A DNA stretch of 64,000 nucleotides, from the NCBI GenBank assembly GCA_964016885.1, contig OZ024743.1, positions 220,410,001 through 220,474,000 of the forward strand. The letters run 5' to 3'. A program made the position numbers and the translations under genes. Source of the DNA: Eledone cirrhosa. Its lineage: Eukaryota. Numbering within the stretch: the first letter of the stretch is position 1; the number at the start of each line of letters is the position of its first letter. The notes beneath the pieces are model-generated. The model saw only the letters and a program-made list of their open reading frames with translations, did no database searches and was not told where the DNA came from. Of the stretch, positions 1-64,000 are shown piece after piece.

Positions 1-3000
1 ATAACTGTTTCTACTTTAGGTACAAGGCCAGCAATTACCCAGTGTATTAATGTATAATAACTGTTTCTACTTCAGGTACATGGCCAGCAATTACCCATTG
101 TATTAATGTATAATAACTGTTTCTACTTTAGATACAAGGCCAGCAATTACCCAGTGTATTAATGTATAATAACTGTTTCTACTTTAGATACAAGGCCAGC
201 AATTACCCAGAGTATTAATGTATAATAACTGTTTCTACTTTAGGTACAAGGCCAGCAATTACCCAGTGTATTAATGTATAATAACTGTTTCTACTTTAGG
301 TACAAGGCCAGCAATTACCCAGTAAATTAATGTATAATAATTGTTTCTACTTCAGGTACAAGGCCAGCAATTACCCAGTGTATTAATGTATAATAACTGT
401 TTCTACTTTAGGTACAAGGCCAGCAATTACCCAGTGTATTAATGTATAATAACTGTTTCTACTTTAGGTACAAGGCCATCAATTACCCAGTACATTAATG
501 TATAATAACTGTTTCTACTTTAGGTACAAGGCCAGCTATTACCCAGTACATTAATGTATAATAACTGTTTCTACTTTAGGTACAAGGCCAGCAATTACCC
601 AGTGTACTAATGTATAATAATTGTTTCTACTTTAGGTACAAGGCCAGCAATTACCCACTACATTAATGTATAATAACTGTTTCTACTTTAGGTACAAGGC
701 CTGCAATTACCCAGCGTATTAATGTATAAAAACTGTTTCTACTTTAGGTACAAGGCCAGCAATTACCCAGTGTATTAATGTATAATAACTGTTTCTACTT
801 TAGGTACAAGGCCAGCAATTACCCAGTGTATTAATGTATAATAACTGTTTCTACTTTAGGTACAAGGCCTGCAATTACCCAGCGTATTAATGTATAATAA
901 CTGTTTCTACTTTAGGTACAAAGCCAGCAATTACCCAGTGTATTAATGTATAATAACTGTTTCTACTTTAGGTACAAGGCCAGCAATTACCCAGTGTATT
1001 AATGTATAATAACTGTTTCTACTTTAGGTACGAGGCCAGCAATTACCCAGTGTATTAATGTATAATAACTGTTTCTACTTTAGGTACAAGGCCAGTAATT
1101 ACCCAGTACATTAATGTATAAAAACTGTTTCTACTTTAGGTACAAGGCCAGCAATTACCCAGTGTATTAATGTATAATAACTGTTTCTACTTTAGGTACA
1201 AGGCCTGCAATTACCCAGCGTATTAATGTATAATAACTGTTTCTACTTTAGGTACAAGGCCAGCAATTACCCAGTGTATTAATGTATAATAACTGTTTCT
1301 ACTTTAGGTACAAGGCCAGCAATTACCCAGTGTATTAATGTATAATAACTGTTTCTAATTTAGGTACAAGGCCAGCAATTACCCAGTGTATTAATGTATA
1401 ATAACTGTTTCTACTTTAGGTACAAGGCCAGCAATTACCCAGTGTATTAATGTATAATAACTGTTTCTACTTTAGGTACAAAGCCAGCAATTACCCAGTG
1501 TATTAATGTATAATAACTGTTTCTACTTTAGGTACAAGGCCAGCAATTACCCAGTGTATCAATGTATAATAACTGTTTCTACTTTAGGTACAAGGCCAGC
1601 AATTACCCAGTACATTAATGTATAATAACTGTTTCTACTTTAGGCACGAGGCCAGCAATTACCCAGTACATTAATGTATAATAACTATTTCTACTTCAGG
1701 TACAAGGCCAGCAATTACCCAGTGTATTAATGTATAATAACTGTTTCTACTTTAGGTACAAGGCCAGCAATTACCCAGTGTATTAATTTATAATAACAGT
1801 TTCTACTTTAGGTACAAGGCCAGCAATTACCCAGTACATTAATGTATAATAACTGTTTCTACTTTAGGTACAAGGCCAGCAATTACCCAGTACATTAATG
1901 TATAATAACTATTTCTACTTTAGGTACAAGGCCAGCAATTACCCAGTGTATTAATGTATAATAACTGTTTCTACTTTAGGTACAAGGCCAGCAATTACCC
2001 AGTGTATTACTGTATAATAACTGTTTCTACTTTAGGTTAAAGGCCAGCAATTACCCAGTGTATTAATGTATAATAACTGTTTCTAATTTAGGTACAAGGC
2101 CAGCAATTACCCAGTGTATCAATGTATAATAACTGTTTCTACTTTAGGTACAAGGCCAGCAATTACCCAGTACATTAATGTATAATAACTGTTTCTACTT
2201 TAGGTACAAGGCCAGCAATTACCCAGTACATTAATGTATAATAACTGTTTCTACTTTAGGCACAAGGCCAGCAATTACCCAGTGTATTAATGTATAATAA
2301 CTGTTTCTACTTTAGATACAAGGCCAGCAATTACCCAGTACATTAATGTATAATAACTGTTTCTACTTTAGGTACAAGGCCAGCAATTACCCAGTGTATT
2401 AATGTATAATAACTGTTTCTACTTTAGGTACAAGGCCAGCAATTACGCAGTGAATTAATGTATAATAACTGTTTCTACTTTAGGTACAAGGCCAGCAATT
2501 ACCCACTACATTAATGTATAATAACTGTTTCTACTTTAGGTACAAGGCCAGCAATTACCCAGTGTATTAATGTATAATAACTGTTTCTACTTTAGGTACA
2601 AGGCCAGCAATTACCCACTACATTAATGTATAATAACTGTTTCTACTTTAGGTACAAGGCCAGCAATTACCCAGTGTATTAATGTATAATAACTGTTTCT
2701 ACTTTAGGTACAAGGTCAGCAATTACCCAGTGTATTAATGTATAATAACTGTTTCTACTTTAGGTACAAGGCCAGCAATTACCCAGTGTATTAATGTATA
2801 ATAACTGTTTCTACTTTAGGTACAAGGCCAGCAATTACCCAGTGTATTAATGTATAATAACTGTTTCTACTTTAGGTACAAGGCCAGCAATTACCCAGTA
2901 CATTAATGTATAATAACTGTTTCTACTTTAGGTACAAGGCCAGCAATTACCCAGTGTATTAATGTATAATAACTGTTTCTACTTTAGGTACAAGGCCAGC

Positions 3001-6000
3001 AATTACCCAGTGTATTAATGTATAATTACTGTTTCTACTTTAGGTACAAGGCCAGCAATTACCCAGTGTATTAATGTATAATAACTGTTTCTACTTTAGG
3101 TACAAGGCCAGCAATTACCCAGTGTATTAATGTATAATAACTGTTTCTACTTTAGGTACAAGGCCAGCAATTACCCAGTACATCAATGTATAATAACTGT
3201 TTCTACTTTAGGTACAAGGCCAGCAATTACCCAGTGTATTAATGTATAATAACTGTTTCTACTTTAGGTACAAGGCCAGCAATTACCCAGTGTATTAATG
3301 TATAATTACTGTTTCTACTTTAGGTACAAGGCCAGCAATTACCCAGTGTATTAATGTATAATAACTGTTTCTACTTTAAGTACAAGGCCAGCAATTACCC
3401 AGTGTATTAATGTATAATAACTGTTTCTACTTCAGGTACATGGCCAGCAATTACCCATTGTATTAATGTATAATAACTGTTTCTACTTTAGATACAAGGC
3501 CAGCAATTACCCAGTGTATTAATGTATAATAACTGTTTCTACTTTAGATACAAGGCCAGCAATTACCCAGAGTATTAATGTATAATAACTGTTTCTACTT
3601 TAGGTACAAGGCCAGCAATTACCCAGTGTATTAATGTATAATAACTGTTTCTACTTTAGGTACAAGGCCAGCAATTACCCAGTAAATTAATGTATAATAA
3701 TTGTTTCTACTTCAGGTACAAGGCCAGCAATTACCCAGTGTATTAATGTATAATAACTGTTTCTACTTTAGGTACAAGGCCAGCAATTACGCAGTGTATT
3801 AATGTATAATAACTGTTTCTACTTTAGGTACAAGGCCAGCAATTACCCAGTGTATTAATGTATAATAACTGTTTCTACTTTAGGTACAAGGCCAGCAATT
3901 ACCCAGTGTATTAATGTATAATAACTGTTTCTACTTCAGGTACAAGGCCAGCAATTACCCAGTATATTAATGTATAATAACTGTTTCTACTTTAGGTACA
4001 AGGCCAGCAATTACCCAGTGTATTAATGTATAATAACTGTTTCTACTTCAGGTACAAGGTCAGCAATTACCCAGTGTATTAATGTATAATAACTGTTTCT
4101 ACTTTAGGCACAAGGCCAGCAATTACCCAGTGTATTAATGTATAATAACTGTTTCTACTTTAGGTACAAGGTCAGCAATTACCCAGTGTATTAATTTATA
4201 ATAACTGTTTCTACTTTAGGTACAATGCCAGCAATTACCCAGTGTATTAATGTATAATAACTGTTTCTACTGTAGGTTAAAGGCCAGCAATTACCCAGTG
4301 TATTAATGTATAATAACTGTTTCTAATTTAGGTACAAGGCCAGCAATTACCCAGTACATTAATGTATAATAACTGTTTCTACTTTAGGCACAAGGCCAGC
4401 AATTACCCAGTGTATTAATGTATAATAACTGTTTCTACTTTAGGTACAAGGCCAGCAATTACCCAGTACATTAATGTATAATAACTGTTTCTACTTTAGG
4501 TACAAGGCCAGCAATTACCCAGTGTATTAATGTATAATAACTGTTTCTACTTTAGGCACAAGGCCAGCAATTACCCAGTGTATTAATGTATAATAACTGT
4601 TTCTACTTTAGGTACAAGGCCAGCAATTACCCAGTACATTAATGTATAATTACTGTTTCTACTTTAGGTACAAGGCCAGCAATTACCCAGTGTATTAATG
4701 TATAATAACTGTTTCTACTTCAGGTACATGGCCAGCAATTACCCATTGTACTAATGTATAATAACTGTTTCTACTTTAGATACAAGGCCAGCAATTACCC
4801 AGTGTATTAATGTATAATAACTGTTTCTACTTTAGGTACAAGGCCAGCAATTACCCAGTGTATTAATGTATAATAACTGTTTCTACTTTAGGTACAAGGC
4901 CAGCAATTACCCAGTGTATCAATGTATAATAACTGTTTCTACTTTAGGTACAAGGCCATCAATTACCCAGTACATTAATGTATAATAACTGTTTCTACTT
5001 TAGGTACAAGGCCAGCAATTACCCAGTACATTAATGTATAATAACTGTTACTACTTTAGGCACAAGGCCAGCAATTACCCAGAGTATTAATGTATAATAA
5101 CTGTTTCTACTTTAGGTACAAGGCCAGCAATTACCCAGTACATTAATGTATAATAACTGTTTCTACTTTAGGTACAAGGCCAGCAATTACCCAGTGTATT
5201 AATGTATAATAACTGTTTCTACTTTAGGTACAAGGCCAGCAATTACCCAGTGTATTAATGTATAATAACTGATTGTACTTTAGGTACAAGGCCAGCAATT
5301 ACCCAGTGTATTAATGTATAATAACTGTTTCTACTTTAGATACAAGGCCAGCAATTACCCAGTACATTAATGTATAATAACTGTTTCTACTTTAGGTACA
5401 AGGCCAGCAATTACCCAGTGTATTAATGTATAATAACTGTTTCTACTTTAGGTACAAGGCCAGCAATTACGCAGTGTATTAATGTATAATAACTGTTTCT
5501 ACTTTAGGTACAAGGCCAGCAATTACCCACTACATTAATGTATAATAACTGTTTCTACTTTAGGTACAAGGCCAGCAATTACCCAGTGTATTAATGTATA
5601 ATAACTGTTTCTACTTTAGGTACAAGGCCAGCAATTACCCACTACATTAATGTATAATAACTGTTTCTACTTTAGGTACAAGGCCAGCAATTACCCAGAG
5701 TATTAATGTATAATAACTGTTTCTACTTTAGGTACAAGGTCAGCAATTACCCAGTGTATTAATGTATAATAACTGTTTCTACTTTAGGTACAAGGCCAGC
5801 AATTACCCAGTGTATTAATGTATAATAACAGTTTCTACTTTAGGTACAAGGCCAGCAATTACCCACTATATTAATGTATAATAACTGTTTCTACTTCAGG
5901 TACAAGGCCAGCAATTACCCAGTGTATTAATGTATAATAACTGTTTCTACTTCAGGTACAAGGCCAGCAATTACCCAGTGTATTAATGTATAATAACTGT

Positions 6001-9000
6001 TTCTACTTTAGGTACAAGGCCAGCAATTACCCAGTACATTAATGTACAATAACTGTTTCTACTTTAGGTACAAGGCCAGCAATTACCCAGTGTATTAATG
6101 TATAATAACTGTTTCTACTTTAGGTACTAGGCCAGCAATTACCCAGTGTATTAATGTATAATAACTGTTTCTACTTTAGGTACAAAGTCAGCAATTACCC
6201 AGTGTATTAATGTATAATAACTGTTTCTACTTTAGGTACAAGGCCAGCAATTACCCAGTACATTAATGTATAATAACTGTTTCTACTTTAGGTACAAGGC
6301 CAGCAATTACCCAGTGTATTAATGTATAATAACTGTTTCTACTTTAGGTACAAAGTCAGCAATTACCCAGTGTATTAATGTATAATAACTGTTTCTACTT
6401 TAGGTACAAGGTCAGCAATTACCCAGTGTATTAATGTATAATAACTGTTTCTACTTTAGGTACAAGGCCAGCAATTACCCAGTGTATTAATGTATAATAA
6501 CTGTTTCTACTTCAGGTACATGGCCATCAATTACCCAGTACATTAATGTATAATAACTGTTTCTACTTTAGGTACAAGGCCAGCAATTACCCAGTGTATT
6601 AATGTATAATAACTGTTTCTACTTTAGGTACAAGGCCAGCAATTACCCAGTGTATTAATGTATAATAACTGTTTCTACTTCAGGTACATGGCCATCAATT
6701 ACCCAGTACATTAATGTATAATAACTGTTTCTACTTTAGGCACAAGGCCAGGAATTACCCAGTGTATTAATGTATAATAACTGTTTCTACTTTAGGTACA
6801 AGGCCAGCAATTACCCAGTACATTAATGTATAATAACTGTTTCTACTTTAGGTACAAGGCCAGCAATTACCCAGTGTATTAATGTATAATAACTGTTTCT
6901 ACTTTAGGTACAAGGCCAGCAATTACCCAGTACATTAATGTATAATAACTGTTTCTACTTTAGGTACAAGGCCAGCAATTACCCAGTGTATTAATGTATA
7001 ATAACTGTTTCTACTTTAGGTACAAGGCCAGCAATTACCCAGTGTATTAATGTATAATAACTGTTTCTACTTTAGGTACAAGGTCAGCAATTACCCAGTG
7101 TATTAATTTATAATAACTGTTTCTACTTTAGGTACAAGGCCAGCAATTACCCAGTAAATAATGTATAATAACTGATTGTACTTTAGGTACAAGGCCAGCA
7201 ATTACCCAGTGTATTAATGTATAATAACTGTTTCTACTTTAGGTACAAGGCCAGCAATTACCCAGTGTATTAATGTATAATAACTGTTTCTACTTTAGGT
7301 TAAAGGCCAGCAATTACCCAGTACATTAATGTATAATAACTGTTTCTACTTTAGGCACAAGGCCAGCAATTACCCAGTGTATTAATGTATAATAACGGTT
7401 TCTACTTTAGGTACAAGGCCAGCAATTACCCAGTACATTAATGTATAATAACTGTTTCTACTTTAGGTACAAGGCCAGCAATTACCCAGTGTATTAATGT
7501 ATAATAACTGTTTCTACTTTAGGTACAAGGCCAGCAATTACCCAGTGTATTAATGTATAATAACTGTTTCTACTTTAGGTACAAGGCCAGCAATTACCCA
7601 GTGTATTAATGTATAATAACTGTTTCTACTTTAGGTACAGGGCCAGCAATTACCCAGTGTATTAATGTATAATAACTGTTTCTACTTTAGGTACAAGGCC
7701 AGCAATTACCCAGTGTATTAATGTATAATAACTGTTTCTACTTTAGGTACAAGGCCAGCAATTACCCAGTGTATTAATGTATAATAACTGTTTCTACTTC
7801 AGGTACAAGGCCAGCAATTACCCAGTATATTAATGTATAATAACTGTTTCTACTTTAGGTTCAAGGCCAGCAATTACCCAGTGTATTAATGTATAATAAC
7901 TGTTTCTGCTTTAGGTACAAGGCCAGCAATTACCCAGTGTATTAATGTATAATAACTGTTTCTACTTCAGGTACAAGGTCAGCAATTACCCAGTGTATTA
8001 ATGTATAATAACTGTTTCTACTTCAGGTACAAGGTCAGCAATTACCCAGTGTATTAATGTATAATAACTGTTTCTACTTCAGGTACAAGGTCAGCAATTA
8101 CCCAGTATATTAATGTATAATAACTGTTTCTACTTTAGGTACAAGGCCAGCAATTACCCAGTGTATTAATGTATAATAACTGTTTCTACTTCAGGTACAA
8201 GGTCAGCAATTACCCAGTATATTAATGTATAATAACTGTTTCTACTTTAGGTACAAGGCCAGCAATTACCCAGTGTATTAATGTATAATAACTGTTTCTA
8301 CTTTAGGTACAAGGCCAGCAATTACCCAGTGTATTAATGTATAATAACTGTTTCTACTTCAGGTACAAGGCCAGCAATTACCCAGTATATTAATGTATAA
8401 TAACTGTTTCTACTTTAGGTACAAGGCCAGCAATTACCCAGTGTATTAATGTATAATAACTGTTTCTACTTCAGGTACAAGGTCAGCAATTACCCAGTGT
8501 ATTAATGTATAATAACTGTTTCTACTTTAGGTACAAGGCCAGCAATTACCCAGTGTATTAATGTATAATAACTGTTTCTACTTCAGGTACAAGGTCAGCA
8601 ATTACCCAGTGTATTAATGTATAATAACTGTTTCTACTTCAGGTACAAGGTCAGCAATTACCCAGTGTATTAATGTATAATAACTGTTTCTACTTCAGGT
8701 ACAAGGTCAGCAATTACCCAGTGTATTAATGTATAATAACTGTTTCTACTTTAGGCACAAGGCCAGCAATTACCCAGTGTATTAATGTATAATAACTGTT
8801 TCTACTTTAGGTACAAGGTCAGCAATTACCCAGTGTATTAATTTATAATAACTGTTTCTACTTTAGGTACAATGCCAGCAATTACCCAGTGTATTAATGT
8901 ATAATAACTGTTTCTACTTTAGGTTAAAGGCCAGCAATTACCCAGTACATTAATGTATAATAACTGTTTCTACTTTAGGCACAAGGCCAGCAATTACCCA

Positions 9001-12000
9001 GTGTATTAATGTATAATAACTGTTTCTACTTTAGGTACAAGGCCAGCAATTACCCAGTACATTAATGTATAATTACTGTTTCTACTTTAGGTACAAGGCC
9101 AGCAATTACCCAGTGTATTAATGTATAATAACTGTTTCTACTTCAGGTACATGGCCAGCAATTACCCATTGTACTAATGTATAATAACTGTTTCTACTTT
9201 AGATACAAGGCCAGCAATTACCCAGTGTATTAATGTATAATAACTGTTTCTACTTCAGGTACATGGCCAGCAATTACCCATTGTACTAATGTATAATAAC
9301 TGTTTCTACTTTAGATACAAGGCCAGCAATTACCCAGTGTATTAATGTATAATAACTGTTTCTACTTTAGGTACAAGGCCAGCAATTACCCAGTACATTA
9401 ATGTATAATAACTGTTTCTACTTTAGGCACAAGGCCAGCAATTACCCAGTGTATTAATGTATAATAACTGTTTCTACTTCAGGTACATGGCCAGCAATTA
9501 CCCATTGTACTAATGTATAATAACTGTTTCTACTTTAGATACAAGGCCAGCAATTACCCAGTGTATTAATGTATAATAACTGTTTCTACTTCAGGTACAT
9601 GGCCAGCAATTACCCATTGTACTAATGTATAATAACTGTTTCTACTTTAGATACAAGGCCAGCAATTACCCAGTGTATTAATGTATAATAACTGTTTCTA
9701 CTTTAGGTACAAGGCCAGCAATTACCCAGTACATTAATGTATAATAACTGTTTCTACTTTAGGCACAAGGCCAGCAATTACCCAGTGTATTAATGTATAA
9801 TAACTGTTTCTACTTTAGGTACAAGGCCAGCAATTACCCAGTACATTAATGTATAATTACTGTTTCTACTTTAGGTACAAGGCCAGCAATTACCCAGTGT
9901 ATTAATGTATAATAACTGTTTCTACTTCAGGTACATGGCCAGCAATTACCCATTGTACTAATGTATAATAACTGTTTCTACTTTAGATACAAGGCCAGCA
10001 ATTACCCAGTGTATTAATGTATAATAACTGTTTCTACTTCAGGTACATGGCCAGCAATTACCCATTGTACTAATGTATAATAACTGTTTCTACTTTAGAT
10101 ACAAGGCCAGCAATTACCCAGTGTATTAATGTATAATAACTGTTTCTACTTCAGGTACATGGCCAGCAATTACCCATTGTACTAATGTATAATAACTGTT
10201 TCTACTTTAGATACAAGGCCAGCAATTACCCAGTGTATTAATGTATAATAACTGTTTCTACTTTAGGTACAAGGCCAGCAATTACCCAGTGTATTAATGT
10301 ATAATAACTGTTTCTACTTTAGGTACAAGGCCAGCAATTACCCAGTGTATTAATGTATAATAACTGTTTCTACTTTAGGTACAAGGCCAGCAATTACCCA
10401 GTGTATTAATGTATAATAACTGTTTCTACTTTAGGCACAAGGCCAGCAATTACCCAGTGTATTAATGTATAATAACTGTTTCTACTTTAGGTACAAGGCC
10501 AGCAATTACCCAGTGTATTAATGTATAATAACTGTTTCTACTTTAGGTACAAGGCCAGCAATTACCCAGTGTATTAATGTATAATAACTGTTTCTACTTT
10601 AGGTACAAAGCCAGCAATTACCCAGTGTACTAATGTATAATAACTGTTTCTACTTTAGGTACAAGGCCAGCAATTACCCAGTGTATCAATGTATAATAAC
10701 TGTTTCTACTTTAGGTACAAGGCCAGCAATTACCCAGTACATTAATGTATAATAACTGTTTCTACTTTAGGTACAAAGCCAGCAATTACCCAGTGTACTA
10801 ATGTATAATAACTGTTTCTACTTTAGGTACAAGGCCAGCAATTACCCAGTGTATCAATTTATAATAACTGTTTCTACTTTAGGTACAAGGCCATCAATTA
10901 CCCAGTACATTAATGTATAATAACTGTTTCTACTTTAGGTACAAGGCCAGCAATTACCCAGTACATTAATGTATAATAACTGTTACTACTTTAGGCACAA
11001 GGCCAGCAATTACCCAGTGTATAAATGTATAATAACTGTTTCTACTTTAGGTACAAGGCCAGCAATTACCCAGTACATTAATGTATAATAACTGTATCTA
11101 CTTTAGGTACAAGGCCAGCAATTACCCAGTGTATTAATGTATAATAACTGTTTCTACTTTAGGTACAAGGCCAGCAATTACCCAGTGTATTAATGTATAA
11201 TAACTGTTTCTACTTTAGGTACAAGGCCAGCAATTACGCAGTGTATTAATGTATAATAACTGTTTCTACTTTAGGTACAAGGCCAGCAATTACCCACTAC
11301 ATTAATGTATAATAACTGTTTCTACTTTAGGTACAAGGCCAGCAATTACCCAGTGTATTAATGTATAATAACTGTTTCTACTTTAGGTACAAGGCCAGCA
11401 ATTACCCACTACATTAATGTATAATAACTGTTTCTACTTTAGGTACAAGGCCAGCAATTACCCAGAGTATTAATGTATAATAACTGTTTCTACTTTAGGT
11501 ACAAGGTCAGCAATTACCCAGTGTATTAATGTATAATAACTGTTTCTACTTTAGGTACAAGGCCAGCAATTACCCAGTGTATTAATGTATAATAACTGTT
11601 TCTACTTTAGATACAAGGCCAGCAATTACCCAGTACATTAATGTATAATAACTGTTTCTACTTTAGGTACAAGGCCAGCAATTACCCAGTGTATTAATGT
11701 ATAATAACTGTTTCTACTTTAGGTACAAGGCCAGCAATTACGCAGTGTATTAATGTATAATAACTGTTTCTACTTTAGGTACAAGGCCAGCAATTACCCA
11801 GTGTATTAATGTATAATAACTGTTTCTACTTTAGGTACAAGGCCAGCAATTACCCAGTGTATTAATGTATAATAACTGTTTCTACTTTAGGTACAAGGCC
11901 AGCAATTACCCAGTAAATTAATGTATAATAACTGTTTCTACTTTAGGTACAAGGCCAGCAATTACCCAGTGTATTAATGTATAATAACTGTTTCTACTTT

Positions 12001-15000
12001 AGGTACAAGGCCAGCAATTACCCAGTGTATTAATGTATAATAACTGTTTCTACTTTAGGTACAAAGCCAGCAATTACCCAGTGTACTAATGTATAATAAC
12101 TGTTTCTACTTTAGGTACAAGGCCAGCAATTACCCAGTGTATCAATGTATAATAACTGTTTCTACTTTAGGTACAAGGCCAGCAATTACCCAGTACATTA
12201 ATGTATAATAACTGTTTCTACTTTAGGTACAAAGCCAGCAATTACCCAGTGTACTAATGTATAATAACTGTTTCTACTTTAGGCACAAGGCCAGCAATTA
12301 CCCAGTGTATTAATGTATAATAACTGTTTCTACTTTAGGTACAAGGCCAGCAATTACCCAGTGTATTAATGTATAATAACTGTTTCTACTTTAGGCACAA
12401 GGCCAGCAATTACCCAGTGTATTAATGTATAATAACTGTTTCTACTTTAGGTACAAGGCCAGCAATTACCCAGTGTATCAATGTATAATAACTGTTTCTA
12501 CTTTAGGTACAAGGCCAGCAATTACCCAGTACATTAATGTATAATAACTGTTTCTACTTTAGGTACAAGGCCAGCAATTACCCAGTACATTAATGTATAA
12601 TAACTGTTACTACTTTAGGCACAAGGCCAGCAATTACCCAGTGTATTAATGTATAATAACTGTTTCTACTTTAGGTACAAGGCCAGCAATTACCCAGTAC
12701 ATTAATGTATAATAACTGTATCTACTTTAGGTACAAGGCCAGCAATTACCCAGTGTATTAATGTATAATAACTGTTTCTACTTTAGGTACAAGGCCAGCA
12801 ATTACGCAGTGTATTAATGTATAATAACTGTTTCTACTTTAGGTACAAGGCCAGCAATTACCCAGTGTATTAATGTATAATAACTGTTTCTACTTTAGGT
12901 TCAAGGCCAGCAATTACCCAGTACATTAATGTATAATAACTGTTTCTACTTTAGGTACAAGGCCAGCAATTACCCAGTGTATTAATGTATAATAACTGTT
13001 TCTACTTTAGATACAAGGCCAGCAATTACCCAGTACATTAATGTATAATAACTGTTTCTACTTTAGGTACAAGGCCAGCAATTACCCAGTGTATTAATGT
13101 ATAATAACTGTTTCTACTTTAGGTACAAGGCCAGCAATTACGCAGTGTATTAATGTATAATAACTGTTTCTACTTTAGGTACAAGGCCAGCAATTACCCA
13201 CTACATTAATGTATAATAACTGTTTCTACTTTAGGTACAAGGCCAGCAATTACCCAGTGTATTAATGTATAATAACTGTTTCTACTTTAGGTACAAGGCC
13301 AGCAATTACCCACTACATTAATGTATAATAACTGTTTCTACTTTAGGTACAAGGCCAGCAATTACCCAGAGTATTAATGTATAATAACTGTTTCTACTTT
13401 AGGTACAAGGTCAGCAATTACCAGTGTATTAATGTATAATAACTGTTTCTACTTTAGGTACAAGGCCAGCAATTACCCAGTGTATTAATGTATAATAACT
13501 GTTTCTACTTTAGGTACAAGGCCAGCAATTACCCACTATATTAATGTATAATAACTGTTTCTACTTCAGGTACAAGGCCAGCAATTACCCAGTGTATTAA
13601 TGTATAATAACTGTTTCAACTTTAGGTACAAGGCCAGCAATTACCCAGTACATTAATGTACAATAACTGTTTCTACTTTAGGTACAAGGCCAGCAATTAC
13701 CCAGTACATTAATGTATAATAACTGTTTCTACTTTAGGTACAAGGCCAGCAATTACCCAGTGTATTAATGTATAATAACTGTTTCTACTTTAGGTACAAG
13801 GCCAGCAATTACCCAGTGTATTAATGTATAATAACTGTTTCTACTTTAGGTACAAGGCCAGCAATTACCCAGTGTATTAATGTATAATAACTGTTTCTAC
13901 TTTAGGTACAAAGTCAGCAATTACCCAGTGTATTAATGTATAATAACTGTTTCTACTTTAGGCACAAGGCCAGCAATTACCCAGTGTATTAATGTATAAT
14001 AACTGTTTCTACTTTAGGTACAAGGTCAGCAATTACCCAGTGTATTAATTTATAATAACTGTTTCTACTTTAGGTACAAGGCCAGCAATTACCCAGTAAA
14101 TAATGTATAATAACTGATTGTACTTTAGGTACAAGGCCAGCAATTACCCAGTGTATTAATGTATAATAACTGTTTCTACTTTAGGTACAAGGCCAGCAAT
14201 TACCCAGTGTATTAATGTATAATAACTGTTTCTACTTTAGGTTAAAGGCCAGCAATTACCCAGTGTATTAATGTATAATAACTGTTTATAATTTAGGTAC
14301 AAGGTCAGCAATTACCCAGTACATTAATGTATAATAACTGTTTCTACTTTAGGCACAAGGCCAGCAATTACCCAGTGTATTAATGTATAATAACGGTTTC
14401 TACTTTAGGTACAAGGCCAGCAATTACCCAGTACATTAATGTATAATTACTGTTTCTACTTTAGGTACAAGGCCAGCAATTACCCAGTGTATTAATGTAT
14501 AATAACTGTTTCTACTTTAGGCACAAGGCCAGCAATTACCCAGTGTATTAATGTATAATAACTGTTTCTACTTTAGGTACAAGGCCAGCAATTACCCAGT
14601 GTATTAATGTATAATAACTGCTTCTACTTTAGATACAAGGCCAGCAATTACCCAGTGTATTAATGTATAATAACTGTTTCTACTTTAGGTACAAGGCCAG
14701 CAATTACCCAGTGTATTAATGTATAATAACTGTTTCTACTTTAGGTACAAGGCCAGCAATTACCCAGTGTATTAATGTATAATAACTGTTTCTACTTTAG
14801 GTACAAGGCCAGCAATTACCCAGTGTATTAATGTATAATAACTGTTTCTACTTTAGGTTCAAGGCCAGCAATTACCCAGTGTATTAATGTATAATAACTG
14901 TTTCTACTTTAGGTACAAGGCCAGCAATTACCCAGTGTATTAATGTATAATAACTGTTTCTACTTTAGGTACAAGGCCAGCAATTACCCAGTGTATTAAT

Positions 15001-18000
15001 GTATAATAACTGTTTCTAATTTAGGTTCAAGGCCAGCAATTACCCAGTGTATTAATGTATAATAACTGTTTCTACTTTAGGTACAAGGCCAGCAATTACC
15101 CAGTGTATTAATGTATAATAACTGTTTCTACTTTAGGTACAAGGCCAGCAATTACCCAGTGTATTAATGTATAATAACTGTTTCTACTTTAGGTACAAGG
15201 CCAGCAATTACCCAGTGTATTAATGTATAATAACTGTTTCTACTTTAGGTACAAGGCCAGCAATTACCCAGTGTATTAATGTATAATAACTGTTTCTACT
15301 TTAGGTACAAAGCCAGCAATTACCCAGTGTATTAATGTATAATAACTGTTTCTACTTTAGGTACAAAGCCAGCAATTACCCAGTGTATTAATGTATAATA
15401 ACTGTTTCTACTTTAGGTACAAGGCCAGCAATTACCCAGTACATTAATGTATAATAACTGTTTCTACTTTAGGTACAAGGCCAGCAATTACCCAGTGTAT
15501 TAAAGTATAATAACTGTTTCTACTTTAGGTACAAGGCCAGCAATTACCCAGTGTATTAATGTATAATAACTGTTTCTACTTCAGGTACAAGGCCAGCAAT
15601 TACCCAGTGTATTAATTTATAATAACTGTTTCTACTTTAGGTACAAGGCCAGCAATTACCCAGTAAATAATGTATAATAACTGTTTGTACTTTAGGTACA
15701 AGGCCAGCAATTACCCAGTGTATTAATGTATAATAACTGTTTCTACTTTAGGTACAAGGCCAGCAATTACCCAGTGTATTAATGTATAATAACTGTTTCT
15801 ACTTTAGGTACAAGGCCAGCAATTACCCAGTGTATTAATGTATAATAACTGTTTCTACTTTAGGTACAAGGCCAGCAATTACCCAGTGTATTAATGTATA
15901 ATAACTGTTTCTACTTTAGGTACAAGGCCAGCAATTACCCATTTTTTTAATGTATAATAACTGTTTCTACTTTAGGTACAAGGCCAGCAATTACCCAGTG
16001 TATTAATGTATAATAACTGTTTCTACTGTAGGTACAAGGCCAGCAATTACCCAGTGTATTAATGTATAATAACTGTTTCTACTTTAGGTTCAAGGCCAGC
16101 AATTACCCAGTGTATTAATGTATAATAACTGTTTCTGCTTTAGGTACATGGGCAGCAATTACCCAGTACATTAATGTATAATAACTGTTTCTACTTTAGG
16201 TACAAGGCCAGCAATTACCCAGTGTATTAATTTATAATAACTGTTTCTACTTTAGTTTCAAGGCCAGCAATTACCCAGTGTATTAATGTATAATAACTGT
16301 TTCTACTTTAGGTACAAGGCCAGCAATTACCCAGTACATTAATGTATAATAACTGTTTCTACTTTAGGTACAAGGCCAGCAATTACCCAGTGTATTAATT
16401 TATAATAACTGTTTCTACTTTAGGTACAAGGCCAGCAATTACCCAGTGTATTAATGTATAATAACTGTTTCTACTTTAGGTACAAGGCCAGCAATTACCC
16501 AGTACATTAATGTATAATTACTGTTTCTACTTTAGGTACAAGGCCAGCAATTACCCAGTGTATTAATGTATAATAACTGTTTCTACTTTAGGTACAAGGC
16601 CAGCAATTACCCAGTGTATTAATGTATAATAACTGTTTCTACTTTAGGTACAAGGCCAGCAATTACCCAGTGTATTAATGTATAATAACTGCTTCTACTT
16701 TAGATACAAGGCCAGCAATTACCCAGTGTATTAATGTATAATAACTGTTTCTACTTTAGGTACAAGGCCAGCAATTACCCAGTGTATTAATGTATAATAA
16801 CTGTTTCTACTTTAGGTACAAGGCCAGCAATTACCCAGTGTATTAATGTATAATAACTGTTTCTACTTTAGGTACAAGGCCAGCAATTACCCAGTGTATT
16901 AATGTATAATAACTGTTTCTACTTTAGGTTCAAGGCCATCAATTACCCAGTGTATTAATGTATAATAACTGTTTCTACTTTAGGTACAAGGCCAGCAATT
17001 ACCCAGTGTATTAATGTATAATAACTGTTTCTACTTTAGCTACAAGGCCAGCAATTACCCAGTGTATTAATGTATAATAACTGTTTCTAATTTAGGTTCA
17101 AGGCCAGCAATTACCCAGTGTATTAATGTATAATAACTGTTTCTACTTTAGGTACAAGGCCAGCAATTACCCAGTGTATTAATGTATAATAACTGTTTCT
17201 ACTTTAGGTACAAGGCCAGCAATTACCCAGTGTATTAATGTATAATAACTGTTTCTACTTTAGGTACAAGGCCAGCAATTACCCAGTGTATTAATGTATA
17301 ATAACTGTTTCTACTTTAGGTACAAGGCCAGCAATTACCCAGTGTATTAATGTATAATAACTGTTTCTACTTTAGGTACAAAGCCAGCAATTACCCAGTG
17401 TATTAATGTATAATAACTGTTTCTACTTTAGGTACAAAGCCAGCAATTACCCAGTGTATTAATGTATAATAACTGTTTCTACTTTAGGTACAAGGCCAGC
17501 AATTACCCAGTACATTAATGTATAATAACTGTTTCTACTTTAGGTACAAGGCCAGCAATTACCCAGTGTATTAAAGTATAATAACTGTTTCTACTTTAGG
17601 TACAAGGCCAGCAATTACCCAGTGTATTAATGTATAATAACTGTTTCTACTTCAGGTACAAGGCCAGCAATTACCCAGTGTATTAATTTATAATAACTGT
17701 TTCTACTTTAGGTACAAGGCCAGCAATTACCCAGTAAATAATGTATAATAACTGTTTGTACTTTAGGTACAAGGCCAGCAATTACCCAGTGTATTAATGT
17801 ATAATAACTGTTTCTACTTTAGGTACAAGGCCAGCAATTACCCAGTGTATTAATGTATAATAACTGTTTCTACTTTAGGTACAAGGCCAGCAATTACCCA
17901 GTGTATTAATGTATAATAACTGTTTCTACTTTAGGTACAAGGCCAGCAATTACCCAGTGTATTAATGTATAATAACTGTTTCTACTTTAGGTACAAGGCC

Positions 18001-21000
18001 AGCAATTACCCATTTTTTTAATGTATAATAACTGTTTCTACTTTAGGTACAAGGCCAGCAATTACCCAGTGTATTAATGTATAATAACTGTTTCTACTGT
18101 AGGTACAAGGCCAGCAATTACCCAGTGTATTAATGTATAATAACTGTTTCTACTTTAGGTTCAAGGCCAGCAATTACCCAGTGTATTAATGTATAATAAC
18201 TGTTTCTGCTTTAGGTACATGGGCAGCAATTACCCAGTACATTAATGTATAATAACTGTTTCTACTTTAGGTACAAGGCCAGCAATTACCCAGTACATTA
18301 ATGTATAATAACTGTTTCTACTTTAGGTACAAGGCCAGCAATTACCCAGTGTATTAATTTATAATAACTGTTTCTACTTTAGGTACAAGGCCAGCAATTA
18401 CCCAGTGTATTAATGTATAATAACTGTTTCTACTTTAGGTACAAGGCCAGCAATTACCCAGTACATTAATGTATAATAACTGTTTCTACTTTAGGTACAA
18501 GGCCAGCAATTACCCAGTGTATTAATGTATAATAACTGTTTCTACTGTAGGTACAAGGCCAGCAATTACCCAGTGTATTAATGTATAATAACTGTTTCTA
18601 CTTTAGGTTCAAGGCCAGCAATTACCCAGTGTATTAATGTATAATAACTGTTTCTGCTTTAGGTACATGGGCAGCAATTACCCAGTACATTAATGTATAA
18701 TAACTGTTTCTACTTTAGGTACAAGGCCAGCAATTACCCAGTACATTAATGTATAATAACTGTTTCTACTTTAGGTACAAGGCCAGCAATTACCCAGTGT
18801 ATTAATTTATAATAACTGTTTCTACTTTAGGTACAAGGCCAGCAATTACCCAGTGTATTAATGTATAATAACTGTTTCTACTTTAGGTACAAGGCCAGCA
18901 ATTACCCAGTACATTAATGTATAATAACTGTTTCTACTTTAGGTACAAGGCCAGCAATTACCCAGTGTATTAATGTATAATAACTGTTTCTACTTTAGGT
19001 ACAAGGCCAGCAATTACCCAGTACATTAATGTATAATAACTGTTTCTACTTTAGGTACAAGGCCAGCAATTACCCAGTACATTAATGTATAATAACTGTT
19101 TGTACTTTAGGTACAAGGCCAGCAATTACCCAGTGTATTAATGTATAATAACTGTTTCTACTATAGGCACAAGGCCAGCAATTACCCAGTGTATTAATGT
19201 ATAATAACTGTTTCTACTTTAGGTACATGGCCAGCAATTACCCAGTGTATTAATGGATAATAACTGTTTCTACTTTAGGTACAAGGCCAGCAATTACCCA
19301 GTGTATTAATGTATAATAACTGTTTCTACTTTAGGTACAAGGCCAGCAATTACCCAGTGTATTAATGTATAATAACTGTTTCTACTTTAGGTACAAAGTC
19401 AGCAATTACCCAGTGTATTAATGTATAATAACTGTTTCTACTTTAGGCACAAGGCCAGCAATTACCCAGTGTATTAATGTATAATAACTGTTTCTACTTT
19501 AGGTACAAGGTCAGCAATTACCCAGTGTATTAATTTATAATAACTGTTTCTACTTTAGGTACAAGGCCAGCAATTACCCAGTAAATAATGTATAATAACT
19601 GATTGTACTTTAGGTACAAGGCCAGCAATTACCCAGTGTATTAATGTATAATAACTGTTTCTACTTTAGGTACAAGGCCAGCAATTACCCAGTGTATTAA
19701 TGTATAATAACTGTTTCTACTTTAGGTTAAAGGCCAGCAATTACCCAGTGTATTAATGTATAATAACTGTTTATAATTTAGGTACAAGGTCAGCAATTAC
19801 CCAGTACATTAATGTATAATAACTGTTTCTACTTTAGGCACAAGGCCAGCAATTACCCAGTGTATTAATGTATAATAACGGTTTCTACTTTAGGTACAAG
19901 GCCAGCAATTACCCAGTACATTAATGTATAATTACTGTTTCTACTTTAGGTACAAGGCCAGCAATTACCCAGTGTATTAATGTATAATAACTGTTTCTAC
20001 TTTAGGCACAAGGCCAGCAATTACCCAGTGTATTAATGTATAATAACTGTTTCTACTTTAGGTACAAGGCCAGCAATTACCCAGTACATTAATGTATAAT
20101 TACTGTTTCTACTTTAGGTACAAGGCCAGCAATTACCCAGTGTATTAATGTATAATAACTGTTTCTACTTTAGGTACAAGGCCAGCAATTACCCAGTGTA
20201 TTAATGTATAATAACTGTTTCTACTTTAGGTACAAGGCCAGCAATTACCCAGTGTATTAATGTATAATAACTGCTTCTACTTTAGATACAAGGCCAGCAA
20301 TTACCCAGTGTATTAATGTATAATAACTGTTTCTACTTTAGGTACAAGGCCAGCAATTACCCAGTGTATTAATGTATAATAACTGTTTCTACTTTAGGTA
20401 CAAGGCCAGCAATTACCCAGTGTATTAATGTATAATAACTGTTTCTACTTTAGGTACAAGGCCAGCAATTACCCAGTGTATTAATGTATAATAACTGTTT
20501 CTACTTTAGGTTCAAGGCCAGCAATTACCCAGTGTATTAATGTATAATAACTGTTTCTACTTTAGGTACAAGGCCAGCAATTACCCAGTGTATTAATGTA
20601 TAATAACTGTTTCTACTTTAGGTACAAGGCCAGCAATTACCCAGTGTATTAATGTATAATAACTGTTTCTAATTTAGGTTCAAGGCCAGCAATTACCCAG
20701 TGTATTAATGTATAATAACTGTTTCTACTTTAGGTACAAGGCCAGCAATTACCCAGTGTATTAATGTATAATAACTGTTTCTACTTTAGGTACAAGGCCA
20801 GCAATTACCCAGTGTATTAATGTATAATAACTGTTTCTACTTTAGGTACAAGGCCAGCAATTACCCAGTGTATTAATGTATAATAACTGTTTCTACTTTA
20901 GGTACAAGGCCAGCAATTACCCAGTGTATTAATGTATAATAACTGTTTCTACTTTAGGTACAAAGCCAGCAATTACCCAGTGTATTAATGTATAATAACT

Positions 21001-24000
21001 GTTTCTACTTTAGGTACAAAGCCAGCAATTACCCAGTGTATTAATGTATAATAACTGTTTCTACTTTAGGTACAAGGCCAGCAATTACCCAGTACATTAA
21101 TGTATAATAACTGTTTCTACTTTAGGTACAAGGCCAGCAATTACCCAGTGTATTAAAGTATAATAACTGTTTCTACTTTAGGTACAAGGCCAGCAATTAC
21201 CCAGTGTATTAATGTATAATAACTGTTTCTACTTCAGGTACAAGGCCAGCAATTACCCAGTGTATTAATTTATAATAACTGTTTCTACTTTAGGTACAAG
21301 GCCAGCAATTACCCAGTAAATAATGTATAATAACTGTTTGTACTTTAGGTACAAGGCCAGCAATTACCCAGTGTATTAATGTATAATAACTGTTTCTACT
21401 TTAGGTACAAGGCCAGCAATTACCCAGTGTATTAATATATAATAACTGTTTCTACTTTAGGTACAAGGCCAGCAATTACCCAGTGTATTAATGTATAATA
21501 ACTGTTTCTACTTTAGGTACAAGGCCAGCAATTACCCAGTGTATTAATGTATAATAACTGTTTCTACTTTAGGTACAAGGCCAGCAATTACCCATTTTTT
21601 TAATGTATAATAACTGTTTCTACTTTAGGTACAAGGCCAGCAATTACCCAGTGTATTAATGTATAATAACTGTTTCTACTGTAGGTACAAGGCCAGCAAT
21701 TACCCAGTGTATTAATGTATAATAACTGTTTCTACTTTAGGTTCAAGGCCAGCAATTACCCAGTGTATTAATGTATAATAACTGTTTCTGCTTTAGGTAC
21801 ATGGGCAGCAATTACCCAGTACATTAATGTATAATAACTGTTTCTACTTTAGGTACAAGGCCAGCAATTACCCAGTGTATTAATTTATAATAACTGTTTC
21901 TACTTTAGTTTCAAGGCCAGCAATTACCCAGTGTATTAATGTATAATAACTGTTTCTACTTTAGGTACAAGGCCAGCAATTACCCAGTACATTAATGTAT
22001 AATAACTGTTTCTACTTTAGGTACAAGGCCAGCAATTACCCAGTACATTAATGTATAATTACTGTTTCTACTTTAGGTACAAGGCCAGCAATTACCCAGT
22101 GTATTAATGTATAATAACTGTTTCTACTTTAGGTACAAGGCCAGCAATTACCCAGTGTATTAATGTATAATAACTGTTTCTACTTTAGGTACAAGGCCAG
22201 CAATTACCCAGTGTATTAATGTATAATAACTGTTTCTACTTTAGGTACAAGGCCAGCAATTACCCAGTGTATTAATGTATAATAACTGTTTCTACTTTAG
22301 GTACAAGGCCAGCAATTACCCAGTGTATTAATGTATAATAACTGTTTCTACTTTAGGTTCAAGGCCAGCAATTACCCAGTGTATTAATGTATAATAACTG
22401 TTTCTACTTTAGGTACAAGGCCAGCAATTACCCAGTGTATTAATGTATAATAACTGTTTCTACTTTAGGTACAAGGCCAGCAATTACCCAGTGTATTAAT
22501 GTATAATAACTGTTTCTAATTTAGGTTCAAGGCCAGCAATTACCCAGTGTATTAATGTATAATAACTGTTTCTACTTTAGGTACAAGGCCAGCAATTACC
22601 CAGTGTATTAATGTATAATAACTGTTTCTACTTTAGGTACAAGGCCAGCAATTACCCAGTGTATTAATGTATAATAACTGTTTCTACTTTAGGTACAAGG
22701 CCAGCAATTACCCAGTGTATTAATGTATAATAACTGTTTCTACTTTAGGTACAAGGCCAGCAATTACCCAGTGTATTAATGTATAATAACTGTTTCTACT
22801 TTAGGTACAAAGCCAGCAATTACCCAGTGTATTAATGTATAATAACTGTTTCTACTTTAGGTACAAAGCCAGCAATTACCCAGTGTATTAATGTATAATA
22901 ACTGTTTCTACTTTAGGTACAAGGCCAGCAATTACCCAGTACATTAATGTATAATAACTGTTTCTACTTTAGGTACAAGGCCAGCAATTACCCAGTGTAT
23001 TAAAGTATAATAACTGTTTCTACTTTAGGTACAAGGCCAGCAATTACCCAGTGTATTAATGTATAATAACTGTTTCTACTTCAGGTACAAGGCCAGCAAT
23101 TACCCAGTGTATTAATGTATAATAACTGTTTCTACTTTAGGTACAAGGCCAGCAATTACCCAGTGTATTAATGTATAATAACTGTTTCTACTTTAGGTAC
23201 AAGGCCAGCAATTACCCAGTGTATTAATGTATAATAACTGTTTCTACTTTAGGTACAAGGCCAGCAATTACCCATTTTTTTAATGTATAATAACTGTTTC
23301 TACTTTAGGTACAAGGCCAGCAATTACCCAGTGTATTAATGTATAATAACTGTTTCTACTGTAGGTACAAGGCCAGCAATTACCCAGTGTATTAATGTAT
23401 AATAACTGTTTCTACTTTAGGTTCAAGGCCAGCAATTACCCAGTGTATTAATGTATAATAACTGTTTCTGCTTTAGGTACATGGGCAGCAATTACCCAGT
23501 ACATTAATGTATAATAACTGTTTCTACTTTAGGTACAAGGCCAGCAATTACCCAGTGTATTAATTTATAATAACTGTTTCTACTTTAGTTTCAAGGCCAG
23601 CAATTACCCAGTGTATTAATGTATAATAACTGTTTCTACTTTAGGTACAAGGCCAGCAATTACCCAGTACATTAATGTATAATAACTGTTTCTACTTTAG
23701 GTACAAGGCCAGCAATTACCCAGTGTATTAATTTATAATAACTGTTTCTACTTTAGGTACAAGGCCAGCAATTACCCAGTGTATTAATGTATAATAACTG
23801 TTTCTACTTTAGGTACAAGGCCAGCAATTACCCAGTACATTAATGTATAATAACTGTTTCTACTTTAGGTACAAGGCCAGCAATTACCCAGTGTATTAAT
23901 GTATAATAACTGTTTCTACTTTAGGTACAAGGCCAGCAATTACCCAGTACATTAATGTATAATAACTGTTTCTACTTTAGGTACAAGGCCAGCAATTACC

Positions 24001-24244
24001 CAGTACATTAATGTATAATAACTGTTTGTACTTTAGGTACAAGGCCAGCAATTACCCAGTGTATTAATGTATAATAACTGTTTCTACTATAGGCACAAGG
24101 CCAGCAATTACCCAGTGTATTAATGTATAATAACTGTTTCTACTTTAGGTACATGGCCAGCAATTACCCAGTGTATTAATGGATAATAACTGTTTCTACT
24201 TTAGGTACAAGGTCAGCAATTACCCAGTGCATTAATGTATAATA
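1..24244. repeat. 56-bp tandem satellite array (~430 monomers), SINE-tail derived, truncated by left window edge
   Basis: Unit ATAACTGTTTCTACTTTAGGTACAAGGCCAGCAATTACCCAGTGTATTAATGTATA recurs at 1, 57, ... 841 (15x56) with few substitutions and occasional 1-bp deletions; ends ~24,244. Confidence 0.99.
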
Positions 24245-24316
24245 ACAACAGTTATCGTAAGAACAACACCAATAATAACAACAATAATAACAACCATAAT
24301 ATCAAGAACAATGGAA

Positions 24317-24500
24317 TCAATTCAATTCAATTCAATATATTTGGCAGAAAATAAAAGATAGATGCTTCAGATGCCATGTAAGGAGGGGGGGGGGGTGCAA
24401 CATCTACACAGTCGGAAACACAGTGGTCCAACACCGGTCCAATGTCGCCTTGAATTGTTGCGTGGTTGACGCGTTGACTACTTCTTCTGGAAGCCGATTA
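24317..24500 (-). mobile_element. 3' stub of a CR1/L2-group LINE (ORF2 C-terminus, 3' UTR, (ATTGA)n tail)
   Basis: Minus strand reads NRLPEEVVNASTTQQFKATLDRCW...V*, matching the CR1-type ORF2 terminal motif (W)NxLPxxVVxAxSxxxFKxxLDxxW; ends in a (TCAAT)4 tail at ~24,317-24,336. Confidence 0.75.
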
Positions 24501-24502
24501 GA

Positions 24503-24917
24503 AAGCAGCAGCAGTAACAGCAACAGTAACAGCAGCAACAACAATGACAGCAACAACAACAATAACAACAACAACAACGACAGCAACAACAACAACAACA
24601 ACAACAACAATGACAGCAACAACGACAGCAACAACAACAGCAACAACAACAACAACAATGACAGCAACAGCAACAACAACAACAATGACAGCAACAACAA
24701 CAACAACAACAACAACAATGACAGCAACAACAACAGCAACAACAACAGCAACAACAACAGCAACAACAACAGCAACAACAACAACAACAATGACAACAAC
24801 AACAACAACAACAACAATGACAGCAACAACAACAACAACAACAAAGACAGCAACAGCAGCAGCAACAACAACAACGACAGCAACAACAACAACAACAACA
24901 ACAAAGACAGCAACAGC

Positions 24918-24951
<34 letters not shown>

Positions 24952-25084
24952 ACAACAATGACAGCAACAACAACAACAACAATGACAGCAACAACTACAA
25001 CAACAACGACAACAATGACAGCAACAGCAACAACAACAACAACAACAACAACAATGACAGCAACAACAACAACAACAATGACAG

Positions 25085-25116
<32 letters not shown>

Positions 25117-25656
25117 ACAGCAACATCAACAACAACAACAACAGTGACAGCAACAACAACAACAACAACAATGACAGCAACAACAACAACAGCAACAATG
25201 ACAGCAACAACAACAACAACAACAACAATAGCAACAACAACAACAACAACAATGACAGCAACAACAACAACAACAACGACAACAATGACAGCAACAACAA
25301 CAACAACAACAACAATGACAGCAACAACAACAACAACAACAACAACAACAAGAACAATGACAGCAACAACAACAACAACAATAGCAACAACAACAACAGC
25401 AATGACAGCAACAGCAACAACAACAACGACAACAATGACAGCAACAACAACAAGAACAATGACAGCAACAACAACAAACAACAACAACAACAGTGACAGC
25501 AACAGCAACAACAACAACAACAACAACAATGACAGCAACAGCAACAACAACAACAACAATAACAACAACAACAACAATGACAGCGACAACAACAACAACA
25601 ACAACAGCAACGACAACAATGACAGCAACAGCAACAACAACAACAACAGCGACAGC

Positions 25657-25693
<37 letters not shown>

Positions 25694-25876
25694 ACAGCAA
25701 CAACAACAACAACAACAACAGTGACAGCAACAACAGCAACAATGACAGCGACCAACAACAACAACAGTGACAGCAACAATAACAACAACAACAATGACAG
25801 CAACAACAACAACAACAACAGTGACAGCAACAACAACAACAATGACAGCATCAACAATAACAACAATGACAGCAAC

Positions 25877-25910
<34 letters not shown>

Positions 25911-26187
25911 ACAACGACAACAACAGCAACAACAACAACAACAACAGCAACAATGACAGCAACAGCAACAGCAACAGCAACAACAACAACAGTGACAGCA
26001 ACAACAACAACAACAACAACGACAACAATGACAGCAACAGCAACAACAACAACAACAACGACAACAATGACAGCAACAACAACAACAACAACAACGACAA
26101 CAATGAGAGCAACAACAACAACAACAACGACAACGACAACAATGACAGCAGCAACATCAACAACAACAACAACGGCAACAATGACAG

Positions 26188-26226
<39 letters not shown>

Positions 26227-27780
26227 TGACAGCAACAACAACAACAACGACAATGACAGCAACAACAACAACAACAACGACAACGACAACGACAACAATG
26301 ACAGCAACAACAACAACATCAACGACAACAATGACAGCAACAACAACAACAACAACGACAACAACGACAACAACAACAACAACAACAACAACAACGACAA
26401 CAATGACAGCAACAACAACAACAACAACAATGACAGCAACAACAACAACAACAACAACAACGACAACGACAACAACAATGACAGCAACAACAACAACAAC
26501 GACAACAATGACAACAACAACAACAACAACAACGACAACGACAACAATGACAGCAACAGCAACAACAACAACGACAACAATGACAGCAACAACAACAACA
26601 ACGACAACAATGACAACAACAACAACAACAGCAACAACAACAACGACAACGACAACAATGACAGCAACAGCAACAACAACAACGACAACAATGACAGCAA
26701 CAACAACAACAACGACAACAATGACCACAACAACAACAACAACGACAACGACAACGACAACAATGACAGCAACAGCAACAACAACAACGATAACAACAAC
26801 AACAACAACAACGACAACAATGACAGCAACAACAACAACAACGACAAAAATGACAACAACAACAACAACAACGACAACGACAACAATGACAATAACAACA
26901 ACAACAACAACAACGACAACGACAACAATGACAGCAACAGCAACAACAACAACGACAACAATGACAGCAACAACAACAACAGCAACAACGACAACAATGA
27001 CAGCAACAGCAACAACAATGACAGCAACAACAACAACAACAACAACACAACAACAACGACAGCAACAACAACAATGACAGCAACAGCAACAACAACAACA
27101 ACAATGACAGCAACAGCAACAACAACAACCGCAACAATAACAGCAACAACAACAACAGCAACAATGACAGCAACAACAACAACAATGACAACAACAACAA
27201 CAATGACAGCAACAACAACAATGACAGCAACAACAACAATGACAGCAACAGCAACAGCAACAACAACTATGACAGCAACAGCAATAACAATGACAGCAAC
27301 ATCAACAATGACAGCAACAACAACAACTATGACAGCAACAACAACAACTATGACAGCAACAGCAACAACAACAGCAACAACAATGACAGCAACATCAACA
27401 ATGACAGCAACAACAACAACAATGACAGCAACAGCAACAACAACAACAATAATGACAGCAACAGCAATAACAACAACAATGACAGCAACAGCAACAACAA
27501 CAACAACAATAATGACAGCAACAGCAACAACAACAATGACAGCAACAGCAACAACAACAACAACAATAATGACAGCAACAGCAACAACAACAACAACAAT
27601 GACAGCAACAGCAACAACAACAACAACAATGACAGCAACAACAACAAGAACAACAACAATGACAACAACAACAATGACAGCAACAACAACAATAACAACA
27701 ACAACAACGACAGCAACAACAACAATAATGACAGCACCAGCAATAACAACAACAATAATGACAGCAACATTAGCAACAAC
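24503..27780. repeat. Compound (AAC)n microsatellite punctuated by AATGACAGC/GAC units
   Basis: Runs of AAC separated by recurring AAT-GAC-AGC; source of the poly-N/T/L/V ORFs. Confidence 0.97.
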
Positions 27781-29765
27781 AATCTGCAAGTCCGTCACAC
27801 ATGAACTGAGTGAGGAGTTTAGTCCGGTCAACTGGGTATCGGTGTTTCCGGTGGCTGTGAGGGACACTCAGAACTTCAGCAGCTGCCCATCGATACCTGC
27901 ATCCAGGGACTCCAGGCCCCTCATTGTCAAGCTTGACATGAGGAATGCCTTTAACTCTTTACGCCGGGATCATCTGCTCGAGGCCTGCCTCAGCCGAGCC
28001 CCCTCTGCTTACCCGCTGGCCTACCTGTCATATGGAGCCCCGAGCATGCTCCTAGCTGCTGATACGGTCATACCCTCTGCTACTGGGGTCCAACAGGGCG
28101 ACTCTTTGGGACCCCTCCTGTTTGCCCTTGGTATTGACCACATCGCCCGGAGTATCACGGCCCCTCTCAACGTTTGGTATCTGGATGATGCTACGTTGGG
28201 CGGGCCCGTACGGACAGTCTGTCAAGACCTTCAATCGGTGATTCCTGCCCTGATGTGAATCGGCCTCCAGGTCAACTCGGCCAAGTCAGAGGTGGTGAAC
28301 GTCAGCCTCGATGCTGTGAGCTTTGCAGCCTCCGTCTTGGACGTGCGGTCCATTCTCCGCCAGGTTCAGTTGACCCCCAAAGAGGATGTCCTCATCCTCG
28401 GTTCACCGATCCACCCGCCGGCCATCCGCTCCACCATCAGGTCCAGGCTTCAACAGCTCCAGACTCTCATGAGCCGACTGGGCTTGATTGACGGCCACCC
28501 AGCTCTCTTTCTGCTGAGGAACTGCTTCGCCATGCCGAAGCTCCTCTATACACTCCGCAGCGCTCCATGCTACACCCAGACATCTCTCCTCGCTGACCTC
28601 GATACTTGTATCCGAGCAGCAGCCGAGAGGATATGCAACGTCAAGTTTGACGACATAGGGTGGCAACGGGCCACTTTACCGGTCAGGTATGGCGGCCTAG
28701 GCCTCCGGTCCCCGATCTCACCAGCTTTGCCGGCGTATCTTTCGTCGGTAACCTCGTCAGCAGGGTTCTTCAAAACACAACAGAACCCTCTGTGTTCAGA
28801 TAACGTGAGGCCGCCTGTGAGACGTGGGACCGGCTGGGACTTAGCCCAGTAGACGTCCCTCCTCATTCTCCCCCTGTTGACGTCAAGTCCCCCCAACGCA
28901 CTTGGGATGCCATCCAGTGCAGCCTGGCCTCAGACAGGCTCACGCGCCAGCTCGACCAGCACCGCCTTGCTTGTTTTCGTGCGGCTTCCAAACCCCACAG
29001 TGGTGCCTGGCTCCATGCTCTGCCCTCTTTCTCCACTGGCACGCAGCTAGACAACCATAGCCTGTGAATCGGCGTTTCCCTGAGACTCGGCCTCCGGATC
29101 TGCCAGTCACACCAATGTCGCTGCGGTTCCACCGTGGACTCTTTCGGCCTCCACCAGCTTTCCTGTCGCCACAGTGCCGGCCGCATTCCACGCCATACTT
29201 AATGACCTCAACGAGGTCATTAAGCATGGCTTGGACGCTGCAGGCTTCCCTTCCCAGCTCGAGCTGGTTGTGCTGGATCGAGGGGACGGCAAAAGGCCAG
29301 ATGGCATGACCATCTTCCCGTTCCGCGGTGGCAAACCTCTCGTCTGGGATGCCACTTGCACCGACACTTTCTGCAGCCGCAACCTTGTGCAGTCTGCGAC
29401 TGACCCAGGTTCTGCTGCACGTTGGGCTGAGGGGGCCAAACTCCTCAAATACCGGTCGCTCTCCGACAGGTTGGCGGTCGTTCCCCTGGCAGTGGAAACT
29501 CCTGGTGTCCTCGGCCCCAGGGCTACCTCCTTACTCACCACCATAGGCGCTGAGCTGGCCAGCCGTAGGTGTGAGCCCCGCGAGTTGGAGTGGCTTTACC
29601 AGCGCGTCTCCCTTGCCGTCCCCCGGGGGAACGCGTTCTCCATTCTCTCCGCCGGGGCTGTGGGTGGGCCCCATCGCGTACCATTACATTAGTTAAATAC
29701 CATTCTTTCATCTCATAAATATAAAATATACTAGAATCCAGTTTTAGGAAATGTATTAATTTCAA
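27781..29765 (+). mobile_element. 5'-truncated, decayed CRE-clade non-LTR retrotransposon (RT, CCHC knuckle, restriction-like endonuclease)
   Basis: RT motifs QLGIGVSGGCE, KLDMRNAFNSL, GVQQGDSLGPLLF, WYLDD; LPVRYGGLGL; SGAWLHALP; [17 protein letters not shown]; RLE motifs KRPDG...WDATC, PLAVETPG, QRVSLAVPRGNA. In-frame stops (e.g. TGA 28,256) and frameshifts; terminal stop 29,690-29,692; short AT-rich 3' UTR. Confidence 0.88.
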
Positions 29766-32095
29766 AACAACAACGACAGCAACAGCAATATCAACAACAA
29801 TGACAGCAACAGCAACAGCAATAACAACAACAACAACAATGACAGCAATAGCAATAACAACAACAACAACGACAGCAACAGCAATAACAACAACAACAAT
29901 GACAGCAACAGCAATAACAACAGCAACAACAACAGCAATAACAACAACAACAGCAATAACAACAGCAATAACAACAGCAATAACAACAACAGCAATAACA
30001 ACAGCAATAACAACAGCAATAACAACAACAACAGCAATAACAACAGCAATAACAACAGCAACAGCAACAGCAATAACAACAACAACAACAATAACAACAG
30101 CAATAACAACAGCAATAACAACAACAACAGCAATAACAACAGCAATAACAACAGCAATAACAACAACAACAACAGCAATAACAACAACAGCAACAGCAAT
30201 AACAACAGCAATAACAACAACAGCAACAGCAATAACAACAACAACAACGACAGCAACAGCAATAACAACAGCAATAACAACAGCAATAACAACAGCAATA
30301 ACAACAACACCAGCAATAACAAAGGCAATAACAACAGCAATAACAACAACAGCAGCAATAACAACAACAGCAGCAATAACAACAACAACAACAATGACAG
30401 CAACAGCAATAACAACAGCAATAACAACAACAACAGCAATAACAACAGCAATAACAACAGCAATAACAACAGCAATAACAACAGCAATAACAACAACAAC
30501 AGCAATAACAACAGCAATAACAACAGCAATAACAACAACAACAGCAATAACAACAGCAATAACAATAACAGCAACAGCAATAACAACAATGACAGCAACA
30601 GCAATAACAACAGCAATAACAACAACAACAGCAATAACAACAGCAATAACAACAGCAATAACAACAACAACAGCAATAACAACAGCAATAACAATAACAG
30701 CAACAGCAATAACAACAATGACAGCAACAGCAATAACAACAGCAATAACAACAACAACAGCAATAACAACAGCAATAACAACAGCAATAACAACAGCAAT
30801 AACAACAACAACAGCAATAACAACAGCAATAACAACAGCAATAACAACAGCAATAACAACAGCAACAACAACAACAACAACAGCAATAACAACAACAACA
30901 ATAACAGCAACAGCAATAACAACGGCAATAACAACAGCAATAACAACAACAACAGCAATAACAACAGCAACAACAACAACAGCAATAACAACAACAACAA
31001 TGACAGCAACAGCAATAACAACAGCAACAGCAATAACAACAACAACAGCAATAATAACAGCAATAACAACAGCAATAACAACAGCAACAGCAACAGCAAT
31101 AACAACAACAACAGCAATAATAACAGCAATAACAACAGCAACAACAACAGCAATAACAACAGCAATAACAACAGCAATAACAACAACAACAGCAATAACA
31201 ACAGCAATAACAACATCAAGAGCAACAGCAATAACAACAACAACAGCAATAACAACAGCAATAACAACAGCAATAACAACAACAACAGCAATAACAACAG
31301 CAATAACAACAGCAATAACAACAGCAATAACAACAGCAACAGCAACAGCAATAACAACAACAACAGCAATAACAACAGCAACAGCAACAGCAATAACAAC
31401 AACAACAGTAATAATAACAGCAATAACAACAGCAATAACAACAGCAATAATAACAGCAATAACAACATCAATAACAACATCAACAGCAACAGCAATAACA
31501 ACAACAACAGCAATAACAACAGCAATAACAACAGCAATAACAACAGCAATAACAACAGCAACAACAACAACAGCAATAACAACAGCAATAACAACAGCAA
31601 TAACAACAGCAATAACAACAGCAACAGCAACAGCAATAACAACAACAACAGCAATAACAACAACAACAACAATGACAGCAACAGCAATAACAACAACAAC
31701 AACAATGACAGCAACAGCAATAACAACAACTACAATGACAGCAACAGCAATAACAACAGCAATAACAACAGCAACAGCAACAGCAATAACAACAACAACA
31801 ACAATGACAGCAACAGCAATAACAACAACTACAATGACAGCAACAGCAATAACAACAGCAATAACAACAGCAACAGCAACAGCAATAACAACAACAACAA
31901 CAATGACAGCAACAGCAATAACAACAACAACAATGACAGCAACAGCAATAACAACAGCAATAACAACAGCAACAGCAACAGCAATAACAACAACAACAAC
32001 AACAATGACAGCAACAGCAATAACAACAACAACAATGACAGCAACAGCAATAACAACAGCAATAACAACAGCAATAACAACAGCAATAACAATGA
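29766..32095. repeat. Compound microsatellite of ACAGCAATA(ACA)n units
   Basis: Read directly; dominated by GCAATAACAACA units, distinct from the left-hand array. Confidence 0.97.
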
Positions 32096-32929
32096 TGACC
32101 AAAGACGACGTCATAAATACATAACATAACAAAAAGAAAAAAAACAGAAAGAAAACCATGTGAGAAGCAGTGTAGAAATCTAATAAAAGTACATAGTACC
32201 CCCTCACACCTCTCCTCTCAACACCTCCATCACTTTGTCTCCTTATAATTTTCTTAATAATGAATATTATTTTAAATTGAAATGTTGCAGTGATTCATTC
32301 TCCAATGAATAGTTTAGGATTATGTCCATGACTTGTATTTATTTATTTATTTATTTAATTATTTATTTATTTATTTATTTGTTTGTTTGTTTGTTTGTTT
32401 GTTTGTTTATCTATTTCCATATTTATGTGCGATTCATAGTTGTAGAAATGTCATTACGGTCCTGTATAAGATCTATAACATTATCTCCGATTGATATTGT
32501 TCTGTATTAACATAAAATTGGAAAGCATGATAAAAAATATTTCTGATATTACGTTTAGCCTACTGTAAATACAGATCGAAAGTGTTCGATAAATGAAAGC
32601 ATTAATGAACGGAAATATGCACCAATGAATTTATTTAACTCTTCCATTACCATATTTTTAATTAAAGAAACTGTCTGTGATTTTCAAATAATTTCGAGAA
32701 TATTCAAGAAGCTGGAGGATTTTCATAATCTAACTATCATATTATTAAATTGATGTTTGGAACTTAATAATTATTATGGAACATAATATTTAGATGACTA
32801 TACCCCCCGCCCCTCATAACTCTTTGTGGAGTCGTAGAGGCACCGTCAAACGGCGTGTCTAGGGCACATTAAAACCTGGCGGAGTCCAACTCTCTCCAGG
32901 TCTGAACACAACCAATTTTTTTATATAGA

Positions 32930-33093
32930 GGAAGAATCGACCCCAGTACTGAAGTGGCACTTTTTTTTTTATCGACCTCAAAAGGATGAAAGGCAAAGTT
33001 GACCACGGCGGGATTTGAACTCAGAGTGCGCAATGAGGTGGGACGAATACCGTAAAGCATTCTATCTGACGTCTTAACGACTCTGCCAATTCG
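32930..33093 (-). mobile_element. tRNA-derived SINE copy (diverged)
   Basis: GGATTTGAACTC (B box, minus) and ATCGAC..AAGGATGAAAGGCAAAGTT core shared with other copies. Confidence 0.8.
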
Positions 33094-33120
33094 AGATGAC
33101 TATATGCATGGAGTATATAT

Positions 33121-33255
33121 CTTAGAAACAGGACCGGTTTCATGTGGCCTTAGAAGCAGGTCCGGTTTCATGTGGCCTTAGAAGCAGGGCCGTTTTCAGG
33201 TGGCCTTAGAAGCAGGGCCGTTTTCAGGTGGCCTTAGAAGCAGGGCCGTTTTCAG
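33121..33255. repeat. 28-bp minisatellite, ~4.8 copies
   Basis: CTTAGAAGCAGGGCCGTTTTCAGGTGGC-like unit with period 28 (33,121; 33,149; ...). Confidence 0.9.
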
Positions 33256-33415
33256 TTGGTTTGTTATGAAAAGGGTTTAAAAAATAAAAGTTCTTTAATA
33301 TAATCTTAATCTACAGCTAACTTTTCAAAAAGCAACTCTTTAAAATTACAAAGAATATACTTTAATAAGATATCTACGAGAAAACAAAGTGATAATATTA
33401 TTAATGCTAATCAAA

Positions 33416-33638
33416 GGGCGGTGGATTGGCAGTATCGGTAGAGGGTCTGACGCCATGTTTTGACGCGTAGACTTACGGCCCTTTATGATCTGAGTTCAAA
33501 TCCCGCCGAGGTTAACTTTGCCTTTCATCCTTACAGGGTCGATAAAATAAAGTACCAGTAACGCACTGGGTCGATTTAATCGACTTGCCCCTCCCCCAAA
33601 ATTGCTGGCCTTGTGCCTGTATAAGAAATGATTATTAA
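33416..33638 (+). mobile_element. Full-length tRNA-derived SINE (octopus-type, MetaSINE-like central domain)
   Basis: A box TGGCAGTATCGG, B box GAGTTCAAATCC, core GCCTTTCATCCTTACAGGGTCGATAAAATAAAGTACCAG, tail GCTGGCCTTGTGCC ending in ATTATT. Family name recalled from the literature, not searched. Confidence 0.88.
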
Positions 33639-33747
33639 TGCCAATCAGAACAACAGCAGCAGTAGCAGCAACAACAACAACAGCAACGGTAACAAAGAAT
33701 AACAACAAGTAGCACAACAACAATATTAAAACTTAAGCAGTAAATAA

Positions 33748-34490
33748 AATAATTGTTTCTGATTTAGGCACAAGGCTAGCAATTTTTTAGGGGCTGGTGG
33801 TGGTTAGTCGATTAAATCGATCGCAGTGCATTAGGGTTCTTTATTTTATCGATTCCGTAAAGATGAAAGCAAAGCTAACCTCGCCGGAATTTGAACTCAG
33901 ATCGTAAAGGGCCGTAACTATATGCCACAAAGCATGTTGTCCGACGCTCAAACGATACTGCAAATTCACCGCTCTTAAATAATGATTTCTAGTATAGGCA
34001 CAAGGCCAGTAATAATGGTTTCTGATTTAGGCGCAAGGCCACCACTTTTGGGGGGAGGGGAAAGTCGATTAAATCGACACCAGTACATTACTGGTACTTT
34101 ATTTTATCGACACCGTAAGGATGAAAGGCAAAGTTAACCTCGGCGGGATTTTAACTCAGAGCATAAAGGGCCGTAACTCTATGCTGCAAAGCATGGTGTC
34201 CGACTCTACCGATACACCTTAGCCACCGCCCTCACCACTCTTAAATAATAACCAAAAATAATTATTGTTTCTAACACTGGGACTAGGATAGCAATTATTA
34301 GTTTTTGAGCGGAGGAGTAAGTCGGTGATATCGATTCAAGTACTTAACTAGTACTTTACTTTATCGATCCACATAAGAATGAAAATGAAAGTTGATCTAG
34401 GTGGGATTTGAATTCAGAACATAAAGAGCCGAAACAAATATGACTAAGCATTTGTCCAACGCTCTACTGATTATCAATTCATCAGCTCTA
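33748..34490 (-). mobile_element. Three head-to-tail SINE copies (33,748-33,975; 33,978-34,231; 34,258-34,490)
   Basis: Each shows, in plus-strand order, tail, GTCGATTAAATCGA-like segment, TTTATCGA..GATGAAA core and B box; third copy more diverged. Confidence 0.85.
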
Positions 34491-34593
34491 AATAATAATA
34501 AAATAAAAAATAACGACAACTACTAGCACAAGGCTAAACAACAGCAATGATAATTAAAAAAAAAAACAACTTATGAATGAAAAGAACGCTCAC

Positions 34594-34933
34594 CTTTTCC
34601 TTGTCCTAGTTTGTCAGTAATCAGTGTACTCGCCTTCGTACTAAAGACGGCCGCATTTTTTACGAACGCCTCCTTGAAGACTTCGTAACCATTGAAGAAA
34701 ATAAGAAGCTTGTTGCCGACATAGATGCTGAATATATCGCCATACTGTCGCCGGAGAGCCGCCAGTACATCAGCCGGATGGGTTCCCGTAAACAACGCTG
34801 TGCTCCCGATGATCGGGATGCGGACCGGACCAGGAGGGATGCCCTTTGGTCGCTGCATTAGAATCCAAATGAGAAGTCCGGTGAGAGTAAAAATAAAGAA
34901 GCTAACGAGGTCTACACTAGGTTGAAACCACAT
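34594..34933 (-). CDS. First coding exon of a cytochrome P450, CYP2 clan-like
   Basis: MWFQPSVDLVSFFIFTLTGLLIWILMQ (membrane anchor), RPKGIPPGPVRIPIIG (Pro-rich hinge), LRRQYGDIFSIYVG, FNGYEVFKEAFV...FS. Phase-1 donor AAG|GTGAG at 34,594/34,593. Upstream polypyrimidine+TTTAG acceptor at ~34,981 implies a 5' UTR intron. Confidence 0.9.
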
Positions 34934-35559
34934 GATGGATGATATGGTTGATAGGTAGGAAAGAAAAAAAACAAGTACCACTAAAGACAAAACAAAGAGA
35001 GATACAAATAGAGAATCACACTATCTGGTGACTGGTGTTTTATGTCAAGTTTCTGATGTGTGTGTATGTGTGTGTGCGTATGCGTTTAATTTAAATTTGC
35101 TTTAAGTCAAAGTACAGTCCTACCCGCGAGCATATACAAACATACATAAACATATATACATATATCATCATCATTTCACGCTCGGTTTCTCTGTATGTAC
35201 ACAAGATATCTAATATAGACACACAAACCTATGTGATACCGATACTCACTAAGTTATTAATAGGAAACAAATAATAAAATTAAACTAATTTGTTGATACA
35301 TATACACAAACAGATATATACTTACAAACATATACATACACACATACACATATAGTGTTTTGCTTCGACAAGTTACACACCTTCAACTCAAAGGACACAT
35401 ATTCACATGAGACATTCACACATACATATATATGTATATATATGTATATATATAAACACAAATAAACAAACTAATAATCGGAAGCTATAGAAAATGATCT
35501 AAAGTACTTTACGTAAATAACATATAAGGAGGACACAAACACACGCGTTTATATATGTG

Positions 35560-35617
<58 letters not shown>

Positions 35618-35698
35618 AATAAATATATATATATATATATACAAATAAATATAAATATTTATTTATTTATTTGTATATATATATATACAAATAAATAA

Positions 35699-35736
<38 letters not shown>

Positions 35737-35740
35737 ACAC

Positions 35741-36025
35741 CAGCGGTTATCAACCTTAGGTCTACGCCTTCATGGGCCTCTACGAAGGTTCGACGGGGGG
35801 TGCGTGAACTATTGTGTTCACAATTATAAATACATTATTAGAAACGTCATATATGCACTCCAGATTGAGTATCCATATAAACACACTTCTCTCTTTTGAT
35901 TATTATTAGTATTATTATTATCGCCTTATGAAAATCTGGCTGGGGGGTGTAATTTTAGCAGGGGTCCATGGGAAAATATCATGAAATAAAACTGGTCCTT
36001 GATAGTGAAAAGGATGGGAATAACT

Positions 36026-36026
<1 letters not shown>
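35741..36026. mobile_element. hAT/Charlie-like MITE
   Basis: Imperfect termini CAGCGGTTATCAACCTT ... AAGGATGGGAATAACTG, internal GGGGTCC motif, no ORF. Confidence 0.55.
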
Positions 36027-36059
<33 letters not shown>

Positions 36060-36155
36060 AATAACACAATAACACAGGCAAGCACAGCACAGCAAAACAA
36101 TACGGGTTGAATATGTTGAACGCGATGAATGAATCTACGTCTGTCTGTGTATGTC

Positions 36156-36233
<78 letters not shown>

Positions 36234-37086
36234 AATGAAAAATGGCGTGCTGTGTTGTTGCACAAATTAAAATGAAGAATTAGAAATAGAAGCCAGGACT
36301 ATGTATGTATGTATGTATGTATGTATGTATGTATGTATGTATGTATGTAGGTATGTATCTAGGTAGGTATGTATATAGGTATGTATGTATGTCTATATGT
36401 ATGTATTTATGTATGTATGAATGTATGTATGTATGTACGTATATATATATATGTGTGTGTGTATATAAATGAATGAATGAATATATGAATGAATGAGACG
36501 ATGCTCTCTGGTTTGTCCGTTGGTCGCCTGGCTGGCTGGTCGGTCGGTGGTGGTAACTTTTAAGGACAAGCAACCGGCGCATGTAAAGTTCTAGGGAACG
36601 AAAGGATAGCGATTGTGTGAAACTAGCGACTGGCTGATATTTACCGGGGCACGCGGCTAAATCCTCACCTCTCAACAGGCGGCTAATTGATGTTTGTAAA
36701 TAAAGAAGTTTGTAAATGAATAAATAAAAAAAAAGAAAGAAGTTTGTAAATAAACATATAAAAAAAAAAGAAGTTTGTAAATAAATAAATAAAAAACAAG
36801 TTTGTAAGTAAATAAATAAATAAAAAATATATATATGAATAGATAAATAAATATATAGTAAAAAATATAAAAAAATACAAATAAATAAAATATATAATAA
36901 AATATAAAGAAAAAAAAATCAACAATTTCACTAGACAAAACAAGAATAAAAGGAGGGAGTGATGGTGGTGGATTTCGTAGTAATAATTGTAGGAGCAGTA
37001 ACAGTAGTGGTAGTAGTAATGGAGGTTTGAGCGGGAGTGGGCTAGTGCGTTTGTATATATACATATAATATATAGAGTGACAACCG

Positions 37087-37860
<774 letters not shown>

Positions 37861-39359
37861 CATACATATAGATGCATACATACCTGCAATTATTCATACA
37901 TACACACATACACACATATATACATACATTTTCATTTTTGCACTCACGAACATTGGCAAAAATACTCACGGACATCGCGAATACGTTCCCAATTACATTC
38001 ATACGTACGTACGTACATATATGCATAATACGTACACACACATACACATATACATATGTATATACATACGCACTCACTCGTTTGCAAACACTTTTATACA
38101 CAAACACGTTCACATAAACCCATATGCGCATACATACCTACACAAACAGACTTGCATATTGACAAACACACACACGCACATGAAGGCACATGTATTTCTC
38201 ATATACTCGTTATCACACTATCACACACATAAACAGTTGTATATGTGTGTTAGTATAGATGTATGGAAGTAGTTTAACCGAATGAGCGAGAAAATCAGCT
38301 TGCAATCACGAAATTCTGAGTTCGATCGTAGGTTTACAACTGTACGTGAATACTCATCTTTTACCATTTCTTAGAGGGTTCTAAACCCCACTATCAGGCT
38401 AAAATTTCTTTAGTAAAAAATACAGCGAATGCTTCTATTTCTAATTTCAAACTCGCTCGCTCTTTCAAAACTTACTTGTAACTATAAAAATGATAAAGAA
38501 TTTAATAATTAGTAAGATATATAGAACTTGATATTTAGTAAGATATATAGAAACAGAACGTAGCATTGGAAAAGAATATAAATGCTATAAATGAGAGGAA
38601 AAGGAAGGAAAGGGCAAGGATTATTAGGCAACCAAAGAAAGAAAGAAAAAAGAGGAGAGACTGACAGACTCTACACCTAAATTAGAGCGGTGTTTTTGCT
38701 GCCCCCCGCCGACAAAATGACAAAGGAGCATTGTGAATGAAACCGAGTAGACAGAAACTGTGCAAGCTGGTTGGATGAGTAGTATCTGTAAATCAGCCTT
38801 ATCAAATACTGTCACGCTGATTCTGTCTAAGGTTTACCTCAAAATTCTTTTAAAATTCAATTTTTAAAGGGTTGTAAATTTTTGGTTATTAATTTCTTGA
38901 AAAATTGGTTGTATCAACTGGAATTAATTTATTACAGATTTCTAGTATAGGTATATGGGTATTGTAGCAGCGGGTCCGTGGAAAAATATCATGAAATAAA
39001 ACTGGTCCTTGATAGTGAAAAGGATGGGAATAACTGGCATATATATATATCACAATAACACAGGCAAGCACAAGACAGCAAAACAATACGGGTTGAATAT
39101 GTTGAATGCAATGAATGAATCTACGTCGGTCAGTTTATGCCTGTCTGTGTGTATATGGGTGCAGTCGATAAATATGTTATAGTCGGTCACCAGTTCATGA
39201 CTAGTACATATTTTATCAATAACTGAATAACAATGTCAATATTGACAATAAAAAAATATATTTCCTTATATTTGTGAAATACACTGTTAGTGATTTTCAA
39301 ATGATTTTCTAAATGATCAAAATTTTAGAGAGAGATTGTCTCATTATTATGGTTGTGTA

Positions 39360-39497
39360 TTGAGTTCAAATCCCGCCGAGGTTAGCTTTGCCGTTCATCC
39401 TTACGAGGTGGATAAAATAAAGTACCAGTCACGCACTGGGTCGATTTAATCCCCACAAAATTATTGGCCTTGTGCCTGAATCACAAACCATTGTTAT
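39360..39497 (+). mobile_element. 5'-truncated SINE
   Basis: Starts at B box TGAGTTCAAATCCC; core and tail GGCCTTGTGCC present. Confidence 0.8.
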
Positions 39498-39652
39498 GGT
39501 TGTGTTTGAAGCACAAGGTTCTTACATAGACTTATGATTGAATGATTTTAGATCGATATAATCACTTATCGTAGAATCAAAAGCGCTTCCAGACGATTTG
39601 ATATCAGAAAGGTTAAAACTTAACTACAGTCTGAGCAAATAAAAATTCACAA

Positions 39653-39722
<70 letters not shown>

Positions 39723-39994
39723 GCATTCTAGTCAATCTGATTTTACACCTGCCAGTCGTGATACCACTTCCTACCGGGAGGTTTCTCGAATATTTGAATG
39801 AAAGGTCCACCAATCCTATGATGAAAAGCGATGTGAATTTCATATTTTAATTTTAAATTTTCAAGTAATGGGGTTGATTTCATCAACTAAGTCCCTATTT
39901 TAAGTTCTAATTTCAAGACTTCAAATCTTACCGAGTTCAAGCTACAAAAAGATTGGAAATGACTCGTACTGAAATTAAACCGAATAACTTCGAT

Positions 39995-40610
39995 AATAAT
40001 GATTTCAAATTTAGGCACAAGGCCAACAACATATTGGGAAAGAGAAAGTTGATTAAATCGACTCCAGTGCATTACTGATACTTTATTTTATCGACGCAGT
40101 AAGGATGAAATACAAAGCTAACATCAGCGGGATTTGAACTCAGAATTTAAAGGACCGTAACTATATGCAACACACCATGTTGTCTGACGCTCTATTGACA
40201 CTGCCAATCCGCCACCCTCGTCAAGACGATGTATGGCGTCCGACTCTCTACCGATACTGCCTAATGGTAATTCCTTTGTTGCTGTTTGAACTCAGAATGT
40301 AAAGGGCCGTAACTATATGCAGCAAACCTTTTGTCTGACGTTCTACCGACACTGCCAATCCGCCACCCTTCATCCAGACGATAATAATTGTTTCTACTTT
40401 TGGCATAAGGCCAGCAATTGCCCCAGTGTATTACTGGTACTTTATTTTATCGACCCCGTAAGGATGAAAGGCAAAGATAACTTCGGCGGGATTTGAACTC
40501 AGACCATAAAGGGCCGTAAGTCTATGCGTCAAAGCATGGCGTCCGACCCTCTACCAATACTGCCACTCCATCCCCCTCCAGACGATAATAATGGTAATTC
40601 CTTTGTTGTT
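39995..40610 (-). mobile_element. SINE cluster: full copy 39,995-40,220, partial duplicate 40,235-40,380, short-tail copy 40,381-40,580
   Basis: Repeated TTTGAACTCAGA..GGCCGTAA..ACTGCCA head segments; core present in the first and last copies. Confidence 0.85.
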
Positions 40611-40859
40611 TTTGTAGTTGTCGTTTCTCTTATTTGGTATTTTGAAATATATTTTATGCTGTTTATTACTTTCAACATCTTTTACTATCGCACTTATTAG
40701 ACAACAAATTAAAGTACAATTCAAATGGAAAAAAATAATTTAAAATTCAATAATATAAAAAAAGTAATAAAACAACAGCTAAATTACACTAAGTAATAGA
40801 TACGTTAGTGTTACACTGAAGAGAACTTTGGAATGAATGACAAACTAGAAGACAATAGA

Positions 40860-40860
<1 letters not shown>

Positions 40861-40890
<30 letters not shown>

Positions 40891-40928
40891 CTTCTTCTTC
40901 TTCTTCTTCTTCTTCTTGATCATCATCG

Positions 40929-40960
<32 letters not shown>

Positions 40961-41033
40961 TTCTTCTTCTTCTTCTTCTTCTTCTTCTTCTTCTTCTTCT
41001 TCTTCTTCTTCTTCTTCTTCTTCTTCTTCTTCT
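40861..41033. repeat. (CTT)n-(CAT)n-(CTT)n microsatellite
   Basis: Read directly. Confidence 0.95.
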
Positions 41034-41224
41034 AAAGAGAGAGACAGGGCGATTGAGAAAAGGAGCGAGAGATAGAAAGAAGTTCAGTTAGAAATTTCCA
41101 ACTATTATTCTTAAATGCGAAAAGGTTTATCTAGTTGAAATCTTAAATGTTTTCTGGGCCCTAAAAGTAGTAATAATTACCCCGGCCCAAATAATAATTT
41201 CTTCATTGGCCACATGCAAGATAA

Positions 41225-41780
41225 TACAAAACAAAAAAAAGTGGGACAGTGGTGTTTACAAAGAAATCGAATAAACAACTAAAAATATAACAATGAAGAT
41301 TTCTCAATGGCGGGAGTACCACCCAGGGGTGACTTATGAATACCACAAATTCTAAACGACTCGACACACGAAGAGCACCGTACGAGGACACCGCTCTTCT
41401 CTCCAAACTGTCCAGTCTACAGGTGCATGGACAGAGTAGGCCCATCCTCGCTACATTCACCCATCTCTCAAGACTTCTTTCTCCATCCTCACCATTCTTT
41501 CCAAGTGGAACTTGAAAAAGTTGAAGCGGGCATGGCCGAAGAGGAAAGTGTCTGTCTTCAGTCCTTTCATTTCAGCCTCGTCTACTTCACATCTTTCGCT
41601 ATAAGCACCAGACAGAGGAAAACTGCCTGCCCTTCCCGACCAAAAGAAGGCGGTGGGGCGATCTTCAAGATGGATCCGTTCAGCATGCGTTCGTCTTGGT
41701 CCGTCAAAGATCAAATCGTGGTTTTGTTACCACACTGCGCCTCCACCACACGAGCCAATGGAAGAGCTTTCGTTTCTTCA
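41225..41780 (-). mobile_element. Decayed 3' fragment of a Tx1/L1-like LINE ORF2 plus 3' UTR
   Basis: Minus frames give ILKIAPPPSFGREGQAVFLCLVLIAK and KGLKTDTFLFG..NFFKFHLERMVRMEKEVL, resembling Tx1/L1 ORF2 C-termini; GC-richer island. Recognised from memory only. Confidence 0.45.
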
Positions 41781-41797
41781 TTTCTTAGAGCATGCGC

Positions 41798-42133
41798 GTT
41801 ACTGGTACTTTATTTTGTCGACCCTGTAAGAATGAAAGGCAAAGCTAACCTCGACGGGATTTGAACTCAGAACATAAAGGGTCATAACTCTATGCTGTGA
41901 AGCACGGTGTCCGACGCTCTACCGAAAATGCTAATAACAACAATAATTGTTTCTACTTTTGGCACAAGGCCAGCAATTATGCCAGTACATTACTGGTACT
42001 TTATTTTATCGAACCCGAAGGATGAAAGGCAAAGTTAACCTCGGCGGGATTTGAACTCAGACCATAAAGGGCCGTAACTCTTTGCTATAAAGCATGGCGT
42101 CAGACCCTCTACCGATACTGCCAATCCACCGCT
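41798..42133 (-). mobile_element. Two tandem SINE copies (second is the short-tail type matching the satellite)
   Basis: Core+B box at 41,800-41,930 and tail+core+head at 41,941-42,133. Confidence 0.85.
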
Positions 42134-42459
42134 AATAACAACAATAATAGCAAAAGTAGTCATCAATAACGCGTGAGTGATATTATTAGATATGTGATAG
42201 TGATGGAAATGATAATAGCTGGGACGTATTTAAACACACAGTCTTCTCATAAGGCTTCTATACCTTAAAAAGTACCAGCAACAGCTTTTTCGTAAACAAC
42301 ACTTGATGACATTTTATTTGCATCAGAATGAACAAACAAACATGCTACATGTCATTGTTTTAAGAAAAAAATGAGTTTTTTTTTTAAATTCTAAAATATC
42401 TCCTAAATCCCCCTTCCACAAACTTCCATAAATAATGACTTAAATTATAATTATAGTTA

Positions 42460-42481
42460 TAACTACTACTACTACTACTAT

Positions 42482-42551
<70 letters not shown>

Positions 42552-42585
42552 ACTGCTACTGCTACTACTACTACTGCTGCTGGTG

Positions 42586-42651
<66 letters not shown>

Positions 42652-42665
42652 TGCTGCTGCTGCTG

Positions 42666-42762
<97 letters not shown>

Positions 42763-43085
42763 CATCACCAAGGCTATCGATGTACGGGCAGGGGAACGTT
42801 GATGACATCGTTCCAGTATGTTACTGGTACTTCTTTTATGTAGCGAGCAAAGATGAAAGGGTAAGCTGACTGATTTCTAAGTGAGGTGGGTGTGTAGTAT
42901 ATTTCATTCACCCCCAGTCACAGTAATAATCATTCTAGTATCTTCCTCCGCCTTTTCCCCCTCCTCATCCTTGTCATCACAACCACCATCAACGTCAACA
43001 TACTCCCCTCCTCCTTCTACCCACTCATTATCATCATCATCATCATCGTCATCACTATCAACATCCTTCTTCCTTATCGTCGTCG

Positions 43086-43132
<47 letters not shown>

Positions 43133-43533
43133 AGCAGCGTCATCACTATCAACATCAACACCCTTCTACTCCTCGTTATCGCCGTCGTTGTCATCATCAT
43201 CTTCATCATCATCACTATCCTCTTCCTCCTCCTCCCCCTCCTCCTCTTCCTCCTCCTCCTCCTCCTTCTCCTCACCATCACCATCATCATCAACACTATT
43301 ATAATACACTGCACACAGTTCCACGCGTACATTTTCGGCATGTATTTGATGTTTCACCGAATGACCAATACACCGGTTAACTGAGAGTCCCCCTTCTCCG
43401 CCTCCGCCTCATCATCATCATCATCATCATCACCACCATAAACAGCCACAGCATCATCATCATCATCATCATTATCATCATCATCATCACCATCGTCACC
43501 ATCACCACCGTCATCATCATCATCATCACAATT

Positions 43534-43574
<41 letters not shown>

Positions 43575-43673
43575 TATCATCATCATCATCATCACCACCA
43601 CCATCAACAGCCACAGCATCATCATCATCATCATCATTATCATCATCATCATCATCACCACCATCAACAGCCA

Positions 43674-43726
<53 letters not shown>

Positions 43727-43745
43727 CCACCATCAACAGCCACAG

Positions 43746-43786
<41 letters not shown>

Positions 43787-45345
43787 CCACCATCAACAAC
43801 CACAGCATCATCATCATCATCATCATTATCATCATCATCACAACCACCACCATCAACAGCCACAGCATCATCATCATCATCATCATCATCATCACCATCA
43901 ACAGCCACAACATCATCATCATCATCATCATCACCACCACCATCAACAACCACAGCATCATCATCATCATCATCATCATTATCATCATCATCACAACCAC
44001 CACCATCAACAGCCACAGCATCATCATCATCACCATCAACAGCCACAACATCATCATCATCATCATCATCACCATCAACAGCCACAACATCATCATCATC
44101 ATCATCATCACCATCAACAGCCGCACCATCACCATTGTAATACAATGTACAAATCCACGCGTACATTTGCAGCATGTATTTAATGTTTCACCGAATGACC
44201 AGCCCACCGGTTAACTTAAGATGTTTGTGATATTTATAGATTTTATATTTTATATTTTTATATTTTCTATTCGTTGTTTGTTGTTTTGTTATGTACGCTA
44301 AATGTTGGAATTGGTCCGACCTCACTTCAACCCTCGTCATCACTTCAGCTACTATTATTATCACTGTTAACACCACTATAACTAACATAACTAAATAACC
44401 ACCACTGCTACCATCATCACAACTATGAAGGTGATAGCGACAATGACAGAAACGGCAATGATGAGGAAGGCCGTTATTATGACGACACGACGACGACACG
44501 ACCACCGCCATCATCATCATCATCACCGCCATCACCATCATCGCCACCATCACCACCATCACGATCACCATCACCACCACCACCACCATCACCACTACCA
44601 CCACCACCACCATCTCCATCACCACCACCACCACCACCATCACCACTACCACCACCACCACCACCATCACCATCACCACTACCATCATAACCATCACCAC
44701 CACCACCACCACCATCACCATCACCACTACCACCACCATCACCACTACCACCACCACCACCACCATCACCATCACCACTACCATCATAACCATCACCATC
44801 ACCACCACCACCACCATCACCACTACCACCACCACCACCACCACCATCACCACTACCACCACCATCACCACTACCACCACCACCACCACCATCACCATCA
44901 CCACTACCATCATAACCATCACCACCACCACCACCACCATCACCATCACTACTGCCGCCGAACATCACAACGATGAAGATGACAACGACAATGATAACGA
45001 CAACGACGACGATGACGACGACCACAACGGCGACGACGACCATCTCCCCCCCCCATTCCCCCCCCCATTCCCCCCCCCCCCACCAACAACAACAACAGCA
45101 ACAACAACAACAACACCACCACCACCACCACCACCACCACCACCAATACCACCACCACCACCACCACCACCACCACCAACACCACCACCACCACCACCAC
45201 CACCACCACCACCACCACCACCACCACCACCACCACCACCAACAACAACAACAGCAACAACAACAACAACAACACCACCACCACCACCACCACCACCACC
45301 ACCACCACCACCACCACCAACAAAAACAACAACAACAGCAACAGG
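42460..45345. repeat. Mosaic of trinucleotide arrays: (TAC)/(TGC), (CAT), CCACCATCAACAGCCACAG(CAT)n composite, (CAC), (CAA)
   Basis: Read directly; produces poly-D/M/H/G/V artefact ORFs. Confidence 0.93.
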
Positions 45346-45626
45346 AACATCCACATTATAACCATACCATACACAAGCAAGATTTATAATTCAATAAGAT
45401 TCTGTCAAAAACTGATGTTGTAGGCTTTCCCGTATAATTTTAAAAATATTTCGCTACGAAGTTCACTTTATTATAGAATGTGGTTATTTAAGAACTTATT
45501 ATCTTCACACAAGAGCCAACTAAACACGCACCGAATGGCAATCTTTCCAACACAATGCCACACATCCAGCTATTAGTATGAGCATTATATATATACATCA
45601 TATATACAATCAGCAAAACATCATAC

Positions 45627-46161
<535 letters not shown>

Positions 46162-46167
46162 AAAGGA

Positions 46168-46329
46168 CGATTTGTTAAGCTTTCATCACGTTTATTGATT
46201 GGTGACGCGCGTTTCGCTATTGATCAGCTCAAGGTTCGACCTGTATCGATCTGGCCCGACTCTGGAAAAAAAGCTCGTCGGACCTCTGCTGTGGTAATGA
46301 TCATTACCACAGCAGAGGTCCGACGAGCT
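46168..46329 (-). mobile_element. Dispersed repeat fragment (probable PLE pseudo-LTR) ending in a perfect 58-bp palindrome
   Basis: Inverted homologue at 53,320-53,445; adjacent to (TA)n; minus strand has GAAACGCGCGTC then AATAAA; 46,272-46,329 is perfectly self-complementary. Confidence 0.55.
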
Positions 46330-46406
46330 AGATCGCTACAGATGTCTCCACTGCAATTGAGATAGACTTATATTGTTTTTATGCTAAGTAATATGTTTTC
46401 TTTTTA

Positions 46407-46407
<1 letters not shown>

Positions 46408-46454
<47 letters not shown>

Positions 46455-46533
46455 AAGAAGAAGAAGAAGAAGAAGAAGAAGAAGAAGAAGAAGAAGAAGA
46501 AGAAGAAGAAGAAGAAGAAGAAGAAGAAGAAGA
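46408..46533. repeat. (AGT)n(AGA)n microsatellite
   Basis: Read directly. Confidence 0.95.
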
Positions 46534-47888
46534 ATTTGGTTAGGTTGAAGAATCTAAACTAAAATATCGAGATGAGAAATTAATGAAAAGAACGGGTGGA
46601 GAGAAAGGGTGGAAGATAACAGAATATAAAGATTAAAGATAGAACAGGGAAAGGTTAAAGGAATTGAACTTTTAGAACAACAGAATTAGAGGGCTAAAAT
46701 TGAAATTTTAGAACAACAGAATTAGAGGGCTAAAATTCAGTTAAAGAAGTAAGCAATAAAGGAGAGGATGGAAAGGAGTGCCAATCATAGCATCAGTATG
46801 ACAGTAAATGCACAGCGTAAATGATTGCGCGTAGTAGATTGTGTTGGATTAACTTAGCTATTAAGGTCATAATCGTTAGGTTATTGTTACACATTTTATA
46901 TGGGATAGGACTATCCCAGGTCTATTGTAGTGGTACATTTGTGGAAAAGTATGGTGTAGGATTAGATTAATAATCATAAAGTCCCATAATGAATTTCATA
47001 AAAATAAAGGAGCTGAGCAACGGAATCTGTTTCCCTATGGTATTTCCATTGCTGGTAATATCTGCTGGTTACAACTTCTCCTAAAAGCAGGCGGGATTTG
47101 AACATTAAGCACACAGAGCCGGATCAAAAACTGCAAAGCTTCCCGACGGAATCTTTAACAATTCTGGTCTGGTCTGGTCTGGTTCTTTATTTCTCGTCAA
47201 AAGATGTCAAATTTGAGCTCGGCAATTTTTGAACTTTGAGCGCAAAGAGACGACTCAAATGCCACCGAATTTAATCCGACACTCTTAACGACTTAGCAAA
47301 CTCATTGCCTGCTGAATTTTATAAACAGTTTCAATTTTTATAGTTTAAGATTTATATATTAATCCAACTAAATTGGTAATTATATTGATATATTTTGTAT
47401 GGTTCATTTATGCGAAGATTTACCTGAGATGATATGTTCATTAATATATTTAGGATTGAAAGGTAGTTTTAGCATGTCGATTATTTGTAAGATCCAATGT
47501 TTTAGGACTCATACATTCATACTATAAGACCACAATCCTAAACCTACCATTGATGTCCGGCTTAATCGAGTATGATTTGGTAGTATACGCTATTTTTTTG
47601 GTAAGGATATTTTACGTGCCTTTGCAGTCACGAGTAAATACTGACGCCGTCTACACCCCCCCCCCCCTTCTCATGAATAATCCAGAATGTGACGTCTGAA
47701 AGGAGAGAAGGCTGCAACAGCATTGGGTTGGTACCTTCTTTATCGACCCCGAAAGTATAAAAGGCAAAGTGGCCCTCGTCGAGATTTGAGCTCTAATCAC
47801 AGAGAACAAGAACAGATATCCAACGTTTTAACAACTTTGCCAAATCACCGCTTTCCAACTGATAATATATCTGGCGTTATTACTTCTT

Positions 47889-47991
<103 letters not shown>

Positions 47992-48221
47992 ACACACACA
48001 CCCTTTACATCTCAGCTTATTTCGTTATCTGTCTTTCAATTTTTCCCCATCCTATCCTGTTATTGACTTTTATATGAAGTACCAGTCAAGTACTGCGGTC
48101 AATTCCCTCTCTCTCTTTATTTATAAATATATAAATATATATATATATAAGAGTGTGTATTTGTGTGTGTAGTAATAATAGTAGATGATCCCGTTTTAGG
48201 GTGAAAGTATATATATATATA

Positions 48222-50808
48222 TAGTAATAATAATAAAATTGAAGACTAAAATCCAAAGAGGGCTCGATAAGGATAAATATATATCAAATATATAAGAACC
48301 GTAGAGCAAATATTTATTAAAATAACAGATTAAAGTTTAAGCAAAGAATCGCTGCTTTCACCCTTAACGGGATCTTCTGAAACTAACAAAGTCAATCTGT
48401 AAACGCAGAAGTGGATATTTCAAAAAAAGGTTGCAACCGGAGGAAGACAGGAAGACGATACTTTGGTTCGTGGTAACGTTCGCTGGCAAAGAACGGGAAA
48501 AAACGAATAATACGTCATTAATAGGAGCGGTGAAAAACAATTACGCGCAAAGACAGAACCACGTTTATGGTATAAAAGAGGTCGTAGACTAATGTTCTCT
48601 TAGGTGGTGCATAGAGACGTTCTCTGGCAATGAACGAAAAAACGAAGATAATAAGTCATATGTGGAGCGTGGAGAACAATAGCACGCAAAGACAAAATCA
48701 CGTAAATGGTATAGCAGAAGTCGTAGACTAAAATTCTAACTAGGAGACCAAATGAATCTCCGCTACAGAGTTAAGAACAAAGTAAATAAATACAATACAG
48801 AAGTAATAGAAATAAATAAATACATACACGCAAACAAATACGTACATACACAAGCATACGCAAAACCTTACCATAGGTATACAACCACGCACATATAAAT
48901 ATGTGTGTGTGTGTGTATGCTTGTGTACAAATAAATAAATAATTATATAAACGTATATAAGTGAGTAAATACGTATATAACAAGCGCACACACATACCTA
49001 CATATAAATACACGAATGTTCGGAGATGTAAGTCAACTAAAACAAGAAGTACACATATACACACACACACCATACGTACGAACCTGCATACTCACGCAGA
49101 CGCAAAACTCCCGTATACACATAGCCAAACCCTAAATACCAGAATATATAAAAATTATACGCCATAACAATCAAATATACGTACGAGAAGGTATACAACC
49201 TTCACAAAACATACAGGTAATATATACTTACCTATGCAAATAAGTAAAGGAATAAACAAAACATATACTTAGCTCCCACATCAGGACGTAAAATATCCAC
49301 GTATAGATCGTACTATCCGTTAGGGTATAACGTGGGGCTGTAATACAGGAAAGTTTTGTGCAATTTGTTTACAAGCCGAAATTGCCTCAGATTTTTTGTT
49401 TAAGATGTGGTCTGTGGCGTAGAGTATTTCCAGGGCCTCAGCGGCGCAGAGGTCACATGGTCTTTTATTTCCGTTATACGATCTAGCCCTAGCAAGGATC
49501 TCCCAGTGTAACTTATGTTGGGTGTGGTTGTCTTTTAGACTCCAGATATAAGCTGAAAGTGACGTCATATTCCTTCTTAGAGGGTAACGAAAAGAATGGG
49601 TATGCATGTAAAGACGCTGCTTGAAACTATTGGCGGTTAACCCTATGTAGGCCCTACGGGACGTGGGTGTTACAACCTTACATTTGTAGACAATGTTACT
49701 AGAGAGGCATTTCCCGGATAGGGGGCAATCAGCCCGATTCCTACAATTACAGTTAGTACTAACTACAGGGTTGCACGTGTTCCTACGGCTAGGTAGTTTA
49801 GCTAAATTTGAAGCTGTGATGTTATGTGCAAGGTTAGGAGTCGTAGAGTAAGAAATTTTAATAGTATTTCTATTAAAAATTTTACTATATTTATGTGTAG
49901 GGGGAAAATTGCTTCGTAATAAGGGAAAGAAAGATCTTAGCTAATGGTGTGGCCACCTCCATATTATATGGTGGGTTAAACCAACAAATGCGACGGGATC
50001 TATTTCTTCTAGGTCTATTTTCGTACTCTGTATATGCTACCTTATCGACAAATCCACTTCGAGCAAGAGCTTCATTGTAATAAGTGGAATGGTCGTTGAA
50101 AATGCGCTCGTTGGTGGAAAGACGGGAAAGCCTCAACGAAACGTTTCTTACCAGGTTCTTGGTTATGCTGGCGGGATGGTTGGAATGCTTACTTATGTAA
50201 TTAAGCGTATCATTCGGCTTTCTACACGGGTAATGCAAGCCATTCAATAAATTGAGGGTAACGTCGAGGTAATTAACGACCGAGAGTTGGCCTCAACCTG
50301 TATAGAGAGGTTGAAGCCTTTAAAGAAGGCTGTGAGTTCTTTTCTGAACCTGTCGCAAGCACGAGGTCCGCACTTAGTCATGGTCAAAAGACCATCGTCA
50401 TGGTACAAACCACCGCCCGCGTTGGGGAATTCGTCCTTGATAGAGAAAAGAAGGAAAAGGCCAATAAGATCAGTAACCTCCCCAGAGTCACTGGCGCCCA
50501 TACTCACGTCGAATGGGGAACTATTGGATTTTTTAATCCAAATAGAGTCGTCGAAATTAATCACCGACTTTCAGGCATTAAGGATGACATCAACTTCGAA
50601 ATCCTTAACCGCTGTGAGTGTTTTAGCGAAATTGATAGCTCTAAGGATAAGTGGTAAAGTGATGGAGGAGTAGTAATTGTTGATGTCGAATTGCAACGTT
50701 TTTTGAAATATCCAGTTCTGCGTATACAGATTGACTTTGTTAGTTTCAGAAGATCCAGTTAAGGGTGAAAGCAGCGATTCTTTGCTTAAACTTTAATCTG
50801 TTATTTTA

Positions 50809-50815
<7 letters not shown>
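48222..50815 (-). mobile_element. Penelope-like element with C-terminal GIY-YIG (probably Hydra clade), 5'-truncated, with inverted pseudo-LTR; inserted in (TA)n
   Basis: Minus frames: LQFDINNYYSSI, FDVSMG, GLYHDDGL, RKPND..YI.KHSNHP, WFNPPY, CNCRNRADCPLSGKCL, IVYKC...YIGLT..FKQR...H, CDLC..E..LNKKSE; frameshifted. 50,691-50,815 is the reverse complement of 48,313-48,436. Flanked by (TA)n on both sides. Confidence 0.88.
48334..48384 (-). ncRNA. Type I hammerhead ribozyme-like motif in PLE pseudo-LTR (non-canonical C3-A4-G5-A6 core)
   Basis: Sense RNA AGUUU-CAGAAGA-UCCC(GUUAA)GGGU-GAA-AGCAG(CGAUUCU)UUGCU-U-AAACU; stems I, II and III all pair when folded by hand. Confidence 0.6.
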
Positions 50816-50864
<49 letters not shown>

Positions 50865-50868
<4 letters not shown>

Positions 50869-51072
50869 ATAATAATAAATGTGAAGACTAAAATCCGAAG
50901 AGGGCTCCATACGGATAATATACATATGTAAACCGTAGACCAAATATTTATTAAAATAACAGATTAAAGTTGAAGCAAAGAATCGGTGCTTTCACCCTTA
51001 ACGGGATCTTCAGAAGATCCCGTTAAATGTGAAAGAAGCGATTATTTGCTTAAACTTTAATCTGTTATTTTA
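50865..51072. mobile_element. Extra PLE terminal fragment folded back on itself (direct copy of 48,222-48,377 plus inverted copy)
   Basis: AGTAATAATAATAAA..GAAGACTAAAATCC repeats 48,223 onward; centre TTAACGGGATCTTC-A-GAAGATCCCGTTAA is palindromic. Confidence 0.8.
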
Positions 51073-51115
51073 CTATATATATATATATACAATCTCTCTC
51101 TCTCTCTCTCTCTCC

Positions 51116-51196
<81 letters not shown>

Positions 51197-51318
51197 TATA
51201 TATTATTTGGCAGAGTCATGAGATCGTTAGATATCTGCTCAAGTTCTTTCAAATCCTGACGAAGGTCAGTTTGTCTTTCATCCTTTCAGTTTCGATAAAG
51301 AAAGTTCTAGCCCCCCCC

Positions 51319-51360
<42 letters not shown>

Positions 51361-51370
51361 AAAAAAAAGA

Positions 51371-51433
51371 CGTGTCCTTGGCTCTATGGCTACCTCCCTA
51401 CTCACCACCATAGGCGGTGAGCTGGCAAGCCGC
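51371..51433 (+). mobile_element. Short diverged fragment of the CRE element RLE region
   Basis: GTGTCCTTGGCTCTATGGCTACCTCCCTACTCACCACCATAGGCGGTGAGCTGGCAAGCCG aligns to ~29,505-29,565. Confidence 0.75.
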
Positions 51434-51653
51434 TTGGACCCCATTTGCTCATAATATTGAGAGATGTGGAGGGCAAAAGGGATGGAGACGATGGCCATGG
51501 GAGTCCGGCTCCTCTGTGTTCGGACCTGGTGTACGTGTGTGTGTACGTTTACTTCTATTCATTCGATATGATAGTATCTACGCTCCCTACTTCTTCTTAT
51601 ACTTCTACTTCTTACACTTTTGATGCTATGTATATCATTGTAACGATTGGCCA

Positions 51654-51847
51654 GGGCGGTGAATTGGCAGTATCGGTAGAGAGTCGGACGCCTTGCTTTC
51701 CAGCATAGTTACCTCCCTTTACAGTCTGAGTTCAAATCCCGTCGAGGTTAACTTTGCCTTTCATCCTTACGGGGTCGATAAAATAAAGTACCAGTAATGC
51801 ACTGGGGTAATTTCTGGCCTTGTGCCAAAAGTAGAAACAATTATAAT
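51654..51847 (+). mobile_element. Full-length short-tail SINE
   Basis: GGGCGGTGAATTGGCAGTATCGG (A box), GAGTTCAAATCC (B box), core, tail GGGGTAATTTCTGGCCTTGTGCCAAAAGTAGAAACAATTAT. Confidence 0.88.
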
Positions 51848-52349
51848 GCTATGTGTATCATCGTAACGATATATACATTATAAGACAAATCCAGTTCATC
51901 TCCTTTGGAGAATGCTTTCTGTAGTTGGCTTACTGTCAGAATATTGAAATTAATTCAAGAAGTTGAAATTGATTATTGTGGTTGTCAGAAGAATGGGTGA
52001 TAGAAATACAAACAAAATTATTAAATGAACTATAATAAAAAAAATGTCCTTGACATAGATAGATAGATATGTAGGTAGATATATAGATATCTAGACAGAT
52101 ATATAGATATGTAGGTAGGTAGATAGATGCAGAAAGAGTTACACATATGTAAATCAATGTGTGTGTGTTGTAGAAGCTAAGGTTTATTTTGTTGTCATAT
52201 CTAGCAAGACAGGTTACCACAACATGGCCCTTGCGTGTACGACAGACAGGCACACATGCAAATAGATAAAGGGCCAACTGCAGCCACTCTAACATATGTA
52301 TATGCACACACACACACACGCACACACACGCACACACACACACACACGC

Positions 52350-52386
<37 letters not shown>

Positions 52387-52913
52387 GTATAATGCATGCG
52401 ACGTTATAGTTATCTGTCTATCTAATCTCTTTCTACAACTCTCTCACTATGCCTCTATCTATGTCTCTCTTGTTGCCTTTGTTTGCTACGTTACCACGTC
52501 ATGCCCCTCTCTCTTTATGTACATGTATAATGTATATATATATATATATAACTAAAACCTGTTGAGAAAGTGACTTCCTTGTTCAATCATCTTACCAGAA
52601 GCCTAACATTATTTGTCTCAGCGGACAGTACTTGATTTAGGAGTCGCAGAAACCCAAATGCTGGATTTTACCAACCATCCAGGGGTCCGCGTAAATTTTT
52701 TTCAATCACATATTTTTTTTATTTGTTTGACCCGAATTACTTGGTCGTTTCTATGGCTGTGCGGATGACGGTTTAACCATCGTCTCAGTGTGTTTGGCCT
52801 TTAACGTATGTTGTAGCTCTGGTTCGTCAGAATTATTGAGCGCTTGCCACACATCTCGGAAGTTGTTTTTCGTTAATTCCTAAGCCGAAATACGATTCTC
52901 GCTAATTTATATT

Positions 52914-52977
<64 letters not shown>

Positions 52978-53319
52978 AAGAATTCGCAGATGGAAAGCCA
53001 CGACAATGCAGGTTTGGATGGAGAAAAATTTTAAACGCAAGAAACAGGGTTTATTTTTTACCCTTAATTTATTCATATATCCTGATATTTCAAGATTAAT
53101 ATCTCTTCTTCCGAGGAAAATAAAGGAACAATTCCAGTGTCCACTGTGGCTTGCATAACCATGCTGGCCGGAAGTGGTTTTATTATTTATTTATTTAATT
53201 TGCTGGCCTTGTGCCAAAAGTAGAAACAATTATTTATTTATTTAATTAATCTATTTATTTTTCTAAACAACTCTGTGCCCCCTTTGATCTGTTCAGGCCT
53301 TAATTTAAGACATAACACC

Positions 53320-53445
53320 AGAGGTCCGACGAGCTTTTGATTCCAGAGTCGGGCCAGATCGATACAGATCGAACCTTGAGCTAATCAATAGTGAAACGCG
53401 CGTCACTAATCAATAAACGTAATGAAGGCTTAACAAGTCGTCCTT
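53320..53445 (+). mobile_element. Second copy of the 46.2-kb repeat, inverted relative to it
   Basis: AGAGGTCCGACGAGCTTT..CCAGAGTCGGGCCAGATCGATACAG..GAAACGCGCGTCAC..AATAAACG is the reverse complement of ~46,175-46,288. Confidence 0.75.
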
Positions 53446-54109
53446 GTATTATTATATTTACACTCTGTTTAGCTCTACACCTCACAACTGACGTGAATCT
53501 AAACATCGAGTGCTCACCTGGGTAAAGCTGCAGTAACTTCACGTTACACTCCCTGGATATATATATATAAACACACGCATGTTGATGGGATTCCCAAAAG
53601 AATGAACCCATTGTAAAAATAAATGTTAAAATTATGATATGAATTATAATAATGTAAATAATGTAAATACAATTCAAATGAAAAAAGAAAAAAAAATTAA
53701 TTTAACAGTAATCTTGCTGGGACCTTTTCCTTATATTATTATTTACTAGCAGCAAAACCACCCTCCGGGTGGTTTTCTGCTAGCATGTGTAGTGTACATA
53801 TTTATATTATATGCAAATATACATGCATGTAGATATGATATCTATCTATACATATATATAAAACTGTAGTTGTCTGTGTGTGTGTGTCTTCATTTTTGAA
53901 AAGTCTATACAAATCCACATTTCTACTCCGATTGACTTCAAGCTTGCATTTATATATTCCTTGCGGTCTAAAGATATTAACTGCAGCTTTTGTTTTTCAA
54001 TTTTCTGTTGTTAAAGGGGTGTTAGGCGCTGGTTATCGATCTCCGCCCCGCCCTTATAATATCTGTCTGTATGTCTGGCTGTCTGCATTACGACATTATG
54101 ACAAACATT

Positions 54110-54318
54110 GATGACGCATTATGTTCGCTTTTTTCCGTTCGTTGCCAGGGAACGTCTTTACGAACCAAAGTATCGTCTTCCTGTTTTCCTTCGGTTGCAA
54201 CGTTTTTTTAAATATTTACTTCTGCGTTCACAGATTGATTTTTTTAGTTTCAGAAGATCCCGTTAAGGGTGAAAGCAGCGATTCTTTTCTTAAACTTTAA
54301 TCCGTTATTTTAATATAT
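54110..54318 (+). mobile_element. Solo pseudo-LTR fragment of the 48-51 kb PLE, with hammerhead-like motif at 54,246-54,296
   Basis: Reverse complement of ~48,315-48,518 (CGAACCAAAGTATCGTCTTCCTGT..GTTGCAAC..CAGAAGATCCCGTTAAGGGTGAAAGCAGCG). Confidence 0.82.
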
Positions 54319-54899
54319 AATATAAGCGAGGCAAGCCAGCCCAGTTGCCACTTCTTGCCAATAAACATTAACGTTTTGTGCGGCATTCATCTAACTGTAG
54401 ACAAACAAATATCAACTAAACGGAGCGTTGACAAGAACGATGGCGAATGAATCTTCGAGGTAAGCAGTTTCTTCCCGAGCTGTTAGTTCACGCGGGATTC
54501 TCTGCTACATCTTTTCGTAATAATACCGAACAACGTACTGCTGGTCACTCCTTCCTCCAAAAGCCGTACAAAGCGGACATGTGCATCGGGCAGATGGATC
54601 TGGTGCAAATCTACACCAGGCCTACGCGAGAAATTCGCAAGGAACTGCACCGACAGGGATAGAGAGAAAGAGTAACTTAGTGGAAAGTGTGCGAATGAAC
54701 TTTTGAGGAAACAGAGGAGTATGAAAAGAAGGGGTTCAACAATATTTCTATGAACAATGCACGTAGACAGCTAAACTGTTCTTTCAACTTCTTAATTTTC
54801 TCCAAATAAAACAAGTTTCCTGTCGGTATATTTTCGTGAGTTTTTAACAGGCACTCACAAATAAACGTTTCTCAATGGAGGTACTATTACCAATGTTCT

Positions 54900-54929
54900 T
54901 ACCCGTGCAACGCCGGGATACACTGCTAG
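54900..54929 (+). mobile_element. Helitron-type 3' terminus (GC hairpin + CTAG)
   Basis: CCCGTGCAACGCCGGG hairpin ~9 nt upstream of CTAG; 5' extent of the element not determined. Confidence 0.5.
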
Positions 54930-55789
54930 CATCAAATAAAATCGTAATTGACAATATTCACAGAAATTGAAGAGAGCCTGTGTTACACTCTCTTTTGTAA
55001 TCAGTAAAGTAATCCATGATACATTTAAAAAAGACGATATTATATATAAACTGCATTATGGTGAAATGTAATGAAACCTTATATAACGATGCAAATATAT
55101 GGATGTTTATATAAACAATGTAATAAGTGTTATTATATAACGGAAGTTAACCGGAAGTGTAGACATTTAAAAATTTTAAAAGTAAATCTTAAAATAAGCA
55201 ATCATTATATATAATAATATTTTTGTTTAATCAACAGCTATGAAATTTAGTAGATAAATTATGTAATATTCATTCATTATTTATTCAAAGTAATCTAACC
55301 TATTTTACTAACGGGATAAAATATATTCGGGACGCAGTCCCGCACTCCTCCCTTTATTATATTATGATTACATTAATAGACAAATCCAGTTGATTCTCCT
55401 TTGGAGAATGCTTACTGTTCAGAATATGGAAAATAATTCAAGAAGTTGAAATCGAGTATTGTGATTGATGAAAGAATGAAATAAAAAAATAATAATAAAT
55501 AAAACTCAATGGTGAAATTATGAAATGAATTATAGTAAAAAAAAGTCCTTGTTGCTCAAATATAAATAATGTATATAACTATTTAAATGAAAAAATACTT
55601 ATATTAAATTAATTTAACAATAACTTCGCTTCAGAATACTATATAAAACGACATATAATATTGATAATATTGATAAAATCAGTAGCGAGTATAATGTTTT
55701 ATTTTAAATCGTTCACTTAATTATTGTTTTGTTTTTTTTTCAGTTTTGGTTTTACTTTTGGTTTCAATTTTTTTTGTTTTTGTTTTTTT

Positions 55790-58276
55790 TTATATATAAA
55801 GAACTTTAACATAAACAATGTTTTTAACTTTTTCATCTTTTGTGTAATAATAAAGATTATTTGGATCTCCCAATCTTGAAAGTGATACATATAGTTGTCC
55901 ATGAGAAAATACTTCATTTTTAAGATTGATACCAACGTTTTTAAATGTTTGACCTTGTGATTTATTTATTGTCATAGCAAAAGATAGTTTAACTGGAAAT
56001 TGTAATCTTGTAAACCTCACTGGCTCCTCTGCAAGTAATTTAATTCTTGGTAATAATACTAATTCTTGGTACTAATACTAATTCATTTTTGTACTTTCCG
56101 TTCAGTATTTTTGCTTATTTGTAAGGGATTCCACTATTAACCTCGTACCGTTGTATAATTTTGGTGTTTGTAAATTTCTCAAAAGAATAATTGGAGCTCC
56201 TTTCTTCAAATTCAATTCATGTGGTGGAAATCCCGATAATTCTAATGGATTTAAGAACTCAACCGAAAAATCTACTGCTTCATTTGTACCCACTACTTGA
56301 TCTATGTTCTTAATCTATGTTCTTCTACTTTGTTCAGTAGTCGCATATTAATAGCATCAACATTATCATTTTTAGCAGCTAAAATTATTCTGCCTGACAA
56401 CCATTCTGTATTAGAGTTATTAATTGCAATGTCCTCGAAAATAAATGTTTCTAAATTAATTTCATTCTCAACTCTATTTCCCACAGGTAATGTCATGTGA
56501 TTGTCATCATTTGGGATCCTATTTTCTTCTATTTCTAATAGTTTACTTGCAAAGTTCTGTATGTCATTATTTTTTAGGATATGCACTCTCATATTAATTC
56601 TTAATGACAATTTGTGGAATAATAACCATAAATAGGATGCCTTGATAGATGCATCTATTTCATCAGCTTATGTACCTCTTGGTACTACTGGAAGTAAGTA
56701 TTTGTCTAAAATCACCAGCTAGTAAAACAGTAACACTACCAAAAGGTAAATTATTCTGTTTAATCTCTTTCAATGTTTTATCAACAGCCTCTAAAATCTT
56801 TTTGTGTGACATTGTAACTTCATCCCATACTAATAAATTACAATTTTCTAATATTATCCAAATTCGACTATTTTTCTAATTGATGTTGTGAATTCATCAA
56901 ATATTGATGATGAAAATTAAACAAGAATGTACTGTTTTTCCATTATCTATTCACGAAGAAGCAAAGGCTATACTAATATAACCATTCATTTTATTGTTTC
57001 CTAGTAAAAGATTGATCAAAAATATGTTTCCAGTTCCAACTGGAGCATCTAAAAAATATAATGTTTGTTCATTTCTATTGGTTATTGAATCATTGATTGT
57101 AGTGTAAATAAGTCTTTGTTCTTCATTCAACAATGGTTCATTCACATCTACAAAGTTTCTTATTTCTAAGTGTTCAATTACTCTTTCAATATTGTTTACT
57201 TCTAGTTCTTCATAAGTTGGTTCAGGTTGTCCTATTTCAATCAAAGCCCTTTGTCCTATTTCATATAAAAGAGCTTTAAGTAAAAGTTCACTGTATAATA
57301 TTTCTTCATAATCTATTTTTTCTTGTTGATTGTTCGTTAATTGATTTAGAATATCAAGTGACATTGGTTGTTTAAATTCTTCATATAATATTACAGGATC
57401 AGAAGGATTGCAATGAATTAGAATTATTGCAAATAAATATCTCACCTGGCATGGCAGTTTGGTAGAAACAGTTTCTCTAAGCTAGTTTTAGATGATTGTC
57501 ATCTTCTAACAATCCCCTTGCCAAACATGCTTCTCTAAATGTATTATAAACAATACCCTCATGTGTTTTTCCGTTTCTGAAAGATTTTGAACCTCTAACT
57601 ACGTTCAGCAATAATCTGAGACAATACCATTCTGTTTGATTAGGTGGTACAGTGTAAATTCTAGAACATGTTTGCACAAATCTACCATTCAATCTTCTTT
57701 TCCATATTTTATTGTAATTAAGGGTATAATGAGATGGAATGTCCTTATATAAGAAACTTCTTGAATATTCGTCAGTTTCGTTCAATTTGAAGAACGAAAT
57801 TAAAGTTGTATTTTTGGGATTTCTAAGTCTACTTTCAACATTATTGCTGGTGAAGTAGACTTTTTGGCAATTTTCTAAATGTATATCCAATTGTTGAACA
57901 GCTGGGTATCGCATGTGAATATTAAATTGAAGGATTTTCCATGCAGCCTCATTACTATTGAGATAACGTCCTGTTACAAACTTATTGACTTCATTATATT
58001 GGTCATTATTCCGTATATTTAGAACAGTAGCATCGCTACTTTATTAAAGTACTTAATTATATACACTATAGCTTGATCAGAGGAGCAAAGTTCTACATTG
58101 ATGTGGCATTTAAATACTTTCAAAAGTAATGGATTGTAAAGTACAATCCACCTATTGTCAATTGTATATGTTTTTGAGTTTCTTGTTAGTGTTGTTGTTC
58201 TTCCTCCATCTTCTGTTTTTCTCCGTCTATATAAGGGATATCCTGTGACATCTGTCCTGGTTTGATTAATTAAATA
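55790..58276 (-). pseudogene. Helitron Rep/Helicase: end of Rep region and Pif1-family helicase (decayed)
   Basis: GYPLYRRR, IDNRWIV.YNP.LL..F.CHINVE.C, YPAV..L.IHL, YFLDAPVGTG (Walker A-like), [66 protein letters not shown]; many stops and frameshifts. Confidence 0.93.
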
Positions 58277-60042
58277 AATATCTTTAAGTCGTTTGGAAGC
58301 CTCGACAATGCAAATAGGTAAATCTCCGGGTAACAAGGTCCGGTGGTGGAGAGAGAGATGTAAGTGGGTGTACGTTGAGATGCGTGGTGTGTATAAGATG
58401 TGTGAGATGTGTAGAATGAAGGGAAGAGTATAAAGGATAAAAATAAAAATAACAACACAAGAGAGAGTTACCTTGGGAGAGATTTAATAGTCCCTATATA
58501 TTTCGGATTCACATCCATCAACTGGGGGATTTTTTTCCGGGGTGGGGGAAAAGGTTGTCTGTCGGACAAGTCCGGAATGCGTCTTTCGCTGTTTGTTGTT
58601 TTGAATATCTGAGGTATTCGGCAGAGCGCGCGTGCGCGTGAAATGGGGTCGGTCGTACAGAGGTCAGCGGCCGAATGAGGGAGTGGGATGGCGCTAGCTG
58701 TCAGTCCATTCTCTGCCTGTTTGTTAAATGTTACTGGGTGTGTGTGTGCGTGTGTTGTTGTCTCGCTTGAGTGTGTGTGTGTGTGTGTGTGTTGTTGCCT
58801 TGTTCATCTGTATTGGCAGTGTAGTATGTTCGTATGGTGAAATGCTACTGTGTGTGCGTGTGTGTGTGTAGTTGTCTCGTTTGCGTGTGTGTGTGTATGC
58901 GTGTGTTGTGTGTTGTTGCATCGCTTGTTAACTTAAACCAGCCATTTCATTTCGCTTCTCTCTGATCGGTTGTTTATTTGCGGTTGCAGTCGTTTGATAA
59001 AAAGCGCTTCCTTGATACGTAACGTGCCGACGTTTCTTTCAGTCGCTAGAATTGTGACAATGGGCCTTCCGTCTTTGTTTCCGCATTTGTCTATGTGTTT
59101 CCGGAAAGACGAGGCCTGGTTTTAGTGTGTTCCTTGATCCGGATGTGCAAAGGTCGAATTGTGCTACCTATGTAGTATTGGTTGCACCTGTCACATTCTA
59201 TCTTATACACGACGTATGTGCGTAGGCAACAGTTAGCATGGCGTATCGGGCAGTCTCTGAGGGAGCATGCGTCAGTAGATTTTTCGCGTTTCCTGGAGAG
59301 GCCTCTTCGCAGGGAGGGGCCCGAGTGGGCCAGGTGGATGTCGAGGCCCTCCCTCCGTATAGCCTTGCGGATAGCGTTGGTGGTTTTCTCGCCCAGGTGT
59401 GGCATTTTAAGGAAGCACTTGCCTTGGGTGCTTCTCTGTCTCTTGCGTCTGGTGTCTCCTATTCTGTCTGTGATCGAGGTAGGGTACCCGTTCGTCTCCA
59501 GCTCCTCGAGGAATCGCTTGGTATGAGTGACACCACTCGCGGGATCGCTGCATCTGTTTTTGATTCGCGCGATCTCGTTTGTGATGTATCCTCTTTTGGC
59601 ACTGTTAGGGAGGGCGGACTTGTAATGAACGAATAGGTCCCTGCAGGCTGCCTTTCTGTAGAAGTTGCAGTGGATCCCTCCTTGTTCCGTGATGTTGATT
59701 CGGAAGTCGAGGAGGGCAAGTGACCCGTCTTCGTTGGGGTGTTCAACACTGAAGTCAATGTTCTCGTCCGTGTTGTTGAACGTCTCATAGATTCTGTTCG
59801 CCGTGTCTTGGAAAGATGTGAGGATGAGGATATCGTCCACGTATCTTGAGAAAAAGGCTACGGCGTTGGGGTGGCAGGCGTTGAGTGCCTTGCGTTCGAG
59901 GTTGTCCATGTAGGAGATCGCTAGCACACCTGATAGGCTTGATCCCATGGGCAATCCCGAGGTTTGTTGGTATATTTGGTCAAGGAATCCGAAGTAAGTG
60001 TTGTCGACGACGATGGATAGGAGTTGGTGGATGTCAGTGGTG
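58277..60042 (-). mobile_element. Second Penelope-like element (canonical RT + C-terminal GIY-YIG), 5'-truncated, nested in the Helitron
   Basis: ORF within 59,091-60,042: QQTSGLPMGSSLS, SRYVDDIL, LLDF, FYRK, VVYKIECDRCNQYYIGST.RPL..RIKEH; flanked by duplicated TAAATA (58,271-58,276 and 60,043-60,048). Confidence 0.9.
58492..58528 (-). ncRNA. Degenerate minimal hammerhead-like motif in the second PLE's terminus
   Basis: Sense CCC-CAGUUGA-U-GGAU(GUGA)AUCC-GAAA-UAUAUA-GGG: stems I and II and a palindromic stem III fit; core differs from CUGAUGA at two positions. Confidence 0.45.
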
Positions 60043-60845
60043 TAAATATTTTGGGTAATTTTTCCCACATTTTGCATCATTCATACATGGACATTGCGGA
60101 TTTAATAAACCACATGGACCATGGAGCTTTTGTGTAGTGACAATATTATAAACATCAGGATCATTAATTGGATCAGGAATTTCTGCCGAGATTGATGTAT
60201 CTAATTGATTTAGATAAATTGTTTGCTCTAAACAAAGTAAGATGTGAGCATGTGGTAAGCCTCTTTTCTACCATTCTACTGTATATAGGTAGGCCTTTGT
60301 TTTGCTAAATATTCCATTATCAATCAATATTGTCATCATTTTGTTTAACCTTTGCTTGAAAACTCTTGTAATTATGGCGTCCCTATCTTCGGGATTTTGG
60401 CTTTTATATAGGTTCTCCATGGTCTAATTCCATTTAGGTTTGCAAGTGAATGTTATAAATAAACCAGGCTTACCGTATTCTCTCACATAACATATTGCAT
60501 CTTGAGTTCTTTCCTTCCAATATCTTGGACTTCAACAAAAGTAGAAGGTAAAATTACAGCTCTACCTAATTCTTATGCATTGAATACTCCTTCATTATTT
60601 AGATAATCTTTTAAAAACGAATACTCTTCTACCCTTAGCTTGGTTTGCTGCTGTTTAATGTACAATAAGCGTTCAAACTCAAATTTGGCATATATATCAA
60701 CTAAATACATTTGGAACAATCATTTACATCTTACAATTTGATTGCAAGTATTTCTTAGTTGTAACTGATATACATAATATTGCCTGCATGTAACGTTCTT
60801 ATTTGGGACTGTTTGATTTGTATTTGGGTTGTATAAATCTAAATC
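60043..60845 (-). pseudogene. Helitron Rep (HUH initiator) region, decayed
   Basis: Minus frames: LFQMYLVDIYAKFEFERL, VILPSTF, SPRYW, DAICYVREYGKPGLFITFTC.PKW, ISAEIPDP, HGPCG..CPCM..KCGKNYPK. Confidence 0.88.
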
Positions 60846-61289
60846 CAACAAATAGACATATCTGGTCCGAATGCTTGCAACAGAGTGGTCTCCGATAAAA
60901 CACTATTTCACCAAGTGTTGGTGTTATATCAGGCGTCGGATTAAACTTACCACACATGAGCAGGAACCGCTTCTCCGACGGATATTCATGTAGTTATCGT
61001 CTATCAAATTTCACACATAGTACTTTGGGTGAACCAAAGACTATGGTAGAAGACCATAGTCCAAGACGCCCCACAATGGATCCACGGAGCTGCGAAATAC
61101 TGCTTAATCACTCAATCATTCTTGCTCACAGAAATAATTATGTCCGTCGACTTGCGCAGAAGTATCACATTGTTGCAATCAGACCAGTCCACTCCAGACC
61201 AGACCAGTCCAGTCCAGTCCTTGATCTTTTCCGACCATCATTTTCTCTTTTGTTTACAGTTCATCAATTTACAATTTTCGAGCTTAGTA

Positions 61290-61575
61290 GTAAGGGTGTT
61301 TATCTCAGGATCAGTGAGATCTTCAGCTTGATTCCCGGCAGCCTCTTGTGTCATTGAGCAATACAATTTATTTCACTTTGTTCCAGTCAACTCAGTTGGA
61401 AAATAAATGAGTTGTAGCTGTATAATTCAAACGACCAGCCTTGTCACATTATTATCACACCGAATCTCCCTGAGAACTATGTATCTGTCGACTGCTCAGG
61501 TACTTCTATGTTAATTTCAGGGGCGGGCTGTTCCGTTCATCGAACAACTGGAGTAGTCGTCGTCAGAACCGACAG
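61290..61575 (+). mobile_element. Different SINE family (CORE-like), diverged
   Basis: GTGTCATTGAGCAATACA..TTTATTTCAC..TCCAGTCAACTCAG..AAATGAGT resembles a CORE-type SINE domain downstream of a degenerate B box. Confidence 0.5.
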
Positions 61576-61748
61576 AGAATCAACACACAGACACACACAC
61601 ACACATATGTACACATACTCACACACACAGACACAAACACACATACACACACACATACACACACACATGCACACACAAACACACACACGCACACACACAC
61701 ACGCGCACACACACGCACATACACAAATATAAAAAAAACGGTAACACA

Positions 61749-61791
<43 letters not shown>

Positions 61792-62569
61792 ACACACACA
61801 TACTTTCCTTCTTAACATCGTATAATACACGAGCGTGTTTATATTTCCTTCTGACAGAGAACAGAAATTAGTTGTAGAGTTATAAAAAGAAATTTGTCAT
61901 AATTTCGTCACGTTTAGTTTCCGGATTATTCGTACCTAAGTATGTTAGTTTCCCTCAAGGAGTGCCGGACAATGAGTATTCTACGCCTTATCCGTTTCCG
62001 TTCTTGACATTTTCATATAGAATCCTTCACGTTTACTACTTTTGTATTTCTTGGGCATTGATTTATTGGTTAATACTTGATTTTCGTAGTTACAATTGCC
62101 TTCTTTAATAGTTCTACCACGCTAATGTATATTATTGTTATATTTGAGGAGGGTCATGTTGTTGTAATATTTCCAAAATAATGATAAAACACACCCACTG
62201 TTTGGTTTGGTTTCGCTTCAATATATCTTTATATTTTTATACATAATTTAGCTGGCAATCTATGTTTATCATTGATTGATCAACAGTTAAAAATATAAAT
62301 ATAGATATAATTTCTCATAGTTCTTTCGTCACACATTTTTCTGTGACATCTTCAGCGATTTCCTTCTGTTGTGTTTCTATAACGATTTTTTTAATTTCTA
62401 TTATTATTCTTTTACTCTTTTACTGGTTTCAGTCGTTAGATTACGGCTATGTAAGGGTGACACCTTGATTCAGTAGCTCAGTACTTATCTTTTCAAGGCT
62501 GGTAATTACTTCTATAGATTTCTCATTTTGCGAACTGTTATGTTACAGGACATAAACACATACACACAT

Positions 62570-62762
62570 CAGACCTGCCATCCTCTAAAAACTCAAACAG
62601 GGAGTACCATGAAAAAAAGTGCCCCAAACGGGGCGAAATGGGGCAAAATGGGAAGATTTTACATAATGAAAGCTATACCCATTTTCACAAGAGAAGACAT
62701 CTCTCACCCACCCCAAAGTGGGTGGGAGATCTCCCCGTCGGACGGGGAGAGTTGACAGGTGC
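62570..62762. mobile_element. Small TIR element (MITE-like) inside (CA)n
   Basis: ACCTGCCATCCTCT ... GAGAGTTGACAGGT imperfect inverted termini. Confidence 0.4.
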
Positions 62763-62789
62763 ACACACCCACCCACACACACACACGCG

Positions 62790-62900
62790 CGACAGGCGTC
62801 TTTAGTTTTCATCTACCAAATTCCACTCGCATGGCAGTAGTCAATACGAAGATACAACAGAAGCTACTTGCCCAAGGTACCACGCGACACGAGTGAACTG
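62790..62900 (-). mobile_element. Decayed SINE of another octopus-type family
   Basis: AGTTTTCATCTACCAAATTCCACTC..ACTTGCCCAAGGTACCACGC..TGAAC pattern. Confidence 0.4.
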
Positions 62901-63863
62901 CATATTGTGACTGTCCATTTTTATCATTTTTTTTTCTTCGTATGGATGGCAGAATGGTTAGCGTGCTGAATACTTAGTGATATTTAGCTTTTCCTTCTTC
63001 TGCTGTTGATAAGATAAAATACCTGTAAATTACATGCTATAGCTGTTACCATGAGACGAGGAAGTTATTACTTTAAACATAATGAAATTTCATTCAATTG
63101 AATACATATGAGCAAACAGTTTAGTAGTTCTTAACAGTCATGTCTCTGTACAAGAAACAACTTTTAGATTCATTCCCTCATATACACACATAATATGCAC
63201 CATGCTCGAACACAAAAGAACAAAACTTCCACTGTCACTACCCCCGTTTCTCCCCGAGGTCGATATCACCGACTTTCTCATCCACACAAATTGCTGGCCT
63301 TGTACTTAAATTAGGAATCCTTTGTTTTTTTCTTCTTTTTTTCTACTTTCATGAATAATAGTTATTGATGTGAAAGTATTCTTGTAAGATGAACGAAAAC
63401 AGAGGATAGACCGGAAATCTACTTTCGGACATTTGCTAATTATATTTCCTTTATCTCTGGTTACTGAAGTAAACTTATTGCTAGCTATTGACTATCTCCT
63501 AAATAGATCTCCAATGTTTTTCTCAGTATTTTGAAATGTTAACAATGCTTGTATCATTATTTTATTTTAATATATTTTTAAAACGTAGAAATTTCGCAAT
63601 GTTATTTCAAGCCCCTCCCCGACTCTATTTATCACATTCAACGAACACAATCAATTCTTGTTTTAGTTTTAATTCTTTTTTTTTTGGGCAAGAATTGTGA
63701 TGCTCTTTATTTGTTAGATTAGAAAATGTGTTTGTCATTGGTTAGAAAAAAAGACCAAACGTATTGCGTTTATAAAAGCGTTATGTATGTTGTTTAAGTT
63801 GTCGTATCCTCCCAAACAATGCAGCAGTGCGGGTAATATTTTCATTATATTTTTGTCAGCACA

Positions 63864-64000
63864 AGGGCGGTGGATTGGCAGAATCAGTAGAGCGTCAGAC
63901 AACATGCTTAGTGGCATAAAGTTACGGCCCTTTACATTCTGAATTCAAATCCCACCGATGTTAGCTTTGCCCTTCATCCTTTAGAGGTCGATAAAATAAA
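63864..64000 (+). mobile_element. SINE copy truncated by window end
   Basis: GGGCGGTGGATTGGCAGAATCAG head, GAATTCAAATCCC B box, CTTCATCCTT..GGTCGATAAAATAAA core. Confidence 0.85.

Follow-up and report, generated by a model that had tools for sequence, protein, structure and literature searches.

The 64,000-nucleotide stretch of Eledone cirrhosa DNA analysed here (the window) contains, on its minus strand, a Penelope-like element (PLE) that runs from 50,690 to 48,310 (Table 1). This main copy is bordered by (TA)n on both sides, has an 80-nt tail, and carries an inverted piece of pseudo-LTR (pLTR) at its truncated 5' end. Its open reading frame (ORF) was recognized as that of an EN+ PLE by motif, with a YRDDG-type reverse transcriptase (RT) and a VY...YIG endonuclease, and the endonuclease portion contains a CxCX5C linker and a CxxC motif; a Pfam search with this Hydra-type ORF returned no match. 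Full-length natural copies elsewhere in the genome have a unit of ~3.26 kb, against a published length of under ~3 kb for the Hydra clade, and an ORF with the DKT, CxCX5C, CxxC, and CxH motifs. In the natural copies L091 and L103, these read DKT, CNCRNRADC, CDLC, and CKH, with RWR in the place where the Hydra clade has RWK. The family also has partial tandem or inverted pLTRs, a one-sided tail, and a preference for insertion into (TA)n, and where copies stand in tandem, the tail serves as 5' UTR for the unit that follows, upstream of the ATG. By motif, and with the published proteins compared by eye, the element matches the Hydra clade of PLEs.

Table 1. Features of the PLE insertions and hammerhead-like motifs in the window
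Feature	Position	Strand	Remarks
80-nt tail	48,230-48,309	minus	One end of insertions; joins (TA)n
3' UTR/pseudo-LTR	48,310-49,312	minus	Usual 3' end at 48,310
Distal stem Ib, 3' strand	48,325-48,333	minus	
Type I hammerhead-like motif	48,334-48,384	minus	Stem Ia 5 bp, stem II 3 bp, stem III 5 bp
Core position 4, A (canonical U)	48,378	minus	Family state
Distal stem Ib, 5' strand	48,392-48,400	minus	9 bp, beyond a 7-nt bulge
5'-truncated, frameshifted ORF	49,313-50,690	minus	C-terminal half of RT and Hydra-type GIY-YIG endonuclease
Inverted, 5'-truncated pLTR piece	50,691-50,816	plus	Same insertion as main copy; ends in (TA)n
Palindromic two-arm mini-insertion	50,872-51,080	minus (50,872-51,015) and plus (51,009-51,080)	Arms joined at TTC(A/T)GAA
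Minimal hammerhead of a separate PLE family	53,080-53,117	minus	Core CGGAAGA (G4); independent comparison
Solitary, more diverged pLTR fragment	54,107-54,319	plus	89% to main copy; CAGAAGA at 54,251

The 3' UTR of the main copy contains a 140-nt internal duplication (48,476-48,598 and 48,617-48,737) and, 29 nt ahead of the element's usual 3' end, a motif that an initial annotation, made from the letters alone, had described as a hammerhead ribozyme in a PLE pLTR; the anatomy of the element bears out this location. A non-LTR retrozyme, in which non-coding units are arranged in tandem and each carries a hammerhead, was rejected, as the motif sits in a protein-coding element. Several other repeats share the window. 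Positions 1-24,246 consist of a 56-bp satellite (433 copies, 95% matches) whose unit resembles a short dispersed repeat at 51,650-51,850; a dispersed SINE-like repeat of 140-290 bp has many copies, found at 33,400-34,470, 39,360-42,150, 51,650-51,850, and 63,860-64,000. A 57-bp near-perfect palindrome (46,273-46,329) lies beside a repeat common to 46,147-46,330 and 53,315-53,460. A fragment of a different PLE occupies 59,091-60,080 on the minus strand, with an RVT_1 match (E 4.6e-9) and a weak GIY-YIG match, and a candidate canonical CUGACGA...GAAA motif at 28,770-28,730 on the minus strand ends the remnant of a GC-rich RT-like element.

Read 5' to 3' on the minus strand from 48,384 to 48,334, the motif consists of the stem I strand AGUUU, the core CAGAAGA, an extra U (U9a), stem II (CCC/GGG) closed by the loop GUUAA, a further U followed by GAA, stem III (AGCAG/UUGCU) with a 7-nt loop, a U at H17, and the strand AAACU that closes stem I. 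This reproduces in full the type I hammerhead drawn in the initial annotation, and the cleavage predicted there near 48,339 is placed here, again by prediction, between 48,339 and 48,338. Compared with the canonical core C3 U4 G5 A6 N7 G8 A9, only position 4 is mismatched, with an A, and G12 A13 A14, the A15.1-U16.1 pair, and H17 are all present. At the R10.1-Y11.1 site, a U and a U flank the C-G stem II in the Hydra-family motif; such a U10.1-U11.1 mismatch is described as a tolerated natural variant in the sections consulted of PMC3088659. Three helices (5, 3, and 5 bp) surround the core, which is open at stem I, and stem I extends beyond the limits first assigned to it: after a bulge of 7-8 nt, 48,400-48,392 pairs with 48,333-48,325 to form a distal stem (stem Ib) of 9-10 bp. 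A relaxed type I descriptor gave 4 matches in 32,001-64,000, compared with 0.13 on average over 200 simulations under an order-1 Markov model, and the hammerhead motifs are thus not due to chance. The anatomy is that of a type I hammerhead, yet the motif lacks the CUGA that defines membership.

It had been suggested that strict motif searches would miss this variant. Descriptors based on CUGANGA, such as those given in the main text of PMC8557442, would indeed do so. The Rfam hammerhead covariance models also gave no match to an A4 copy, but a naturally occurring U4 copy from this family was missed as well, and the Rfam miss is therefore not caused by A4.

The CAGAAGA core was also noted initially at 50,747, 51,011, and 54,251 on the plus strand, and it is present at all three. 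However, each of these copies is damaged (5/2/5, 3/1/4, and 5/3/4 pairs in stems I/II/III, respectively), and since all belong to one family, the window alone is unable to prove a family state. In the copy at 50,747, one stem II pair is broken, and both hammerhead copies of the two-arm mini-insertion are without a full stem I. The copy at 51,011 stems from an inversion whose junction falls on the palindrome TTC(A/T)GAA, and its minus strand reads a canonical CUGAAGA with 2/5 stem I pairs; this CUGAAGA, at 51,013 on the minus strand, was rejected as a genuine canonical core and is a by-product of the junction. As seen at 51,000-51,025, inversion junctions of the family often fall on this odd palindrome and recreate CUGAAGA on one strand, and a template switch at TTC(A/T)GAA is a possible route for a U/A flip.

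Genome-wide counts of exact 29-mers in the 3.0-Gb genome settled the state of position 4. Of 18,602 matches, 18,411 carry A4, 74 carry U4, and 117 carry C or G, which bears out the claim of the initial annotation that A4 is the family state and leads us to reject decay or an artefact of the window. A hidden canonical master lineage was rejected as well, as the 74 U4 copies represent mutation background; 12 of the 30 U4 copies examined are derived from junctions. Among 100 listed copies with a long loop, 7 have U at position 4, and by eye only one of these 7, the decayed L177, has genuine upstream sequence. Eight of 24 listed public runs were covered. In seven public contig sets, of which only X12 and X13 have high depth, no letter other than A was found at the position equivalent to 48,378, and the count from the raw reads of X24 was 0. 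As the public sequences are near-identical to the family, with several perhaps coming from trace DNA, they were not counted as conservation across species.

The young family is homogeneous, with copies ~4% from their consensus, so that copy number alone proves nothing. A4 is nonetheless old. A search seeded with the upstream UTR of an old copy (260 nt), in which the motif itself was not used, yielded 30 loci, of which 3 had no module and 2 had lost the core by deletion; all 25 remaining copies have A4. Old-type copies number 130, and in the 100 of them that were listed, A occupies position 4 in 94, G in 4, C in 2, and U in none, and N7 is A in 69, U in 27, and G in 4. The old lineages, whose copies are 11-13% from their own consensus, have an ORF that is 71-75% identical to that of the window copy and cannot be aligned with it upstream of the last 120 nt. 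At least about ten other repeat families with canonical CUGANGA hammerheads, several of which show stem covariation, were seen by eye in the flanks of loci L001-L250. U4 is therefore likely to be the ancestral state.

To follow the motif after A4 became fixed, we compared three consensuses, one for the young lineage and one for each of two old lineages. Columns that changed across the three number 0/12 in the unpaired core, 1/26 in the stems, 20/68 in the flanks, and 8/14 in N7 and the loops; Fisher tests gave p 0.03 for core versus flank and p 0.002 for core versus N7 and loops, in a comparison of only three related consensuses in which lineage C was assigned partly by N7. The sole stem change is a CpG-type C to U. 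Covariation analysis over the family copies found one compensatory pair, and this lies in distal stem Ib, which the initial annotation had missed: the outer pair of this stem in the old copies is C-G in 7/33 and U-A in 15/33 (p 0.004 for the 27 copies of the 2x2 table), probably reflecting a single compensatory event. In the young lineage, the same outer pair is unpaired, with pairing in 4/166 copies. In an alignment of 35 sequences, the extended hammerhead exceeded pair shuffles (1-7 of 500), an excess that relatedness alone can yield on some measures. These data bear on the idea that the ribozyme died in the founder and then hitch-hiked on a burst of copying, for which the homogeneity of the young family leaves room. 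We regard such a neutral relic as very improbable, since the older lineages retain an intact motif while flanks and loops drift.

A second core-changed hammerhead in the window, with G at position 4, belongs to a separate PLE family. G is its family state: among 100 listed of its 181 exact pattern matches, position 4 is G in 79, A in 17, C in 2, and U in 2, and the 17 copies with A, together with ten C3U rows, fit CpG decay. A Poseidon-like RT and a GIY-YIG domain lie upstream of the motif in L363, L364, L365, and L369 (from loci L351-L376), and one tandem array of 46-bp units was observed on C20. As this family is unrelated to the A4 family, both core-changed families found here have altered the same position, with the remainder of the core retained. 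Together, the fixed core, the freedom of N7 and the loops, and the second family altered at the same position favour a residual function over a dead relic. More speculatively, position 4 may be an evolvable rheostat in PLEs, with at least two unrelated clades, a U4A Hydra family and a U4G Poseidon-like family, each having fixed a purine while staying slow or protein-activated ribozymes. If this is true, a class of natural CRGA-core hammerheads has been overlooked by every CUGA-based search.

Folding predictions give a less favourable picture. For the 51-mer, the hammerhead has an energy of -5.5 kcal/mol, compared with -8.8 kcal/mol for the minimum-energy fold, and the probability of stem I is 0.07 at 37°C; the hammerhead lies above the predicted minimum by 3.3 kcal/mol in the 51-mer and by 5.8 kcal/mol in a 130-mer. 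A z score of +0.83 was obtained for the motif. A hammerhead that is not the minimum-energy fold reduces our confidence in fast folding, but energies of the nearest-neighbour kind omit the tertiary core. A4 is base-paired in both competing predicted folds, in which either an upstream UCUG pairs with C3-A4-G5-A6 or UUUCA pairs with UGAAA. It is conceivable that A4 was selected for stabilizing such an "off" fold and that the motif is a two-state switch: both folds are predicted minima with A4 included, the upstream U that faces A4 is the same in 34/34 rows, and the hairpin is 91% paired. However, the upstream hairpin does not exceed shuffles (253-452 of 500), and in the absence of covariation we rejected it as a selected switch. 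In addition, the N7 pair is not retained, natural U4 copies are merely 0.3-2.7 kcal/mol nearer to the hammerhead fold, and the G4 of the second family sits in a different context, so that a switch of this kind seems highly unlikely.

Traces of cutting were sought in the ends of genomic copies. Raw numbers, not normalized to anchor counts, are 167 junctions at the predicted cut and 137 at a control position lying 4 nt upstream, and the 30 that were inspected resemble the usual junctions made by inversions, deletions, or microsatellites. Ninety full-length copies were scored, taken from the top of 485 matches and lying exclusively on C1: 1/90 starts at the cut, 48/90 read through it, and 41/90 end before it. 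Neither the junction counts nor these 90 copies thus contain a pile-up of ends at the predicted cut, which suggests that templates are mostly uncut or re-ligated; ligated circles would also read through the cut site. Uncut templates have likewise been reported for a canonical Poseidon hammerhead, and hence this copy-end test, which covered the A4 family only, cannot grade activity. By eye, many short and inverted copies among L031-L090 have the first nucleotide of stem Ia (element position 2307) as their precise start.

One reading of the motif is that A4 is compensated by its context, with an extended, bulged stem I docking on loop II and with U9a/U11a, and that activity is similar to that of canonical PLE hammerheads. 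The stable stem III of 5-6 bp and the distal stem of 9-10 bp would suit a monomer, the family is very successful, and other natural core variants proved functional, as described in the available part of PMC10085705. We nevertheless think this improbable, as copy ends do not pile up at the cut, competing folds dominate in silico, and a comprehensive scan, in the portion of PMC9901934 that was consulted, reports no double mutant that rescued changes in the CUGA turn.

We consider the motif to be the 3' pLTR hammerhead of an abundant Hydra-clade PLE and, with confidence that is evenly balanced, a slowed-down and probably protein-assisted self-cleaving ribozyme. A4 would weaken the uridine turn and thus leave most transcripts uncut. 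Reverse transcription would begin in the tail, ~110 nt downstream of the cut site, and fast cutting would consequently strip the priming end from the template, whereas slow cutting would preserve templates. The cut would probably be aided by the element's own protein, by analogy with the Anolis Poseidon element, and occasional slow cutting would justify the retention of G5, A6, G8, A9, G12, A13, and A14. A further family of this genome, with a canonical core and a closed stem III of 4 bp, makes the need for a brake less convincing. In the classic minimal-hammerhead mutagenesis of Ruffner in 1990, substitutions of U4 reportedly ranked with the mildest changes to the core. A contact exists between U4 and the A6-N7 phosphate (PMC3088659), and mutants in the CUGA turn, the C3-G8 swap excepted, had low activity with no rescue, according to the sections consulted of PMC9901934. 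Conversely, natural variants of the core with a crippled appearance in engineered constructs are able to cleave, as the available text of PMC10085705 and PMC3088659 describes.

The strongest competitor to a slowed ribozyme is a catalytically dead one whose fold and core are retained as an element that serves binding or folding, either for the RT-endonuclease protein or in the handling of 3' ends. We rate it as possible but rather unlikely. It would account for templates that are mostly uncut and for the weakness of CUGA-turn mutants (PMC9901934), and the frequent start of copies at the first base of stem I noted above suggests that the RT or its protein senses structure. The Anolis PLE hammerhead is protein-assisted and dispensable for insertion in vitro, catalytic mutants having left insertion unaffected (PMC11167929, in the part consulted), and Naiads are reported to spread without canonical hammerheads (PMC8557442, main text). 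On the other hand, the other catalytic positions are all fixed while N7 varied, and both core-changed families altered position 4 and not G5, G8, or G12, which is not what a dead fold predicts. The same conservation pattern as with a slow ribozyme would nonetheless arise if a protein recognized the folded core, and an attenuated ribozyme and a dead protein handle cannot be separated from sequence.

Hammerhead descriptors take U4 to be invariant. A very successful element in which U4A was fixed long ago and the rest of the core was retained is a natural experiment. If the motif is active, the known tolerance of the core is wider than assumed, and animal genomes contain more ribozymes than have been counted.

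Earlier work has described PLE hammerheads, elements of the Hydra clade, and natural variants of the core (PMC4209133, PMC6765202, PMC7151607, PMC6155905, and bioRxiv 2026.07.22.740005, each as far as the accessible text goes). No natural U4A or U4G hammerhead was found in the literature, which was searched as text, and an earlier description is possible; the supplement text of PMC4209133 (one of two files), PMC3088659, and PMC8557442 likewise contains no natural U4 variant. The closest known system is the Hydra-clade PLEs of Craig et al. 2021 (PMC8557442), which, in the parts consulted, share with the present family a single ORF with the DKT, CxCX5C linker, CxxC, and CxH motifs, insertion into (TA)n, tandem or inverted pLTRs with a tail, and a type I hammerhead near the 3' end. 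Identity with the published Hydra-1_Obim was rejected, as the motifs of the family are absent from the supplement of that paper. The Hydra hammerheads tabulated in its file S2 share a U following A9 and another preceding GAA in 14/26 rows, but all 26 rows have a CUGA core, whereas the family described here has CAGA. Furthermore, stem III of these hammerheads has 3-4 bp, is mostly palindromic, and has a loop of 1-3 nt, in contrast to a stem III of 5-6 bp with a loop of 5-7 nt, plus the distal stem Ib, in our family.

Similar comparisons can be made with the minimal PLE hammerheads of Cervera and De la Pena 2014 (PMC4209133), which share the location in pLTRs, an extra residue that sits between position 9 and position 10.1, and a low expected activity for which cofactors were proposed to be necessary. 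The core change reported in the accessible part of that work is a covariation of C3-G8 to U3-A8, with no change of U4, and the A4 motif differs further in not being minimal and in being without G10.1-C11.1. The natural variants of Perreault et al. 2011 (PMC3088659) also combine rare core changes (A6C, A6a, and U15.1-A16.1) with low but real activity; however, the text consulted has no U4 substitution, and the variants are single sequences and not the fixed state of a family of 18,000 copies. Finally, the Poseidon PAc element of Anolis (PMC11167929, in the sections consulted) shares an internal start of reverse transcription at the tail, a mainly uncut RNA template, and no RNA ends at the cut site, a feature read here from genomic copies. 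The PAc hammerhead has a canonical core, and for this Anolis element protein-assisted cleavage has been demonstrated.
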